Origin: Clostridiales bacterium
Lineage (GTDB): Bacteria; Bacillota; Clostridia; Christensenellales; CAG-138
Direction: 5' to 3'
Length of the DNA stretch: 64,000 nucleotides
NCBI GenBank assembly: GCA_024698505.1
Contig: JAILRE010000003.1
Coordinates: forward strand, 6,214 to 70,213
Positions 1-64,000 of this stretch are shown piece by piece; within the stretch, counting starts at the first letter, position 1; each line of letters opens with the position of its first letter. Below the pieces are notes generated by a model. It did no database searches and was not told the origin of the DNA. It was given only the letters and a program-made list of their open reading frames with translations. The position numbers and the translations under genes were made by a program.

Positions 1-2
1 AA

Positions 3-27
3 GCCTCCGATTTTTCGGAGGCTTTTT
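3..27 (+). terminator. Rho-independent terminator of an upstream gene outside the window
   Basis: 8-bp stem GCCTCCGA/TCGGAGGC (3-10 / 15-22), 4-nt loop, then TTTTT (23-27). Confidence 0.7.
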
Positions 28-130
28 CATTGAGAGCTTGGAAGAACGAAAAGGCCTCTCTTTTTCCTCTTTTGCCCGTGACTTCGGATCGGATCCGTCG
101 CCGAATGCTTGCTTGCCATCTTTTGTTCAG

Positions 131-154
131 AAAATATTATACAAAATATTATAC
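131..154. repeat. Perfect 12-bp tandem direct repeat (AAAATATTATAC x2) just upstream of a -35 box
   Basis: 131-142 and 143-154 are identical. The repeat ends 6 nt before TTGAAA at 161. Confidence 0.9.
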
Positions 155-160
155 CAATAC

Positions 161-189
161 TTGAAATGAGAGCCCGATGATGATACAAT
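161..189 (+). promoter_or_regulatory. Sigma-A-type promoter candidate for the dockerin-protein gene
   Basis: TTGAAA(161-166)-17 nt-TACAAT(184-189). Leaves a ~95-nt GC-rich leader before the SD at 278-283. Confidence 0.45.
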
Positions 190-291
190 AAAGGGGTATA
201 AAAAGATTGTGCGTCCGTCCCCGTACGCAGCCCGCGGGCGGGGGAGGGCACAGGGTCGATTTTACAATACTATAATCAGGAGGGAAACCTT

Positions 292-3200
292 ATGACTAGG
301 AGAATCATTGGTATTCTCGTCGCGCTGATCATGGTGATGGCTCTTATCCCCATGAACGCGCTGGCAAAGGAAGCGGATGCCAAGTCCACTGCCAATCCCC
401 CGAAGCAGGGGACGGTCGTGCGTGCTGAAGATGACTATGAACTGCCGGCCGAAGGCTGCGCAAGGGTCATCCTTACTGCTGGCGACGTCTGGAACGACGG
501 TTCCGGCTATCAGATGCTTCTTGACGCCGACGCTAACGCTTTCGGTACCATAATCCCCGAAACCGGCGCGCTTACCTCTTCCGGTGACGTATCCGACTCT
601 GTTTATGCCGAGTTCGAGTACAAGATCCCCGAAAACGCGGACGGCGCTCTTGCGACGACCAATATCGTTATGAACGACTCCGTCGCGATCGAGATCCCCG
701 CCGGCACCTATGACTGGTGCATCACCAACCCCACTCCCGGCGACTGTATGTGGATCGCTTCCTCTAACGGTTCTATCGGCGGTCGTTATGACGATTATGA
801 GTTCGAAGAGGGCTTCACCTATGAGTTCACCGTTTCCCTCGGCGGACAGAATGATCAGACCGATCTCACGATAATCGATCCGACCGGCGCCGAGATAACT
901 CCCGAGCCCATAGTCCTTCCCGAGGGCTGCATCGCGGGTTACTACTTCGAGTCCTCTGCCGAGGTCGCCGGCTTCCAGCTTGTTGACGCCGACGGCGACC
1001 TCGAATGCTGGTCTCTCTTCAGCGATGCGGATTATGCGCATGAGGGCGAAGGCATGCTCGGCCAGAAGTACAGCGCCGATCCCGATGACTGGGTGTTTGC
1101 TCCCAATTTCGTCGTTCCCGATATCGACGCCCGCGTGACCTTCTGGGCGAGAGAGCTCTCCAGCGCTTACGGCGATGAAACGATCCAGGCCTACATCGGC
1201 TCTGTTTTTGATGTTTCCGAGATGGTAGCGCTCGGCGAACCCTACGTCTGCACGACCGAATACGTTGAGCTCGAATACGATCTCTCCGCATATGCCGGTC
1301 AGGAAGTATTCTTCGCTATCCGCCACTTCAACAGCCCGGATACTTTGTATGTATTCGTTGACCAGCTCGAGTTCTGGGGCACCTACAATGAACCCGATCC
1401 TACCGAGGAGCCCGATCCCACCGAAGTTCCCGGCACCGAGCCGCCCGTGGATCCCACCGAAGTTCCCGGCACTGAGGAGCCCATCATCATCGACACCATC
1501 GAGATCAACGATTTCGTAGTTCCCGAGTGGGGCGCGGATCCCTTCTATAACGTGACCGTTCCTGAGGGCGCTCCCTATTCCGTTGATTACACCGATTGGA
1601 ACTGGTGGGATTATGACCTTGATGACGGCGACATAATGTATGAAGGAGACCTCTTCGATAACGAAGGCTGCGTCTACTACCAGTATTTCGAGATCGTTCC
1701 CGCCGAGGGTTATGCCTTTGCGGATGAAGTGACCGTGCTCATCAACGGCGAAGCGACCTACGTCGAGAACGGCGGTCTCAGCCAGATGGGCTATTACTGG
1801 TTCTACACCGTCGACTTCGAAGTCGAAGAGCCTGCAGAGCCCACCGAGCCTCCCGTTGAGCCCACCGAGCCTCCCGTTGAGCCCACCGAGCCCCCCGTTG
1901 AGCCCACCGAGGGTCCCGAAATGAGCGATCTCGACCGCGCTCTCAATATCGAGGGCGGCACGCTCCATTTTGACACCACCGAGAGCTATCCCTGGATCAC
2001 CGCCACCGAAGGCGACCGCTTCTACGCTATGAGCGGCAACGCCGGCGTTTCCAGCAGTACCTCCAGCATCACCACCGTTGTGAATGTTGAGGCGGGCGAC
2101 GTCGTCCAGTTCGACTTCAAGGCCTGGGGCGAAGGCACGTCTTCCTTCTGGGATCACTGCGACTTCTACGTGAATGAGACCCGCGTCCTCTACTACGGCG
2201 CTTATGACAACGATTGGGAGACCTTCGTTTACGCCTTCGAAGCGGCCGGTGAGTACACCCTCACCTGGTCCTACACGAAGGACAGCTCCGTCAACCCCAC
2301 AGGCGACTATTTCGCGGTCGATAACGTCTATGTAGGCGAACCCGTCCTTCCCGAGGTGATCAACGTTGAGGACGTTACCGTTAAGGCAGGCCGCACTGCG
2401 AAGCTTGATTACAAGGTCCTGCCCGAGTACGCCGCCGATCTCTCCGTCACCTTCGAGATCGCCGATACCTCCATCGCGACCGTTGACGAGACCGGCACGA
2501 TCCACGGCGTTGCCGTCGGCGAGACCACCATCACCGTCACCAGCGTGGCCGATCCCACCGTTTCCGGCACCGCGACGATCACCGTCACCGAGCCCGATCC
2601 CGAGGTCACCCTTTACGGCTTCGCTACCTACGATATGGGCAGCAACTTCACCGGGAAATGGGTCACCTTCACCGACAGGGATCCCGGCACCGTAGCCTCG
2701 TATGGCGAAGCGGACGACGTCTATGCCGCAGCTTATTACGACGGCTTCGTCTACGGCATCCGCTGGTCTGACAAAGCACTCTTCAAGATGGATCCCGAGA
2801 CCTGCGAGACAGAGTATTTCACGGATGCTACCATTCCCGACACCGCTCTCGATATGGCGTACAATTATGCGAACCACACGATGTACGTGCTAACGCAGAA
2901 CGGCGACACCTATGCGACAGAGCTCTACACCGTCGACCTTGATACCCATGAATTCACTCAGGTATGCGAGCTTTCCGATCTCGAGAGCGGCTCCATCATT
3001 ACCCTGGCGATCGACGGCGAGGGCAACGCCTACGGCAGCAACACCTCCGGATTGGACGCAGGTCTTTACAGCATCAACCTTGAGACCGGCGAGTGCACGC
3101 TGATCGGCCAGACCGGCGTTCCGATGAACTACATCCAGAGCATGCACTGGGATATGAACACCGGCAGGCTCTTCTGGGCGCAGATTTTCAGCACCACCGC

Positions 3201-3918
3201 CCATGGTCTGTACGAGATCGATCCCGAGACCGGCGCAGCCGATCTCCTCGGCACGATCGGCTCCAGAGGCATGGAGATCACCGGCCTGTACACGATCTAT
3301 GACGAAAGCACCGAGCCCGAGCTCATCCCGATCCACGAGGTCTACGTTGACGGTTGGGGCACCCCCGTTGAGGGCGTTGCCGGTATCGACCATGTATTCC
3401 TCGAGACCCCCGAAGACGCTCCCTACTACATCGCCTACGGCGGCTGGCGCGATGAGACCGACCAGCAGCAGATGTACAGCGACGAGCATATCTTCATCGC
3501 GGGCCACGAGTATTCCGAGGGCGCTCAGATCTGGGCGGAAGAGGGCTACTACTTCGCCGAGGACTGCGTATTCTACGCGGACGGCGGCACCGAGATCCTC
3601 GATATGCAGTGGTGCTACGTTGACGAGGATGTCAACTGGATCTGCTACATGAACATTCTGCCCGTCGTATGCGAAGGCTCCGCGAGCATCGTCTGGGGCG
3701 ACGCGAACGGCGACGGCGAAGTCACCTCCGCAGATGTACTGCTCACCATGCGTTACGTCCAGGGCCTCGACAACATCCTCGATGAGAACATGCCCGTTGT
3801 CGACGTCAACGGCGACGGCACAGTCGACATGGCCGACGCTCTGCTCATTGCCCGTTACGTCATGAACTACATCGATCACTTCCCCGTGGAAGAGGTCGAG
3901 GAGCCCGTTGGCGAATAA
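292..3918 (+). CDS. Secreted multi-domain surface protein with C-terminal type-I dockerin (gingipain-type adhesin-like modules, Big_2 Ig-like domain, propeller-like region)
   Basis: 1208-aa ORF with AGGAGG 8 nt upstream of the ATG. Signal peptide MTRRIIGILVALIMVMALIPMNALA. GDVWNDGSGYQMLLDADANAFG resembles gingipain/HagA adhesin (DUF2436-like) modules. Two Pro/Thr linkers. Big_2-like VKAGRTAKLDYKVLP...TATITVT. Duplicated dockerin Ca-loops DANGDGEVTSADV and DVNGDGTVDMADA (nt ~3691-3873). Confidence 0.85.
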   Translation: MTRRIIGILVALIMVMALIPMNALAKEADAKSTANPPKQGTVVRAEDDYELPAEGCARVILTAGDVWNDGSGYQMLLDADANAFGTIIPETGALTSSGDVSDSVYAEFEYKIPENADGALATTNIVMNDSVAIEIPAGTYDWCITNPTPGDCMWIASSNGSIGGRYDDYEFEEGFTYEFTVSLGGQNDQTDLTIIDPTGAEITPEPIVLPEGCIAGYYFESSAEVAGFQLVDADGDLECWSLFSDADYAHEGEGMLGQKYSADPDDWVFAPNFVVPDIDARVTFWARELSSAYGDETIQAYIGSVFDVSEMVALGEPYVCTTEYVELEYDLSAYAGQEVFFAIRHFNSPDTLYVFVDQLEFWGTYNEPDPTEEPDPTEVPGTEPPVDPTEVPGTEEPIIIDTIEINDFVVPEWGADPFYNVTVPEGAPYSVDYTDWNWWDYDLDDGDIMYEGDLFDNEGCVYYQYFEIVPAEGYAFADEVTVLINGEATYVENGGLSQMGYYWFYTVDFEVEEPAEPTEPPVEPTEPPVEPTEPPVEPTEGPEMSDLDRALNIEGGTLHFDTTESYPWITATEGDRFYAMSGNAGVSSSTSSITTVVNVEAGDVVQFDFKAWGEGTSSFWDHCDFYVNETRVLYYGAYDNDWETFVYAFEAAGEYTLTWSYTKDSSVNPTGDYFAVDNVYVGEPVLPEVINVEDVTVKAGRTAKLDYKVLPEYAADLSVTFEIADTSIATVDETGTIHGVAVGETTITVTSVADPTVSGTATITVTEPDPEVTLYGFATYDMGSNFTGKWVTFTDRDPGTVASYGEADDVYAAAYYDGFVYGIRWSDKALFKMDPETCETEYFTDATIPDTALDMAYNYANHTMYVLTQNGDTYATELYTVDLDTHEFTQVCELSDLESGSIITLAIDGEGNAYGSNTSGLDAGLYSINLETGECTLIGQTGVPMNYIQSMHWDMNTGRLFWAQIFSTTAHGLYEIDPETGAADLLGTIGSRGMEITGLYTIYDESTEPELIPIHEVYVDGWGTPVEGVAGIDHVFLETPEDAPYYIAYGGWRDETDQQQMYSDEHIFIAGHEYSEGAQIWAEEGYYFAEDCVFYADGGTEILDMQWCYVDEDVNWICYMNILPVVCEGSASIVWGDANGDGEVTSADVLLTMRYVQGLDNILDENMPVVDVNGDGTVDMADALLIARYVMNYIDHFPVEEVEEPVGE
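1390..1485 (+). repeat. Coding Pro/Thr/Glu linker repeat
   Basis: 27-nt copies GATCCCACCGAAGTTCCCGGCAC(C/T)GAG at 1414-1440 and 1450-1476 match at 26/27. Encodes EPDPTE...DPTEVPGTE. Confidence 0.85.
1837..1911 (+). repeat. Coding 21-bp tandem repeat (EPTEPPV x about 3.5)
   Basis: Units at 1837-1857, 1858-1878 and 1879-1899, plus a partial unit to 1911. Near-identical at the DNA level. Confidence 0.9.
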
Positions 3919-3946
3919 TAACGGATGAACTGAACCAAGACTCAAA

Positions 3947-3977
3947 GCGGCCCGCCGTTCACGGCGGGCCGCTTTTC
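3947..3977 (+). terminator. Rho-independent terminator of the dockerin-protein gene
   Basis: 11-bp stem GCGGCCCGCCG/CGGCGGGCCGC, loop TTCA, then TTTT. Confidence 0.85.
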
Positions 3978-4084
3978 CGTTCAAAATAAAAACAATATAG
4001 CCGAACTGATGCCACATTCGGGCCATAATGGGGTTGTATAATGGTAGCGTAAAATAATGCGGAGTATCCGCAAAAGGACGGTCT

Positions 4085-5869
4085 ATGATCAAAGCAAAAA
4101 GGATGATCGCGCTCGTTATCGCGCTCATAATGGCGGCGGGGCTCGCCGCATGCAAAAAGACGGAGCCCATTCAGGGAGACAGCGAGGCCTACGGCGGCCT
4201 TTTCGACACCTCGAAGGTGCATGAGATAAACGTCGAGATATCCGAGGAGGATTGGGCTGATCTTCTGAAGAACCCCCTGAGCAAGACCAAGTACAAGGTC
4301 AACGTCACGATAGACGGCAACGCCGTATCGAACGTTTCGTTCGCCACGAAGGGGAACACCTCGCTTTCGCAGGTCGCCTCCTCCGATTCGGACAGGTACA
4401 GCTTCAAGATCAACTTCGGCAAATACGAGAAGGGACAGACCTATTTCGGCCTCGATAAGCTCAATCTCAACAATATCATGTCTGACGCGACGTACATGAA
4501 GGACTACCTTTCATACACGATAATGCGCCAAGCCGGCGTTTACGCGCCGCTCATCAGCTACGTTTCGCTCTCGATAAACGGCGAGCTCCACGGCCTCTAT
4601 ATCGCGATAGAGAACGTTTCCGAGTCCTTCCTCGAGAGGAACTTCGGAAGCGAAACGGGCGCCCTCTACAAGCCCGAGACTGAGCGCCTCGATAATATCG
4701 GGCAGGACCGCCCCGACGGCTTCCAAGGCGAAGGCCAGACGCCCGAAGGCACGCCTCCCTCGGGCATCCAAGGCGATGGCCAAACGCCCGATGGCACGCC
4801 TCCCGCGGGCATCCCCGGCGATGGCCAAACGCCCGAAGGCACGCCTCCCGCTGGCTTCCCCGGAGACGCCCAGACGCCCGAAGGCACGCCTCCCGCTGGC
4901 TTCCCCGGCGGGCAGGGCGAAGACCGCCCGGGCTTCCCCGGCGACATGGGCGGCGACAGCGCGGGCGCGGATCTCGTCTATAAGGACGACGAGATAGAAA
5001 GCTATTCCGCGATATTCGACAACGAGGAGACCAAGGTCACGAAGACCGACGAGCTCGAGCTCATAGAGGCGATAAAGGCGCTTTCCACGGGCGAGGATAT
5101 AGGCAAATACTGGGACGTGGATCAGATCGCGAGATACTTCGCGGCGCATAATTTCGTACTCAATTACGACAGCTACACCGGCACGATGCTCCATAATTAC
5201 TACCTCTTCGAGAACGAGGGCAGGGTGACGGTATTCCCATGGGATTACAACCTCGCGTTCGGCGGCTTCATGGGCGCGGACGACGCCTCCTCCGCCGTGA
5301 ACCGCGGCATCGATTCGCCGCTTCTCGGCACGACCGAGGACGCGCGCCCCCTTTGGAAGGCGATAGCGGATAACGAAGAATACCTCGCGCTGTATCACAA
5401 GTATTTCGACGAGATGATAAAGAACTTCTTCGAGAGCGGCGCCTGCAAGAAGGAGATCGAGCGCGTTGCGGATATGATAAAGCCCTACGTGGAGAAGGAT
5501 CCCACGGCTTTCTACACGGCCGATCAGTTCGAGACAGCCGTTAAGACGCTGAAGGAGTTCGTTTCCCTCCGCGCCCAGAGCATAAGGAAGCAGCTTGACG
5601 GCAAGCTCGGCACGACGACCGAAACGCAGGATTCGAAGGATCTTGTTAAGGCCGACGGCCTCGATATGAAGTCCATGGGCACTCAGGGCGGCGGCAGTCC
5701 CGGCGGCCAGGGAGGCCCCGGAGGCCAAGGCGGTCCCGGCGGTCAAGGCGGCCCCGGAGGCCAGGGAGGCCCCGGAGGACAAGGTAGCCCGGGAGGCAAC
5801 CCGCCCGGCGGACAGGGCGGCCCGGGAGGCAATCCCCCGGACGGCACTCCGCCAAGCGGCAATCCGTAA
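4085..5869 (+). CDS. CotH-family (spore coat protein H-like kinase fold) lipoprotein with a Pro/Gly-rich repeat insert and a Gly-rich tail
   Basis: 594-aa ORF. Lipobox L20-A-A-C23. CotH-like motifs LNLNNIMSDATYMKDYLSY, ELHGLYIAIENV and FPWDYNLAFGG. Internal 4 x 15-aa repeat and C-terminal (GGQGGP)n. Confidence 0.8.
   Translation: MIKAKRMIALVIALIMAAGLAACKKTEPIQGDSEAYGGLFDTSKVHEINVEISEEDWADLLKNPLSKTKYKVNVTIDGNAVSNVSFATKGNTSLSQVASSDSDRYSFKINFGKYEKGQTYFGLDKLNLNNIMSDATYMKDYLSYTIMRQAGVYAPLISYVSLSINGELHGLYIAIENVSESFLERNFGSETGALYKPETERLDNIGQDRPDGFQGEGQTPEGTPPSGIQGDGQTPDGTPPAGIPGDGQTPEGTPPAGFPGDAQTPEGTPPAGFPGGQGEDRPGFPGDMGGDSAGADLVYKDDEIESYSAIFDNEETKVTKTDELELIEAIKALSTGEDIGKYWDVDQIARYFAAHNFVLNYDSYTGTMLHNYYLFENEGRVTVFPWDYNLAFGGFMGADDASSAVNRGIDSPLLGTTEDARPLWKAIADNEEYLALYHKYFDEMIKNFFESGACKKEIERVADMIKPYVEKDPTAFYTADQFETAVKTLKEFVSLRAQSIRKQLDGKLGTTTETQDSKDLVKADGLDMKSMGTQGGGSPGGQGGPGGQGGPGGQGGPGGQGGPGGQGSPGGNPPGGQGGPGGNPPDGTPPSGNP
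4718..4897 (+). repeat. Coding 45-bp tandem repeat x4 (G-x-x-G-D/E-G-Q-T-P-E/D-G-T-P-P-A/S)
   Basis: In-frame units start at 4718, 4763, 4808 and 4853. A degenerate continuation runs to ~4945. Confidence 0.9.
5687..5866 (+). repeat. Coding 18-bp-period low-complexity repeat (GGQGGP)n at the CotH C-terminus
   Basis: Translated tail is GGGSPGGQGGPGGQGGPGGQGGPGGQGSPGGNPPGGQGGPGGNPPDG. Confidence 0.85.
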
Positions 5870-5872
5870 CAT

Positions 5873-5900
5873 AAAAAAAGCGCCCGCTGGGCGCTTTTTT
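5873..5900. terminator. Bidirectional terminator between cotH-like (+) and the flavodoxin gene (-)
   Basis: Stem AGCGCCC/GGGCGCT with a 3-nt loop, flanked by an A-run (5873-5879) and a T-run (5895-5900). Confidence 0.8.
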
Positions 5901-5908
5901 GTGTCTGT

Positions 5909-6394
5909 TTATGAAAGCTTTTCGCAGAACTCGGCGATCAGCTTTTCGTTCGCTTCGGAGGGCTTTGCGAGGGGATCGATCAGCGCGGTCTCGGCTGCGA
6001 AATTTTCTACGCCTATGAGCTTTTTCAGCTTTTCGCAGGCCTTGTCCGCGCCTCCTCCGCTGAAACAGAAGAACACGGCGAGGCTCTTTTCCTTCAGCTC
6101 TTCCGCGTGCGCCTTTACGAAGGTGCGCATGGGCGGGGTGATATTGCTCGCCCAGACGGGCGTGCCGAGTATCACCCTGTCATAATTCGCGGCGTCGAAG
6201 GAGCAGGGGAGGAGCTTCGGCTCCTCGCGCATGACTGCGCTCTTGCCGCCCCAAAAGAACTTCTTGAAGCCCTTGTCGGGGAACTCCTTTTCGGGCGCGA
6301 TCCTTATTATATCGGCTCCCAAACGCGCGGCGATCTTCTCCGCGGCGTTATCGACGTTCCCGGTTAGCGAGTAATAAACTATTGCCGTTCTCAT
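5909..6394 (-). CDS. Flavodoxin family protein
   Basis: 161 aa. N-terminus MRTAIVYYSLTGNV is a flavodoxin-type phosphate-binding loop. Short alpha/beta layout. Confidence 0.8.
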   Translation of the reverse strand: MRTAIVYYSLTGNVDNAAEKIAARLGADIIRIAPEKEFPDKGFKKFFWGGKSAVMREEPKLLPCSFDAANYDRVILGTPVWASNITPPMRTFVKAHAEELKEKSLAVFFCFSGGGADKACEKLKKLIGVENFAAETALIDPLAKPSEANEKLIAEFCEKLS

Positions 6395-6416
6395 GCTGAC
6401 AGGCTCTCGTTTCAGA

Positions 6417-6974
6417 TCAAAGCTTTTCCGGCATATCGGCGGCGGGGTCTGCCGTCTTGACGGATGCGCCGTACCTGCAGATGACCGCGGTGATGAGGAA
6501 CGCTATGCCGAGGCCGAGGGAGGATACGCCGTACTCCAGCTTCATGTCCGCGATGCCGGGGAAGTACCTCTTTGCGATGGCAAGGCCAATCGCGATCACG
6601 ATACCTGCGCCGATCGAGAAGGCGATGGAGAGGATGCCGAGATCGCGAAGCTCGGTGGCGAGCTTATCGGTGAAGGGCTGGCCTTCGGCAAGCTCATGCT
6701 TGAAATAGTTCACGGCCTTCTTGGAGAGGATGATCTCCAGTATGAGAGAAAGGCCCGCTATCGCCATGGAGGCGTACATTGTCTCCTTATTGAGCTCGGG
6801 CATGTCGTAGATCTGGATCGTGGTGGAGTTAAGATCGAAGGACTCGGGCAGGAATATCATGCAGAGGGTGCCGAGCGCGCAGAGAACGAGGCCGACGATG
6901 CAGATGATGAACACGATCTTGGAAAGCACCTTGCCGATCTTGGCGAGGGTCTGGATGGTTTTCAGGCTTTTCAT
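6417..6974 (-). CDS. Hypothetical 4-TM membrane protein (DUF2975-like by appearance)
   Basis: 185 aa with four hydrophobic segments. GGAG-type SD upstream. Lies 22 nt upstream of the flavodoxin gene on the same strand. Confidence 0.55.
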   Translation of the reverse strand: MKSLKTIQTLAKIGKVLSKIVFIICIVGLVLCALGTLCMIFLPESFDLNSTTIQIYDMPELNKETMYASMAIAGLSLILEIILSKKAVNYFKHELAEGQPFTDKLATELRDLGILSIAFSIGAGIVIAIGLAIAKRYFPGIADMKLEYGVSSLGLGIAFLITAVICRYGASVKTADPAADMPEKL

Positions 6975-7010
6975 AACAATATTCTCCTTTTTTTATAATG
7001 CCTTGACGGT

Positions 7011-7039
7011 ATTATATTCCATTCGGGGCGGGAATTCAA
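7011..7039 (-). promoter_or_regulatory. Sigma-A-type promoter for the membrane protein-flavodoxin operon
   Basis: On the minus strand: TTGAAT(7039-7034)-17 nt-TATAAT(7016-7011). Confidence 0.55.
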
Positions 7040-7083
7040 TCTCTTAAATGTATCTTTTTTTCGTCTTGTGACGCAATATATAT

Positions 7084-7112
7084 TTGACACTTTGAGCCAA
7101 CAGGACTATAAT
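7084..7112 (+). promoter_or_regulatory. Sigma-A-type promoter for the aminotransferase-tdh-kbl genes
   Basis: TTGACA(7084-7089)-17 nt-TATAAT(7107-7112). Confidence 0.7.
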
Positions 7113-7162
7113 TTATCTGGTATGTGGATACCGATTATTTTGAGCGGAGGTTTGATCATCCT

Positions 7163-8443
7163 ATGCCTACTGTTTTCGAAATGACCCGTGAAGAGCAGGA
7201 GTCTCTTTACAAAGCCACCCTCGCGCAGTATGAGGAATACAAGGCCAAGGGCCTTAAGCTCGATATGTCCAGGGGCAAGCCCGGGCTCGATCAGCTGGCT
7301 CTTTCCGACGAGATGCTGAATATGTATATCGACCCGTCCGAGACCAAGATGGACGGCGTTGAAGCAAGGAACTACGGTGAGCTCATGGGTATGCCCGCGT
7401 GCCGCCGTCTTTTTGCGGAACTGCTCGGCGTCAAGTACGAGGAGGTCTTCGTGGGCGGCAGCGCTTCGCTGGAGCTCATGTATGACGTAATCGCCAAGGC
7501 CTACACTCACGGCCTTTTGCATTCCCCCGAAAAATGGGCTAAGCTCGACAAGGTCAAGTTCCTCTGTCCCGCTCCCGGTTATGACAGGCATTTCACCATT
7601 TCCGATACCTTCGGCATGGAAATGATCACGATCCCCCTCCTTGAGGACGGCCCCGATATGGATATGGTAGAGGAGCTCATCAAGGATCCGACCGTTAAGG
7701 GCATGTGGTGCGTTCCCAAGTACTCCAACCCCGACGGCGTAGTTTACAGCGAGAAGACGGTCTACCGCATCGCCAACATGAAGCCCGCGGCTCCCGATTT
7801 CCTGCTCATGTGGGATAACGCCTACTGCGTGCATGAGTTCGAGGGCAATTTCGTTCCCTTCATAAATATCCTCGAGGCCTGCCGTCTTGCGGGCAGCCCC
7901 GATATGGTTTTCGAATTCGCTTCCACCTCCAAGATCACGTTCCCAGGCGCGGGCGTTTCCTGCTTCTGCTGCTCCGAGGCGAACATGGCCTATATGAAGA
8001 AGCTCTGGAACGCGCAGATAATCAGCTACGACAAGCTCAATCAGCTCCGTCACGTCAAGTTCTTCGGCAACGCCGCGGGCGTGCTCGCTCACATGAAGAA
8101 GCACGCGGCTGTGCTCAAGCCCAAGTTCGATATAGTGCTCGATACCCTCGAGCAGGAGATAGCGCCCCTCGGTATCGCCACCTGGCATAAGCCGACAGGA
8201 GGCTACTTCGTATCCCTCAACACGATGGAGGGCTGCGCCAAGCGCGTGCACGAGCTCTGCAAAAACGCGGGCGTGGTAATGACCGGCGCCGGCGCGACCT
8301 TCCCCTACAAGAACGATCCCAAGAACAGCAATCTCCGTATAGCCCCCAGCTTCCCGCCCTGCGATGAGCTTGCCGAGGCAATGCAGGTGCTCTGCATCGC
8401 CATAAAGCTCGCCGCGCTCGAAAAGCTGCTGACCATAAACTAA
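7163..8443 (+). CDS. Class I/II fold PLP-dependent aminotransferase
   Basis: The ORF is open from GTG 7124, but the promoter at 7084-7112 leaves no room for an SD there. ATG 7163 follows GGAGG (7146-7150). Aminotransferase-like sequence includes the candidate PLP-Lys region [11 protein letters not shown]. Confidence 0.75.
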
Positions 8444-8468
8444 TTTCGAAAAAAGGACGGCAAAGACT

Positions 8469-9509
8469 ATGAAAAAGATGATGGATGCGCTCGTAAAGAC
8501 CGAGGCGGCGAAGGGCCTTACTCTCATGCAGGTACCCGTTCCCGAGGTGCACCACGGCGAAGTGCTCATTAAGATCCATAAGACCGCGATCTGCGGAACG
8601 GACGTGCATATCTATAACTGGGATCCCTGGAGCCAGACCCACGTCAAGCCCCCCGTGACGATCGGCCACGAATATGTGGGCGAGATCGCCGAGATAGGCG
8701 AGGGCGTGGAGGGCCTTGAAATAGGTCAGCTCGTCTCCGGCGAGGGCCATATCACCTGCATGCAGTGCCGCAACTGCCGCAGCGGCAAGAGCCATCTCTG
8801 CGCCAAGACGCAGGGCGTCGGCGTACAGAGGAACGGCGCTTTCGCCGAGTACATCTGCATTCCCGCGCGCAACGTCATCCCCGTGACGTGGGATATCCCC
8901 GAGGATATCATCTCCTTCTTCGACGCTTACGGCAACGCCACGCATACCGCCCTCATGTTCGACGTTATCGGTGAGGACGTCCTCATCACCGGCGCGGGCC
9001 CCATCGGCATGATGGCCGCCGGCATCTGCCGTCAGAACGGCGCGAGGAACGTCGTCGTTACCGATATTAACGATTACCGTCTCGGCCTCGCCAAGAAGAT
9101 GGGCGCGACGAGGGTAGTCAACACCTCCGTTGAAAAGCTCGAGGACGTAATGAAGGAGATCGGCATGACCGAAGGCTTCGACGTAGGCCTTGAGATGAGC
9201 GGCAGCGGCATAGCCCTCAACCAGATGATCTCCGCCATGAGGAACGCCGGCAAGGTCGCCCTCCTCGGCATCGCCAAGCCCGGCACCGCCGTCGATTGGA
9301 ACGACGTCATATTCAAGGGCCTCACTCTGCAGGGCATCTACGGCAGGCAGATGTTCGAGACCTGGTACAAGATGGGCGCCATGGTCGAGGCGGGCCTCGA
9401 TCTCACCCCGATGATCACCCACCGCTTCAACTACCGCGATTTCGAAAAGGGCTTCGAGGCCATGAACAGCGGCATGAGCGGCAAGGTCGTTCTCGACTGG
9501 ACGAAATAA
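8469..9509 (+). CDS. tdh: L-threonine 3-dehydrogenase
   Basis: 346 aa. Zn-ADH signature GHEYVGEI. Structural Zn cysteines [24 protein letters not shown] nucleotide fold. Adjacent to kbl. Confidence 0.9.
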
Positions 9510-9542
9510 GCAAATCATTATTCTGAAAAGGAGAGTATCCAT

Positions 9543-10724
9543 ATGAAACAGGCCTATGATATCTTCCGCAAAGAGCTCGACGCCATAAAGGAAGCGGGCA
9601 CCTGGAGGGAAGAGCGCATCATCACCACCGAGCAGAGGGCAAGGATCGACACCACGAAGGCGAAGGGCGTTCTCAATATGTGCGCCAACAACTATCTGGG
9701 TCTTGCCAACAACCCCGAGATCATCGCCGCCGCCAAGGCCAGCTATGATAAGTGGGGCTACGGCCTTTCCTCCGTCCGCTTCATCTGCGGCACGCAGGAG
9801 ATCCATAAGGAGCTGGAGCGCAAGCTTGCCGACTTCATCGGCATGGACGACTGCATTCTCTACACCTCCTGCTTCGACGCGAACGGCGGTCTCTTCGAGA
9901 CCATACTCGGACCGGATGACGCCATCATCTCCGACGAGCTGAACCACGCCTCCATAATCGACGGCGTAAGGCTCTGCAAGGCGAAGCGTTTCCGCTATAA
10001 GAACAATAACATGGAGGACCTCAGGGCTCAGCTCGAGGCCGCCAAGGACGCCAGGATCAAGCTGATCGCCACCGACGGCGTATTCTCCATGGACGGCATA
10101 ATCGCCAATCTGCCCGGCATCTGCGATCTGGCCGATGAGTACGGCGCTCTCGTCATGGTGGACGACAGCCACGCGGTCGGCTTCATGGGCGAGCACGGCA
10201 GGGGCACTCACGAGGCCTGCGGCGTAATGGGCAGGGTAGACATCATCACCGGCACCCTCGGCAAGGCCATGGGCGGCGCGTCCGGCGGCTACACCTGCGC
10301 CCGTCAGGAGATAATCGACATGCTCCGTCAGAAGAGCCGTCCCTATCTCTTCTCCAACACCCTTGCTCCGGCCATCTGCGCCGCTTCCATCAAGGTCATC
10401 GACATGCTGACCGAGAGCACCGCTCTCAGGGACAAGGTGCATGAGAACACCAGGTACTTCCGCGAGCAGCTCGGCAAGATCGGCTTCGACGTTATCGAGA
10501 GCACCCATCCCATTGTTCCCGTCATGCTCTACGATCCCAAGATCGCTCAGGAGTTCGCAAGGCGCATGCTCGATAAGGGCGTTTACGTGGTAGGCTTCTG
10601 CTATCCCGTCGTTCCCAAGGGCAAGGACAGGATCAGGACTCAGGTCTCCGCGGGCCACACCAAGGAGGATCTGGATTTCGCCGTCAAGTGCTTCAAGGAA
10701 GTCAAGGAAGAAATGGGCATCTGA
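9543..10724 (+). CDS. kbl: Glycine C-acetyltransferase (2-amino-3-ketobutyrate CoA ligase)
   Basis: 393 aa. Alpha-oxoamine synthase family with candidate PLP-Lys region [10 protein letters not shown]. Strong SD AAAGGAG. Follows tdh. Confidence 0.9.
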
Positions 10725-10746
10725 CAAAGAACGAAGGAATAACGAA

Positions 10747-10779
10747 AAGCTCTCCCGAAAACTCCGGGGGAGCTTTTTT
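10747..10779 (+). terminator. Rho-independent terminator after kbl
   Basis: 8-bp stem (10749-10756 / 10766-10773, one G-U pair), 9-nt loop, then TTTTTT. Confidence 0.75.
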
Positions 10780-10837
10780 CAGAGCGTGTCGATCCGCGCC
10801 GCGCAATAAAGGCGTTTTTCGGGAAGCATATCGGGGA

Positions 10838-10866
10838 TTGACATTTTCGGTTCCGTGTGGTATAAA
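10838..10866 (+). promoter_or_regulatory. Sigma-A-type promoter for trpS
   Basis: TTGACA(10838-10843)-17 nt-TATAAA(10861-10866). Leader is about 70 nt. Confidence 0.65.
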
Positions 10867-10938
10867 TATAAACTAAGATTTTTCCCCGCGGCAGGCGTCC
10901 GTTCCTCCGCGGAGGCCTTAAAAAAGGAGGGTTCTGAA

Positions 10939-11928
10939 ATGGAAAAGAAGATCATTTTAAGCGGCATAAAACCGACGGGCATTCCCACGCTCGGCAATTA
11001 CATAGGGGCTCTCCGCAACTGGCGCCTCATGCAGGAGGACGACAAGTACTGCTACTACATGGTAGCCGATCTTCACGCCCTCACCGTGAGGAACGATCCC
11101 GATGAGCTCAGGCAGCAGACGCGCTCCATGGCGGCCCTGCTCATGGCCTGCGGCATAGATCCCGAAAGGAGCCCGCTCTTCGTGCAAAGCCACGTGCATC
11201 AGCACGCCGAGCTCTCGTGGCTCTTGGGCTGCACCACCTATATGGGCGAGCTTTCCAGGATGACTCAGTTCAAGGATAAATCCGCCAAGCACGCCGACAA
11301 TATCAACGCCGGCCTCTTCACTTACCCCGTGCTTATGGCGGCGGATATCCTTATCTACGGCGCGGATCTCGTCCCCGTGGGCGACGATCAGAAGCAGCAT
11401 GTAGAGCTTGCGCGCAACATCGCGATAAGGTTCAACAACGCCTTCGGAGAGACCTTCACGGTCCCCGAGCCCGTAATGCCCAAATTCGGCGCGAGGATAA
11501 TGGGCCTGCAGGATCCCGAGCATAAGATGAGCAAGACGGATACCAATCCCAACGGCTATATCTCCATGCTTGACGAGCCCGCCGTCATAACCAAGAAGTT
11601 CAAGAAGGCCGTTACCGACTGCGAGCCCGTGATAGCATACGCCGAGGGCCGCTTCGGCTGCAACAATCTTCTGACCATCTACTGCGCCTGCACGGGCAAG
11701 ACGATGGACGAAGCCGTTAAGGACTTCGAGGGCTGCGGCTACGGCAAGCTGAAATCCTGCGTCGCGGAAGCCGTAATTGCGGAGCTGGAGCCCGTCCAGA
11801 AGGAGTACCGCCGCATACTGGACGACAGGGATTACCTTGACGGCGTGCTGAAGAAGGGCGCGGAACAGGCCGCCGAGAAGGCGCAGAAGACGCTGGATCT
11901 CGCGTTCAGCAGGGTCGGCCTCAGGTAA
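10939..11928 (+). CDS. trpS: Tryptophan--tRNA ligase
   Basis: ATG 10939 preceded by AAGGAGG. Class I motifs PTGIPTLGNYIGA (HIGH region) and KMSKT. The ORF is open from GTG 10855, but that start lies inside the promoter. Confidence 0.9.
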   Translation: MEKKIILSGIKPTGIPTLGNYIGALRNWRLMQEDDKYCYYMVADLHALTVRNDPDELRQQTRSMAALLMACGIDPERSPLFVQSHVHQHAELSWLLGCTTYMGELSRMTQFKDKSAKHADNINAGLFTYPVLMAADILIYGADLVPVGDDQKQHVELARNIAIRFNNAFGETFTVPEPVMPKFGARIMGLQDPEHKMSKTDTNPNGYISMLDEPAVITKKFKKAVTDCEPVIAYAEGRFGCNNLLTIYCACTGKTMDEAVKDFEGCGYGKLKSCVAEAVIAELEPVQKEYRRILDDRDYLDGVLKKGAEQAAEKAQKTLDLAFSRVGLR

Positions 11929-11937
11929 AAGAAACAG

Positions 11938-11975
11938 TAAAAAACTGCCGTGACGTAAGCCATGGCAGTTTTTGT
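11938..11975. terminator. Bidirectional terminator between trpS (+) and the long minus-strand operon
   Basis: 8-bp stem CTGCCGTG/CATGGCAG (one G-U pair), 8-nt loop, with an A-run upstream and TTTTT downstream. Confidence 0.7.
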
Positions 11976-11979
11976 TTAC

Positions 11980-12069
11980 TTAAACCCAATAGATCTCGTC
12001 GGATTCGGGCGGTTTGATTTTCGAACCGTCTTGCCCGGGAACGTTCCGTCTAACCCGGCGGGGTCCATA
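11980..12069 (-). pseudogene. Possible relic 3' end of an AIR-synthase-related gene copy
   Basis: The minus-strand frame ends ...KPPESDEIYWV-stop. The intact gene at 13549 ends ...DPPEADEIYKV-stop. 22 of 24 nt match (11986-12009 vs 13555-13578, including a 14-nt exact run), at the same 9-nt offset from a TAA. Confidence 0.35.
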
Positions 12070-13533
12070 TCAGTTGTCGGCTCTGTTATAGCCGTTCTTC
12101 ATACCGACGCTGGACTCGTAGAGCACCTTCCCGAGAGTGAAGGTGGATTGCTCCTTCGCCATTTTTGCAAGCGCTTCGTTCGCCTCGACCAACACGTTCG
12201 GGTCTTTGCTCTCTTCATACTTCGCGTCGTACTCGCGGATGAGTCTGCGGCCCTTTTCCATGACGGCGAACTGGTAGCGCATTATGTGCTGTATGCAGGT
12301 GTTATAGCTGTGATCGGCAAGCGCTCCTATAAGGCAGCTCGCCCAATAGAAGTTCTCCGTCGAAACGTCGAGCGTCACGCCGGAAAGATACCGGGGCATC
12401 CTTGGAACGTTGGGATAGACAGGCAGGAGCGCGTCGAAAGTCGTTGAGCCGAAGCATATCCACTCCACGCCGCGGATAAGCTCCGGAACGCCGTTCCTTA
12501 TCTGGCAGACGGAGGTGACTCCCGTACGGTTTATGCCGATGGAGCGGTACTTGCCGCGCACGCCGGTATCCTGGTTGAGATAGGGGTTGTACGGCGTGCC
12601 CTGATAATTCGAGGAGAGCATGTATTTCACGTCCTCAACTGCGATCTTCCTGTCGGGCACGAAGCACCACGGGATATTGTCGCTTTCGGGTCCGAACTCC
12701 GCGTCGGGGCCGTCCCATTTGTGGGAATACGGCGTGAGGAACCTGCCCATGTACCATGCGCGGGGAGTGTTGTAGATATGATCCTGATCGGAGGCGGAGC
12801 CGAATACGTTCCGCGGATTGAAAACGCCGCCTCGGTTGAGGTCGAGATCGTTCTTTTCTATGAATTCGCGAAGATCGGCGGAGCAAAGATGCGCCTTCTT
12901 CTTTCCGAAGGCGTCGTCAAGATCGAAGCTGTCCATTCCGAACTGGTTGGGCATCACGACCACGACGTCGTCTGGCACGCGCTTTGCCATCCAATGATGA
13001 CCGCCGATAGTCTCCATCCACCAGATCTCGTCGCCGTCGTTGAAAGCTATACCGTTGGATTCATAAGTCCCGTATTTTTCAAGCAGCTCGGCAAGCCTCA
13101 GCACGCCCTCCCGCGCGGAACGAATGTAGGGCAGGACGAGCAGGGCGATATCCTCCTCGCCAATGCCGCCGGGAACGTCCTTTTCGCCGCGCTTTTTCGC
13201 CTTTTTGTAAACGACGAGAGGATCCGCCGCGAGCACGCGCGGATTGGATGTGATCGTTTCGGTAGCCGTCATGCCGACGTTGGCCGCGTTTATGCCAGTT
13301 GCGGGCCAGACGCCGTTCTTCGGATCGACGCTGGGGCATGAGGTATAACGCATGGGATCGTCCGGAAGCTCGATCTCGACGTGAGAGATAACGGATCTGT
13401 ACTTGCGCTTCTGATCCTTCGGCTCGACGACGATGAGCTTCTTGGTGTCGAAATGACCGTCGTCAGTGCGGGCGATCATGGTGGAGTTGTCGTTGGAGGC
13501 CTTCTTGCCTACCAGTACAGTTGTGCAGGGCAT
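12070..13533 (-). CDS. C69 family dipeptidase
   Basis: 487 aa. The N-terminus MPCTTVLVGKKASNDNSTMIARTDD has the Cys nucleophile typical of peptidase C69 (PepD-like). SD AAGGAGAAG. Confidence 0.85.
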   Translation of the reverse strand: MPCTTVLVGKKASNDNSTMIARTDDGHFDTKKLIVVEPKDQKRKYRSVISHVEIELPDDPMRYTSCPSVDPKNGVWPATGINAANVGMTATETITSNPRVLAADPLVVYKKAKKRGEKDVPGGIGEEDIALLVLPYIRSAREGVLRLAELLEKYGTYESNGIAFNDGDEIWWMETIGGHHWMAKRVPDDVVVVMPNQFGMDSFDLDDAFGKKKAHLCSADLREFIEKNDLDLNRGGVFNPRNVFGSASDQDHIYNTPRAWYMGRFLTPYSHKWDGPDAEFGPESDNIPWCFVPDRKIAVEDVKYMLSSNYQGTPYNPYLNQDTGVRGKYRSIGINRTGVTSVCQIRNGVPELIRGVEWICFGSTTFDALLPVYPNVPRMPRYLSGVTLDVSTENFYWASCLIGALADHSYNTCIQHIMRYQFAVMEKGRRLIREYDAKYEESKDPNVLVEANEALAKMAKEQSTFTLGKVLYESSVGMKNGYNRADN

Positions 13534-13548
13534 GATTCTTCTCCTTTC

Positions 13549-14523
13549 TTATACTTTATAGATCTCGTCGGCTTCAGGCGGATCGACAAGCTGACCTTCG
13601 AGGCTGACGACGATCCCGCCGCGCCCCTTTTCGAAGGCTTTTCCTATCACCGCCGCCTCCACGCCGAGCTCGGAAAGCTTGCGGCACAGCTCATAGCCTC
13701 TCTCATGGGCGATCAGCATACAGCCGGAAGAGATAAGCTTGTAAACGTCGATCCCGTAGTGGGCGCAGAGCTTTTTCGTGACTTCCCTGACGGGGATCCT
13801 TTCGGCGTCGAACTCGATACCTACGTCGGAAGCGGTGCTCATCTCCCAAAGTGCGCCGAGTATGCCGCCCTCGGTAACGTCGTGCATGGCGTGCGCGCCG
13901 TTCCTTGCCGCGAAAATGCCCTCCTTCACGACGCTTGTGCTGTCCGCAAAGGAGCGTACCTCGCGAAGCTCTTCACAGGTGAACTCGGTCTGCCCCTCGG
14001 GGAGCTTGTCCGCAAGTATCATTGCGCCCTCGAGCCCGACGTGCTTCGTTACGATTATGTCGTCCCCGGGCTGAACGCCCTTCGGGGTTATGAGCTCTTC
14101 GCCCACGGGCTGGGCAATTACCGTCGCGCAGGTGACTATGCGGTTAACTGCGGGGGTTATCTCGGTGTGCCCGCCGATAACGTCCACGTTCGCGTTCCCT
14201 GCCGCCTCGATTATCTCATCCATAACGGCGCCGACCTCCTCCTCGGTGACGGAGGGGGGCAGGAGGAGCGTTATCATAAGGCCTATGGGCTCTGCGCCGG
14301 AGGCCGCCGCGTCGTTGCAGGAGACGTTGACCGTCAGCCTGCCGACGCCCGTTTCAGCCGCGGTTATGGGGTCGCAGGACAATACCGCGAGACCGCGCTC
14401 CAAATAAACGGCGGTGCAGTCCACGCCGACGCTCGGCGCGCAGACGACCTCGTTCCTCGTGTGTTTGAGCTTGCTGAGTATCAGCCTGTCAAGCTGTTCG
14501 TTTGAAAGTTTTCCGGTTCTCAT
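13549..14523 (-). CDS. AIR synthase-related protein (PurM/ThiL/HypE superfamily)
   Basis: 324 aa. N-terminal VGVDCTAV...DPIT and central GGHTE motifs typical of the PurM-like fold. Confidence 0.75.
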   Translation of the reverse strand: MRTGKLSNEQLDRLILSKLKHTRNEVVCAPSVGVDCTAVYLERGLAVLSCDPITAAETGVGRLTVNVSCNDAAASGAEPIGLMITLLLPPSVTEEEVGAVMDEIIEAAGNANVDVIGGHTEITPAVNRIVTCATVIAQPVGEELITPKGVQPGDDIIVTKHVGLEGAMILADKLPEGQTEFTCEELREVRSFADSTSVVKEGIFAARNGAHAMHDVTEGGILGALWEMSTASDVGIEFDAERIPVREVTKKLCAHYGIDVYKLISSGCMLIAHERGYELCRKLSELGVEAAVIGKAFEKGRGGIVVSLEGQLVDPPEADEIYKV

Positions 14524-14538
14524 GTTCTGGTTCCCGTA

Positions 14539-16494
14539 TTATCTGCCTATCATGCCGAAGAATTCATCCTCGGAGAGCACGGTCACGCCGAGCTGGCGCG
14601 CCTTGTCGAGCTTGCTGCCCGCGTTCTCGCCGCAGACGAGGTAATCCGTCTTTTTGCTTACGCTCCCCGAAGCGTGCCCGCCGAGCTCCTCGATAAGCGC
14701 CTCGACGGAGTGGCGGTCCATCCTCGAGAGCGTTCCCGTTACTACCAGCGTCTTCCCGCCGAGTACGGAGGGGGAGGCGCTCTTTTTCTCCTCACGCGGG
14801 CGCACGCCGAGGGCAAGCAGCTTATCCACCTGCGCGGAAAGCGATTCGTCCCTGAGGAAATCCATTATGCTGTCGGCGACTATCTCACCGACGTCCCTTA
14901 TAGCGACGAGGTCTTCGCGCTTGCAGGCGCGGAAGGCTTCGAGCGTGCCGAAAACGGATGCTATGTCCCTCGCGGTCTTTATGCCTACGTTGGGGATGCC
15001 GAGCGCGAATATGAACGAGGCGAGCGAGCAGTCCTTGCTCTTTTCGATGGCGCCGAGCAGGTTCGCTATGCGCTTCTCGCCGAACCCCGCGAGATCCTTG
15101 AAGCTGTGCGGCGTGAGCTCGTAAAGCTCGGGAATGTTTCGAAGCCCCGTCTCGTTTATCAGAAGCTCCGCCGTCTTCTCGGAGAAGCCCTCTATATCCA
15201 TCGCGTCGCGGGAGGCGAAATGCGCCAGCCTCGCCACTATCTGCGGAGTGCAGGAGAGCGAATTAGTGCAGAATACGTGCGCGCCGCGCTGTTCGATATG
15301 CGCGCCGCAGTACGGGCAGTGGGTGGGAGGCGCCACGGGGTTTTGGGGCTCGCCCTCGTCCGCGCTCGAGAGTATCTCGGGTATCACGTCGTTCGATCGC
15401 CTTATGAACACTCTGGAGCCAATGCCCACGCGCTTTCTTTTTATGTCGTCGTAATTGTTCAGCGTAGCGCGGCGGATGGTCGCGCCCATTAGCTCAACGG
15501 GCTCTACGTGCGCGAGCGGAGTCAGCTTGCCCGTTCTTCCGACCTCCCACGTGATGTCGGTCACGACGGTCGTCTGCTCCTGAGCGGGGAATTTATAAGC
15601 GATGGCGCCCCGCGGGAACCTGTCGGTATAGCCGAGGGATTCGGCCTTTTCCATGTCGTTGAGCTTTATTACCATGCCGTCGATATCGAAATCGAGATCG
15701 AAGCGGCGTTCCTCCGCGGCGGTTATGCCGCCGAGCACGCTCCCGATATCGCCGACGCAGCAAAGATCCTCCACCGAGAAGCCGTTATCACGCAGAAAAT
15801 CCAACATCTCGGTCTGGTATCTGAAGGACTTTCCTTCTATATAGCCCACGTCGTAAGCGGTGAAATCGAGCTTCCTTGCCGCCGTTACCTTGGGATCGAG
15901 GTTCCTCAATGCGCCCGCAGCGGCGTTTCGGGGGTTTTTCAGCTGTTCATCGGAATTGCGGTTCAGCTCCTCGAGCACGGAGACGCGCATATAGCATTCG
16001 CCCCTGACCTCGAATTTGCCGGTATAGGGAACGGTCAGCGGTATCGTGCGGATGGTCTTCGCCTGGGCGGTGATTCCCTCGCCGATAATGCCGTTGCCGC
16101 GTGTAGCCGCGTAGACGAGCACGCCGCCGTCGTAGGTGAGGTTGACGGTCAGCCCGTCGAATTTGTATTCCAGTATGAATTTGCGGCTCTCGTCCGCGGA
16201 GGGGCCGCATTTTGCCGCCCATTCCTTAAGGTCGTCGAAGGTCTTGACCTTGTCGAGGCTCCAGAGCCTTCTTATATGCTCGTGCTCCTCAAAGGAGGAA
16301 AGCGGCGCTCCGCCTACCCTGTGAGTGGGGGAATCGGGGAGCGTGACGCCCGTTTCGGCCTCGAGCCTGACCAGCTCGTCGAAGAGCGCGTCGTATTCGG
16401 CGTCGCTCGCGGGGGAGGCGTCGCGCTCGTAATAGGCGGCCGCCCAAGCTTTCAGCGTCGATATGAGTTCCTTCATTCGCTGTTCGTTATTCAT
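14539..16494 (-). CDS. ligA: NAD-dependent DNA ligase
   Basis: Adenylation motif KFDG (EYKFDGLTVNL). Zn finger CPYCGAHIEQRGAHVFCTNSLSC. HhH repeats and a C-terminal BRCT (TLVVTGTL). ATG 16494 lies 6 nt after GGAGG and overlaps the pcrA stop by 8 nt. Confidence 0.95.
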   Translation of the reverse strand: MNNEQRMKELISTLKAWAAAYYERDASPASDAEYDALFDELVRLEAETGVTLPDSPTHRVGGAPLSSFEEHEHIRRLWSLDKVKTFDDLKEWAAKCGPSADESRKFILEYKFDGLTVNLTYDGGVLVYAATRGNGIIGEGITAQAKTIRTIPLTVPYTGKFEVRGECYMRVSVLEELNRNSDEQLKNPRNAAAGALRNLDPKVTAARKLDFTAYDVGYIEGKSFRYQTEMLDFLRDNGFSVEDLCCVGDIGSVLGGITAAEERRFDLDFDIDGMVIKLNDMEKAESLGYTDRFPRGAIAYKFPAQEQTTVVTDITWEVGRTGKLTPLAHVEPVELMGATIRRATLNNYDDIKRKRVGIGSRVFIRRSNDVIPEILSSADEGEPQNPVAPPTHCPYCGAHIEQRGAHVFCTNSLSCTPQIVARLAHFASRDAMDIEGFSEKTAELLINETGLRNIPELYELTPHSFKDLAGFGEKRIANLLGAIEKSKDCSLASFIFALGIPNVGIKTARDIASVFGTLEAFRACKREDLVAIRDVGEIVADSIMDFLRDESLSAQVDKLLALGVRPREEKKSASPSVLGGKTLVVTGTLSRMDRHSVEALIEELGGHASGSVSKKTDYLVCGENAGSKLDKARQLGVTVLSEDEFFGMIGR

Positions 16495-18808
16495 TGTCAT
16501 CCTCCGCAAGCTTCATCACGACGTACGCGGCGGCAAGCCTCTTCACGCCGACTTTTTCGAAATCCACGGTTATTGTCGCCGTATTTCCGCTGCCCGATAC
16601 CTCGGTTATCACGCCGCGGCCGAATTTATCATGAATGACGCGCTGATACTTCTTGTATACCGAGGCGTCATGCTTTTTAACAGGCTCAGCAGTATAAGCA
16701 TCGGTTGACGGTTCTTTTTTTCCAAAAACGAACGATAGAGTGTTAGACTTCGAAGGTTGGTTGATAACCGAAGTTGTTTGGTCCGCTTTTTTCGGGTGCT
16801 GTATTGATGAAGACTTTCTTTCACTATATGTACCACGATTACTGGAAAAAAAACCACTCGAGTTTCTGTAAGTGTTTTGCAGGTGGTTGTAATCATTATT
16901 GTGAACAAGCTCCATCTCGCTCAAAAAACGCGACGGAATTATGTTTTTTGTAGTTTGACCATAAAGCATCCTTGATTTGCACGAAAGCAGGTAAAGCTCA
17001 TTTTCTGCGCGCGTAACACCTACATAACAGAGCCTCCGCTCTTCCTCTATGCGTGAATCACCTTCATCGGAACGAGTAGAGGGGAAAAGGTTTTCTTCCA
17101 TTCCTGCAATAAATACAACAGGGAATTCGAGCCCTTTAGCACAGTGAATAGTCATAAGCTTTACGGTACCGTGTTCATAGTCGTCATCAATAGAAGACAG
17201 TAACGCTGCATTCTCAAGGTAAGATATAAGTGGATCACCGTCTGTTCCAGCGTTATCTCTTTCGTGCTCTTGCGCACCATTAATAAGCTCGCTAATATTC
17301 TCAAGTCGAGCTTCGAGAAGCCCATCTTGAAGATCTTCAAGATACTCCGTATATCCGATTCGATCAATTATAAACTGTACGAATTCGCCAAGAGTCTTTT
17401 CTTTTTGCACTGCAATAATATCAGCCATGACTTTTGTGAACGGCTCAATTTTTTTATGCAGCGTTTCAGGAAGTAATCCTACCGTCGTAGCGGCATAGAA
17501 AAGAGGAACATCGGAACTCTTTGCATAATATGATAATTCAGAAATTGACTTATCACCAATTCCACGCTTTGGAACATTTACAATGCGTTTAAAAGCGACG
17601 TCGTTACTGGGGTTAGTAACAAGCTGCATATAAGAAAGAATGTCTTTGACTTCCTTTCTATCATAAAACCGCATCCCACCGATTATTGAGATGGGTATGT
17701 TGAAGCTTTGTTGAAGAGTGGACTCAATGCTTCGGCTCTGTGCATTAGTCCTATACAGAACGGCAAAGTCATTGTAGCTCATACCTCGCCTTTTTTTCTG
17801 CGCGATAATCGAACCAATTGAATAAGCTTCGTCCCGAGGATCTTCACATTCTCTTAATTCGACAGGCTTGCCGCCTTTGCGTTCTGACCAAAGGGCCTTC
17901 TCTGCGAATCTCGTATTGTGCCTGATTAATAAATTAGCTTTGTCTAAGATTTGCTGAGTTGAACGATAGTTTTGCTCAAGCTGAATAACTTTAGCTTCTG
18001 GATAATCTTTTGTGAAGTTACTGATATTACTGATATTTGCACCTCTCCAACCATAGATGGATTGATCGTCGTCGCCAACAACACAGATATTCCTGCTCTC
18101 TTGTGTTAGGAGGCGAATAATTTCATATTGAGTATGGTTGGTGTCTTGGTACTCATCAACGAGCATATACGAAAAACGAGCACGGTATTTTGCAAGTATT
18201 TCCGGACAGCTTTCGAAGAGCTCAACAGTTTTTAGCAATAAATCGTCAAAATCAAGCGCATTCGAAGCAGTTAATCTATATTGATACTCTCGGTATATTT
18301 CACAAATACTCCCGGTTTTGTCTTTGGTCATACGAAGAAAAGCTTCAGGGTTCGCGCCAGAGTTCTTTGCCTTTGATATTAAGGACCGAACATATTGCTT
18401 AGATGCGCGCTTCTCGTCTAGCCCCAGCTTTTTTATTATGTCTCCGATGACGGTGTTCTGATCGCCGTCGTCATAGATGGTGAACCGGCTCGTGAATCCG
18501 CCGAGCTCGGCAATATCGTAGCGCAGGACCCTCGCGCAGAAGGAATGGAACGTCGTCACCCACATATCCTTGGCGGAGACGCCGGTGAGCTTTTCGGTGC
18601 GCTCGCACATTTCGGCGGCGGCCTTGTTGGTGAAAGTGAGCGCCAAAATACGCCAAGGCTGTACGCCGTGGTTTTCGATGAGGTTCGCTATTCGGTAGGT
18701 GAGCACGCGCGTCTTGCCGCTGCCCGCCCCCGCCAGCACGAGGAGAGGCCCTTCGACCGTTTGGACGGCCTCCCTCTGCGGCGGATTGAGTGTTGAAAGA
18801 TCGAGCAT
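16487..18808 (-). CDS. pcrA: ATP-dependent DNA helicase PcrA (UvrD family), compositionally mosaic
   Basis: 773 aa with all SF1 motifs: AGAGSGKT, TFTNKAA, LVDEYQDTN, VGDDDQSIYGWRGA, QNYRS, TIHCAKGLEF, VGVTRA. C-terminal Tudor-like RVIHDKFGRGVI. The ATG directly abuts the stop of the upstream gene. Confidence 0.95.
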   Translation of the reverse strand: MLDLSTLNPPQREAVQTVEGPLLVLAGAGSGKTRVLTYRIANLIENHGVQPWRILALTFTNKAAAEMCERTEKLTGVSAKDMWVTTFHSFCARVLRYDIAELGGFTSRFTIYDDGDQNTVIGDIIKKLGLDEKRASKQYVRSLISKAKNSGANPEAFLRMTKDKTGSICEIYREYQYRLTASNALDFDDLLLKTVELFESCPEILAKYRARFSYMLVDEYQDTNHTQYEIIRLLTQESRNICVVGDDDQSIYGWRGANISNISNFTKDYPEAKVIQLEQNYRSTQQILDKANLLIRHNTRFAEKALWSERKGGKPVELRECEDPRDEAYSIGSIIAQKKRRGMSYNDFAVLYRTNAQSRSIESTLQQSFNIPISIIGGMRFYDRKEVKDILSYMQLVTNPSNDVAFKRIVNVPKRGIGDKSISELSYYAKSSDVPLFYAATTVGLLPETLHKKIEPFTKVMADIIAVQKEKTLGEFVQFIIDRIGYTEYLEDLQDGLLEARLENISELINGAQEHERDNAGTDGDPLISYLENAALLSSIDDDYEHGTVKLMTIHCAKGLEFPVVFIAGMEENLFPSTRSDEGDSRIEEERRLCYVGVTRAENELYLLSCKSRMLYGQTTKNIIPSRFLSEMELVHNNDYNHLQNTYRNSSGFFSSNRGTYSERKSSSIQHPKKADQTTSVINQPSKSNTLSFVFGKKEPSTDAYTAEPVKKHDASVYKKYQRVIHDKFGRGVITEVSGSGNTATITVDFEKVGVKRLAAAYVVMKLAEDDNE

Positions 18809-19978
18809 TTACAGTTCCTTTACGGCTTTTTCGAGCCTGAGGAGCGCGTCGTTCAGCAGGCTCTGCGGCAGAGCGAGGTTCCACCTGCGGAAGCCGTCGC
18901 CCGCTTCGCCGAACATCTCGCCGTCGTTATCTGCGATACGGGCCTTTTCGATCATGAACTCGTTCAGCTTCTCGTGCCCGAGACCGAGCGAACGCATGTC
19001 TATCCACGCAAGATAAGTGCCCTCCGCGCGGGTAACGCGGAACATGGGCAGGCGCTCCTCGAAGAAGCGGTACAGAAGCCCGAAATTGGAATCGACGACG
19101 GATATAAGCTCGTCTAGCCAGTTCGCGCCCTCGTTATAGGCGGCGATGGTCGCGGCCCTCGCTATGTAGGGCACGCAGCCGCAGCCGTCCACGTGGGCCC
19201 TGTTCCTGAACTTCTCGTGCAGCTCCGGGTTCGGTATGAATATGTTGGAGCAGGAGAGCCCGGCAAGATTGAACGTCTTGGAAATGGCGGTGCAGACGAT
19301 GCAGTTTTCGCTTGCGCCGGGGACGGATGCGAATACGGTATGCTTGAAGCCGGGGAGTATGAGATCGTTGTGGATCTCGTCCGAGACGACGAGCACGCCG
19401 TTTTTAAGGCAGATATCGGATATCCTTTGAAGCTCGTCGCGGCTCCAGACGCGGCCTATCGGATTATGTGGGCTGCAGAGGAGCATGAGCTTGACCTCGG
19501 GCAGGGCGGCCTTGCTTTCAAGATCGTCGAAGTCGATCTCGTAACGGCCGTTGTTATTTATAAGCGCGGACTTTACGAGCGTCCTTCCGTTGTCGTTGAC
19601 AGCGCCGTAGAAGGGATGATAGACGGGCGTCATTATGAGGACGCCGTCGCCGGGCTTCGTGAAGGCGCGCACGGCAATGCCGAGAGCCTGCACGACGCCG
19701 TTCGTAACGACGTACCAATCGTTCTCGATTTCCCAATCGTGGCGGGTCTTCTGCCAATGCTTCACGGCGTCCATGTAGGCCTTATCCGGGCCGGTATAGC
19801 CGTAGCAGCCGTGGAACGCGGCCTTGGCGACCGCTTCGTTCACCTCGGGAGGGGCGGCAAATTCCATGTCGGCTACCGTCATTGGGACAATGCCCGAGTC
19901 CCTGAGGGGCTCGGGCATGAAGTCATACTTAAATGCGCCGGTGTTTTTCCGGTCTATTATGGTGGTGAAATCGTACAT
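18809..19978 (-). CDS. MalY/PatB-type PLP-dependent aminotransferase / C-S lyase
   Basis: 389 aa. The N-terminus MYDFTTIIDRKNTGAFKYD is typical of the PatB/MalY family. Candidate PLP-Lys region AISKTFNLAG. Confidence 0.8.
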   Translation of the reverse strand: MYDFTTIIDRKNTGAFKYDFMPEPLRDSGIVPMTVADMEFAAPPEVNEAVAKAAFHGCYGYTGPDKAYMDAVKHWQKTRHDWEIENDWYVVTNGVVQALGIAVRAFTKPGDGVLIMTPVYHPFYGAVNDNGRTLVKSALINNNGRYEIDFDDLESKAALPEVKLMLLCSPHNPIGRVWSRDELQRISDICLKNGVLVVSDEIHNDLILPGFKHTVFASVPGASENCIVCTAISKTFNLAGLSCSNIFIPNPELHEKFRNRAHVDGCGCVPYIARAATIAAYNEGANWLDELISVVDSNFGLLYRFFEERLPMFRVTRAEGTYLAWIDMRSLGLGHEKLNEFMIEKARIADNDGEMFGEAGDGFRRWNLALPQSLLNDALLRLEKAVKEL

Positions 19979-19979
19979 C

Positions 19980-20549
19980 TCAGTAATTGAAGCCCCTGTC
20001 GAAGGCCATGAGGTTGACCTCGAGGAATCTGGGCTTTACGCACTGTTCGATGGCCTTCTTCCACTCGTCGGCGGGGAAGGGCATCGTCTTGGCAAGGACG
20101 CCGAGGAGGACTACGTTGGAAGCCTTGTAGGTGCCGCACTCATGCGCGATCTCCACCGCGTTGATCTCGACGGTCTTGCAGGCCTTCCTCGTGCGCTCGA
20201 GGCAGTCCGCCGGATACTTGGCGAGACCGTTGATGACGGGCATGGGAAGTATCTCCTGAGTGTTGATTATCATGGTGCCGCCTTCCTTCACGTAGGGGAT
20301 GGCGCGCACGGCCTCGAGGTTCTCGAACGCGAGAACGACGTCGGCCTGGCCCTGCTCGACTATGGAGGAGTAGAGGGGCTTGTCGTTGGAGATGCGGACG
20401 TAGGTGACTACGCTGCCGCCGCGCTGGCTCATGCCGTGGACTTCGCTGACTCTGACGTCGTAACCGTTGTTCATGGCGAGCTGGCCTAAGATCTTGCTGG
20501 CAAGGAGCGTACCCTGTCCGCCCACGCCGACTATAACGATGTTGAACAT
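19980..20549 (-). CDS. iorB: Indolepyruvate:ferredoxin oxidoreductase subunit beta
   Basis: 189 aa. N-terminus IVIVGVGGQGTLLASKILG (2-oxoacid:ferredoxin oxidoreductase gamma-like domain). Follows iorA. Confidence 0.85.
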   Translation of the reverse strand: MFNIVIVGVGGQGTLLASKILGQLAMNNGYDVRVSEVHGMSQRGGSVVTYVRISNDKPLYSSIVEQGQADVVLAFENLEAVRAIPYVKEGGTMIINTQEILPMPVINGLAKYPADCLERTRKACKTVEINAVEIAHECGTYKASNVVLLGVLAKTMPFPADEWKKAIEQCVKPRFLEVNLMAFDRGFNY

Positions 20550-20564
20550 AAATACCTCCTTATC

Positions 20565-22292
20565 TTACTCCGCGGAATGGAGCGCGCCGAAGTGGCAGAG
20601 CTGACCGCACATGCCGCAGCCTACGCACTGGGTGGGATCGATCCTGACGCCGGTCTCCGTCTTGATGATGGCGGGGCAGCCGACCTTGAGGCACATGCCG
20701 CAGCCTACGCACTTATCGGGATCGTTCACGAAGGGCTTGTTGTTCTGCTTGATTATGAGAGCGCAGGGACGGCGGCTGATCACTACGGAGAGGCCGTCTC
20801 TGGCGACTTCCTCGCGGAGGACCTTCTCGGTCTCCTTGAGGTCGAACGGATCGACTATGCGGACGGAAGCGACGCCCATCGCCTCGCAGAGCTTGACGAT
20901 GTCGAGCGCGGTGGTGGGATCGCCGTGGATGTCCTTGCCGTTGGCCGGGTTGTTCTGGTGGCCGGTCATGCCGGTGATGGAGTTGTCGGCGATTATGACG
21001 GTGCCGACGGAGCGGTTATAGGCCATGTTGAGCAGGCCGGTCATGCCGCTGTGGCAGAAGGTGGAGTCGCCCAGAACGGCAACTGTGCGCTTCGCCTGAT
21101 CGACGCCGCGGGCCTTCTCCATGCCGTGAGCCATGCCGATGGAAGCGCCCATGCAGACGCAGGTATCGACGCCGGAGAGGGGAGGCAGCGCGCCGAGGGT
21201 GTAGCAGCCGATGTCGGAGCAGACCGTGAGCTTGAGCTTGCCGAGCACGTAGTAGAGACCGCGGTGCGGGCAGCCGGGGCAGAGCACGGGAGGACGGCCG
21301 GGGATGTCGGTGGTGTTCATGGGGCCGACGGGCTCCGCGCCGTTGAACTTCTCGTCGATCTTGTGCATGAAGAGCTCGCCCTGAACGCCGGTCTTGTCCT
21401 TACCGGAGCAGGCGATGCCCCAGCTCTTGATGGCGTCCTCATAGAAGGGCTCCATATCCTCGATGACGTAAAGCGTCTCAACGCCGGCGGCAAACTCTTC
21501 GATGAGCTTCCTGGGAAGGGGATAGGCAAGGCCGAGCTTCAGAACGGAAGCTTCGGGCATGGCCTCTTTAACGTAGTTGTAAGCCGCGCCGGAGGTGATG
21601 ACGCCGATCTTGCGGTCGGCCCACTCGATGCGGTTGATGGGGAGGGTGGAGGCGTCCTCGGCAAGACGGATCTCGCGCGCTTCGACGACCTTGTGACGGC
21701 CGATCATGTTGGCGGGCATGGAGACGTACTTGCGGATATCCTTCTTATACTCGCGAAGCTCGGGGAGCACCCTTTCGCCGATCTCGACCAGCGTGCGCGC
21801 ATGGGCGATACGGGTGGTCAGACGGAGAATGACGGGGGTGTCGTACTCCTCGCTGAGCTCGAAGGCAAGCTTCATAAAGTCCTTGCACTCCTGGCTGTTG
21901 GAAGGATCGAGGCAGGGAGCGTGGGAAGCACGGGCGAGAAGCCTCGTGTCCTGCTCGTTCTGAGAGGAATGCATACCGGGATCGTCCGCAACGACGACTA
22001 CCATACCGGCGTTGATGCCGGTGTAGGTGGCGGTGAAGAAGGGATCCGCCGCGACGTTGAGACCGACGTGCTTCATGCAGGCCATACTGCGCGCGCCGCT
22101 TACGGCTGCGCCGAGAGCGACTTCTACGGCGACCTTCTCATTGGGAGCCCACTCGGAGTAGATCTCCTTGTAGTTCGCAATGTTCTCGTTGATCTCCGTA
22201 CTGGGGGTTCCGGGGTAAGCGCTGGAAACACGGACGCCCGCTTCGTATGCGCCTCTGGCAATTGCTTCATTGCCGAGCATAAGCTGTTTCAA
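20565..22292 (-). CDS. iorA: Indolepyruvate:ferredoxin oxidoreductase subunit alpha
   Basis: 575 aa with a TTG start 9 nt after AGGAGG. N-terminus MKQLMLGNEAIARGAYEAG. TPP-binding region. Two C-terminal 4Fe-4S motifs, CVGCGMCLKVGCP and CVGCGMCGQLC. Confidence 0.9.
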   Translation of the reverse strand: MKQLMLGNEAIARGAYEAGVRVSSAYPGTPSTEINENIANYKEIYSEWAPNEKVAVEVALGAAVSGARSMACMKHVGLNVAADPFFTATYTGINAGMVVVVADDPGMHSSQNEQDTRLLARASHAPCLDPSNSQECKDFMKLAFELSEEYDTPVILRLTTRIAHARTLVEIGERVLPELREYKKDIRKYVSMPANMIGRHKVVEAREIRLAEDASTLPINRIEWADRKIGVITSGAAYNYVKEAMPEASVLKLGLAYPLPRKLIEEFAAGVETLYVIEDMEPFYEDAIKSWGIACSGKDKTGVQGELFMHKIDEKFNGAEPVGPMNTTDIPGRPPVLCPGCPHRGLYYVLGKLKLTVCSDIGCYTLGALPPLSGVDTCVCMGASIGMAHGMEKARGVDQAKRTVAVLGDSTFCHSGMTGLLNMAYNRSVGTVIIADNSITGMTGHQNNPANGKDIHGDPTTALDIVKLCEAMGVASVRIVDPFDLKETEKVLREEVARDGLSVVISRRPCALIIKQNNKPFVNDPDKCVGCGMCLKVGCPAIIKTETGVRIDPTQCVGCGMCGQLCHFGALHSAE

Positions 22293-22461
22293 AACCTTGT
22301 ACCTCCTTGATGTATGTTACAGTCTTGCAACTGCTTTGTGTCTCTTTAATTATAATGTAAAAACGAGCGTAAATACAGTATATTCACTAATATATTTATA
22401 AAATTCCGCAAATACTTTTGAGAAAAGAGGGACGATATGCCCGAAAAGGAGGAAAAAGCCT

Positions 22462-24057
22462 TTGCCGCAAAAGAGAAATAACAGGTCCTTGTTCGCTTTC
22501 GACGAGGGGGATGAAAGATTCGAGCTCCTCGAGACGGAGCGCGGGGCTCCCGAAAAGCAGACGGGATGGAACGATTCGCATAAAAAAAGCAGAAAAGCCG
22601 GCGCGATACCACGGAGCGTGAACGCCGCGGAAAAGCTCCTGAGGGAGACGTTCTCGCCCGAAATAAACCCCGACCTCATCATAAGAAGATTCCGCACGGG
22701 CGGAGGAACGGAAGCGCTAATCGCCTATATGAACGGCATGGCGGACGACGCCAAGATAAACGAGTTCATACTGAAGCCTCTCATGCTCTGCAATGATAAG
22801 AAGCCGGACGCAGAATCGCTCCTTATGGGCGTGATAGAGATATCCGAAACCAAGCGCGAGACCTCCATGGAGAAGGCCGCGCTCGACGTAATGGACGGCG
22901 TTACGGCGCTCTTCATCGAAGGCGAAAAGGAATGCATACTGCTTGAAACGAGGGGCTTTGAAAAGCGGAGCATCGGCCCGGCCGAGAACGAGACCACGGT
23001 CATCGGCCCGAAGGAGAGCTTTACCGAGAGCTTCCGCACCAACGTAACTCTGATAAGAAGGGGGGTTCACACGAAGGATCTTATCGTGGAGCCCCGCCCC
23101 TCGGGGGGAAGGAACAACACGAGGCTCGCCCTCGTTTACAGAAAGGGCTTCACGAATCCGGAGCTTTTGGATGAAGTGAAGCGCAGGCTCGACGGGATCG
23201 CCGTCTCGGATATGCCGGGAAGCGGCGTGCTCGAACAGCTGATAGAGGACTGCGGATGGTCTCCTGTACCGCAGATACTCCAGACGGAGCGCCCCGACAG
23301 GGCGTGCTCGCACCTCATGCAGGGGAGGGTGTGCATAGTCGTGGAGGGGAGCCCCTTCGTGCTCCTAATGCCCGTCACGCTGTTTTCGCTCATGAACAGC
23401 CCGGAGGACGTTTATCTCAGAAAGCCGCTCGGCACGGCGATAAGGCTGATAAGATACGCCGGCGCGCTCATCTCCGTGATGCTCCCCGGGTATTTCCTGG
23501 CGTTGGCGCTGTATCATCAGGGCGTCATGTCAACGGAGGTGCTGAGCACCGTGATAGCATCGAGAAAAATGGTATTCGAGCCCATGGGCGCGGAGATGAT
23601 AATACTGCTCATGATATTCCAGCTCATAAGGGAGGCGGGGCTGAGAGTCCCCGGGAGCATAGGCCAGGCGATAGGCATTATAGGCGGCCTCATAATGGGG
23701 CAGGCGGCGGTCGCGGCGCATCTTGCAAGCTCCGTGGTGCTGATAGTCGTCGCGGCCTCGGGCCTGGGAAATTTCTGCATCCCCGATTACAGCCTGCAGA
23801 TATCGGCGGCGTACATGCGGCTCGCCGTCGTGATATCCGCATGGATGGGAGGCCTTCTCGGCATGGTGGCGGTCACGCTGACAGCTCTCTGCCATCTCGC
23901 TTCGCTTAAGAGCTTCGGAGTGCCGTTCCTCGCTCCGTTCGCCCCTAAGACCTACCGCAAGCGGACGCTCGTTCTGAGGGGGAATATAGGGATGCATGAA
24001 AGAGCGGACGATTACGCCAACACCGCGGACGACGCCGAGATATGGGAGGAAGCATGA
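22462..24057 (+). CDS. Spore germination protein, GerA-family A subunit
   Basis: 531 aa with a TTG start 9 nt after AGGAGG (start uncertain). GerAA-like core and C-terminal TM bundle. Followed by B and C subunit genes. Confidence 0.85.
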   Translation: MPQKRNNRSLFAFDEGDERFELLETERGAPEKQTGWNDSHKKSRKAGAIPRSVNAAEKLLRETFSPEINPDLIIRRFRTGGGTEALIAYMNGMADDAKINEFILKPLMLCNDKKPDAESLLMGVIEISETKRETSMEKAALDVMDGVTALFIEGEKECILLETRGFEKRSIGPAENETTVIGPKESFTESFRTNVTLIRRGVHTKDLIVEPRPSGGRNNTRLALVYRKGFTNPELLDEVKRRLDGIAVSDMPGSGVLEQLIEDCGWSPVPQILQTERPDRACSHLMQGRVCIVVEGSPFVLLMPVTLFSLMNSPEDVYLRKPLGTAIRLIRYAGALISVMLPGYFLALALYHQGVMSTEVLSTVIASRKMVFEPMGAEMIILLMIFQLIREAGLRVPGSIGQAIGIIGGLIMGQAAVAAHLASSVVLIVVAASGLGNFCIPDYSLQISAAYMRLAVVISAWMGGLLGMVAVTLTALCHLASLKSFGVPFLAPFAPKTYRKRTLVLRGNIGMHERADDYANTADDAEIWEEA

Positions 24058-25154
24058 ATCTGAAACAGGGGCGGATAGGCGTTTTTGAGGGAGTTTGCCT
24101 CGCCGCGGCGGCGCTCTGCGTCAACGGAGTATTCGGTCTCGATCCCGAATATGCCTATTCCAAGGGCAATTCGACCTATCTTTCGCTGCCCTTAGCTTTA
24201 ATGCTCGCGCTCGAAATCATGCTTCTTCTCATAAAGGCGGCGGAGCGAACGGGCAGCCGCGACCTTGCGGAGCTTATGACCGATTGCTTCGGCGGCGTCT
24301 TGGGCGTGATATTGACGATACCCGTTCTTGCGGGATTCGTTTTCTGCGCCGCAAGGCCCATGACTGCCTTCCTCGAGGTGCTGCACAGGCTGATCTACGA
24401 CGGAGTGGGCTACACCTCGATACTCGCCTACGTAATCCCCGTAACGGTGTTTATTGCGTGGAAGGGCTTCGAGAGCATGGGCAGGCTCGCCGCCGTATTC
24501 GCAGGCATAATGCTCGCGGCGTTTGTTTTTGCGGCGGTCTCCGCGGCGCCCGATTTTGAGGTCTACAGGCTTTACCCGCTGATAGGCGAAGGCCCGGGCA
24601 GGTTCGCCGCGTTCACGCTTTCGGAACTCGTATTCTTCATTCCGCCGCTCCTCGGCCTTCTCGTAAACGCGAAGGGGCTTTCGGGCCTCGCATTCGTTAA
24701 GAAGATCTCGTTCAGGGCGGCGATCTTCGCGGCGGTCATATGCGGCGTCACGCAGCTCTGCGTAGCGCTGATCTATCCGTACGGGATACTCTCGGGGCTT
24801 TTAATGCCGCTTTACAGGCTTAACTTTTTGAATCTCGCGCACAGCTACGCGCTGAGACTCGACAAGATATTCATTATGATCTGGCTGAACGGCTGCATCA
24901 TAACGGCGGCGTACTGCATCTATTCCGCGGCGCTGCTCTATTCCAAGCTGTTCCGCCAAAGGGACGTCACCCCGGCAGCCGCGGCGTTTTCGCTTATCGT
25001 ATGCGGGACGGTGCTTGCAAAAGCGGGGAAGAGCTTCGGCTTCGTCTATACCGCGGACCGTTTTCTGACAAGGTACGGAGCCGCGGCAGCCGCATTCCCT
25101 GCGGTCTCGGCGGCGCTTGTCGGGCTGATAAAGAAAAGAAAGGTGAAAGCATGA
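24054..25154 (+). CDS. Spore germination protein, GerA-family B subunit (APC-type permease fold)
   Basis: About 10 TM segments. ATG 24054 overlaps the A-subunit stop (ATGA) and follows GGGAGGA. Confidence 0.85.
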   Translation: MNLKQGRIGVFEGVCLAAAALCVNGVFGLDPEYAYSKGNSTYLSLPLALMLALEIMLLLIKAAERTGSRDLAELMTDCFGGVLGVILTIPVLAGFVFCAARPMTAFLEVLHRLIYDGVGYTSILAYVIPVTVFIAWKGFESMGRLAAVFAGIMLAAFVFAAVSAAPDFEVYRLYPLIGEGPGRFAAFTLSELVFFIPPLLGLLVNAKGLSGLAFVKKISFRAAIFAAVICGVTQLCVALIYPYGILSGLLMPLYRLNFLNLAHSYALRLDKIFIMIWLNGCIITAAYCIYSAALLYSKLFRQRDVTPAAAAFSLIVCGTVLAKAGKSFGFVYTADRFLTRYGAAAAAFPAVSAALVGLIKKRKVKA

Positions 25155-26356
25155 GGAAAACCATGGGACTGCTTCTAGTAATAACCGTATTGATACTCAG
25201 CCTTGCCGGGTGTCTGTCGCCCGTCGAGCTCGACGCCAACGGCTACGTGGTGCTGATAGGCGCGGACAGGGGAGTGAACAAGAAATACTATTTCACACTC
25301 GCGCTCCAGAGGGAGCTTGCGGAGCAGAACACGGAGTCGGAGGGCGGCGCTATCGCCCTTGCCTGCGAGGGAGACAGCATATTCGAGGCCGTTAACGAAC
25401 TGGAGGGGAACGTCCCCTACACGCTCAATTTCAGCAGGACGAACTTCATCGTGATAAGCCGCGAGCTCGCGGAGGAAGGCGCCCTTAGGGAGCTTGTGAC
25501 GACCTCCTTCGATTCCTTGAGGGTGCGCACTTCCGCCGTCGTCCTCGTGACCGACGGGGAGGTGTCGGAATTCGTAGGCGGAATGTACGCCAACAACGAC
25601 GCAAACATTTCCAAGCTCCAATCCGCGCTGATGCTTGACGAGGAGAAGACCGGCATGGTAAGCGTTATGAGCGTGAGCCGCCTTCTTGAGGCCAACGCAG
25701 AGGGCAGGTTCGATTACTGCACCGCGCTCGGCAGCTACGACGACGGGATCATCACCGATATGGAGCAGAAAAAGACCGAGAGCGAGGGCAAAAATCCGCT
25801 TGGCTACGTTGAAAAGGGAGACAGGGTCGGCGGGCTGAAATCGCTCGTATCCGGCACGGCGCTCTTCTCGGGCTGGAGCATGACGGGGGAGCTGACGAGG
25901 GAGGAGACGGTATTTCTGAACATGGCCGTCGGCGACTTCAAAAGCGGCGTGATAACGCTCGAATACAGGGACGGCTCGACCGTTTCGGTACTGCTCTCGA
26001 TGGGGAGCGTCAAAAGGGAGGTCGACTTCGGCGCGGAAGGCGTAAAGGCAAAGCTGCGCGTCAGGCTGTATGCCGCGGCGCACCTTGCAGACGAGGATAT
26101 TTCTCCTCGGGATATGGACGAATGGCTGACCGGCGATCTTGCGCGCTTTCTTGAAGGAAGACTCTATGAGGTGTTTGAAAAATGCCGGAGCGCGGGGAGC
26201 GACGCAATGCGCCTCGGGACGGAGCTCTCCAAACGCTTCGGCAGCGCCGAGGAGCTGGAAAAGTTCGGCTGGAGGGAGGCCTATCGCGGTATGAGCGCGG
26301 AGTTTATAGTGGAAACGGTGAACGTAGATAAATACGTCTCCGAAAGGATGCAGTAG
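25151..26356 (+). CDS. Spore germination protein, Ger(x)C-family lipoprotein
   Basis: ATG 25151 overlaps the B-subunit stop (ATGA). Lipoprotein signal MRKTMGLLLVITVLILSLAGC. Confidence 0.85.
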   Translation: MRKTMGLLLVITVLILSLAGCLSPVELDANGYVVLIGADRGVNKKYYFTLALQRELAEQNTESEGGAIALACEGDSIFEAVNELEGNVPYTLNFSRTNFIVISRELAEEGALRELVTTSFDSLRVRTSAVVLVTDGEVSEFVGGMYANNDANISKLQSALMLDEEKTGMVSVMSVSRLLEANAEGRFDYCTALGSYDDGIITDMEQKKTESEGKNPLGYVEKGDRVGGLKSLVSGTALFSGWSMTGELTREETVFLNMAVGDFKSGVITLEYRDGSTVSVLLSMGSVKREVDFGAEGVKAKLRVRLYAAAHLADEDISPRDMDEWLTGDLARFLEGRLYEVFEKCRSAGSDAMRLGTELSKRFGSAEELEKFGWREAYRGMSAEFIVETVNVDKYVSERMQ

Positions 26357-26364
26357 GTGGGAGC

Positions 26365-26517
26365 ATGACAGCATACTTCGTTTTCGCAGCCGCCTGCGCG
26401 GCGTATATCGGGTTTTACGCCGCCCACTGCATAAAAACGGGGCAGAGGACCGCCGCCGCGGGGGCGTTCCTCCTTATCGCCGCCTCGGTGTTTTTCGCGG
26501 TCTTTCCCATAAGATAA
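26365..26517 (+). CDS. Small (50 aa) two-TM ORF trailing the gerA-type operon
   Basis: ATG 26365 lies 8 nt after the C-subunit stop with GGTGGGAG upstream. Sequence MTAYFVFAAACAAYIGFYAAHCIKTGQRTAAAGAFLLIAASVFFAVFPIR. Below the ORF-track length cutoff. Confidence 0.35.
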   Translation: MTAYFVFAAACAAYIGFYAAHCIKTGQRTAAAGAFLLIAASVFFAVFPIR

Positions 26518-26536
26518 TTTATATTTTTCTATGCTC

Positions 26537-26565
26537 TTGAAAAAGCGCTTATTATGGTATATGAT
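26537..26565 (+). promoter_or_regulatory. Sigma-A-type promoter for mscL
   Basis: TTGAAA(26537-26542)-17 nt-TATGAT(26560-26565). Confidence 0.5.
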
Positions 26566-26596
26566 AAGCTTGATTAAACATGGAGGTGTTTAACTT

Positions 26597-27067
26597 ATGT
26601 GGAAAGAATTCAAAACATTCGCGCTTAAGGGCAACGTCGTTGACATGGCCGTCGGCGTCATCATCGGCGGCGCTTTCGGCGCGATCGTAACGTCCCTCGT
26701 GAACGACATTTTCATGCCCCTCATCGGCCTGATCTTCAAGACCAACTCCCTGACCGAGAAGTACATCCTCCTGAAGGCCTCCGAAGGCTATACGGAGGGC
26801 ATGACCGCTGCTGAGGCGACCGAGGCCGGCGCCAACATCCTGACCTACGGCAAGTTCATCAGCGTCATCATCAACTTCATCCTCATCGCCATCATCCTGT
26901 TCTTCGTCATCAAGGGCATCAACAAGCTCAAGGAGCTGGGCAAGAAGGAAGAAGAGGCCGCCGCTCCCGCTCCCAGGCTCTGCCCCTACTGCAAGTCCGA
27001 GATCGCGGAAGACGCCACCAGGTGCCCCCACTGCACCTCCGAGCTTCCCCTCATCCCCGAGGCGTAA
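26597..27067 (+). CDS. mscL: Large-conductance mechanosensitive channel with a C-terminal zinc-ribbon extension
   Basis: N-terminus MWKEFKTFALKGNVVDMAVGVIIGGAFGAIV is canonical MscL. The C-terminus carries CPYC-x12-CPHC. Confidence 0.9.
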   Translation: MWKEFKTFALKGNVVDMAVGVIIGGAFGAIVTSLVNDIFMPLIGLIFKTNSLTEKYILLKASEGYTEGMTAAEATEAGANILTYGKFISVIINFILIAIILFFVIKGINKLKELGKKEEEAAAPAPRLCPYCKSEIAEDATRCPHCTSELPLIPEA

Positions 27068-27151
27068 GCTCTCGCCGCGCAAGCTCCCGCTCTGCGCCGG
27101 TACAATCCAATAGCTAATAATAATCGCTTTTGAAAAGGAGATTTCTTTATC

Positions 27152-28369
27152 ATGGCCAAAATCCAAATGAAGACCCCTCTCGTTGAGATGGACGGCGACG
27201 AAATGACCCGTATTATCTGGTCGATGCTCAAAGAGCACCTGATCCTCCCCTTCGTTGACCTCAAGACCGAGTATTACGATCTCGGCCTCGTAAAGAGGGA
27301 TGAGACCGACGACCAGATCACCATCGACGCTGCCAACGCCTGCAAGAAGTACGGCGTAGGCGTCAAGTGCGCCACCATCACCCCGAATGCTCAGCGCATG
27401 ACGGAGTACAACCTCAAGAAGATGTGGAAGAGCCCCAACGGCACCATCCGCGCCATCCTCGACGGCACCGTGTTCCGCGCTCCCATCACGATGGACTGCC
27501 TCAAGCCCTCCGTAAGGAGCTGGAATAAGCCCATCACCATCGCCCGTCACGCTTACGGCGACATCTACAAGAACACCGAGTTCCGCGTACCCGGCGCAGG
27601 CAAGGCCGAGATCAAGTTCACCGACGAAGCCGGCAACGTCCTCTGCGACGAGACCGTATTCGATTTCAAGTGCCCCGGCGTCTTCATGGGCATGTACAAT
27701 AAGGACGATTCCATCGAGAGCTTCGCGAGGGCCTGCTTCCAGTATGCCATCGCCACCAAGCAGGATCTCTGGTTCTCCACCAAGGACACGATCTCCAAGA
27801 AGTACGATCATACCTTCAAGGATATCTTCCAGAGGATCTTCGACGAGGAGTACAAGGCCAAGTTCGACGAGCTGGGCATCACCTACTTCTACACCCTTAT
27901 CGACGACGCGGTAGCGCGCGTTATAAGGTCGAACGGCGGCTTCATCTGGGCTCTCAAGAACTATGACGGCGACGTTATGAGCGACATGGTCGCGACCGCC
28001 TTCGGTTCCCTCGCCATGATGACCAGCGTTCTCGTTTCCCCGGACGGCAACTACGAGTACGAGGCCGCGCACGGCACCGTAACCAAGCACTACTACAAGC
28101 ACCTTGCCGGCGAGACCACCTCCACCAACTCCATGGCCACCATCTTCGCCTGGAGCGGCGCCCTCAGGAAGAGGGGCGAGCTCGACGAGCTGCCCGAGCT
28201 GGTCCACTTTGCCAATATGCTCGAGAAGGCTTCCCTCGATACCATCGCCTCCGGCCATATGACGAAGGACCTCGCGCTCCTCGCCGATATGGAGGACAAG
28301 CACATCGAGACCACCGAGGGCTTCATCCTCAAGATCAAGGAGAACCTCGAGAAGCTCCTCGCCTGCTAA
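27152..28369 (+). CDS. icd: NADP-dependent isocitrate dehydrogenase (eukaryote-like homodimeric type)
   Basis: 405 aa. N-terminus [17 protein letters not shown] and core NYDGDVMSD are typical of type II IDH. Confidence 0.9.
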
Positions 28370-28425
28370 GCAAAACAACAGAAAGTCTGCGCTTTATGCC
28401 GCGGCAGAAAGCGCCGCGAAAAGAT

Positions 28426-28452
28426 TTGCCCCGCAAAAGCCTTGCGGGGCAA
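28426..28452 (+). terminator. Stem-loop after icd (no clear U-tract)
   Basis: 10-bp stem TGCCCCGCAA/TTGCGGGGCA (28427-28436 / 28442-28451), but followed by AACCCG. Confidence 0.35.
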
Positions 28453-28483
28453 ACCCGTTAAAACGCATGAAAGGAATAAGAAA

Positions 28484-28993
<510 letters not shown>

Positions 28994-29011
28994 AATCCGG
29001 CATAAAAAAGC

Positions 29012-29047
29012 CCGCGGATCCTCTTTTGAGGAAACGCGGACTTTTTA
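29012..29047. terminator. Bidirectional terminator between the SEC-C gene (+) and the MATE gene (-)
   Basis: Two-part stem (CCGCG/CGCGG plus CCTC/GAGG), flanked by AAAAAA upstream and TTTTT downstream. Confidence 0.55.
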
Positions 29048-29054
29048 TTCTCGG

Positions 29055-30386
29055 TCAATTCGTAAGCCTGTGCTTTTCCCAATGGCTGAACCGGAAGTAG
29101 AGGAAGGTTATAAGGCTGCACAGGAGCCACCCGGCGGGGTAGCCGAACACGATCCCAAGCATGGGGTTGCCCAGGTAGTTTGCCATAACGTAAAGGTAGA
29201 TCTGGCGGAACACCACAAAGCACCCTACCATTATGAACATCGGCGCTTTGCTGTCGCCCGCTCCGCGGAGCGCGCCAGCGTAGATCTGGTTCACGCAGCA
29301 GAAAACGTAGAACGGACTCATCAGCCGCAGGAACAGAGCTCCGTTCCTGATTATATCGGGGTTATCGTTGAAGAAGGTCACGAGCGGCTCAGCGAAAATG
29401 AGCACCGGCGCCATCAGTATGAGCATGCTCGCTATCGAAAGCAGCATAGCCGTCCGAACGCCCTTTCTCGCTCGGTCGACCTGGTTCACGCCAAGGTTCT
29501 GCCCTACGAAGGTCGTGGAGGCAAGCGATATCGACTGCATCGGAAGCAGCAGGAATGTGTCGATCTTTGAATATGCCGTCCATCCGCCCATGCAGTCGTC
29601 GCCGAAGAAATTGATGTAGCGCTGAACGAATATGTTGGAGAACGAGGTTATCGCCATCTGCAGTGCAGCGGGTATGCCTACCTTGAGGATCCTTACTAGC
29701 ATATCAAAATGCAGCTTCAATTCTTTTATCCTCAGCCGGCAGCAGTTGTCAATGCGCGTGAGGGTTATTATGATAAGCGCGGCAGAGAGCGTCTGCGCAA
29801 GCACAGTTGCGAGAGCGACGCCTTCGACTCCCATCTTGAAAACGAGAACGAACAGCAGGTCGAGAACGGTGTTCGTTCCGGCTGAAACGGCAAGGAAATA
29901 GAAGGGCCGCAGGGAATCTCCTACAGCTCGAAGTATGCCCGAGCCCATGTTGTACATAGTAAGCGAGATCATACCCGAGAAGTAGATGGTGAGGTAGAGC
30001 GAGGCTTCCCTGTGGATCTCTTCGGAAGGCATGCGCATAAAGCCGAGCATCGTCGGGACCATTATAACGCCGATTACCGTAAAAAGTGCTCCGAGTATAA
30101 GCGTCATCGTAACGGCGGTGTGAACGGTGGCCCTGACCTTATCATCCTGTTTTGCGCCGTAATACTGGCTTATCACGACTCCCGCTCCGGTGGATAAGCC
30201 CATAAAGAATCCTATCAGGAGGTTGATTATCGGTCCGACGTTTCCGACAGCGGAAAAGGCTGAGTCGCTGACGTAATTACCCACGACCCAGGTATCGACC
30301 GTATTATAGAGCTGTTGAAGAATGTTGCCTAAAAGAAGAGGAACAGCAAAAGTAATGAGCTGAGGGGCAATTTTCCCCTCGGTCAT
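29055..30386 (-). CDS. MATE family efflux transporter
   Basis: 12-TM protein. ATG 30386 follows AGGAAGG and gives MTEGKIAPQLITFAVPLLLGNILQQLYNTVD, a typical MATE N-terminus. The ORF is open to TTG 30437. Confidence 0.85.
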   Translation of the reverse strand: MTEGKIAPQLITFAVPLLLGNILQQLYNTVDTWVVGNYVSDSAFSAVGNVGPIINLLIGFFMGLSTGAGVVISQYYGAKQDDKVRATVHTAVTMTLILGALFTVIGVIMVPTMLGFMRMPSEEIHREASLYLTIYFSGMISLTMYNMGSGILRAVGDSLRPFYFLAVSAGTNTVLDLLFVLVFKMGVEGVALATVLAQTLSAALIIITLTRIDNCCRLRIKELKLHFDMLVRILKVGIPAALQMAITSFSNIFVQRYINFFGDDCMGGWTAYSKIDTFLLLPMQSISLASTTFVGQNLGVNQVDRARKGVRTAMLLSIASMLILMAPVLIFAEPLVTFFNDNPDIIRNGALFLRLMSPFYVFCCVNQIYAGALRGAGDSKAPMFIMVGCFVVFRQIYLYVMANYLGNPMLGIVFGYPAGWLLCSLITFLYFRFSHWEKHRLTN

Positions 30387-30521
30387 ATCCACGTCCTTCC
30401 TCGAAAGAAACTCGCCTAAACGCTTTACCGCCGTCAAGATCCGTTACCTGCCTGCACTGTCTGATTTTGTCAATATTCTAACCGAGAACACGATCCTTTT
30501 CAATAAGAGGACAGTATATAT

Positions 30522-30544
30522 TAAAAGCCCCGCTTAAGCGGGGC
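30522..30544 (-). terminator. Rho-independent terminator of the lipoprotein gene
   Basis: Stem GCCCCGC/GCGGGGC (30527-30544), followed on the minus strand by TTTT. Confidence 0.7.
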
Positions 30545-30563
30545 TCGATCCGTTTTATTGTCA

Positions 30564-31505
30564 TCAGTCGCTGTAGCCGATATCGAAGTACTCGTCCTGA
30601 TTTACGCCGTTGAGGTATACGCCGAATTCGTCCTCCGTGATGCGCACCTCGAGCTCGGCAATGGCCAAACGCCCGTCGTCAAGCATGAAAGACACCTCGT
30701 TTATTAGGTCCGTTTTATAGGGAGTCAGGGAATCGCCTTCGTTAAGCGTGATCTCTTCGCCGGGCCTGCCTGCGTCGTCGAGCAGCTTTAACGTGATGCT
30801 GCGCTTTAACGTCATGGGCTCGGCGTCCTCGCCGTAACTGAAGTCGCAGATGTTTACAAAGCTGTCGGAAGAAACTGTAAACCATGCGGGAAGGAAGGAG
30901 GTGCCGAGCACTTCGGTCCTGCAAAAGGCATAAAAACCGAGCCCGGAAGTGAACGGATGATCCTCGTCGATCGTGATATCAAGACCGTCGCCGAAGCTTA
31001 CGATCCTGTCGCCGCTGTCGGCGACACGCAGAGCGCCGCAGGAGTAGTCGTTGCTGTCGTATTCGTCGGTCCAGATCACCTCGAGGCGGCTGTCGGTGTA
31101 GTCACAGTCGATCACCCATGCGCGGATCTCATACACGTTAGTGATCTGTTCCTCTGCGGGATGATCGGGATCTGCGCCGCGCGTAACGATGATCGTATAA
31201 TCGGCGTCATACTCGTCCTTGCGATCCATGCGAAGCAGAACGGTATCCTCGAGGCCGTCGCAGTCCAGATCGGTTATGAATTCCTCGTCGGGCTGCAGGG
31301 GCATGCAGTAGTCACGGATGCCGGTGATCTCTTCGGATGCCTCGGTTTGATTGGGCGCCGCGGTCTCTTCGGGAGCCTCGGTCGGCGCTTCTGTAACGAC
31401 GGGCGCTTCGGTCGGCACATTTGCCGAAGGAGTGGGGGAGCTTGTGCATGCCGTGAGGGCAAGCGCCATGGACACTGCAATAATCAATGCGATCAGCTTT
31501 TTCAT
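30564..31505 (-). CDS. Hypothetical lipoprotein
   Basis: 313 aa. Signal plus lipobox MKKLIALIIAVSMALALTAC, then a Pro/Thr/Glu/Ala linker. No recognised catalytic motif. Confidence 0.7.
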   Translation of the reverse strand: MKKLIALIIAVSMALALTACTSSPTPSANVPTEAPVVTEAPTEAPEETAAPNQTEASEEITGIRDYCMPLQPDEEFITDLDCDGLEDTVLLRMDRKDEYDADYTIIVTRGADPDHPAEEQITNVYEIRAWVIDCDYTDSRLEVIWTDEYDSNDYSCGALRVADSGDRIVSFGDGLDITIDEDHPFTSGLGFYAFCRTEVLGTSFLPAWFTVSSDSFVNICDFSYGEDAEPMTLKRSITLKLLDDAGRPGEEITLNEGDSLTPYKTDLINEVSFMLDDGRLAIAELEVRITEDEFGVYLNGVNQDEYFDIGYSD

Positions 31506-31738
31506 TGTATCATTCCTCTTTTCATAATACTTTTTTTAAGCTGCTTTCCATCGGAAGTCAGCTTGAAGATCGCTTCTATTTTTATAACGCATGAACGGTC
31601 GGTTGGTTTCCGGATGTTTCGGGAAATTCACAATATATTCAGCGGCGCGTTTGAAAAAGCAGAAGACGGTGGGTAAGGTGAGTTATGCCAAAGCCGCTAT
31701 AAGTTAATTTTTCGTGGTATCCGCCTTCATGCGCATAT

Positions 31739-31778
31739 AAAGCGCGAAGCGTTCCGGACGGATATTGCTTCGCGCTTT
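31739..31778 (-). terminator. Stem-loop after deoC
   Basis: 12-bp stem AAAGCGCGAAGC/GCTTCGCGCTTT with a 16-nt loop and a weak U-tract. Confidence 0.5.
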
Positions 31779-31816
31779 GTATTAGTTTACCGGGAACGTG
31801 CGGTCCCGTTTATGTA

Positions 31817-32476
31817 TCAGCCGAGCAGCTTAACGCCGTTCGAGGTGCCGAGCCTCGAAGCGCCGGCCGCTATCATTTTTTCGGCGTCCTCGGGCGTCCT
31901 GACTCCGCCGGAGGCCTTTACGCCGAGCCTCGTTCCGACGACGCCGCGCATCAAAGCAACGTCCTCGGGGGTGGCTCCGCCTGTGGAGAAGCCGGTGGAG
32001 GTCTTGACGTAATCGGCTCCCGCGCGCATCGCGGCCTCGCAGGCAAGGATCTTCTCCTCGTCGGTCAGAAGGCAGGTCTCGATAATGACCTTGAGAAGCG
32101 CATGGCGGGGGCCGGGCTCGTTATGAGCCGCCTTGACTACGGCCCTTATGTCGTCCTCGAGGAGCTTTATATCGCCGTCCTTGACCGCGCCGATATTGAT
32201 GACCATATCGACCTCGTCCGCGCCGTTTGCGACGCAGTAGGCCGCTTCAAAGGCCTTAGCCTCGGTCGCCATGGCGCCGAGAGGGAACCCGACCACGCAG
32301 CAGGTCTTGACTCCCGTGCCCTTGAGCGCGGCGGAGACCAGCGCGCAGTGGCAGGAGTTGACGCATACGGACTTGAATCCGTGCTCCGCGGCCTCCATGC
32401 ATATCTTGATTATGGCCTCCTTTTTGGCGTCCGCCTTAAGCAGGGTATGGTCGACGTACTTTTCGATGTTTTCCAT
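31817..32476 (-). CDS. deoC: Deoxyribose-phosphate aldolase
   Basis: ATG 32476 follows [17 protein letters not shown] and the Schiff-base Lys region [11 protein letters not shown]. Confidence 0.9.
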
Positions 32477-32493
32477 ATTATCGATCCTCCGTT

Positions 32494-33809
<1,316 letters not shown>

Positions 33810-33836
33810 ATTTCGGGCTCCTTTCGCGTTTTCATC

Positions 33837-33845
33837 ATTATACCA
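33837..33845 (-). promoter_or_regulatory. Extended -10 promoter element for the HMA-mnmA-deoC operon
   Basis: On the minus strand reads TGGTATAAT (TGnTATAAT). The -35 is weak. Confidence 0.5.
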
Positions 33846-33919
33846 GAAAAGGGCGCAAAAATAAATAAGCAAGCCCGTCATTTTGAAAAAAACAGGGGGT
33901 GTACATACGACAAGTTTCG

Positions 33920-33928
33920 TGATATAAT
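33920..33928 (+). promoter_or_regulatory. Extended -10 promoter element for the carboxypeptidase gene
   Basis: TGATATAAT at 33920-33928, about 30 nt upstream of GTG 33960. Confidence 0.5.
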
Positions 33929-33959
33929 ATCATTTAACCTGAAGTGGGGGTTTATTCCT

Positions 33960-35795
33960 GTGAGAAGACTGACACGAATATTGGTCTGTTTGATGATGAT
34001 CTTCGCGGCGCTCGTTCCGTCCGTGAGCATGGCGGAAAGGTCCCAGCTCGACGCGATAACCACGCCCCATATCATACTTTACGATCCCGATTCGGAGACC
34101 GTCCTTTACCAGAAGGACGCTTATTCGAGGGCGTATCCCGCCAGCACCACCAAGATAATGACCTGCATCGTCGCGCTCGAGAACTGCGAGGATCTCGACT
34201 CGCAGTATACTTGCGGCTTCGAGGCGGAGAACGGCTTCTTCGCGCAGAGCTCCCTGCTCGGGCTCAAGTACGGCTACATCATGACGATAAGGGATATGCT
34301 ATACGGTCTGATGCTCTGCTCGGGCAACGACTGCGGCGCGTGCCTTGCCGTCGCCACTTCCGGCTCGATGGATACCTTCATCCAGCTTATGAACGAAAAG
34401 GCCCTCGAGATCGGCATGAGGGATACCCACTACACGAACGCGCACGGCCTTCATAACGACGAACACTACACCACCGCTTACGATATGGCGCTCCTCATGG
34501 CGTACGCCCTCAAGAACGAGGCCTTCCGTGAGATAATCGCCACCAAGGAATACACCGTCGTCGAGGCGACGGGCAAATTCACCAAGACCATACAGACCTC
34601 CAACAAGCTCATCTACACCAAGCCCGACGTCGACTGGGAGGACAATATCTACGAATACGCCATCGGCGGCAAAACGGGCGAGACGAATATCGCCGGTTAC
34701 TGCCTCGTCGAGGCGGCGGAGAAGGACGGAGTAACCCTCATAACCGTCCTCATGGGCGATAAGAACAACGGAGGAACTTCCCCCTATTACAGGTTCCACA
34801 ACGCGATACTCCTCTTCAATTACGGCTTCGCTCAGTACGCGGCTTACGATCTGGCGCATTATAACGTGCAGAATTCGTTCAACGTCCAGACGACCGATTA
34901 CGATCCCGGCGATCCCAACAGGGGCGTCATCACGGCAGAGGTCGATATCTCGTCCGTTGTGATAAGGGGCAGTTTGACCGAGCTTTCCCGTATCAACGAC
35001 AGAAGCTTCGTCTGGAAGGAGCCCGAGCTCGATCCCGAGGCTGTAAAGGCGCCCGTCACGGCGGGCGATAAGCTCGGAACGGCAACGCTGCTCTGTAACG
35101 GCGAGCCGATATTCACGGGCGATCTCATCGCCAAGACGGATATGGCGGCCAACTATCAGGCCGTCGAGACTGCGCCGCCCTCCGGCTTCATAAAGGACAA
35201 CACCGCCAAGAGCCGCGACGTGTGCAACCTCACCGTCAGCAAGAACGGCGGCGAGCCGGAGTACACCGTCTGGTACTATTTCAAGAACACCCTGTACACG
35301 ATGCAGGACAGCATAAAGCCCTTCTACCTCTACTGCGACGGAGAGGTCTTCCGCTCCGCCAAGGCGCCCGCAGTTTCGAACCGCGTCGATCTGTTCAAGC
35401 AGGTCACGGCGGACGACGGCACGGTGACCTACGTCTACACAGAGAGCACCGTCCCCGGCGAGAAGTATCTCGTCGTTTCCCAGGGCAGGGCGCTCCAGGC
35501 CTCCAAGAAGGGCAGGAGCCTCGTCGCGGTGCCCGTTACCGTTGACGAGGGCGGCAGGATCACCTCCGAGGTCACGGACAATATGCTCTGGTCCTTCAAC
35601 CCCAACGGTCAGGGCTACCAGCTCATCTCCAACGGCCGCTACCTCCACAGGAGCGGCGGCGACGGGCTGCTGTTCTGGATACTGATAGGCGTGCTCTTCA
35701 TAGCGCTGATAATAATAATAAGGCTCCTCGCCACCAGCAGGACGAGGCGCCGCAACCCGAAGAGAAGGGGCAAATACAAGATCTACCGCATGTAA
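33960..35795 (+). CDS. D-alanyl-D-alanine carboxypeptidase (S11, PBP5-like) with an extra C-terminal module and TM anchor
   Basis: GTG 33960 follows GTGGGGG. Signal-like RRLTRILVCLMMIFAALVPSVSMA. SxxK (ASTTK), SGN (CSGND) and KTG (GGKTGE). About 190 extra residues, then the TM segment LLFWILIGVLFIALIIIIRLL. Confidence 0.85.
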   Translation: MRRLTRILVCLMMIFAALVPSVSMAERSQLDAITTPHIILYDPDSETVLYQKDAYSRAYPASTTKIMTCIVALENCEDLDSQYTCGFEAENGFFAQSSLLGLKYGYIMTIRDMLYGLMLCSGNDCGACLAVATSGSMDTFIQLMNEKALEIGMRDTHYTNAHGLHNDEHYTTAYDMALLMAYALKNEAFREIIATKEYTVVEATGKFTKTIQTSNKLIYTKPDVDWEDNIYEYAIGGKTGETNIAGYCLVEAAEKDGVTLITVLMGDKNNGGTSPYYRFHNAILLFNYGFAQYAAYDLAHYNVQNSFNVQTTDYDPGDPNRGVITAEVDISSVVIRGSLTELSRINDRSFVWKEPELDPEAVKAPVTAGDKLGTATLLCNGEPIFTGDLIAKTDMAANYQAVETAPPSGFIKDNTAKSRDVCNLTVSKNGGEPEYTVWYYFKNTLYTMQDSIKPFYLYCDGEVFRSAKAPAVSNRVDLFKQVTADDGTVTYVYTESTVPGEKYLVVSQGRALQASKKGRSLVAVPVTVDEGGRITSEVTDNMLWSFNPNGQGYQLISNGRYLHRSGGDGLLFWILIGVLFIALIIIIRLLATSRTRRRNPKRRGKYKIYRM

Positions 35796-35815
35796 GATCG
35801 ATTTGACGAATAAGG

Positions 35816-35864
35816 ATCGGCTTTAGCCGCTTCGGGGAAACGGGGTTGCCAAAGCCGATTTTAT
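35816..35864 (+). terminator. Stem-loop after the carboxypeptidase gene, overlapping the next promoter
   Basis: 9-bp stem ATCGGCTTT/AAAGCCGAT (35816-35824 / 35851-35859), 26-nt loop, then TTTTA. Confidence 0.4.
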
Positions 35865-35874
35865 GTACTATAAT
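35846..35874 (+). promoter_or_regulatory. Sigma-A-type promoter ending 6 nt before ATG 35881
   Basis: TTGCCA(35846-35851)-17 nt-TATAAT(35869-35874). Confidence 0.6.
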
Positions 35875-35880
35875 CCCCCT

Positions 35881-36615
35881 ATGCAGTACGGAAAATTCGC
35901 AGCTCTATACGATAAGCTCATGGCCGACGTCGATTACGGCGCCTGGGCGGATTACGTCGCCAAATTCATAAAGCCCGGTTCTTCGGTGCTCGAATGCGCC
36001 TGCGGCACGGGCGAGATAAGCCTCCGCCTTGCGGCAAAGGGCTATTCCGTGACCGCGACGGACGTTTCGGAGGAGATGCTTGCGGTAGCCGCCGAAAAGC
36101 AGAGGCGCGCCGGCCTTGCCATGAGCTCGCTCCGCTTCGTCAGGATGGATATGCGCAGTCTGTCCGTTCACAAAAAGGTCGACTGCGTGCTTTCCTGCTG
36201 CGACGGAGTCAATTATCTTACGTCGACGGGCGACCTCGAGCGGTTCTTCATGGGCGCGGCTTCCGTATTGAAGCCGGGCGGGCTGCTCCTTTTCGATATC
36301 TCGTCAAGGTATAAGCTCGCCAACGTGCTCGGGAACAACTGCTTTGCCGAAAACGGCATGGACGCCGCCTATATTTGGCGCAACGCGTACGATGAAAAAA
36401 CCAAGCTCGTAGAAATGGAGCTGACTTTCTTCGAAAGAAAGGGCGGGCTCTACGAAAGATTCGACGAGACGCATATCCAAAGGGCTCATTCCGTCAGGGA
36501 GATAGGCTCGCGTCTTGAGCGCGCGGGCTTCTCATACGAGGCATACGCCTGCTTTACGGAGGACGCTCCTTCGGATACGGACGAGAGGATACAGTTCGCA
36601 GCGAGGAAACTATGA
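35881..36615 (+). CDS. Class I SAM-dependent methyltransferase
   Basis: Motif I VLECACGTGEIS. ATG 35863 lies inside the promoter spacer, so ATG 35881 (MQYGKFAALYDKLM) is preferred. Neither ATG has an SD. Confidence 0.8.
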   Translation: MQYGKFAALYDKLMADVDYGAWADYVAKFIKPGSSVLECACGTGEISLRLAAKGYSVTATDVSEEMLAVAAEKQRRAGLAMSSLRFVRMDMRSLSVHKKVDCVLSCCDGVNYLTSTGDLERFFMGAASVLKPGGLLLFDISSRYKLANVLGNNCFAENGMDAAYIWRNAYDEKTKLVEMELTFFERKGGLYERFDETHIQRAHSVREIGSRLERAGFSYEAYACFTEDAPSDTDERIQFAARKL

Positions 36616-37553
36616 ACGAAAACGAAGTTTATGAGGATAAGGTGATAAGGGGCCTCCTTATGGAGGGCTCCGTCAATATGACCGCGATAAGCGGAAGGGG
36701 TCTCGTCGAGGCCGCAAGGCACGCCCACGGGCTTTCCCACGTCTGCACGGCGGCGCTCGGCAGGCTGCTCATGCAGACCGCCATGATGGCGGTGCAGCTT
36801 AAAAACGCCTCCGACAACCTCACCGTCATTCTGGACGGCGACGGCGCGGCGGGCAGATTCGTCGCCGTCGGCCGCGAGGGAGGCAGGGTAAAGGGCTACG
36901 CCGATTTCCCCGAGGTCGAGCTTCCCCTGAAGGAGAACGGCAAGCTCGACGTTTCGGGCGTCGTCGGCAAAAACGGAGAGATCCGCGTAATAAGGGATCT
37001 CTCGCTCAAGGAGCCGTACGTCGGCAGGTGCGCCATTACCGACGGCGAGATAGCCAACGATTTCGCAAACTATTTCGTGGTCAGCGAGCAGCAGCCTTCG
37101 CTCGTCTATCTTGGCGTCAGGGTGGATCCCAAGACCGGCGCCGTGCGGGCGGCTTCTGGCCTTATGCTCCAGCCGCTTCCCTTCTGCCCGGAACGCGATA
37201 TTGCCGCGCTCGAACAGAAGGCGAACGAGATACCCGCTCTCACGAGGATGATAGAGGAGGGCGCCTCGCTTGAGGACGCGCTTATAGAGCTCCTAGGGGA
37301 ACTGCATCCCGAATTCACTGAGAAGACGGCCCCCGTTTTCGCCTGCGACTGCAGCAGGGAAAAGATAGAATCCGCGCTCATCTCGATCGGGCGCGCGGAG
37401 CTTGCCGATATGATAGAAAAGGACGGCGGAGCCGAGCTCACCTGCAGGTTCTGCAATAAGAAATACGCTTTCTCGCGGGAGGAGCTGGAGGCTCTGCTTG
37501 CGGAAGCCGAAGCAAGGGAAAACGATGCAGAAGACGACGGACAAGGGGAATAA
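36612..37553 (+). CDS. hslO: Hsp33 family redox-regulated chaperone
   Basis: 313 aa. C-terminal Zn centre CDCS...CRFC. The start overlaps the upstream stop (ATGA). Confidence 0.9.
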   Translation: MNENEVYEDKVIRGLLMEGSVNMTAISGRGLVEAARHAHGLSHVCTAALGRLLMQTAMMAVQLKNASDNLTVILDGDGAAGRFVAVGREGGRVKGYADFPEVELPLKENGKLDVSGVVGKNGEIRVIRDLSLKEPYVGRCAITDGEIANDFANYFVVSEQQPSLVYLGVRVDPKTGAVRAASGLMLQPLPFCPERDIAALEQKANEIPALTRMIEEGASLEDALIELLGELHPEFTEKTAPVFACDCSREKIESALISIGRAELADMIEKDGGAELTCRFCNKKYAFSREELEALLAEAEARENDAEDDGQGE

Positions 37554-39288
37554 GAACGGAAAGATACTGAACTTTACGCTCGAGCCCTCCATCTACGCGA
37601 AGAGGGGGGACGCCAAGCGCGCGCAGAACGATCCTGTGAGCGCTCTTTCCCTTTACAACGACGCGCTGAATCTCGATCCGCACGACCTCGATACGAGGCT
37701 TTCCGCCGCCGAACTGCTCACCGATATGTCAAGGTTCAACGATTCGAACCGTATGCTCATCCCCTATATGCACGAGGATCCGGATTTTTGCAAGGATTCC
37801 TACTGCATGGTGGGCTTCAACCTCATGGGCATGGGCGAATTCGAGGGCGCGAGGAGCTGCTTCAACAGGTTCCTCGACATGACGGACGAGGTCTCCGAGA
37901 GGACGGACGCCATGCTCGACGCGCTCGATTTCATCGACTCGCTGGATGAGGAACCGCCCCTCGTCACCGACGCAGTGCTCAAAAAACACGACGAGAAGGT
38001 CCAAGAGGCGCACGCCGCGTTCGACAGGGGCGAATACGGCAGATCCGCCGCGTTGCTCAGGGAGCTTGTAAAAGCCGACCCCGACAACAAGAAACTGCTT
38101 TACGATCTCGCTCTTTCGTGCCTGTGCAGCCACGAGCACGAGGAGGGCGCCGAACATATCGACAGGCTGCTGAGGATCGATCCCGGCAACTGGCCCGCAT
38201 GGAGCCTCAAGCTCATGTACGCCAAGGCCCAGAACAACGAGATAGAGATAGGCCGCATCTGCCGCGAGCTTGAAAAATGCGATACCGAACAGCCCGACGA
38301 GCTGCTCAGGATCAACGGCGCGCTCATGGAGGCCGACTGCACGGAGCTCGCCTCTGTATTCGCAAAGAGGCTCGTAAGGCTCATGCCTTACGATACGCTC
38401 GCTAATCACAGGCTCGCCATATGCCACGTCAGGAAGCGCGAATACGCGAAGGCAGCCGAGATCTACGGAAAGCTTTTAAGGATCGACAGGAACGACTGCA
38501 TAGCCAAGTTCTACCGCGCCGAATGCCTCGAGGCGGAGCGCGATCCCAAATCAGCGCTTTCAAAGCGCAAGCCCATGATACAGTATCAGCTCCCGTTCGA
38601 CATGATAATCGCGAGAGCCAAGGAGCTGCTCGACAGCAAGACCTCCTCCGCGGAGCAGCTCGCCGCAAAGTGGCGCGAGGACGAGGATCTGCGCGAAACG
38701 GTAAGATGGGCGTTCACCCTGCATGAATTCAATATCACCCACGCCATGATGAACCTGCTTCGCGTCGTCGGAGGAGACGAGGCCGAGCATCTTATCAGGG
38801 AGACCATGGCGGATATCGACGCGGGCCGTTCCGTGGTAAACGAGGGAATGGGCATACTCAAACGCATGGAGGCGGAGGAGCCGTACTTTGCCATGCTTGA
38901 AGGCAGCCTGCTCGAGGGAAAGGTCAACATAATCGACATGTCGAATATCCGCATACCCAAGCAGTACTGCGATATCTTCCCCAGGTTCCACGAAAAGGCC
39001 GCGAACCTTTACAGCGCCGAGATAATCAACACCGCGGCGGGAATAGTGGAAAGGTTCATCGCGAATACCGGCGGCGTATTCCCCAAGCTCACGGACAGGC
39101 AGTCCGAGGCGCTCTCCGCGGCGGTGGAATACCTTGCGTGCGACCAGTGCGGCGCCATTGCGAGCGATGACGTATTCGAAAGATACGGCGTCACCAGAAA
39201 GCGCCTAATGAACGCCATAGAGAGGATAGTCAGGACGGTCGTGACCGGCCAGCAGAGCAGCATCCCGCCGAAAGGAGACCCGGAATGA
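37525..39288 (+). CDS. TPR repeat protein
   Basis: About 587 aa from ATG 37525. Multiple 34-residue TPR-like helical repeats. Overlaps the hslO 3' end. Confidence 0.7.
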   Translation: MQKTTDKGNKNGKILNFTLEPSIYAKRGDAKRAQNDPVSALSLYNDALNLDPHDLDTRLSAAELLTDMSRFNDSNRMLIPYMHEDPDFCKDSYCMVGFNLMGMGEFEGARSCFNRFLDMTDEVSERTDAMLDALDFIDSLDEEPPLVTDAVLKKHDEKVQEAHAAFDRGEYGRSAALLRELVKADPDNKKLLYDLALSCLCSHEHEEGAEHIDRLLRIDPGNWPAWSLKLMYAKAQNNEIEIGRICRELEKCDTEQPDELLRINGALMEADCTELASVFAKRLVRLMPYDTLANHRLAICHVRKREYAKAAEIYGKLLRIDRNDCIAKFYRAECLEAERDPKSALSKRKPMIQYQLPFDMIIARAKELLDSKTSSAEQLAAKWREDEDLRETVRWAFTLHEFNITHAMMNLLRVVGGDEAEHLIRETMADIDAGRSVVNEGMGILKRMEAEEPYFAMLEGSLLEGKVNIIDMSNIRIPKQYCDIFPRFHEKAANLYSAEIINTAAGIVERFIANTGGVFPKLTDRQSEALSAAVEYLACDQCGAIASDDVFERYGVTRKRLMNAIERIVRTVVTGQQSSIPPKGDPE

Positions 39289-40406
39289 GATTCATCGCGA
39301 CCTGCAAAATGGGGCTCGAGGCGCTCGTTGCGAACGAGCTTCGCGCCCTCGATATCGGGATAGAATCCGTCAGCGACGCGAAGGTCGTATTCACGGGCGG
39401 CTACTTTGAAATGGCAAGGGCCTGCCTTTGGCTGAGAACGGCGGAGCGCGTGCTTATGATAGTCGGGGAATTCCATGCCGAGACCTTCGAAGAGCTCTTC
39501 TCGGGCGTCCGCGCGATAAGGTGGAAGGACTATATCGGCAAAAACGATTTCATACACGTAAACGGCAAGTCCGCAAAGAGCAAGCTTTTCGCCGTTTCCG
39601 ACTGCCAGAGCATCACCAAAAAGGCGATAGTCGATTCCCTCTTCGAGGCGTACCGCACGAACTCCCTTCCCGAAAACGGGGACGAGATTATAATAGAGGT
39701 CGGTCTGCTTCGCGACGAGGTCACCGTCGCGCTCGACTGCTGCGGCGCGGGCCTTTCAAGGCGCGGCTACAGGACCTGGAACGTCGCCGCCCCGATCGCC
39801 GAAACGCTCGGCGCGGCCATGATCGAGCTTGCGAGATACAACGGGGATATCGCGCTCGTCGATCCCATGTGCGGCTCGGGCACTATGCCGATCGAGGCCG
39901 CCATGATAGCGAGGAATATGGCCGTCGGCATGAACCGAAGCTTCGCCGCCGAGAAATGGGCTTTCATGGAAGGCAGCCCCTTCGAGCTTGCCAGGGAGCA
40001 GGCGAGGGACGCGGTCGTGGATATCGTTCCCGAGATCACGGGCTCCGATATAGATCCCCACGCGATAGAGGTCTGCAAAAAGCACGCCAAGAAGGCGGGT
40101 GTGACCGTAAAATGGTTAGTCCGCCCGTTGAGCGAGCTTGCCGTCCCGCGGGAGAGCGGCATTATCGTCTGCAATCCTCCATACGGCGAAAGGCTCATGG
40201 AGAAGCGCGACGCCGAAAAGCTCTACCGCCAGATGCGCGAAGTGTTCGCTCCCCTTACGCATTGGGACGTGAACGTGATCACCTCCCATAAGGATTTCGA
40301 GCGCATCTACGGCGAAAAGGCGGATAAGCGCAGGAAGCTCTCCAACGGGGGCATGACCTGCACGCTCTACCGCTATTTCGCCAAAGAGGGCTTCATCAGG
40401 CAGTGA
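39285..40406 (+). CDS. THUMP domain class I SAM-dependent RNA methyltransferase
   Basis: 373 aa with an N-terminal THUMP-like region. Motifs DPMCGSGT and NPPYGERL. The start overlaps the upstream stop (ATGA). Confidence 0.85.
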   Translation: MRFIATCKMGLEALVANELRALDIGIESVSDAKVVFTGGYFEMARACLWLRTAERVLMIVGEFHAETFEELFSGVRAIRWKDYIGKNDFIHVNGKSAKSKLFAVSDCQSITKKAIVDSLFEAYRTNSLPENGDEIIIEVGLLRDEVTVALDCCGAGLSRRGYRTWNVAAPIAETLGAAMIELARYNGDIALVDPMCGSGTMPIEAAMIARNMAVGMNRSFAAEKWAFMEGSPFELAREQARDAVVDIVPEITGSDIDPHAIEVCKKHAKKAGVTVKWLVRPLSELAVPRESGIIVCNPPYGERLMEKRDAEKLYRQMREVFAPLTHWDVNVITSHKDFERIYGEKADKRRKLSNGGMTCTLYRYFAKEGFIRQ

Positions 40407-40688
40407 TCAAAGCCTGCCGATTATCTCATACAGCTTTTTCTTCTGCTGATCGTTCAGCATGGGCAGTATGGCGTTCACGCCCTTTTTGAGCGATTCGCCG
40501 TCGAACCGGCCCTCGGCCTTCTGCCTTGCGGTCGCCGAAATAAGCTCCTGCATGAGCTCGTTTTCGCTCATGCCGGAGTATTCGTTTATTAGGGTGTTTA
40601 CGTCCGCGCGGGAATTGAATTCGTCCCTGTTGGCGTTTTTGCTTTCGGCGGACTCCGTTTTAAGGCTTTCTCTCAGACTCTTCTTCAT
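40407..40688 (-). CDS. Hypothetical small protein (93 aa)
   Basis: ATG 40688 follows GGAGG. Charged, helical-looking sequence with no recognised motif. Its stop abuts the stop of the convergent THUMP gene. Confidence 0.5.
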   Translation of the reverse strand: MKKSLRESLKTESAESKNANRDEFNSRADVNTLINEYSGMSENELMQELISATARQKAEGRFDGESLKKGVNAILPMLNDQQKKKLYEIIGRL

Positions 40689-40779
40689 ACGCGCCTCCTG
40701 ACCGTATAATCTATTCGCCGCCCGCACGATTAGTTCCGCGGCTGAATATTATATGGCAGAAAAACGGAGGTGCAGTCCC

Positions 40780-41196
40780 ATGCAGCGCACAGGAACAGGC
40801 AGACCGGGCGTTACCGGGGAAGGAACCGGCGGGGAGGCTTCGCCCCTTTTGAGGCTCGCCCGCCGCATACGCGAGGAGCAGGGCGCGGAGCGCGTAAGGG
40901 AATTCCTTGCCGCCATGATGCCCTTTGCCGCCCCCGGGGAGATACGGCATATCTCCGAGGGGTTCGGCATCCCGTTCGAGAGCGTGGAAAACGCGGGCCG
41001 AAGAAGGAACAATAACCGGAACGGCCAAAGCGCGGAGGAGAGGCTGAGCCTTGACGATCGTCCGCAGCGGGCCTCCCAAAGCGATCAGGGCATGAATATG
41101 CTGAGAACTCTCATGCAGCTGAAGGGCTTAATGAACGGAGCGCCCGATCCGAGGACGCTCATGGAGCTCATGGGGAGCATGAACAGGAAGTCTTAG
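40780..41196 (+). CDS. Hypothetical small protein (138 aa), Met-rich C-terminus
   Basis: ATG 40780 lies 9 nt after GGAGG (40766-40770). Codon usage looks like neighbouring genes. No recognised motif. Competes with an antisense ORF at 40711-41079. Confidence 0.45.
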   Translation: MQRTGTGRPGVTGEGTGGEASPLLRLARRIREEQGAERVREFLAAMMPFAAPGEIRHISEGFGIPFESVENAGRRRNNNRNGQSAEERLSLDDRPQRASQSDQGMNMLRTLMQLKGLMNGAPDPRTLMELMGSMNRKS

Positions 41197-41270
41197 CCCG
41201 CAATTCATTGTGGACAAATCACGCGAATTATGATAGATTAAAGCATATAAAAACGAAGGACGCGAGTTGT

Positions 41271-43168
<1,898 letters not shown>

Positions 43169-43181
43169 TGAAAAAAGCTTT

Positions 43182-43994
43182 TCAGCCGGAGGTTTTTCCT
43201 CCGGCCTTTATTGTTTTTGAAGCGAAGAATACCGCCGCGAGGCCGAGACAAACGGAAGAGGTCAGCCTGAAATAGAGGGGGTACCTCGTAAAGAACGAGA
43301 GCGCCATGAGAGCTGCCCCGACTGCGGCGTACTTTGCGGCTCTGCCGCCCCGGAGCCCGAAGCGCGAGATATCGAATCCCGGCTTTTTAACGAGAGCGCC
43401 GTATTCGGCGGCAAGCTCCGAATCCGTTTCCTCCTCCGATACGGGTATGAGTTCTTTCAGCTCTTCGCCGAAGTATTCCGCGGGCGTAACGATATTCAGC
43501 TTTTCTCCGAGCGAAGCCGCGAGCGACCTTGCCCGCTTCGTTGGCTCCGCGGCGGTCAGCACGGTGAGCGGCAGACCTCGCTCCCGAACTGCCTCAAGCA
43601 AATCGTCCGCCGTGAGCTCGTCCGCTTTGGGGATCAGAAAAACGTCGCTGCCCGCCTTCGCTCGCAAAAGGGAGGGATCTAGCGTCAGCCTGCGCTCCCG
43701 TACGGCGTTTTCGGCGCTTAGCCTCAGCTTTCTTTCGTGCCTCTTCAGCCTTTCGCGGTCGATCCCGAGCTTGGAAACGAGCAGCATCCCGCAGGAAAAA
43801 GCCGCGAAAACCGCCGCGGCTTCACGACTTTTAAGCCTTCCCGCCGCGCAAAGATACAGTATCAGAAATGTTGCCGCAAGCATGAAAACGGAATCGAAAT
43901 AATAGGCGGGGGCGCGTCTGCCGCCGCGGAAGGTTATAAGTATCATTCTTTTGACACGGCTTTTCTCGTCCGTATTTCTATTAAAAAAGGCCAT
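43182..43994 (-). CDS. Hypothetical membrane protein (TM pairs at both ends, soluble central domain)
   Basis: 270 aa. Two N-terminal and two C-terminal hydrophobic segments flank a roughly 130-aa charged domain. No motif recognised with confidence. Confidence 0.6.
   Translation of the reverse strand: MAFFNRNTDEKSRVKRMILITFRGGRRAPAYYFDSVFMLAATFLILYLCAAGRLKSREAAAVFAAFSCGMLLVSKLGIDRERLKRHERKLRLSAENAVRERRLTLDPSLLRAKAGSDVFLIPKADELTADDLLEAVRERGLPLTVLTAAEPTKRARSLAASLGEKLNIVTPAEYFGEELKELIPVSEEETDSELAAEYGALVKKPGFDISRFGLRGGRAAKYAAVGAALMALSFFTRYPLYFRLTSSVCLGLAAVFFASKTIKAGGKTSG
43185..43218. terminator. Shared terminator for obg (+) and the convergent membrane-protein gene (-)
   Basis: 8-bp stem GCCGGAGG/CCTCCGGC with loop TTTTT, followed by a T-rich tract. 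The stem lies inside the last codons of ORF 43182-43994. Confidence 0.7.
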
Positions 43995-44026
43995 AATTAT
44001 TTTCTCTCCTATTTTCCGGATAGCTA

Positions 44027-44055
44027 TTCACAAAACGGAAAAAATGTTGTATAAT
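44027..44055 (+). promoter_or_regulatory. Sigma-A-type promoter ending 8 nt before the nadD ATG
   Basis: TTCACA(44027-44032)-17 nt-TATAAT(44050-44055). Confidence 0.55.
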
Positions 44056-44063
44056 CTTTTATT

Positions 44064-45278
44064 ATGAAGATAGGTATATTCGGCGGAACGTATGACCCTG
44101 TGCATCTGGGCCATATCTGGACGGCGCGCTCCGTGAAGGACGAGCTCGAGCTCAACAAGCTTTTCATGGTGGTCGCCGCCGATCCGCCCCACAAACCGAA
44201 TAACGACAGGACTCCGGGCGCGATAAGGTACCGCATGCTCGATCAGGCCCTCAAAAACGAGGAAAGGATATTCCCTTCGGACGTTGAGCTGAAGCGCGAG
44301 GGCAAGAGCTATACGGTCGATACGGTGGCCCATTACAAGAGCCAGTACAGGGGAGCGGAGCTCTTTCTCGTCGTCGGCGGAGATATGCTCGAGAACTTCC
44401 CCCAGTGGAGGGAGCCCGCGAGGATACTCTCCATGGCGAAGCTCGTCGCCGTCTCAAGGCCGGACGAGGCGAGGGATATGCGCGCCCTTGCGGACAGCAT
44501 AGAGGCGCAGTTCGGCGGCAGGGTGATAATATCCGAGTTCACCGGGCCGGACATCTCCTCGACCGAGGTCAGGCGCAGGATGAGGGACGCAGAGCCCGTC
44601 GATCTGCTCGTCACGAGAGAGATCGAGCATTACATGTACAGGAACGCCCTCTACATGCCGGAGCGCATCTCGGCGATCAAGTCGAGGCTTGCGGCCGTTC
44701 TCAACAAGAAACGCCTCAATCATACCATGCTGACCGTGCTGGAGGCCGTAAAGCTCGCCTACTGCTACAGCGTGGATACCGAAAAGGCGAGGCTCGCCGC
44801 GCTCCTGCACGACTGCATAAAACTCCCCAACAAGGAACTCATCCGCTACTGCGACGAGCATTGCTACGACATAACGGAGGAGGAGCGCAGGAACCCCTAC
44901 CTGATCCACGCAAGGCTCGGCGCGGTGCTCGCGATGGAGGAATACGGCGTTACCGACGCGGAGGTTTTGCAGGCGATAAAGAATCACACGCTCGGGCGCG
45001 TGGGAATGAGCACGCTGGATAAAATAATCTACGTGGCCGACAAGATCGAGCCCTCGCGCGATTTCGACGGAGTGGACGAGATAAGGGAGGTCGCCTACCG
45101 CGATATAAACGAGGCTATGCTCCTCGTCATGAAGCATTCCGCGGATTACACGGTCAAGAACGGGCGCGCGATTAACCCCTCCACTCAGGCGGTGATGGAT
45201 TTCCTCGAGCAGGAGATGGAGAGGGAGAAAAACGGCGTCTTCGCCGCGCAGGAAGATTATCTTTCCGATCGGCTTTAA
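44064..45278 (+). CDS. nadD: Fusion protein: nicotinate-nucleotide adenylyltransferase (NadD) plus a YqeK-type HD-domain hydrolase
   Basis: 404 aa in one frame. N-terminal half MKIGIFGGTYDPVHLGHI (the (H/T)xGH motif). C-terminal half has HD-domain motifs LNHTM...AALLHDC...YVADKIEP as in YqeK. Confidence 0.85.
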   Translation: MKIGIFGGTYDPVHLGHIWTARSVKDELELNKLFMVVAADPPHKPNNDRTPGAIRYRMLDQALKNEERIFPSDVELKREGKSYTVDTVAHYKSQYRGAELFLVVGGDMLENFPQWREPARILSMAKLVAVSRPDEARDMRALADSIEAQFGGRVIISEFTGPDISSTEVRRRMRDAEPVDLLVTREIEHYMYRNALYMPERISAIKSRLAAVLNKKRLNHTMLTVLEAVKLAYCYSVDTEKARLAALLHDCIKLPNKELIRYCDEHCYDITEEERRNPYLIHARLGAVLAMEEYGVTDAEVLQAIKNHTLGRVGMSTLDKIIYVADKIEPSRDFDGVDEIREVAYRDINEAMLLVMKHSADYTVKNGRAINPSTQAVMDFLEQEMEREKNGVFAAQEDYLSDRL

Positions 45279-45325
45279 TTCAAAAACAAAACGAAAGGAA
45301 GCCCCGAACGGGGCGAAGGAACAGA

Positions 45326-45724
45326 ATGGAAAACGAGATCTTCCCCAACGAGATAGAGCTTCGCATCAGGGCGGAGGAGAAGGAACAGGTCATAAAGCTC
45401 CTCGGCATACTCGAGGGAAAGAAGGCTTCCGACATAATCGCGATCGACGTGGCGGATAAGACCATCGTAGCCGATTGGTTCGTCATCTGCAGCGGCTCGT
45501 CCGTAATACAGGTAAAGGCCATCTGCGACGAGGTGCTTGAAAAGTACCCCGAGACCGGCCTGCATCTGAGGAGGAAGGAAGGCTATACCGAGGGCCGCTG
45601 GATAGTTCTGGACTTCGGTTACGTGCTCCTGCACATCTTCTATCCCGAGGAGAGGGACTATTACAACATCGAAAGGCTCTGGACGGACGGCTCCGCCGAG
45701 GTGATCCGTCCTTCGGAGAACTGA
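45326..45724 (+). CDS. rsfS: Ribosome silencing factor
   Basis: 132 aa. ASDIIAIDV...ADWFVICSGSSVIQVKAI is typical of the RsfS/iojap family. Confidence 0.9.
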   Translation: MENEIFPNEIELRIRAEEKEQVIKLLGILEGKKASDIIAIDVADKTIVADWFVICSGSSVIQVKAICDEVLEKYPETGLHLRRKEGYTEGRWIVLDFGYVLLHIFYPEERDYYNIERLWTDGSAEVIRPSEN

Positions 45725-45739
45725 TCATAACAGGATAAC

Positions 45740-47332
45740 ATGGCATACAGCGCTCTGTACCGCAAATTCCGCCCCGAAAAATTCGGGCAGATCATAGGCC
45801 AGCCCCATATCACGACCATCCTTCTGAACCAGATAAGGACGGGCCGTGTTGCGCACGCCTACCTTTTCTGCGGCAGCCGCGGAACGGGCAAGACCAGCAC
45901 GGCGAGGATACTCGCAAAGGCCATAAACTGCCTTTCTCCCGTCGACGGCGAGCCGTGCGGCAAATGCGAGGCCTGCAGAGCCGAGAACAACGTCGACATA
46001 ATCGAAATGGACGCCGCGTCGAACTCCCGAGTGGAGGAGATGCGCGCGCTTATTGAGCGAGCGGAGTTCGCGCCGCTTAGTCTTAAAACAAAGGTCTACA
46101 TAATCGACGAAGCGCACATGCTGACGAAGAACGCCTCCAACGCGCTTCTCAAAACGCTGGAGGAGCCGCCCGCTCACGTCGTTTTCATACTTGCGACGAC
46201 CGAGCCGCAGATGCTCCCCGCGACCATCGTTTCAAGGTGTCAGCGCTTTGAATTCCACAGGCTGTCCGTAGCCGATATGGTCAGCTCCATGAAGAATTCA
46301 TTGGCCGGTATCGGCGCGCATATCGACGACGAGGGCCTTATCGCTATCGCGAGGGCGGCCGAGGGCGGCATGCGCGACTGCCTCAGCATAGCCGATCAGT
46401 GCCTTTCCTTCTGCGGTGGCGACGTTACCGCCGACGACGTTATGAGCGTGCTCGGCAGCGTCAATACAGGCTTCCTTTACAGGATGGCGCAGGCCGTTAT
46501 CGATTCCGACGCGGAGGGCGTCATGCGGGGCGTAGGCGAAGTAGTGAAGAGCGGCAGGGATCTCGGAGTGTTCGCTTTGGATCTTGCCTCCCATTTCAGG
46601 GCGCTGCTTCTTACCAAGATCTGCGGCGACTGCAGGGACATACTCGACTGCACCGACGAAATGATGAAGGATTACAAGGCGCAGGCGGCCAAGGTATCCA
46701 AGCAGAGGGCCGAGAGAGCGGTGGAGGAGCTTTTGAAGCTCCAGCTCGACCTCAAGCTCGTTTCCACGCCGAGAACGCTCGTCGAGAGCACGCTTTTGAG
46801 GATATGCCGTCCCGAGGATGAGGAATCCCTCATCGCGGTGGAGGACAGGATAGCAAAGCTCGAAGCCTCCTTTAAGAACGCCGCTGCGGATGCTGCGAAG
46901 GCCGCGGCTGCGGCCGTCAAAGATACGGCGACCGCGCCCGCCGCAGAGGCTCCTCAAAAGAGGACGGAAGCTCCCGCGCCGAAAGAGCCGCCGAAGGACG
47001 ATGCCGTTTCCGTTCCGGACGCCTCCGCTTCCGCGGACGAGCTCTATGAAAAGCTCAGGGCGGCGCTCGAAAAGGCCGATCCCACCATGTATTTCGCGCT
47101 TGAAATGTCCTGCGCGCACTGGGTGGAGGACGGAGCGCTCCATATCTGCTTCGACTCCAAGGGCTCCAACATGTACGATTACGCGAACGAGCCCTCAATG
47201 CGTCAGCTTCTGCGCGAGACAGCGAAGAGCGTCATAGCGCCGCATACCGTGGAGCTCGACCTGAGGAAGCACGGCGTCGTAAAGCAGAACAGGATCACGG
47301 AGCTTTTCGGAGTTCCGATCGTTGAAGAATAA
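45740..47332 (+). CDS. dnaX: DNA polymerase III subunit gamma/tau
   Basis: 530 aa. Walker A GSRGTGKTSTARI. Zn module CGKCEAC. Walker B IIDEAHML. SRC-like VSRCQRF. Confidence 0.95.
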   Translation: MAYSALYRKFRPEKFGQIIGQPHITTILLNQIRTGRVAHAYLFCGSRGTGKTSTARILAKAINCLSPVDGEPCGKCEACRAENNVDIIEMDAASNSRVEEMRALIERAEFAPLSLKTKVYIIDEAHMLTKNASNALLKTLEEPPAHVVFILATTEPQMLPATIVSRCQRFEFHRLSVADMVSSMKNSLAGIGAHIDDEGLIAIARAAEGGMRDCLSIADQCLSFCGGDVTADDVMSVLGSVNTGFLYRMAQAVIDSDAEGVMRGVGEVVKSGRDLGVFALDLASHFRALLLTKICGDCRDILDCTDEMMKDYKAQAAKVSKQRAERAVEELLKLQLDLKLVSTPRTLVESTLLRICRPEDEESLIAVEDRIAKLEASFKNAAADAAKAAAAAVKDTATAPAAEAPQKRTEAPAPKEPPKDDAVSVPDASASADELYEKLRAALEKADPTMYFALEMSCAHWVEDGALHICFDSKGSNMYDYANEPSMRQLLRETAKSVIAPHTVELDLRKHGVVKQNRITELFGVPIVEE

Positions 47333-47414
47333 GAGTTTTGAATAATCGAAAAGCATAAGGCGGTCAGCCGCCGGAAAGGAGCCTCCGCAGATCGAAACGC
47401 GGAGCGTGAGCAGA

Positions 47415-48674
47415 ATGATCAACATACAGGCCCCGAAAGGTACCAAGGACGTTATCCCCTCCGAAAGCCACAAGTGGCATTATATCGAAAAGACCATGCG
47501 CGATATGTGCGCGCTTTACGGCGCGCGCGAGCTTCGCACGCCCATTATCGAGCATACCGAGCTCTTTTTAAGGGGCGTTGGCGACACGACGGATATCGTG
47601 CAGAAGGAGATGTACACCTTCCTCGATAAGGGCGAAAGATCCATCACCTTAAAGCCCGAGGGGACGGCGGGCATGGTCAGGGCGTTCATCGAAAACAGGC
47701 TCTTCAACGAGCCCATGCCCCAGAAGCTTTATTACCTCAACTCGCCTACCTTCCGCTATGAGAAGCCCCAGGCGGGCAGGCTCCGCGAGCATCACCAGTT
47801 CGGCATCGAAATGGTCGGCTCCTTCGCTCCCGAGACGGACGCGGAGGTAATACTGCTTGCGCTCACGCTCTTCAAGAAGCTCGGCGTGCACGATCTTGCC
47901 CTGCATATCAACAGCATCGGCTGTCCCGAATGCCGCAAGGATTACAACGCCGCTCTGAGGGAGTATCTTGCGGGGTATCTCGATCAGATGTGCGAGACCT
48001 GCCGCAGTCGATTCGATAAGAACCCGATGAGGATAATCGACTGCAAGGAGCCCAAATGCAGGGAGATAGTCAAAAACGCTCCCCGCACGATCGACTTCCT
48101 CTGCGAGGACTGCAGGAAGCATTTCGAGGGAGTTAAGGCCTGCCTTGACGCCGCCGGCGCGGAATACGTTGTCGATCCCGATATCGTAAGGGGCCTCGAT
48201 TATTACACCGGGACCGTGTTCGAGGTCATCTCCAACCGCATAGGCGCGCAGGGCGCCGTCTGCGCGGGCGGCAGATACAACGGCCTCATCGAGGAGCTCG
48301 GCGGCCAGAGCATACCCGCCGTCGGCTTCGGCATGGGCATGGAGCGCCTGCTCGCCGTAATGGATGCGAACGGCGTGGAATTCCCGAAGGTGCAGGGCCC
48401 GACCGTCTACTTCGCCGCGAACGGAGACGAGCCGAGGAAAAAGGCGTTCGCGCTCACGCAGAAGCTCAGGGAGAACGGCATTTCCGCCGAGTTCGATCAT
48501 ATGGACAGGAGCTTCAAGGCGCAGTTCAAATACGCCAACAAGATAGACGCGAAATACACCGTTGCGATAGGGGATGAGGAGCTTGAGCTCGGCATAGTCA
48601 AGGTCAAATGCATGGCCGACGGCTCCGAGACCGAGGTCAGGATCGACAGTCTCGCCGAGCATTTCGCCGAATAA
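47415..48674 (+). CDS. hisS: Histidine--tRNA ligase
   Basis: MINIQAPKGTKDV N-terminus from ATG 47415 (GGAG upstream; GTG 47406 is also possible). Class II motifs FRYEKPQAGRLREHHQ and GGGRYNGL-like. Confidence 0.95.
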   Translation: MINIQAPKGTKDVIPSESHKWHYIEKTMRDMCALYGARELRTPIIEHTELFLRGVGDTTDIVQKEMYTFLDKGERSITLKPEGTAGMVRAFIENRLFNEPMPQKLYYLNSPTFRYEKPQAGRLREHHQFGIEMVGSFAPETDAEVILLALTLFKKLGVHDLALHINSIGCPECRKDYNAALREYLAGYLDQMCETCRSRFDKNPMRIIDCKEPKCREIVKNAPRTIDFLCEDCRKHFEGVKACLDAAGAEYVVDPDIVRGLDYYTGTVFEVISNRIGAQGAVCAGGRYNGLIEELGGQSIPAVGFGMGMERLLAVMDANGVEFPKVQGPTVYFAANGDEPRKKAFALTQKLRENGISAEFDHMDRSFKAQFKYANKIDAKYTVAIGDEELELGIVKVKCMADGSETEVRIDSLAEHFAE

Positions 48675-48696
48675 GAAACAACTTATACGAAACAGA

Positions 48697-48730
48697 GCCG
48701 CCGAAGGGATGCGCCTTCGGCGGCTTTTTA
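48697..48730. terminator. Terminator after hisS, shared with the convergent blaI-like gene
   Basis: 11-bp stem GCCGCCGAAGG/CCTTCGGCGGC, 6-nt loop, then TTTTT. Confidence 0.85.
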
Positions 48731-48803
48731 TTGATAATAAAACTAAAACGGAGACCGCAAACAAACGCAGTCCCCGTTCACTGTCCGTACGTCTCGGGCT
48801 TAA

Positions 48804-49175
48804 TTACTTAACCTCCTCGATCCATGCGGCGATCTCATCAATATCGCTCGGCTTTACGTTGCCGTTGGCGTAAAATGCTTTAACAAGATCAGCGATGGAA
48901 GCGCCGGGCTCGCCGGTGAAGAGGTGCCCCTTGGTGATGGCAAGGTATTCGGCCCTTGTCACACAGGGTACGTACTCGAAGCTTCTGACGCGTTTACCGA
49001 CCATCTCTATAAAGCCTTTCATGTGGAGCCGGTTAACAAATGTCTGCACAGTCTGGTAAGTCCATTTGTTTTCGCCGATGGCGAGCCACACGTCCTTGAT
49101 GGTCGTCGGCTTGTCCGCTTCCCAGATCTTGGTCATGACTTCAAGCTCTGCAGCGGATACGTCCTTAATGATCAT
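48804..49175 (-). CDS. BlaI/MecI/CopY family transcriptional repressor (no adjacent sensor gene)
   Basis: 123 aa. MIIKDVSAAELEVMTKIWEADKPTTIKDVW...TVQTFVNRLHMKGF is a winged-helix of the penicillinase-repressor family. SD GAAGGGGG. Confidence 0.85.
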   Translation of the reverse strand: MIIKDVSAAELEVMTKIWEADKPTTIKDVWLAIGENKWTYQTVQTFVNRLHMKGFIEMVGKRVRSFEYVPCVTRAEYLAITKGHLFTGEPGASIADLVKAFYANGNVKPSDIDEIAAWIEEVK

Positions 49176-49207
49176 ACAGAAACCCCCTTCCTTATCATAG
49201 TATTATC

Positions 49208-49235
49208 ATTATATAACATGTAAAAAGATTGTCAA
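49208..49235 (-). promoter_or_regulatory. Sigma-A-type promoter of the blaI-like gene
   Basis: On the minus strand: TTGACA(49235-49230)-16 nt-TATAAT(49213-49208). ACATGT palindrome (49216-49221) sits inside the spacer. Confidence 0.65.
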
Positions 49236-49240
49236 GCATT

Positions 49241-49271
49241 TTTTTCACATTTTTCTCATTTTTGTGAAAAA
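49241..49271. repeat. Inverted repeat TTTTTCACA-N13-TGTGAAAAA next to the blaI-like -35 box
   Basis: 9-bp perfect arms at 49241-49249 and 49263-49271. Confidence 0.85.
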
Positions 49272-49442
49272 GAAAATGTATTAATTCCCTTTATTCGGGG
49301 AATAATTCGAGGCTATGACGTTGCGTAGTCTGCGGGATATCACAAAAGTGTATATTTTATTACATTACATAATGCGATAAAAAGTTACAAAATCCCCGCA
49401 TGCTCGGCCGTGCTTGAAAAGACATTTGCCGGCGTCATTCCG

Positions 49443-50384
49443 TCATTCACCGATATCCTTCAAAAGCTCCGCATACCTGAGCGCGGCATATACGCGGAGG
49501 TATTTCAGCCTTGAAGAGAGCTCGGCGCGGCTTCCGAAGCCGGTGGAGGCAGCCCTCAGCTTTTCCGCGATATCCGTATAGAACGCGTTTACCTTTTCGA
49601 GCATGGCGTTCCTTGTGGCCGCTTCGCCGATACCTTCGGAGGCGGTCATAGAGTTTCGTTCCATTTCGGAAAGCACGCCCAAAGCGTACTCCTCGCTCCT
49701 GTTCGAAGCGTCGAAATCCAGAGCGAGCTCGTCAAGCTGGTCGACCGTCTCCGGAGCCAGCGCGAAAGCCGTGCGGATGGGGAGGAGTCTCTCGACGGAC
49801 GAGGTGACTACGAGCTCTACCTCGGTCGAGGAGAGCTTTATCACGGAGCATTCCCGCCCCTCCGATACGAGTCTTTCCTTCACGCTCCCGGCCGAAGCCT
49901 CGTCGGAATACGCGGCGGCGATGAGCCTGAAGCTGCCGTTATCCTCGTAGACGTACCCTGCGGCGCCAAGCGCTTTTACGGCTTCAGCGGCTCTTTCGCA
50001 GTTGGCTCTGTCGTCGAAGACACCGAGCTGCAGCATGTATATGTCGATACCGCGAAGCTTTACCCTTGCCGTTTCGCCCGTTGGCGCGGCTGTGGGAACG
50101 GCTGTCGCTTCCGGCGTTTTCTCGGCAGCGGCGAGCGTGGGCAGGGGAGTTGCCCGCTGCGCTTTCATTACGCAGCTCTTGGCGAATGAAAGGTCGAGGT
50201 TTTCCTTGATCCTTCTTCCCGCGCCAGTGCCCAAAATAAGATATGCCGCCGCGCCGAAAAGCACGAGCAGTATGAATGCCTGCGCCGCGCCGCTCATGCC
50301 CTTCGCCGCTTTTTTTCTTCTCCTTCTGCGCCTGTATTCCATGCTTAAAACCTTTGGCTTTTCCGAAAAAAGCCGACCTTTCAT
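49443..50384 (-). CDS. Membrane-anchored SPOR domain protein
   Basis: 313 aa. Arg/Lys-rich N-terminus, one TM (AFILLVLFGAAAYLILG), and a SPOR-like module YMLQLGVFDDRANCERAAEAVKALGAAGYVYEDNGSFRLIAAAY. AGGAAG precedes ATG 50384. Confidence 0.75.
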   Translation of the reverse strand: MKGRLFSEKPKVLSMEYRRRRRRKKAAKGMSGAAQAFILLVLFGAAAYLILGTGAGRRIKENLDLSFAKSCVMKAQRATPLPTLAAAEKTPEATAVPTAAPTGETARVKLRGIDIYMLQLGVFDDRANCERAAEAVKALGAAGYVYEDNGSFRLIAAAYSDEASAGSVKERLVSEGRECSVIKLSSTEVELVVTSSVERLLPIRTAFALAPETVDQLDELALDFDASNRSEEYALGVLSEMERNSMTASEGIGEAATRNAMLEKVNAFYTDIAEKLRAASTGFGSRAELSSRLKYLRVYAALRYAELLKDIGE

Positions 50385-50576
50385 TTGATGCTTCCTGCCT
50401 GCGCCTGCGGGATCCTTGCAAAGCTTCCGGCTCTGCCCGATCCGTATCCGTTATTCCAGATACTATGACGCGCCCGTTCCCCGTATGACCGAAAGAACGC
50501 TTATTTCGGGAACGGAGAAGGGGAGGACAGCCGGCTCCTGCCCACAATATAAAGCTTATATACGGGGACGTCATAC

Positions 50577-50605
50577 TTGACCTTTTTCATCCCGTGCGAT
50601 ATAAT
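50577..50605 (+). promoter_or_regulatory. Sigma-A-type promoter of the hut operon
   Basis: TTGACC(50577-50582)-17 nt-TATAAT(50600-50605). Confidence 0.65.
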
Positions 50606-50652
50606 AAATCAGTTAATCATCCCAATATTTTAAGGAAGAAGGATTTTGGCTT

Positions 50653-52188
50653 ATGGCAGTTGTGATCGACGGCAAATCATTGACTTTGGAGCAGGTCGCG
50701 GCAGTCGCGCGCGGCATGGAAAAGGTCGTCATGTCCGAGGAGGCCAAGGCGGCCGTCAACAAGGCGAGGGACTATGTCGAGAAGAAGCTTGCGGAGGGCG
50801 CGGTGATCTACGGCCTCACGACGGGCTTCGGCAAATTCTCCGATACCTTCATCCCCGCGGACGAGACCGCGCAGCTGCAAAGGAATCTTATCATATCCCA
50901 CTCCTGCGGCATGGGCGAGCCCCTTCCCACCGAAGCCGTCAGGGCCGCTATGCTCCTCAGGTGCAATGCCCTTTCAAGGGGCCACAGCGGTATAAGGCTC
51001 TCCACCATTGAGACTCTGCTTGCAATGCTTAACGCGGGCGTTCATCCCATCATCCCCGAAAAGGGCTCCCTCGGCGCCAGCGGCGATCTTGCACCCCTTT
51101 CCCACATGGTGCTCGTAATGCTCGGCGAAGGCGAAGCCGAGTACATGGGCGAGAGGATGAGCGGCAGGGAGGCCATGGCCAAGGCGGGCATCCCCACGAT
51201 AGAGCTTGCCGCCAAGGAAGGCCTCGCTCTCATCAACGGCACGCAGATAATGACGGCCATCGGCTCCCTCTGCACGATCGACGCGCTCGACCTCATGAAG
51301 ACCGCCGACGTCGCCGCCGCAATGACCGCCGAAGCGCAGCTCGGCATTAAGGCCGCTTTCGATCACAAGGTGCACGACGTAAGGGGCCACAAGGGCCAGA
51401 AGGACTGCGCCGAGAACCTGCTCAAGCTCCTCGAGGGCAGCGAGCTTGCGAAGAGGACGCAGCCGAATAAGGTTCAGGACGCGTACGTTATTAGGTGCGT
51501 TCCCCAGATACACGGCGCCAGCCGCGACGCCATCAATTACGTTGCGGAGGCCGTCTCCCGCGAGATCAACGCCGTGACCGACAACCCCATAATATTCCCC
51601 GACGAGGACGAGGTCATCTCCGGCGGCAATTTCCACGGTCAGCCCATGGCGCTCGCTTTCGATTTCCTCGGCATAGCCGTTTCCGAGCTTGCGAACGTCT
51701 CCGAGAGGAGGACGGAGCGCATGGTCAATCCCGCGCTGTCGTTCGGGCTTCCCGCGTTCCTCACCAAGCACGGCGGAGTCAATTCCGGCTTCATGATCGC
51801 GCAGTACTCGGCCGCCTCCATGGTCTCCGAGAACAAGGTCTACGCGCATCCAGCGAGCGTCGATTCGATACCCTCTTCCGCCAATCAGGAGGATCACGTT
51901 TCCATGGGCACCACCGCAGCGAGGAAATGCCGCATGATACTGGACAACGCGCAGAAGGTCATCGGCATAGAGCTAGTCACCGCGCATCAGGCGCTCTGGC
52001 TCCGCAGCGAGGAGGGCAGGGGAAATATGGCTCCCGCCACGAAAGCCGTGTACGATCTGCTTGAGACAAAGATCGCGCCGATCGAGACGGACGTCGTGAT
52101 GTACCCGAATCTCGCCGCCGCCGATAAGCTCATCAAGGCGCACGCGATCGCACCCGCCGCCGAAAAGGTCTGCGGCGCGCTCAAATAA
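50653..52188 (+). CDS. hutH: Histidine ammonia-lyase
   Basis: 511 aa. MIO-forming motif GSLGASGDLAPLSH. Confidence 0.95.
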   Translation: MAVVIDGKSLTLEQVAAVARGMEKVVMSEEAKAAVNKARDYVEKKLAEGAVIYGLTTGFGKFSDTFIPADETAQLQRNLIISHSCGMGEPLPTEAVRAAMLLRCNALSRGHSGIRLSTIETLLAMLNAGVHPIIPEKGSLGASGDLAPLSHMVLVMLGEGEAEYMGERMSGREAMAKAGIPTIELAAKEGLALINGTQIMTAIGSLCTIDALDLMKTADVAAAMTAEAQLGIKAAFDHKVHDVRGHKGQKDCAENLLKLLEGSELAKRTQPNKVQDAYVIRCVPQIHGASRDAINYVAEAVSREINAVTDNPIIFPDEDEVISGGNFHGQPMALAFDFLGIAVSELANVSERRTERMVNPALSFGLPAFLTKHGGVNSGFMIAQYSAASMVSENKVYAHPASVDSIPSSANQEDHVSMGTTAARKCRMILDNAQKVIGIELVTAHQALWLRSEEGRGNMAPATKAVYDLLETKIAPIETDVVMYPNLAAADKLIKAHAIAPAAEKVCGALK

Positions 52189-52235
52189 AGAACTGCGGCT
52201 TTGGCCGTGCAAATAAAAACGGAAAGGAAAAAGCT

Positions 52236-54251
52236 ATGGAAAACAGTAAGATCTCCGGAGCTATGACGATAAAGCTCGACGCCGTTCTTCCCGAGTATCC
52301 CAAGTTCGAGGAAGGCCGCCGCCGCGCTCCCGACAGGGGCTTCCGTCTCACCAAATCGCAGACTCAGCTCGCCCTGAGGAACGCCCTTAGGTACGTTCCC
52401 GAGGAGCTTCACGAGAAGCTCGCTCCCGAATTCCTCGAGGAGCTCAAGACGAGGGGCAGGATCTACGCCTACCGTTACCGTCCCGAGGGACGTATCTGGG
52501 GCAAGCCCATCGACGAATACAAGGGCAACTGCATCGAGGGCAAGGCCTTCCAGGTCATGATAGACAATAACCTCGATTTCGAGATCGCCCTCTATCCCTA
52601 CGAGCTCGTTACCTACGGCGAGACCGGTCAGCCCTGCCAGAACTGGCTCCAGTACCGCCTTATTAAGAAATATCTCGAACAGCTCACCGACCATCAGACT
52701 CTCGTTCTCGAGAGCGGCCATCCCGTCGGCCTGTTCCCCTCCAAGCCCGAAGCTCCCCGCGTGATACTCACCAACTCCATGATGGTCGGCATGTTCGACA
52801 ATCTTGAGGATTGGGAAGTCGCGGAGGAGATGGGCGTCGCCAACTACGGTCAGATGACCGCGGGCGGCTGGATGTACATCGGCCCGCAGGGCATAGTCCA
52901 CGGCACGTTCAACACCATACTCGGCGCGGGCCGCAAGTATCTCGGCATTCCCGAATCCGGCGACCTCAGGGGCAGGGTGTTCGTATCCTCCGGCCTCGGC
53001 GGCATGAGCGGCGCGCAGCCCAAGGCGGCCAACATCGCGAACGCCGTCGGCGTATTCGCCGAAGTCGACCGCAGCCGTATCCAGACCCGCTACGATCAGG
53101 GCTGGGTGAACGTCATCTCCGACGATCTTGACGAGGTCTTCGCTCTTGCCGAGGAGCACAGGAAGAACGGCACGACGATCTCCATCGCCTATCACGGCAA
53201 TATCGTCGACCTGCTCGAGGCGGCCGTCAAGCGCGGCTTCAAGATCGATCTGCTCTCCGACCAGACCTCCTGCCACAACGTCTATAACGGCGGCTACTGC
53301 CCCGTAGGCTACACCTTCGAGCAGAGGACTCAGCTCCTCCATACCGACAGGGAAGCCTTCAAAAAGGCCGTAAACGCCTCCCTGCGCCGTCATTTCGACG
53401 CCATCTGCGCCCTCAAGAAGACGGGCACCTATTTCTTCGATTACGGCAACTCCTTCATGAAGGCCGTTTACGACGCGGGCGTAAAGGAGATCAGCCGCAA
53501 CGGTCACGACGAGAAGGACGGCTTCATATTCCCCTCCTACGTTGAGGATATAATGGGCCCGATGCTCTTCGACTACGGCTACGGCCCGTTCCGCTGGGTC
53601 TGCCTCTCCGGCAAGGAATCCGATCTTATCGCGACGGATCACGCCGCCATGGACTGCATCGATCCTGACCGCCGCTTCCAGGACAGGGACAATTACAACT
53701 GGATCCGCGACGCCGAGAAGAACAAGCTCGTCGTCGGCACCCAGGCGAGGATACTCTATCAGGACGCCGAGGGCCGCACGAGGATCGCGCTCCGCTTCAA
53801 CGAGATGGTGAGGGAGGGCAAGATAGGCCCCGTCATGATCGGCCGCGACCATCACGACGTTTCCGGCACCGACTCCCCCTTCCGCGAGACCGCCAACATA
53901 AAGGACGGCTCGAACGTAATGGCCGATATGGCCGTGCAGTGCTTCGCGGGCAACGCCGCGAGGGGCATGAGCCTCTGCGCGCTGCATAACGGCGGCGGCG
54001 TCGGCATCGGCAAGTCCATAAACGGCGGCTTCGGCCTCGTTCTGGACGGCTCCGAGCGCGTGGACAACATCATCAGGTCCGCTATGATGTGGGACGTCAT
54101 GGGCGGCGTCGCAAGGCGCGCCTGGGCGAGGAACCCCCATTCCATAGAGACCTCGATAGAGTACAACAAGAAGCACGAGGGAGAGGCGCACATCACGCTG
54201 CCCTACCTCGTTTCCGACGAGCTCATCGAAAAGATGACCGAGGATATGTGA
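52236..54251 (+). CDS. hutU: Urocanate hydratase (long, ~670-aa form)
   Basis: 671 aa. Urocanase-like core including GGMSGAQP and GRDHHDVSGTDSPFRET. Confidence 0.9.
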   Translation: MENSKISGAMTIKLDAVLPEYPKFEEGRRRAPDRGFRLTKSQTQLALRNALRYVPEELHEKLAPEFLEELKTRGRIYAYRYRPEGRIWGKPIDEYKGNCIEGKAFQVMIDNNLDFEIALYPYELVTYGETGQPCQNWLQYRLIKKYLEQLTDHQTLVLESGHPVGLFPSKPEAPRVILTNSMMVGMFDNLEDWEVAEEMGVANYGQMTAGGWMYIGPQGIVHGTFNTILGAGRKYLGIPESGDLRGRVFVSSGLGGMSGAQPKAANIANAVGVFAEVDRSRIQTRYDQGWVNVISDDLDEVFALAEEHRKNGTTISIAYHGNIVDLLEAAVKRGFKIDLLSDQTSCHNVYNGGYCPVGYTFEQRTQLLHTDREAFKKAVNASLRRHFDAICALKKTGTYFFDYGNSFMKAVYDAGVKEISRNGHDEKDGFIFPSYVEDIMGPMLFDYGYGPFRWVCLSGKESDLIATDHAAMDCIDPDRRFQDRDNYNWIRDAEKNKLVVGTQARILYQDAEGRTRIALRFNEMVREGKIGPVMIGRDHHDVSGTDSPFRETANIKDGSNVMADMAVQCFAGNAARGMSLCALHNGGGVGIGKSINGGFGLVLDGSERVDNIIRSAMMWDVMGGVARRAWARNPHSIETSIEYNKKHEGEAHITLPYLVSDELIEKMTEDM

Positions 54252-54277
54252 TAAATCAATACGGAGGATAGAATACC

Positions 54278-55204
54278 ATGGCAAAGATCATCGAATGCGT
54301 ACCCAATATTTCCGAGGGCAGGAATCATGAGGTAATCGAGGCCTGCATCGACGAGATCAGGAAGACCGCGGGCGTCACCCTTCTGGACTACTCCAGCGAC
54401 GCCAGCCACAACAGGAGCGTCATCACCTTCATCGGCGATCCCGAGGGCGTCATAAACGCCGCCGTCGCGCTTGAGAAGAAGGCGAAGGAGCTCATAGACC
54501 TCAATCACCATAAGGGCGAGCATCCCCGTATGGGCGCTGTGGACGTATGTCCGCTCATCCCCCTCAAGGACTGCACCAAGGAGGAGACCGTCGAGTATTC
54601 CAAGAAGCTCGGTCAGCGCATCTGGGAAGAGGCGGGCGTTCCCGTGTTCCTCTATGAGGATTCCGCTTCCGCGCCACACCGCGTGAACCTTGCGGATATC
54701 AGGAAGGGCCAGTTCGAGGCCATGCCCGAGAAGGTAAAGGATCCCATGTGGACTCCCGACTTCGGCGGCGCCTACTGCCATCCCACCGCGGGCTGCACCG
54801 CCGTCGGCTGCCGTATGCCGCTCGTTGCTTTCAATATCAACCTCTCCACGGATAACGTCGATATAGCCAAGGCCATCGCCAAGATCATCCGCCGCAAGAA
54901 CGGCGGCTTCGACTGCGTCAAGTCCAACGGCTTCCTCATCGAGGTAGAGGCCGATCCCGAAAAGGGCGTTCCCGCGCACAAGTACGCGCAGGTCTCCATC
55001 AACATGACCGACTTCAACCGCACTCCGCTTTACCGTGTCGTCGAGGTCACCAAGGCCGAGGCAAGGCGCTGGGGCGTGTGGGTGACCGGCACCGAGATCG
55101 TCGGCCTCACTCCCATGAAGGCTTTGACCGACTCCGCCGAGTATTACCTCCAGCTCGAGGGCTTCGATTTCGATAAACAGATAATCGAAAACTATCTGCT
55201 GTGA
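54278..55204 (+). CDS. Glutamate formimidoyltransferase (FtcD N-terminal-domain homologue)
   Basis: 308 aa. MAKIIECVPNISEGRN is the typical start of formiminotransferases. Confidence 0.9.
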   Translation: MAKIIECVPNISEGRNHEVIEACIDEIRKTAGVTLLDYSSDASHNRSVITFIGDPEGVINAAVALEKKAKELIDLNHHKGEHPRMGAVDVCPLIPLKDCTKEETVEYSKKLGQRIWEEAGVPVFLYEDSASAPHRVNLADIRKGQFEAMPEKVKDPMWTPDFGGAYCHPTAGCTAVGCRMPLVAFNINLSTDNVDIAKAIAKIIRRKNGGFDCVKSNGFLIEVEADPEKGVPAHKYAQVSINMTDFNRTPLYRVVEVTKAEARRWGVWVTGTEIVGLTPMKALTDSAEYYLQLEGFDFDKQIIENYLL

Positions 55205-55269
55205 ACCCATCCGCCGAATACGGCTTCGCCTTCCGCGAAAACGGAAGGGCAGGGAGGAAGGACGGATCT

Positions 55270-56493
55270 ATGCTGCTCATTAAAAACATAGGAATGCTTG
55301 CGACTGCGGAGGGGAAAGCTCCCCTTCGCGGCCGTGATCAGCACGAAGGCGTCAGGATAATCAGGGACGCCGCTGTACTCATAAACGGCGATACGATACA
55401 AGCCGTGTACGAAAACGGCGAGGCTCCCGCCTGCGATAACGTTATAGACGCCAAAGGCAGCCTCGTTACCGCCGGTCTTGTCGACGCGCACACCCACCTT
55501 ATTTTCGGCGGCTGGCGTCAGCATGAAGTCCCCCTTAAGCTGAGGGGCGCCGGGTATCTCGAGATCCTTCAGGCGGGCGGAGGCATACTCAACACCCTCA
55601 CCGCCACGAGAAAAGCCTCGGAGGACGAGCTTTACGGCAGGGCCGCTAAGGCGCTCGATGAAATGCTGGATCACGGCGTTACCACCGTGGAGGCGAAGTC
55701 CGGCTACGGCCTCAACGTGGAGGACGAGCTGAAACAGCTCCGCGTGATAAGAAGGCTGAATACCGAGGGCGGCTTCAGCGTCGTCCCGACTTTCATGGCC
55801 GCGCACGCCGTGCCCCCTGAGTTCAAGGGCGATCCCGACGGGTATATCGAGTTCATCTGCACGAAGATACTGCCCAAGGTCGCCGACGACGAGCTCTGCG
55901 AGTTCGTGGACGTGTTCTGTGAAACGGGCGTGTTCGACGTCGAGCAGTCGAGGAAGATGCTGACGTACGCGCAGGCTTACGGCTTTAAGGCGAAGATCCA
56001 CGCGGACGAGATAGACGCCATAGGCGGCTCCGTACTGGCGGGGGAGATCGGCGCGGTCAGCGCGGAACATCTCATCGCCGTTGACGACGCGGGCATTGCC
56101 TCCATGGCAAGGGGCGGCACGACGGCCTGTCTGCTCCCCGGAACGAGCCTGTACCTCGGCAAGGATTTCGCACCCGCGCGCAAATTCATCGAGGCGGGCG
56201 TCCCCGTCGCCGTCTGCACGGATTTCAACCCCGGCTCCTGTCCGTCGGACAATCTCCAGCTCTGCATGAACCTCGCGTATCTCAGGTACCGCATGACGCC
56301 GGAGGAAGTGCTTTCCGCCGTCACGCTGAACGCCGCCTGCGCGATAGGCAGGGGAGAGACCGTCGGCTCCGTCGAGCCCGGCAAGCAGGCCGATCTCGTA
56401 ATATGGGACGCGCCGGATCTTGATTACCTCGTTTACAGAATGGGAAGCAATTTGGCTTCCGTCGTTATAAGGAAAGGAGAAATAGTAAAATGA
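55270..56493 (+). CDS. hutI: Imidazolonepropionase
   Basis: ATG 55270 follows GGGAGGAAGG. Amidohydrolase metal motif GLVDAHTHLIFGG and HADE. Confidence 0.9.
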   Translation: MLLIKNIGMLATAEGKAPLRGRDQHEGVRIIRDAAVLINGDTIQAVYENGEAPACDNVIDAKGSLVTAGLVDAHTHLIFGGWRQHEVPLKLRGAGYLEILQAGGGILNTLTATRKASEDELYGRAAKALDEMLDHGVTTVEAKSGYGLNVEDELKQLRVIRRLNTEGGFSVVPTFMAAHAVPPEFKGDPDGYIEFICTKILPKVADDELCEFVDVFCETGVFDVEQSRKMLTYAQAYGFKAKIHADEIDAIGGSVLAGEIGAVSAEHLIAVDDAGIASMARGGTTACLLPGTSLYLGKDFAPARKFIEAGVPVAVCTDFNPGSCPSDNLQLCMNLAYLRYRMTPEEVLSAVTLNAACAIGRGETVGSVEPGKQADLVIWDAPDLDYLVYRMGSNLASVVIRKGEIVK

Positions 56494-57113
56494 AACTCAC
56501 CGAAATGACAGTTGCCGATTACATGGAGCTTCTGGGCTCCGACGCACCTGCCCCCGGCGGCGGAAGCGCATCCGCTCTCGTCGGCGCGCAGGGCGTAGGC
56601 CTCTTCACGATGGTCGCCGGCCTCACCCTCGGCCGCAAGAAGTACCTTGACTTCACCGATAACTGCAATATGATAATCGAGCAGGGCAAGCCCGTTCAGC
56701 AGGAGCTCATCGCCCAGATCGACCGCGATACCGAGGCGTTCAACCTCGTCTCCGCCGCTTTCAAGATGCCCAAGGAGACCGATGAGGAGAAGGCCGTCAG
56801 GAAGGCCGCCATACACGACGCGACCATAGTCGCCACCAACGCGCCCTTCTACACGATGGAGCTCTGCCACAAGGGCATAATGCTCGGCAAGGAGCTTGTC
56901 GGCAAGTTCAACACCAACTGCGCTTCCGACCTCGGCGTAGGCGCGCTCAATATCAAGGCGGCCGCGTACGGCGCATGGCTGAACGTGCTCATCAACGTTT
57001 CCGGCCTCGATGAGGAGACCGCCGCCGATTACAAGTCGAGGGGACAGAAGCTCCTCGACGAGATCGACGAGGCTTACGCCTACATCTACGGAGCGGTCAT
57101 GCAGCTCATGTAA
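56490..57113 (+). CDS. Formimidoyltetrahydrofolate cyclodeaminase-like protein (FtcD C-terminal-domain homologue)
   Basis: 207 aa. LGSDAPAPGGGSASALVGAQG is typical of the cyclodeaminase/cyclohydrolase family. The start overlaps the hutI stop (ATGA). Confidence 0.85.
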   Translation: MKLTEMTVADYMELLGSDAPAPGGGSASALVGAQGVGLFTMVAGLTLGRKKYLDFTDNCNMIIEQGKPVQQELIAQIDRDTEAFNLVSAAFKMPKETDEEKAVRKAAIHDATIVATNAPFYTMELCHKGIMLGKELVGKFNTNCASDLGVGALNIKAAAYGAWLNVLINVSGLDEETAADYKSRGQKLLDEIDEAYAYIYGAVMQLM

Positions 57114-57128
57114 GCAAAACGAAATAAA

Positions 57129-57160
57129 CAGCCGCAGGCAGATCCTGCGGCTGTTTTTTT
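57129..57160. terminator. Terminator shared by the hut operon (+) and the convergent folD operon (-)
   Basis: 10-bp stem CAGCCGCAGG/CCTGCGGCTG, 5-nt loop, then TTTTTTT. Confidence 0.85.
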
Positions 57161-57166
57161 GATCCT

Positions 57167-57649
57167 TTATTCCTTCTTCAGCTCGTAATATGCGAAGCCG
57201 TCCCGTTCTTCGACGAACCGGAATCCGAGCTTGTCGAGAACGTGCCGGCTCCTTGAGTTTTGTATTAGCGTGTCGGCCTTAACTGCGTTCATCCCGAGCT
57301 CGTTAAAAGCGTATTCGACCGCGAGCCTTTCGGCCTCTGCGCCGTAGCCTTTGTTTTTAACGGCGTCGTTTTTAAGATGTACGCCGAGCTCGCAAACGCC
57401 GGTGGCATTGTCGATATTCTTCAGCACGACTTCGCCTATGACGTTCCCGTCAAGCATTATTGCAAAGGACAGCCTGTCTTTTGCGCGCAGCCGTTTCTCG
57501 AAATGCGCGTCGACTCTTTCTGCGTCGTATCCAAGGCTCCTTGCCCTTTCGTACGCCGCCGGATCCGTGAACATGACGGGATCGTATTCAAACCCGCGGA
57601 AAAGCTCGTGAAAGAGCCCGCGCGTCATTTTAACGAGCTCAACGCTCAT
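57167..57649 (-). CDS. GNAT family N-acetyltransferase
   Basis: 160 aa. The acetyl-CoA-binding region NKGYGAEAERLAVEYAF fits the GNAT motif A pattern. Overlaps the folD 3' end by 11 nt. Confidence 0.8.
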   Translation of the reverse strand: MSVELVKMTRGLFHELFRGFEYDPVMFTDPAAYERARSLGYDAERVDAHFEKRLRAKDRLSFAIMLDGNVIGEVVLKNIDNATGVCELGVHLKNDAVKNKGYGAEAERLAVEYAFNELGMNAVKADTLIQNSRSRHVLDKLGFRFVEERDGFAYYELKKE

Positions 57650-58496
57650 TTGCCTTCAATGCCGCCTCGACGACGTGGCTCATCAGCACGCTCGTCGTAA
57701 CGCCGCCCACTCCGCCGGGAACGGGAGTCATCGCCGAGACGACGGGGTATACCTCGTCGAAGTCGACGTCGCCCACTATGCGGCCCTTCTCCTCGTCCCA
57801 GTTGATGCCGACGTCGATAACGATCTGATCTTCTCTCACGAAATCGGCGTTGACCATACCGGCGCAGCCCGCCGCCGCGACGAGGATATCGGCGTTCCTC
57901 GCTTTCGAGGCGACGTCCTTCGTGCGGGTATGGCATACGGTAACGGTGGCGTTCTTTTTTATCAGCATCATCGTGACGGGCTTGCCTATTACGAGGCTCC
58001 TGCCGATCACCGTGACGTTCTTTCCGGTGAGCTCTATCCCGTAATGATCCAGAAGCTCTATCACCGCCTGCGCCGTGCAGGGCGCGTAGCCCAGGGGCTT
58101 CTGCGCGTAAACGCCCGCCATGGACATATCGGTTATGCCGTCCATATCCTTTTCGGGTATCAGCGTGTTGCAGACGAGCGCCTCGTTGATGCGGCGGGGG
58201 AGGGGCTTGAACATGAGCACGCCGTGGATGGAATCGTCGGCGTTTATCTCCCTGATGGCTGATATCAGCTCTTCCTCGGTCACGTCCTCGGGGAATATCC
58301 TCTTAACGACGTCAACGCCGACCGAAGCGGCGCGCTTGACGGCCCCGTTTTCATAGGAGAGATCGTCCGGCCTTTCGCCGACCCTTATTATGCAGAGCGT
58401 GGGGATAACGCCCCTTTCGCGAAGCCCCGCCGCTTTTTCGGCAGCCCTTTCGGTTATCGCCGCTGCGACAAGATTGCCCTTCAATAATACAGCCAT
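57639..58496 (-). CDS. folD: Bifunctional methylenetetrahydrofolate dehydrogenase / methenyltetrahydrofolate cyclohydrolase
   Basis: 285 aa with FolD-like sequence throughout, including VIGRSLVIGKP and TPVPGGVGGVT. Confidence 0.95.
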   Translation of the reverse strand: MAVLLKGNLVAAAITERAAEKAAGLRERGVIPTLCIIRVGERPDDLSYENGAVKRAASVGVDVVKRIFPEDVTEEELISAIREINADDSIHGVLMFKPLPRRINEALVCNTLIPEKDMDGITDMSMAGVYAQKPLGYAPCTAQAVIELLDHYGIELTGKNVTVIGRSLVIGKPVTMMLIKKNATVTVCHTRTKDVASKARNADILVAAAGCAGMVNADFVREDQIVIDVGINWDEEKGRIVGDVDFDEVYPVVSAMTPVPGGVGGVTTSVLMSHVVEAALKANER

Positions 58497-58505
58497 AGTA
58501 TTACC

Positions 58506-59798
58506 TCACTCAAGATCGTTTCCGTTTGCGAGCATAATTCGCAGTATCTCCCTGTCGGTCTCGCGCATTCCGTCCTTGCCGAGCCTGCCGATGTTCGCGA
58601 TGGTGTTCTCAACGCCCTTGGAGATTATCCCGTCGCCGCCCTGGAACTCCATGCCGCGGACGTACATCTGGTAGCCCAGTATGCCCGCGTCAACTGCGGA
58701 GGCGATCTTCGCAGCGCAGCTGGGCTTCGCGCCGTCGCAGACGATGCCGCTGACGATGGCGAGGGAATTGACGAGCGTATGCGCCACGACGTCGAAATTG
58801 CCGCCCAAAAGGTAGGCAATGCCGGCGCCCGCTCCGCAGCCCGCGTTCACCGCGCCGCAGAAGGCGGAGAGCCTGCCTATCCAGGTCTTCTGGTGTATCG
58901 TTACGAGATTGGAAACGCAGAGGGACCTTAACAGCTTGTCCTCGCCCACGTCGTACTCCCTTGCGTAGACTATCACGGGAAGCGAAGCCGCCATGCCCTG
59001 GTTGCCGCTGCCTGAGACGATTATGACGGGCATTTCGCACCCGCTCATCCTCGCGTCGGAGCCCGCGGCGGCCATTGCCTTGGCCCTTATCTTCACGTCG
59101 TAGCCGTAAACGTCGAGCAGTACGCGGCCTATCCTCGCGCCCCAATTGCCCCTTATGCCTTCGTTGGCGATGGCGGTGTTGTATTCTATCTGGCGGCCGA
59201 TGGTCTCCCTGATATCGTCAAGCTCGACGGTGTCGGCAAAATCGACTATGTCCTTTATCGTGAGCAGGCCGCGGTCGGTAAGGCCCTGGGAGCTGAGCTC
59301 GATCTCAGGCGCGCTGAAGAGCGTCTCGCCGTTCTTCTGGATGAGCACCACGTTGGTGTGATAATCCTTGATACGAAGGCGGCTGAACTCGCGCTCCTTG
59401 TGCATGGTGATGTCGATATCGAATATGACGTCCTCCTTCGAGGGGCGGACTATCATCGGCACGCTGTGCATGAATTCCTTGATGAGAGGCTTTTTATCCT
59501 CGGGAACGTTTGAAAGCACCTCGAGAACTCCGTCGGCGTTGCCGACGACTATGCCCGCGGCAGCCGCGGCCTCGATGCCCTTCAAGCCGCCCGTATTGGG
59601 GACTATGACGGATTTGACGTTCTTGATAATGTTGCCGCTTACGGTGATCTCGACCCTGTCGGGAATGGAACCAAGCACGCTCCTCGCTTTTGCGGCGGCG
59701 AAGGCGATCGCAATGGGCTCGGTGCATCCCATGGCGGGGACGAGCTCCTCCTTGAGGATATCGATATAGGCTTTGTATTTGGGATCAGTAGGCAGCAT
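58506..59798 (-). CDS. UPF0597 / L-cysteine desulfidase-like (serine dehydratase alpha-like) protein
   Basis: 430 aa. The N-terminal motif PAMGCTEPIAIAFAAA is characteristic of this family. SD GGGAGG. Confidence 0.8.
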   Translation of the reverse strand: MLPTDPKYKAYIDILKEELVPAMGCTEPIAIAFAAAKARSVLGSIPDRVEITVSGNIIKNVKSVIVPNTGGLKGIEAAAAAGIVVGNADGVLEVLSNVPEDKKPLIKEFMHSVPMIVRPSKEDVIFDIDITMHKEREFSRLRIKDYHTNVVLIQKNGETLFSAPEIELSSQGLTDRGLLTIKDIVDFADTVELDDIRETIGRQIEYNTAIANEGIRGNWGARIGRVLLDVYGYDVKIRAKAMAAAGSDARMSGCEMPVIIVSGSGNQGMAASLPVIVYAREYDVGEDKLLRSLCVSNLVTIHQKTWIGRLSAFCGAVNAGCGAGAGIAYLLGGNFDVVAHTLVNSLAIVSGIVCDGAKPSCAAKIASAVDAGILGYQMYVRGMEFQGGDGIISKGVENTIANIGRLGKDGMRETDREILRIMLANGNDLE

Positions 59799-59830
59799 GG
59801 ACTTGACCTCCCGAAAAATCTGCTTTTTAC

Positions 59831-59859
59831 ATTATACATTAAAAAGTCCCGTTTTTCAA
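59831..59859 (-). promoter_or_regulatory. Sigma-A-type promoter of the UPF0597-folD-GNAT operon
   Basis: On the minus strand: TTGAAA(59859-59854)-17 nt-TATAAT(59836-59831). Confidence 0.6.
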
Positions 59860-59906
59860 GGAGAGCGCGGCCGATGACGCAAAAAGATAAAAAAGAAAGG
59901 AAAATG

Positions 59907-59920
59907 TCGTAAATCGTAAA
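59907..59920. repeat. Tandem 7-mer TCGTAAA x2 between divergent promoters
   Basis: 59907-59913 and 59914-59920 are identical. The repeat ends 19 nt before the -35 of the gntR-type gene. Confidence 0.8.
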
Positions 59921-59939
59921 AAAACCGCCATTCGAAAGC

Positions 59940-59968
59940 TTGACAAGCAGAGCTATCCGGTGTATAAT
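59940..59968 (+). promoter_or_regulatory. Sigma-A-type promoter of the GntR-family regulator gene
   Basis: TTGACA(59940-59945)-17 nt-TATAAT(59963-59968). Confidence 0.7.
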
Positions 59969-60028
59969 ATATAAGAATACGGGCCAAGCTATGCGCGCGG
60001 CTCAATACTAACGGAAGTGAGATTAAAA

Positions 60029-60706
60029 ATGAGTACACAGCTTAAAGACATTGCTGAAGAAATGCATCAGAAATCAATGGCCGCGAGGGACTGGGTATTC
60101 CAGGTCATCCGTACAGCCATCATCCGCGGTGTCCTGCCCGGAGGTATGCCTCTCCGTCAGGATGAGATCTCGGCGCAGCTTTCCGTCAGCCACATCCCCG
60201 TAAGGGAAGCGTTCCGTCAGCTCGATGCTCAGGGCCTCGTCAGGATCTACCCGAACCGCGGCGCAGTCGTTACCAAGCTCACCAAGGAAGAACTTGAGAA
60301 TGCCATGGATACCCGCATCATACTTGAGCTCGGCGCTATCCGCGCGGCAGTTCCCCACATGACCGATGAATGCATCGAAAAGGCAGAGGCCATTCTTGCC
60401 CAGGCTTCCGAGGAGGACGATCCCAACAAGCTTGAGGATCTGAACCTCCAGTTCCATTTCGCTCTCTATGAGGCTGCGCAGAATCCCTTCATTCTCCAGC
60501 TCATCGAGCAGCTCCACGCCAACGTCGACAGGTACATCCGTCCCTACTACACCCCCTCCGAGGCGTACGCTCAGACGGTCGGCGAGCACCGCAACCTCAT
60601 CGAGGCCTGCCGCAACGGCGACGTTGAATATGCCTGCGCGATCCTCCGCACCCATCTTGAGAAGACGAAGGTCCTTTCCATCAACTCTCCGCTTCTCGCC
60701 GTATAA
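60029..60706 (+). CDS. GntR family transcriptional regulator (FadR-like, FCD-type C-terminal domain)
   Basis: 225 aa from ATG 60029. N-terminal winged helix (LRQDEISAQLSVSHIPVREAFRQLDAQGLV) and an all-helical C-terminal domain. Confidence 0.85.
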   Translation: MSTQLKDIAEEMHQKSMAARDWVFQVIRTAIIRGVLPGGMPLRQDEISAQLSVSHIPVREAFRQLDAQGLVRIYPNRGAVVTKLTKEELENAMDTRIILELGAIRAAVPHMTDECIEKAEAILAQASEEDDPNKLEDLNLQFHFALYEAAQNPFILQLIEQLHANVDRYIRPYYTPSEAYAQTVGEHRNLIEACRNGDVEYACAILRTHLEKTKVLSINSPLLAV

Positions 60707-60721
60707 CGAATGATTTGCCAT

Positions 60722-60750
60722 AGCCCCCGCAGATCATGCGGGGGGCTTTT
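60722..60750 (+). terminator. Rho-independent terminator of the GntR gene
   Basis: Stem GCCCCCGC/GCGGGGG(G)C with a 7-nt loop, then TTTT. Confidence 0.75.
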
Positions 60751-60766
60751 GCATTGAAAAAGGAGC

Positions 60767-60799
60767 ATAAAAAGGCTCTCCCGTGCATGCGGGAGAGCC
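60767..60799 (-). terminator. Rho-independent terminator of the DUF4349-like gene
   Basis: 10-bp stem GGCTCTCCCG/CGGGAGAGCC, 6-nt loop, T-run on the minus strand. Confidence 0.8.
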
Positions 60800-60813
60800 T
60801 TTGGTTTTACTTG

Positions 60814-61761
60814 TTACTCGGCCTTGGATACCTCTGCGGCCTTCTTTTCCTTCCTGCGGCGGGAGGATCTCTTTACGATAACGACTATCACGATGACTAT
60901 GACGGCGATAATAACAGCCCATACGATGATGACGGGCAGATTGCCGAGGAACCAGAGAGCAAACTCCCTGAACCCGTAGCCGACGGAAGCGAGGCTGTCG
61001 CTGAATTTGACGGAGAGCTCCTTGCCGAAGCTTTCCTTCTCGACGGGGGTCTCGCGCTCGACTTCGGAAATGCTCATCCTGACGGTGCTGTAAGCTACGA
61101 GGCTGTCGTAACTGCGAAGCTTTGCCTCATAGGACTCGATCTGGTACCTGACGTCCGAAAGCCTGTTCTGGAGCAGGATAATGGTGTCCAGATCCTCGGC
61201 GTCGGCCAGGAGCTTGAGGAGCGTATCGTACTCGGTGCGGATGGAGCTGAGCCTTGCCTCTATATCGACGTAGGTATCGGTGACGTCGTCCACGTCCTCG
61301 TGGCGGCTGATTATGTTGCCGAGCCCGTCAACCGCGGCGAGGAACTCGTCCAGCTTATCGGCGGGGATCCTGACGACCATTTCCGCATAGCGAAGGCCGT
61401 AGTATTTATAGCTGCGGGATTCGACGTTGTTGGACTGGATATAGCCGCCGACGGAGAGCGTCTTCTCGGTCACGGAACGGAGGAATTCGTCGAACTCAAG
61501 CGCCTCGATAGTGAGGTTCGCGTTCCTTATGACCTTGCGGCCTGCGAATATGTCGGTGTTCTGGGCGTCGCTGTCCTGCTTGGATTCGCCGGGAGCGGCG
61601 TTGTAGGATTCACTCTGGCTAAAGGAATCGCTCTTGCCGTGGATCCCCTGCTGAGGGGCAAAGGAGCTTGGGGACGTGCTCTCGGCATTCTTGCTGCAGC
61701 CTGTCAATACCATGGCGGCGCAGAGTATCAGAGTTGTCAGTATGACAACGAGCTTTTTCAT
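60814..61761 (-). CDS. DUF4349-like lipoprotein with a C-terminal TM anchor
   Basis: ATG 61761 follows AAGGAGG. Signal MKKLVVILTTLILCAAMVLTGC. Coiled-coil central region and C-terminal TM typical of DUF4349 proteins. Confidence 0.75.
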   Translation of the reverse strand: MKKLVVILTTLILCAAMVLTGCSKNAESTSPSSFAPQQGIHGKSDSFSQSESYNAAPGESKQDSDAQNTDIFAGRKVIRNANLTIEALEFDEFLRSVTEKTLSVGGYIQSNNVESRSYKYYGLRYAEMVVRIPADKLDEFLAAVDGLGNIISRHEDVDDVTDTYVDIEARLSSIRTEYDTLLKLLADAEDLDTIILLQNRLSDVRYQIESYEAKLRSYDSLVAYSTVRMSISEVERETPVEKESFGKELSVKFSDSLASVGYGFREFALWFLGNLPVIIVWAVIIAVIVIVIVVIVKRSSRRRKEKKAAEVSKAE

Positions 61762-61841
61762 TTGATAAACCTCCTTGGGTATCGTTCTGATAATATAACG
61801 CATCGGGAAGGCGTTCGGTTCCGCCGATCCCAAACTTTTTT

Positions 61842-63578
61842 TCAGACGAGCAGCGACGAGATGGCTCCGTCAAGGCTGTTTATAAGGCGGTCGCGCCTCT
61901 CAAGCGCGGCGTCTGCGGAATCGCCGACAGCGCCTATATAAATCTTGAGCTTCGGCTCAGTTCCGCTGGGGCGTACTACCGCCCAAGCTCCGCCGGGAAG
62001 CAGGTACCTCAGCGCGTTCGCGCGGGGCAGACCGGTGGAGGAAGCTTCGCCGCAGGTGAGATCCAGCCTCTCCTGCAGATCGTGATCCTCATAAACGAGC
62101 ACGGGCTCTCCGCCTATTGCGGTAAGGGGATGCTCCCTCAATTCCCGCATCGCGGAGGCGATCTTCTCCATGCCTTCCTTGCCGGAAAGGGAATAGCTCT
62201 TCACGCTCTCAAGGTAATGTCCGAATTCGGAATAGATCTCCTCGAGCACGTCGTACAGCGTCTTGCCCTGCTCCATGTACCAGCAGGCGGCGTCGCATAC
62301 CAGCATGGAAGCGCATACGGCGTCCTTATCGCGGGCAAAGCCTCCGGCAAGGCAGCCGTAGCTTTCCTCAAACCCGAACAGGAAGGTGTATTCGTCTGTC
62401 TTGGCGCAGTGCTCTATCCATTCGGAGATGAAGCGGAAGCCCGTAAGAACGTCCCTTATTTCGACGCCGTACTTTTCGCAGATGGCGTCGGCGAGCGTGG
62501 TGGAGACGAACGACTTGACGACGAGCCCGTTTTCGGGAAGGCGGCCCTCCTCATAGAGGGAGGAGAGTATGTAGTTCGTTAGAAGAGCGCCGGTCTGGTT
62601 GCCCGTCAGCATCATGAATTCGCCGTCCTTCTTCCTGACGGCAACGCCCAGCCTGTCCGAATCGGGATCGGTTGCGAACATGATATCCGCGCCGACCTCG
62701 TCCGCGAGCCTTCGCGCGAGTGTGAACGCGTTCTTATCCTCGGGATTGGGCGCCTTGACGGTCGGGAAATCTCCGTCGGGCTCCGCCTGCTCGGGAACTA
62801 CGTGAAGATCGGTCACGCCAACTCTTTTCAGTATCTCCGTCACGGGGACCCTGCCGCTGCCGTGCAGCGGGGAGTAGACCGCGTTCAGCTTATGTCCGTT
62901 CTCCCTCAGGTTATCGGGGTGTATGAGCAGGCTCATGGTGCATTTGTAATACTCCTCGTCGATCTCGCTGCCGATCACGGTGAGAAGACCGGATGAGAGC
63001 GCAAGCTCCGTAGGCATGGTCTCAACGCCGAAATAATCGAATCTGCGGATGCATTCGAGTATCTTGCCCGCTCTGTCGGGGGCGCACTGGCCGCCGTCCT
63101 CCCAATAGACCTTGTAGCCGTTGTATTCGGGCGGATTGTGGCTTGCGGTGATGACTACGCCCGCAATGCAGTTGAGGTGCCTTATAGTGAACGAGAGCTG
63201 GGGCACCGAATGGAGCGTGGAGTAGAGATAGCATTTTATGCCGTTCGCGCAGAGCGTCAGCGCGGTCTCCATTGCGAAAATGTCGGAGCGGTTGCGCGAA
63301 TCGTAGGCTATTGCCACGCCGCGCTTTGCGCCTTCTTCGCCCTCGATCTGCATGATCGCTTCGGCAAGGCCGCGTGAAGCGCGCCTTACAACGTACCTGT
63401 TCATGCGGTTGGTGCCCGCGCCGATTATCCCGCGAAGACCTGCGGTGCCGAATTCAAGCTCCGTATAGAAGCTCTCCTCGCGCGTCTTCTCATCGGTAAG
63501 CTTCGCCATATCCGCGGAGAGCAGGGGATCTTCAGCGGCTTTTTCGAGCCATCTTTCATATTCGTTTCGCCAATCCAT
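61842..63578 (-). CDS. Phosphoglucomutase / phosphomannomutase family (alpha-D-phosphohexomutase)
   Basis: 578 aa. Active-site phosphoserine loop TASHNPPEYNGYKV and metal loop ATDPDSDR. Confidence 0.9.
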   Translation of the reverse strand: MDWRNEYERWLEKAAEDPLLSADMAKLTDEKTREESFYTELEFGTAGLRGIIGAGTNRMNRYVVRRASRGLAEAIMQIEGEEGAKRGVAIAYDSRNRSDIFAMETALTLCANGIKCYLYSTLHSVPQLSFTIRHLNCIAGVVITASHNPPEYNGYKVYWEDGGQCAPDRAGKILECIRRFDYFGVETMPTELALSSGLLTVIGSEIDEEYYKCTMSLLIHPDNLRENGHKLNAVYSPLHGSGRVPVTEILKRVGVTDLHVVPEQAEPDGDFPTVKAPNPEDKNAFTLARRLADEVGADIMFATDPDSDRLGVAVRKKDGEFMMLTGNQTGALLTNYILSSLYEEGRLPENGLVVKSFVSTTLADAICEKYGVEIRDVLTGFRFISEWIEHCAKTDEYTFLFGFEESYGCLAGGFARDKDAVCASMLVCDAACWYMEQGKTLYDVLEEIYSEFGHYLESVKSYSLSGKEGMEKIASAMRELREHPLTAIGGEPVLVYEDHDLQERLDLTCGEASSTGLPRANALRYLLPGGAWAVVRPSGTEPKLKIYIGAVGDSADAALERRDRLINSLDGAISSLLV

Positions 63579-63654
63579 ATCAAAACCTCCGTAAGCAGTT
63601 CAAATGACAAATATTCCAACAACTATATTATACCTCAAATCTCCGTCAATGCAA

Positions 63655-63683
63655 GAAAAAAGCGGAGAGCGATCGCTCTCCGC
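63655..63683 (-). terminator. Rho-independent terminator of asnS
   Basis: Perfect 22-nt palindrome GCGGAGAGCGATCGCTCTCCGC (63662-63683), followed on the minus strand by TTTTTT. Confidence 0.85.
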
Positions 63684-63697
63684 AAAAGCTGCGTCCA

Positions 63698-64000
63698 TTA
63701 AAGCTCCATGCTTCCCGTGGTGCGGGGGAAGGGGAGGACGTCCCTTATGTTCTGCATGCCGGTGATGTACATGAGGATCCTCTCGAAGCCCATGCCAAAG
63801 CCCGCGTGCTTGACTCCGCCGTACTTCCTGAGGTCGAGATACCACTCGTAATAGCTCATATCCATGTGAAGATCCTCGATCTTCTTCCTCAGCACGTCGT
63901 AGCGCTCCTCACGCTGGCTGCCGCCGATGATCTCGCCCACGCCGGGAACGAGCAGGTCCGCCGCCGCGACGGTCTTTCCGTCGTCGTTCAGCCTCATATA
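63698..64000 (-). CDS. asnS: Asparagine--tRNA ligase, C-terminal fragment (gene runs off the window)
   Basis: Class II motif 3 region [12 protein letters not shown]...[15 protein letters not shown]...PFPR resembles AsnS C-termini. Confidence 0.8.

Follow-up and report, generated by a model that had tools for sequence, protein, structure and literature searches.

The window analysed here, a 64-kb stretch of DNA from an uncultured lineage of Clostridia related most closely to MAGs from the ruminant gut, raises the question of how one pcrA gene came to carry an A+T-rich core between two host-like ends. The earlier note on this DNA had proposed a homologous replacement of the helicase core by an allele from a donor of much lower G+C content. 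PcrA is known to be essential in Bacillus and Staphylococcus. The locus was examined for its integrity, for the history of its segments and for the possible sources of the core.

The pcrA locus and its two compositions

The gene lies between two host-like neighbours, and all three genes are read from the minus strand:

14539..16494, minus strand: ligA, NAD-dependent DNA ligase, host-like (NF005932, 749.5 bits)
16487..18808, minus strand: pcrA, 773 codons in an uninterrupted frame, full-length PcrA/UvrD-type SF1 helicase (open reading frame and translation, TIGR01073, 1PJR)
18809..19978, minus strand: patB-family C-S lyase gene, host-like (TIGR04350, 433 bits)

The stop codon of the patB-family gene adjoins the ATG of pcrA, and the ATG of ligA overlaps the stop codon of pcrA by 8 nt (ATGAATAA). 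LigA shares 76–84% identity with its counterparts in the sister MAGs, and the PatB-family protein shares 60–83.5% identity with its relatives. The order patB-pcrA-ligA is the same in all 12 sister genomes as in the window, with a patB homologue directly upstream of pcrA in L001–L012 and also in L037. Within the 64-kb window, no second pcrA copy or paralogue that could have served as a conversion donor was found.

The results of the family searches showed that NCBIfam TIGR01073 (pcrA) is the best-scoring family, above UvrD and Rep, with 832.6 bits over residues 4–763; this is below the curated equivalog cut-off of 911.2, a shortfall that may be a trait of the clade and not a consequence of the mosaic. 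In the alignment to PcrA of PDB entry 1PJR, by which the domains of the core were mapped, residues 4–633 correspond to residues 9–642 of the chain (E = 9e-178), and a second stretch, residues 717–763, corresponds to residues 672–719 in the C-terminal Tudor-like domain. Walker A (GSGKT, aa 29) and motif Ia (TFTNKAA, aa 58) are located in the host-like N end, and the block contains DEYQD (aa 218), GDDDQSIY (aa 245), QNYRS (aa 279), YRTNAQS (aa 352) and VGVTRA (aa 596). Moreover, the core carries the long linker typical of the clade and aligns colinearly with chromosomal PcrA from end to end.

Sliding G+C was about 0.57–0.65 in the flanks and 0.375–0.46 in the block, and a two-change-point maximum-likelihood fit on G+C placed the changes at 16624 and 18443, with a G+C of 0.41 within and 0.59 elsewhere. 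The values of GC1/GC2/GC3 were 0.49/0.36/0.38 in the core, vs. 0.58/0.45/0.79 and 0.60/0.40/0.69 in the N and C ends, respectively. Breakpoints fitted on GC3 only gained 42 lnL units over a homogeneous gene, so that breakpoints within the open reading frame are statistically supported; their intervals, given as 2-lnL support on GC3 only, span about 20 codons each. The gene is thereby divided as follows, in the order of transcription:

18443..18808, minus strand: codons 1 to ~122, host-like 5′ segment carrying Walker A and motif Ia in the first half of domain 1A
18394..18448, minus strand: 5′ breakpoint interval, codons 120–138 (GC3, 2-lnL support)
16624..18442, minus strand: A+T-rich core block, codons ~123–728, domain 1B, second half of 1A (with motifs II and III), domains 2A and 2B, motifs IV–VI and the low-complexity linker
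16622..16682, minus strand: 3′ breakpoint interval, codons 709–729, start of the C-terminal Tudor-like domain
16487..16623, minus strand: host-like 3′ segment, codons ~729–773, most of the C-terminal Tudor-like domain

The 5′ breakpoint interval includes a local A+T-rich stretch that is kept in all sisters (GAC ATA ATA AAA AAG CTG GG). No repeats flanking the block were found, just short two-copy chance repeats. The other low-G+C runs of the 64-kb window are all at most 435 nt long and located at gene boundaries, and the pcrA block is the sole one of its kind there. Furthermore, the dip in pcrA was absent from all 12 sister genomes, and pcrA matched the G+C of its locus in 45 loci. The composition also reaches the protein, with Lys (z = 2.1), Asn (5.1), Ile (3.0) and Ser (1.8) enriched and Ala, Val and Arg depleted in the core against the 12 sisters, and with an A+T signature in its residue classes (GARP 20% vs. 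26%, FYMINK 30.5% vs. 25.9%).

These results bear out the description of the gene in the earlier note. All eight of its hand counts of G+C over 60 nt were exact, the A+T-rich block of about 1.8 kb between host-like ends was recovered by the change-point fit, and the GC3 profile is not flat, which leaves the composition break standing. Its claims of an intact frame and of an untouched upstream junction and ligA overlap agree with the 773 open codons and the two junctions described above. The enrichment of Lys, Asn, Ile and Ser that it reported is real against the sisters, the motifs from DEYQD to VGVTRA that it placed in the block do lie inside it, and the comparison with sister genomes that it had suggested revealed no such dip in any of them.

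Divergence, silent sites and phylogeny of the core

Comparison with the 12 sister genomes revealed a break in divergence that coincides with the break in composition. The identity of the core to the sisters was 0.59 at the amino acid level and 0.58 at the nucleotide level, vs. 0.74 and 0.73, respectively, among the sisters themselves. In the 5′ segment, the amino acid identity to the sisters equalled that among them (0.84 each), the nucleotide identity was 0.80 vs. 0.79, and there were numerous exact matches of 14–39 nt to the sisters; the amino acid identity of the 3′ segment was 0.76 vs. 0.73. The excess amino acid divergence was about zero at aa 1–135 and 721–773 and positive throughout aa 136–720. 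All family-invariant columns were retained in the two ends (53/53 in the 5′ and 6/6 in the 3′ segment, 59/59 together), and 144 of 156 were retained in the core; eight of the 12 altered residues, which are invariant among 26 clade relatives, cluster at aa 258–324. The divergence break is a signal independent of composition and has the same boundaries, which implies that the history of the core differs from that of the ends.

The silent sites of the core were saturated, and transversions were frequent. At conserved four-fold sites the counts were T67/A34/G23/C22, and in a memory test on a small sample of 53 sites, the silent bases of the core were independent of the base of the sisters (Fisher p = 1.0 and 0.57), whereas a true sister used as control retained the silent-site signal (p = 0.006). 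The saturation and the many transversions make local hypermutation of a native allele unlikely, and a recent in situ C>T/G>A hypermutation was rejected on this 53-site test with its positive sister control.

Distance trees with 200 replicates were constructed for LigA, the PcrA ends and the core. The window sequence was nested among the sisters in 200/200 replicates for LigA and in 197/200 for the PcrA ends. For the core, the sisters were monophyletic to the exclusion of the window sequence in 173/200 replicates, in 171/200 on gap-free helicase columns and in 188/200 after Dayhoff-6 recoding, and the sisters plus the window sequence were monophyletic in 200/200. The basal placement fell to 84/200 on composition-neutral columns and was 83/200 in the first half of the core. 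The distance from the core to the outgroup was 0.84, vs. 0.64–0.68 for each sister, and the core attaches to the base of the sister clade, or outside it, by a branch about twice as long. Since the core always stays in the host clade and its basal placement drops on composition-neutral columns and in the first half, phylogeny alone does not separate an import from a near relative from acceleration within the same lineage.

The earlier note had expected segment trees to group the core with distant low-G+C taxa and the ends with the host clade. Core and ends appear to differ in placement depth and branch length, but the nearest relatives of both are the same sister clade (200/200 for the core, with best matches of 61–62%). 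The grouping with distant taxa is not supported, and the note's refuting condition of shared nearest relatives gives an ambiguous answer.

Possible origins of the core

Among 5.8 billion proteins, no relative of the core closer than 61–62% was found, and all of these best matches come from the sister clade of the host itself; a distant low-G+C donor was rejected on this ground. In plasmids, phages and IMG/VR viral contigs, no relative of the core exceeded 46% identity, and a plasmid, phage or viral origin was rejected as a candidate. A mobile insertion or genomic island was rejected on the lack of flanking repeats, the colinearity with the homologue and the unchanged synteny. Two more targeted searches were of low power: a 126-aa divergent piece of the core, the frame of which was verified, matched nothing, its own protein included, in a word index insensitive to short queries, which does not speak for the absence of a donor, and a peptide-pattern scan of metagenome and genome contigs gave a weak negative, in which the matches listed were the universal YMLVDEYQ motif and the known sisters were not recovered. 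The absence of a closer relative from the databases points to an unsampled A+T-rich lineage near the host's clade as the donor, not to a distant low-G+C taxon.

We consider it probable that pcrA is a true mosaic, of which the core of about 1.8 kb was replaced via recombination by the allele of an unsampled relative. Codons ~123–728 would have been exchanged, without loss of frame or of positional homology, for the matching piece of another pcrA allele, one that had long evolved in a genome of far higher A+T content (extrapolated G+C about 40%). Native sequence of 0.37 kb at the 5′ end and 0.14 kb at the 3′ end would have stayed as it was, together with the neighbour genes. The donor would be a faster-evolving lineage that branched off at the base of the host's family-level clade or just outside it, and its DNA may have been a chromosome or a mobile element with a clade-derived pcrA copy. 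This keeps one part of the replacement proposed in the earlier note, namely a lower-G+C donor allele, which accords with the separate history and the saturated silent sites of the core, and drops the affinity to a distant taxon.

The crossovers may have fallen in short conserved stretches. Recombination between alleles that differ at about 42% of nucleotides is expected to be extremely rare, and at this divergence microhomology-assisted or homology-facilitated recombination is likelier than ordinary RecA exchange. As GC3 in the block is still 0.38, vs. 0.79 elsewhere in the gene, the event was presumably recent relative to amelioration. We infer that DNA passed from the donor lineage into the host, that the mosaic is not an artefact and that the chimeric protein functions; as far as can be judged from the sequence, the conserved motifs and the 144 of 156 retained invariant core residues are consistent with a working enzyme. 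It is conceivable, although very unlikely, that the swap was adaptive, with the motor core (1B, 2A and 2B) exchanged at the level of domains for a highly divergent allele under conflict with rolling-circle plasmids or phages. Domains 1B, 2A and 2B would then be those in contact with DNA and with factors of replicons or phages by which the helicase is recruited or inhibited, and the altered invariant residues at aa 258–324 would mark the contested surface. The parts kept matched to the host would be the N half of 1A, which binds the nucleotide, and the C-terminal Tudor domain, which binds RNA polymerase. The earlier note had speculated on selection through contacts with rolling-circle replicon initiators and RNA polymerase; PcrA binds RNA polymerase mainly through its C-terminal Tudor-like domain, which lies mostly outside the swapped block.

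The main rival is a chimera of metagenome assembly, on which the mosaic would exist in no cell. The contig would then pass from the 59% G+C organism into a co-occurring A+T-rich relative and back inside pcrA, via short k-mers that the two have in common in conserved stretches. Such a chimera would yield the identical in-frame pattern at homologous positions; moreover, every close relative is a MAG, the mosaic protein is known from one metagenome-derived contig, and an exact-sequence look-up of that protein returned no record and hence no independent copy. Each breakpoint falls in a conserved coding stretch, in which brief runs of identity are plausible: L006 matches exactly over 17 nt at the 5′ junction, and matches of 14–15 nt occur next to the 3′ junction, within the host-like segment (L002 at +16616, L001 at +16600), with longer ones of 17–24 nt at +16576 in the C segment, about 46 nt beyond. 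We nevertheless regard this explanation as unlikely. It requires two switches 1.8 kb apart with a return onto one 80-kb host contig, and the exact matches near the junctions are at most 23 nt even for sisters of about 80% identity, so that shared k-mers of at least 21 at both ends would be improbable for alleles about 42% divergent. Furthermore, the pcrA of the supposed second organism is missing from all other public assemblies, which suggests that it would be too rare to capture the path, and the host core would have to be absent from the assembly graph even though tens of kilobases of its flanks were assembled.

A variant of the recombination reading, which we hold to be quite improbable, takes the donor to be a phage, plasmid or ICE of the clade with an anciently captured pcrA copy, which came to have the low G+C and fast evolution typical of mobile DNA and part of which then converted the chromosomal gene during residence of the element in the cell. 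It would jointly explain the clade affinity, the long branch, the 12 altered invariant positions, the low G+C and the opportunity for recombination. On the other side, the 46% ceiling among plasmids, phages and IMG/VR, the clade-typical long linker with full-length colinearity to chromosomal PcrA, and an 18-point gap in G+C, large between an element and its host, all speak against it. Divergence in situ, in which the native core underwent localized A+T-biased acceleration through regional hypermutation or relaxed constraint and without transfer, could draw on the core being nearest to the host's own clade and attached near the host's node with a doubled branch, on the equivocal basal placement on composition-neutral columns and on the 12/156 altered residues. 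Its chance appears remote, given edges as sharp as about 20 codons each with zero excess divergence beyond, silent sites that lack the memory of the sister base seen in the sister control and do not resemble recent deaminase-type mutation, and the lack of any trace in the 12 sisters. We know of no mechanism that would lower GC3 from 0.8 to 0.38 over 1.8 kb of an essential gene and leave its ends and neighbours unaffected.

If the replacement by recombination is real, a probably essential replication and repair gene tolerated the exchange of about 78% of its length for an allele about 41% different in amino acids, an unusually clean case with breakpoints inside structural domains. Fragment transfer would then reach past the usual sequence-divergence limits of homologous recombination, and the locus would point to an unsampled, A+T-rich, fast-evolving relative of a ruminant-gut Clostridia clade. 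Single-gene phylogenies, marker-gene taxonomy and checks of MAGs for chimerism can be led astray by blocks of this kind. If it is an artefact, the locus usefully illustrates a double-switch chimera within a gene, which contig-level quality tools would miss.

Comparison with known systems

A literature search for a mosaic pcrA found nothing specific. Intragenic fragment transfer is a known kind of event, of which pcrA would be an unusually stark case. Classic mosaic genes include pbp and penA of Streptococcus and Neisseria, and classic mosaic alleles are typically about 5–25% divergent. Unlike these, the pcrA block differs from the native sequence by about 42% at the nucleotide and 41% at the amino acid level, with an 18-point drop in G+C. 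Within-gene breakpoints of transfer are common in prokaryotic orthologues, having been detected in 19.6% of 1,462 gene sets (Chan et al., 2009; PMC2817436). As in mosaic genes that arise by fragment transfer, the internal block of pcrA appears swapped in frame, at homologous positions, within a single-copy orthologue, the ends and neighbours are native, and the segments appear to differ in phylogenetic signal.

Like PcrA of Geobacillus stearothermophilus (1PJR/3PJR) and the PcrA/UvrD/Rep group of SF1A helicases, the protein is colinear, with all helicase motifs and a C-terminal Tudor-like domain, and pcrA is likewise located directly upstream of ligA; it departs from this reference in being encoded by DNA of two compositions and in having 12 clade-invariant residues altered. 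The block shares with genomic islands a low-G+C, codon-atypical stretch within a higher-G+C chromosome. Unlike them, it brings no extra genes, integrase or flanking repeats, and it stands in place of homologous coding sequence of one housekeeping gene, with no added cargo.

Composition of pcrA and its surroundings

The gene under study lies among housekeeping genes (a patB-family lyase, iorA/iorB, ligA and a C69 dipeptidase):
14539-16494, minus strand, ligA
16487-18808, minus strand, pcrA, 773 open codons, full-length PcrA-type SF1 helicase
18809-19978, minus strand, patB-family C-S lyase

The top-scoring family for PcrA was NCBIfam TIGR01073 (832.6 bits, residues 4-763; under the curated cut-off of 911.2), and Geobacillus PcrA (1PJR) aligned colinearly with it (E = 9e-178). 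Given the sub-cut-off score, automatic pipelines would probably name it only "UvrD-helicase domain-containing protein", the label that sister PcrAs carry in NCBI. The abutting patB stop and pcrA start and the 8-nt overlap of pcrA with ligA, both described in the earlier note, are real.

Sliding G+C fell from ~0.57-0.65 outside to 0.375-0.46 within the block, and a two-change-point likelihood fit placed the switches at 16624 and 18443 (0.41 inside, 0.59 outside). All eight of the 60-nt hand counts on which the note had relied were exact, and the composition observation itself is confirmed. GC3 alone gave support intervals of codons 120-138 (+18394-18448) for the 5′ breakpoint and codons 709-729 (+16622-16682) for the 3′ breakpoint, with a lnL gain of 42 over a homogeneous gene. 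The Lys/Asn/Ile/Ser enrichment also held when set against sisters, and the protein carried an A+T signature (GARP residues, 20% vs. 26%; FYMINK, 30.5% vs. 25.9%).

Base composition by codon position
N end, aa 1-122: GC1 0.58, GC2 0.45, GC3 0.79
Core, aa 123-728: GC1 0.49, GC2 0.36, GC3 0.38
C end, aa 729-773: GC1 0.60, GC2 0.40, GC3 0.69
Core columns, ten high-G+C sisters: GC1 0.59, GC2 0.39, GC3 0.78

The remaining low-G+C stretches of the 64-kb window were all ≤435 nt and at gene boundaries, so the pcrA block is unique in the window. Boundary stretches of 338-435 nt (G+C 0.42-0.45; 22207-22544, 6868-7261, 49074-49508 and 59734-60123) have the appearance of normal A+T-rich intergenic or promoter DNA, not of mosaic blocks; one lies between the divergent iorA (20565-22292, minus) and an ORF at 22462-24057 (plus). 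AT skew was strongly positive (0.29-0.46) at 22400-23100, the start of this ORF, and well above the rest of the profiled region.

Divergence from sister genomes

A LigA search returned 13 ruminant-gut Clostridia MAGs (76-84% identity), beyond which the matches came from remoter clades including Christensenellaceae-type and Pelethousia MAGs. Twelve of the 13 (L001-L004, L006-L012 and L037) served as the sister set, and all 12 kept the patB-pcrA-ligA order. In 45 related loci pcrA matched its surroundings in G+C, which makes the dip a peculiarity of this genome. In sister L011, the patB-like gene upstream of pcrA (655-1817) matched in two segments that overlap (aa 2-240 and 234-389), a pattern suggestive of a frameshift in this MAG, from either pseudogene formation or faulty assembly.

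Mean PcrA identity, this genome to the 12 sisters vs. sister to sister
N end: aa 0.84 vs. 0.84; nt 0.80 vs. 0.79
Core: aa 0.59 vs. 0.74 (minimum 0.66); nt 0.58 vs. 0.73
C end: aa 0.76 vs. 0.73; nt 0.74 vs. 0.71

The sliding comparison showed excess divergence of about zero at aa 1-135 and 721-773 and positive all along aa 136-720, a signal that is independent of composition and has the same boundaries. Exact sister matches of at least 14 nt were dense in both ends and almost absent from the core. Among core columns invariant across 26 relatives, 12 of 156 were altered (0-1 in sister controls), whereas the two ends kept 59 of 59. Eight of the 12 altered residues fell within aa 258-324 (17836-18037), between motif III and the region past motif IV: D258N, E266T, F269Y, R276Q, R301F, K302A, T308S and E324P. 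For R301F and K302A, a shift in the local alignment (NTRFAEKAL in this genome) may be part of the cause.

In the 1PJR alignment, with the domain limits of the published structure, the block spans domain 1B, the second half of 1A (motifs II and III), the entire 2A and 2B (motifs IV-VI) and a low-complexity linker. What remains native is the first half of 1A, with Walker A and Ia, plus most of the C-terminal Tudor-like domain, through which PcrA/UvrD mainly binds RNA polymerase. Since this domain lies largely outside the block, the RNA-polymerase part of the earlier speculation on selection is weakened.

Origin of the core

Searches of 5.8 billion proteins returned the same sister clade only, for the whole protein (64-65%) and for the core alone (61-62%), and no core relative exceeded 46% identity among plasmids, phages and IMG/VR. 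The placement of this genome was scored in bootstrap trees.

Bootstrap support (of 200 replicates) for nesting within the 12 sisters; for sisters monophyletic without this genome
LigA: 200; 0
PcrA ends: 197; 3
PcrA core, all columns: 27; 173
Core helicase part, gap-free columns: monophyletic 171
Core helicase part, gap-free, Dayhoff-6 recoded: monophyletic 188
Core helicase part, composition-neutral columns only: monophyletic 84
First half of core (aa 136-385): monophyletic 83

In the core tree, sisters plus this genome were monophyletic in 200/200. The core distance to the outgroup was 0.84 for this genome and 0.64-0.68 for each sister, so its core branch is about twice as long and joins near the crown of the clade. 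The mosaic-by-import interpretation finds partial support: the history of the core is separate, but its source is probably a near relative and not a distant low-G+C taxon. The simplest reading is that the donor belongs to an unsampled lineage, rich in A+T and faster-evolving, that branches at the base of the host's own clade or just outside it. Genome G+C among related MAGs (L009, L010, L013-L017) was 0.45-0.48 in a CAG:138/Christensenellaceae-like clade and 0.50-0.60 in sisters; with such wide variation, a relative even richer in A+T (~0.40 G+C) is plausible.

At conserved four-fold-degenerate core sites this genome had T67/A34/G23/C22 (sisters: C 0.49, G 0.33). Its third base showed no statistical association with the base that sisters have there (Fisher p = 1.0 and 0.57), and transversions were frequent (sister G to T eight times, to A four times), whereas the genuine sister L010, as control, retained the signal (p = 0.006). 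It follows that the silent sites are saturated, in keeping with a long separate history in an A+T-rich genome and unlike what a recent transition-type mutational burst would leave on the native allele.

Proposed exchange, assembly and precedent

No flanking repeats, extra genes or second pcrA copy were found in the window, which implied a colinear in-frame replacement, and the unameliorated GC3 of the block implied an event that is recent on the time scale of the split from the sisters. At ~42% nucleotide divergence, homologous exchange of the ordinary kind is improbable. The 5′ breakpoint interval holds a locally A+T-rich stretch conserved in all sisters (GAC ATA ATA AAA AAG CTG GG, including a 17-nt exact match in L006), and the 3′ interval lies where the Tudor domain begins, in conserved sequence; crossover probably took place at short runs of conserved sequence, through recombination that was microhomology-assisted or homology-facilitated.

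A metagenome assembly chimera would produce the same pattern; the relatives are all MAGs, and records of the mosaic protein come from a single contig. We nevertheless consider a chimera unlikely, as the assembly would have had to switch twice and end up on the same 80-kb contig, identical runs close to the junctions do not exceed 23 nt even between sisters, and the supposed second organism is missing from all other public assemblies. Our literature search turned up no earlier account of a mosaic pcrA. Among prokaryotic orthologues, transfer breakpoints often fall within ORFs (19.6% of 1,462 gene sets; PMC2817436), and the pcrA mosaic is an unusually stark case of this known within-ORF transfer.
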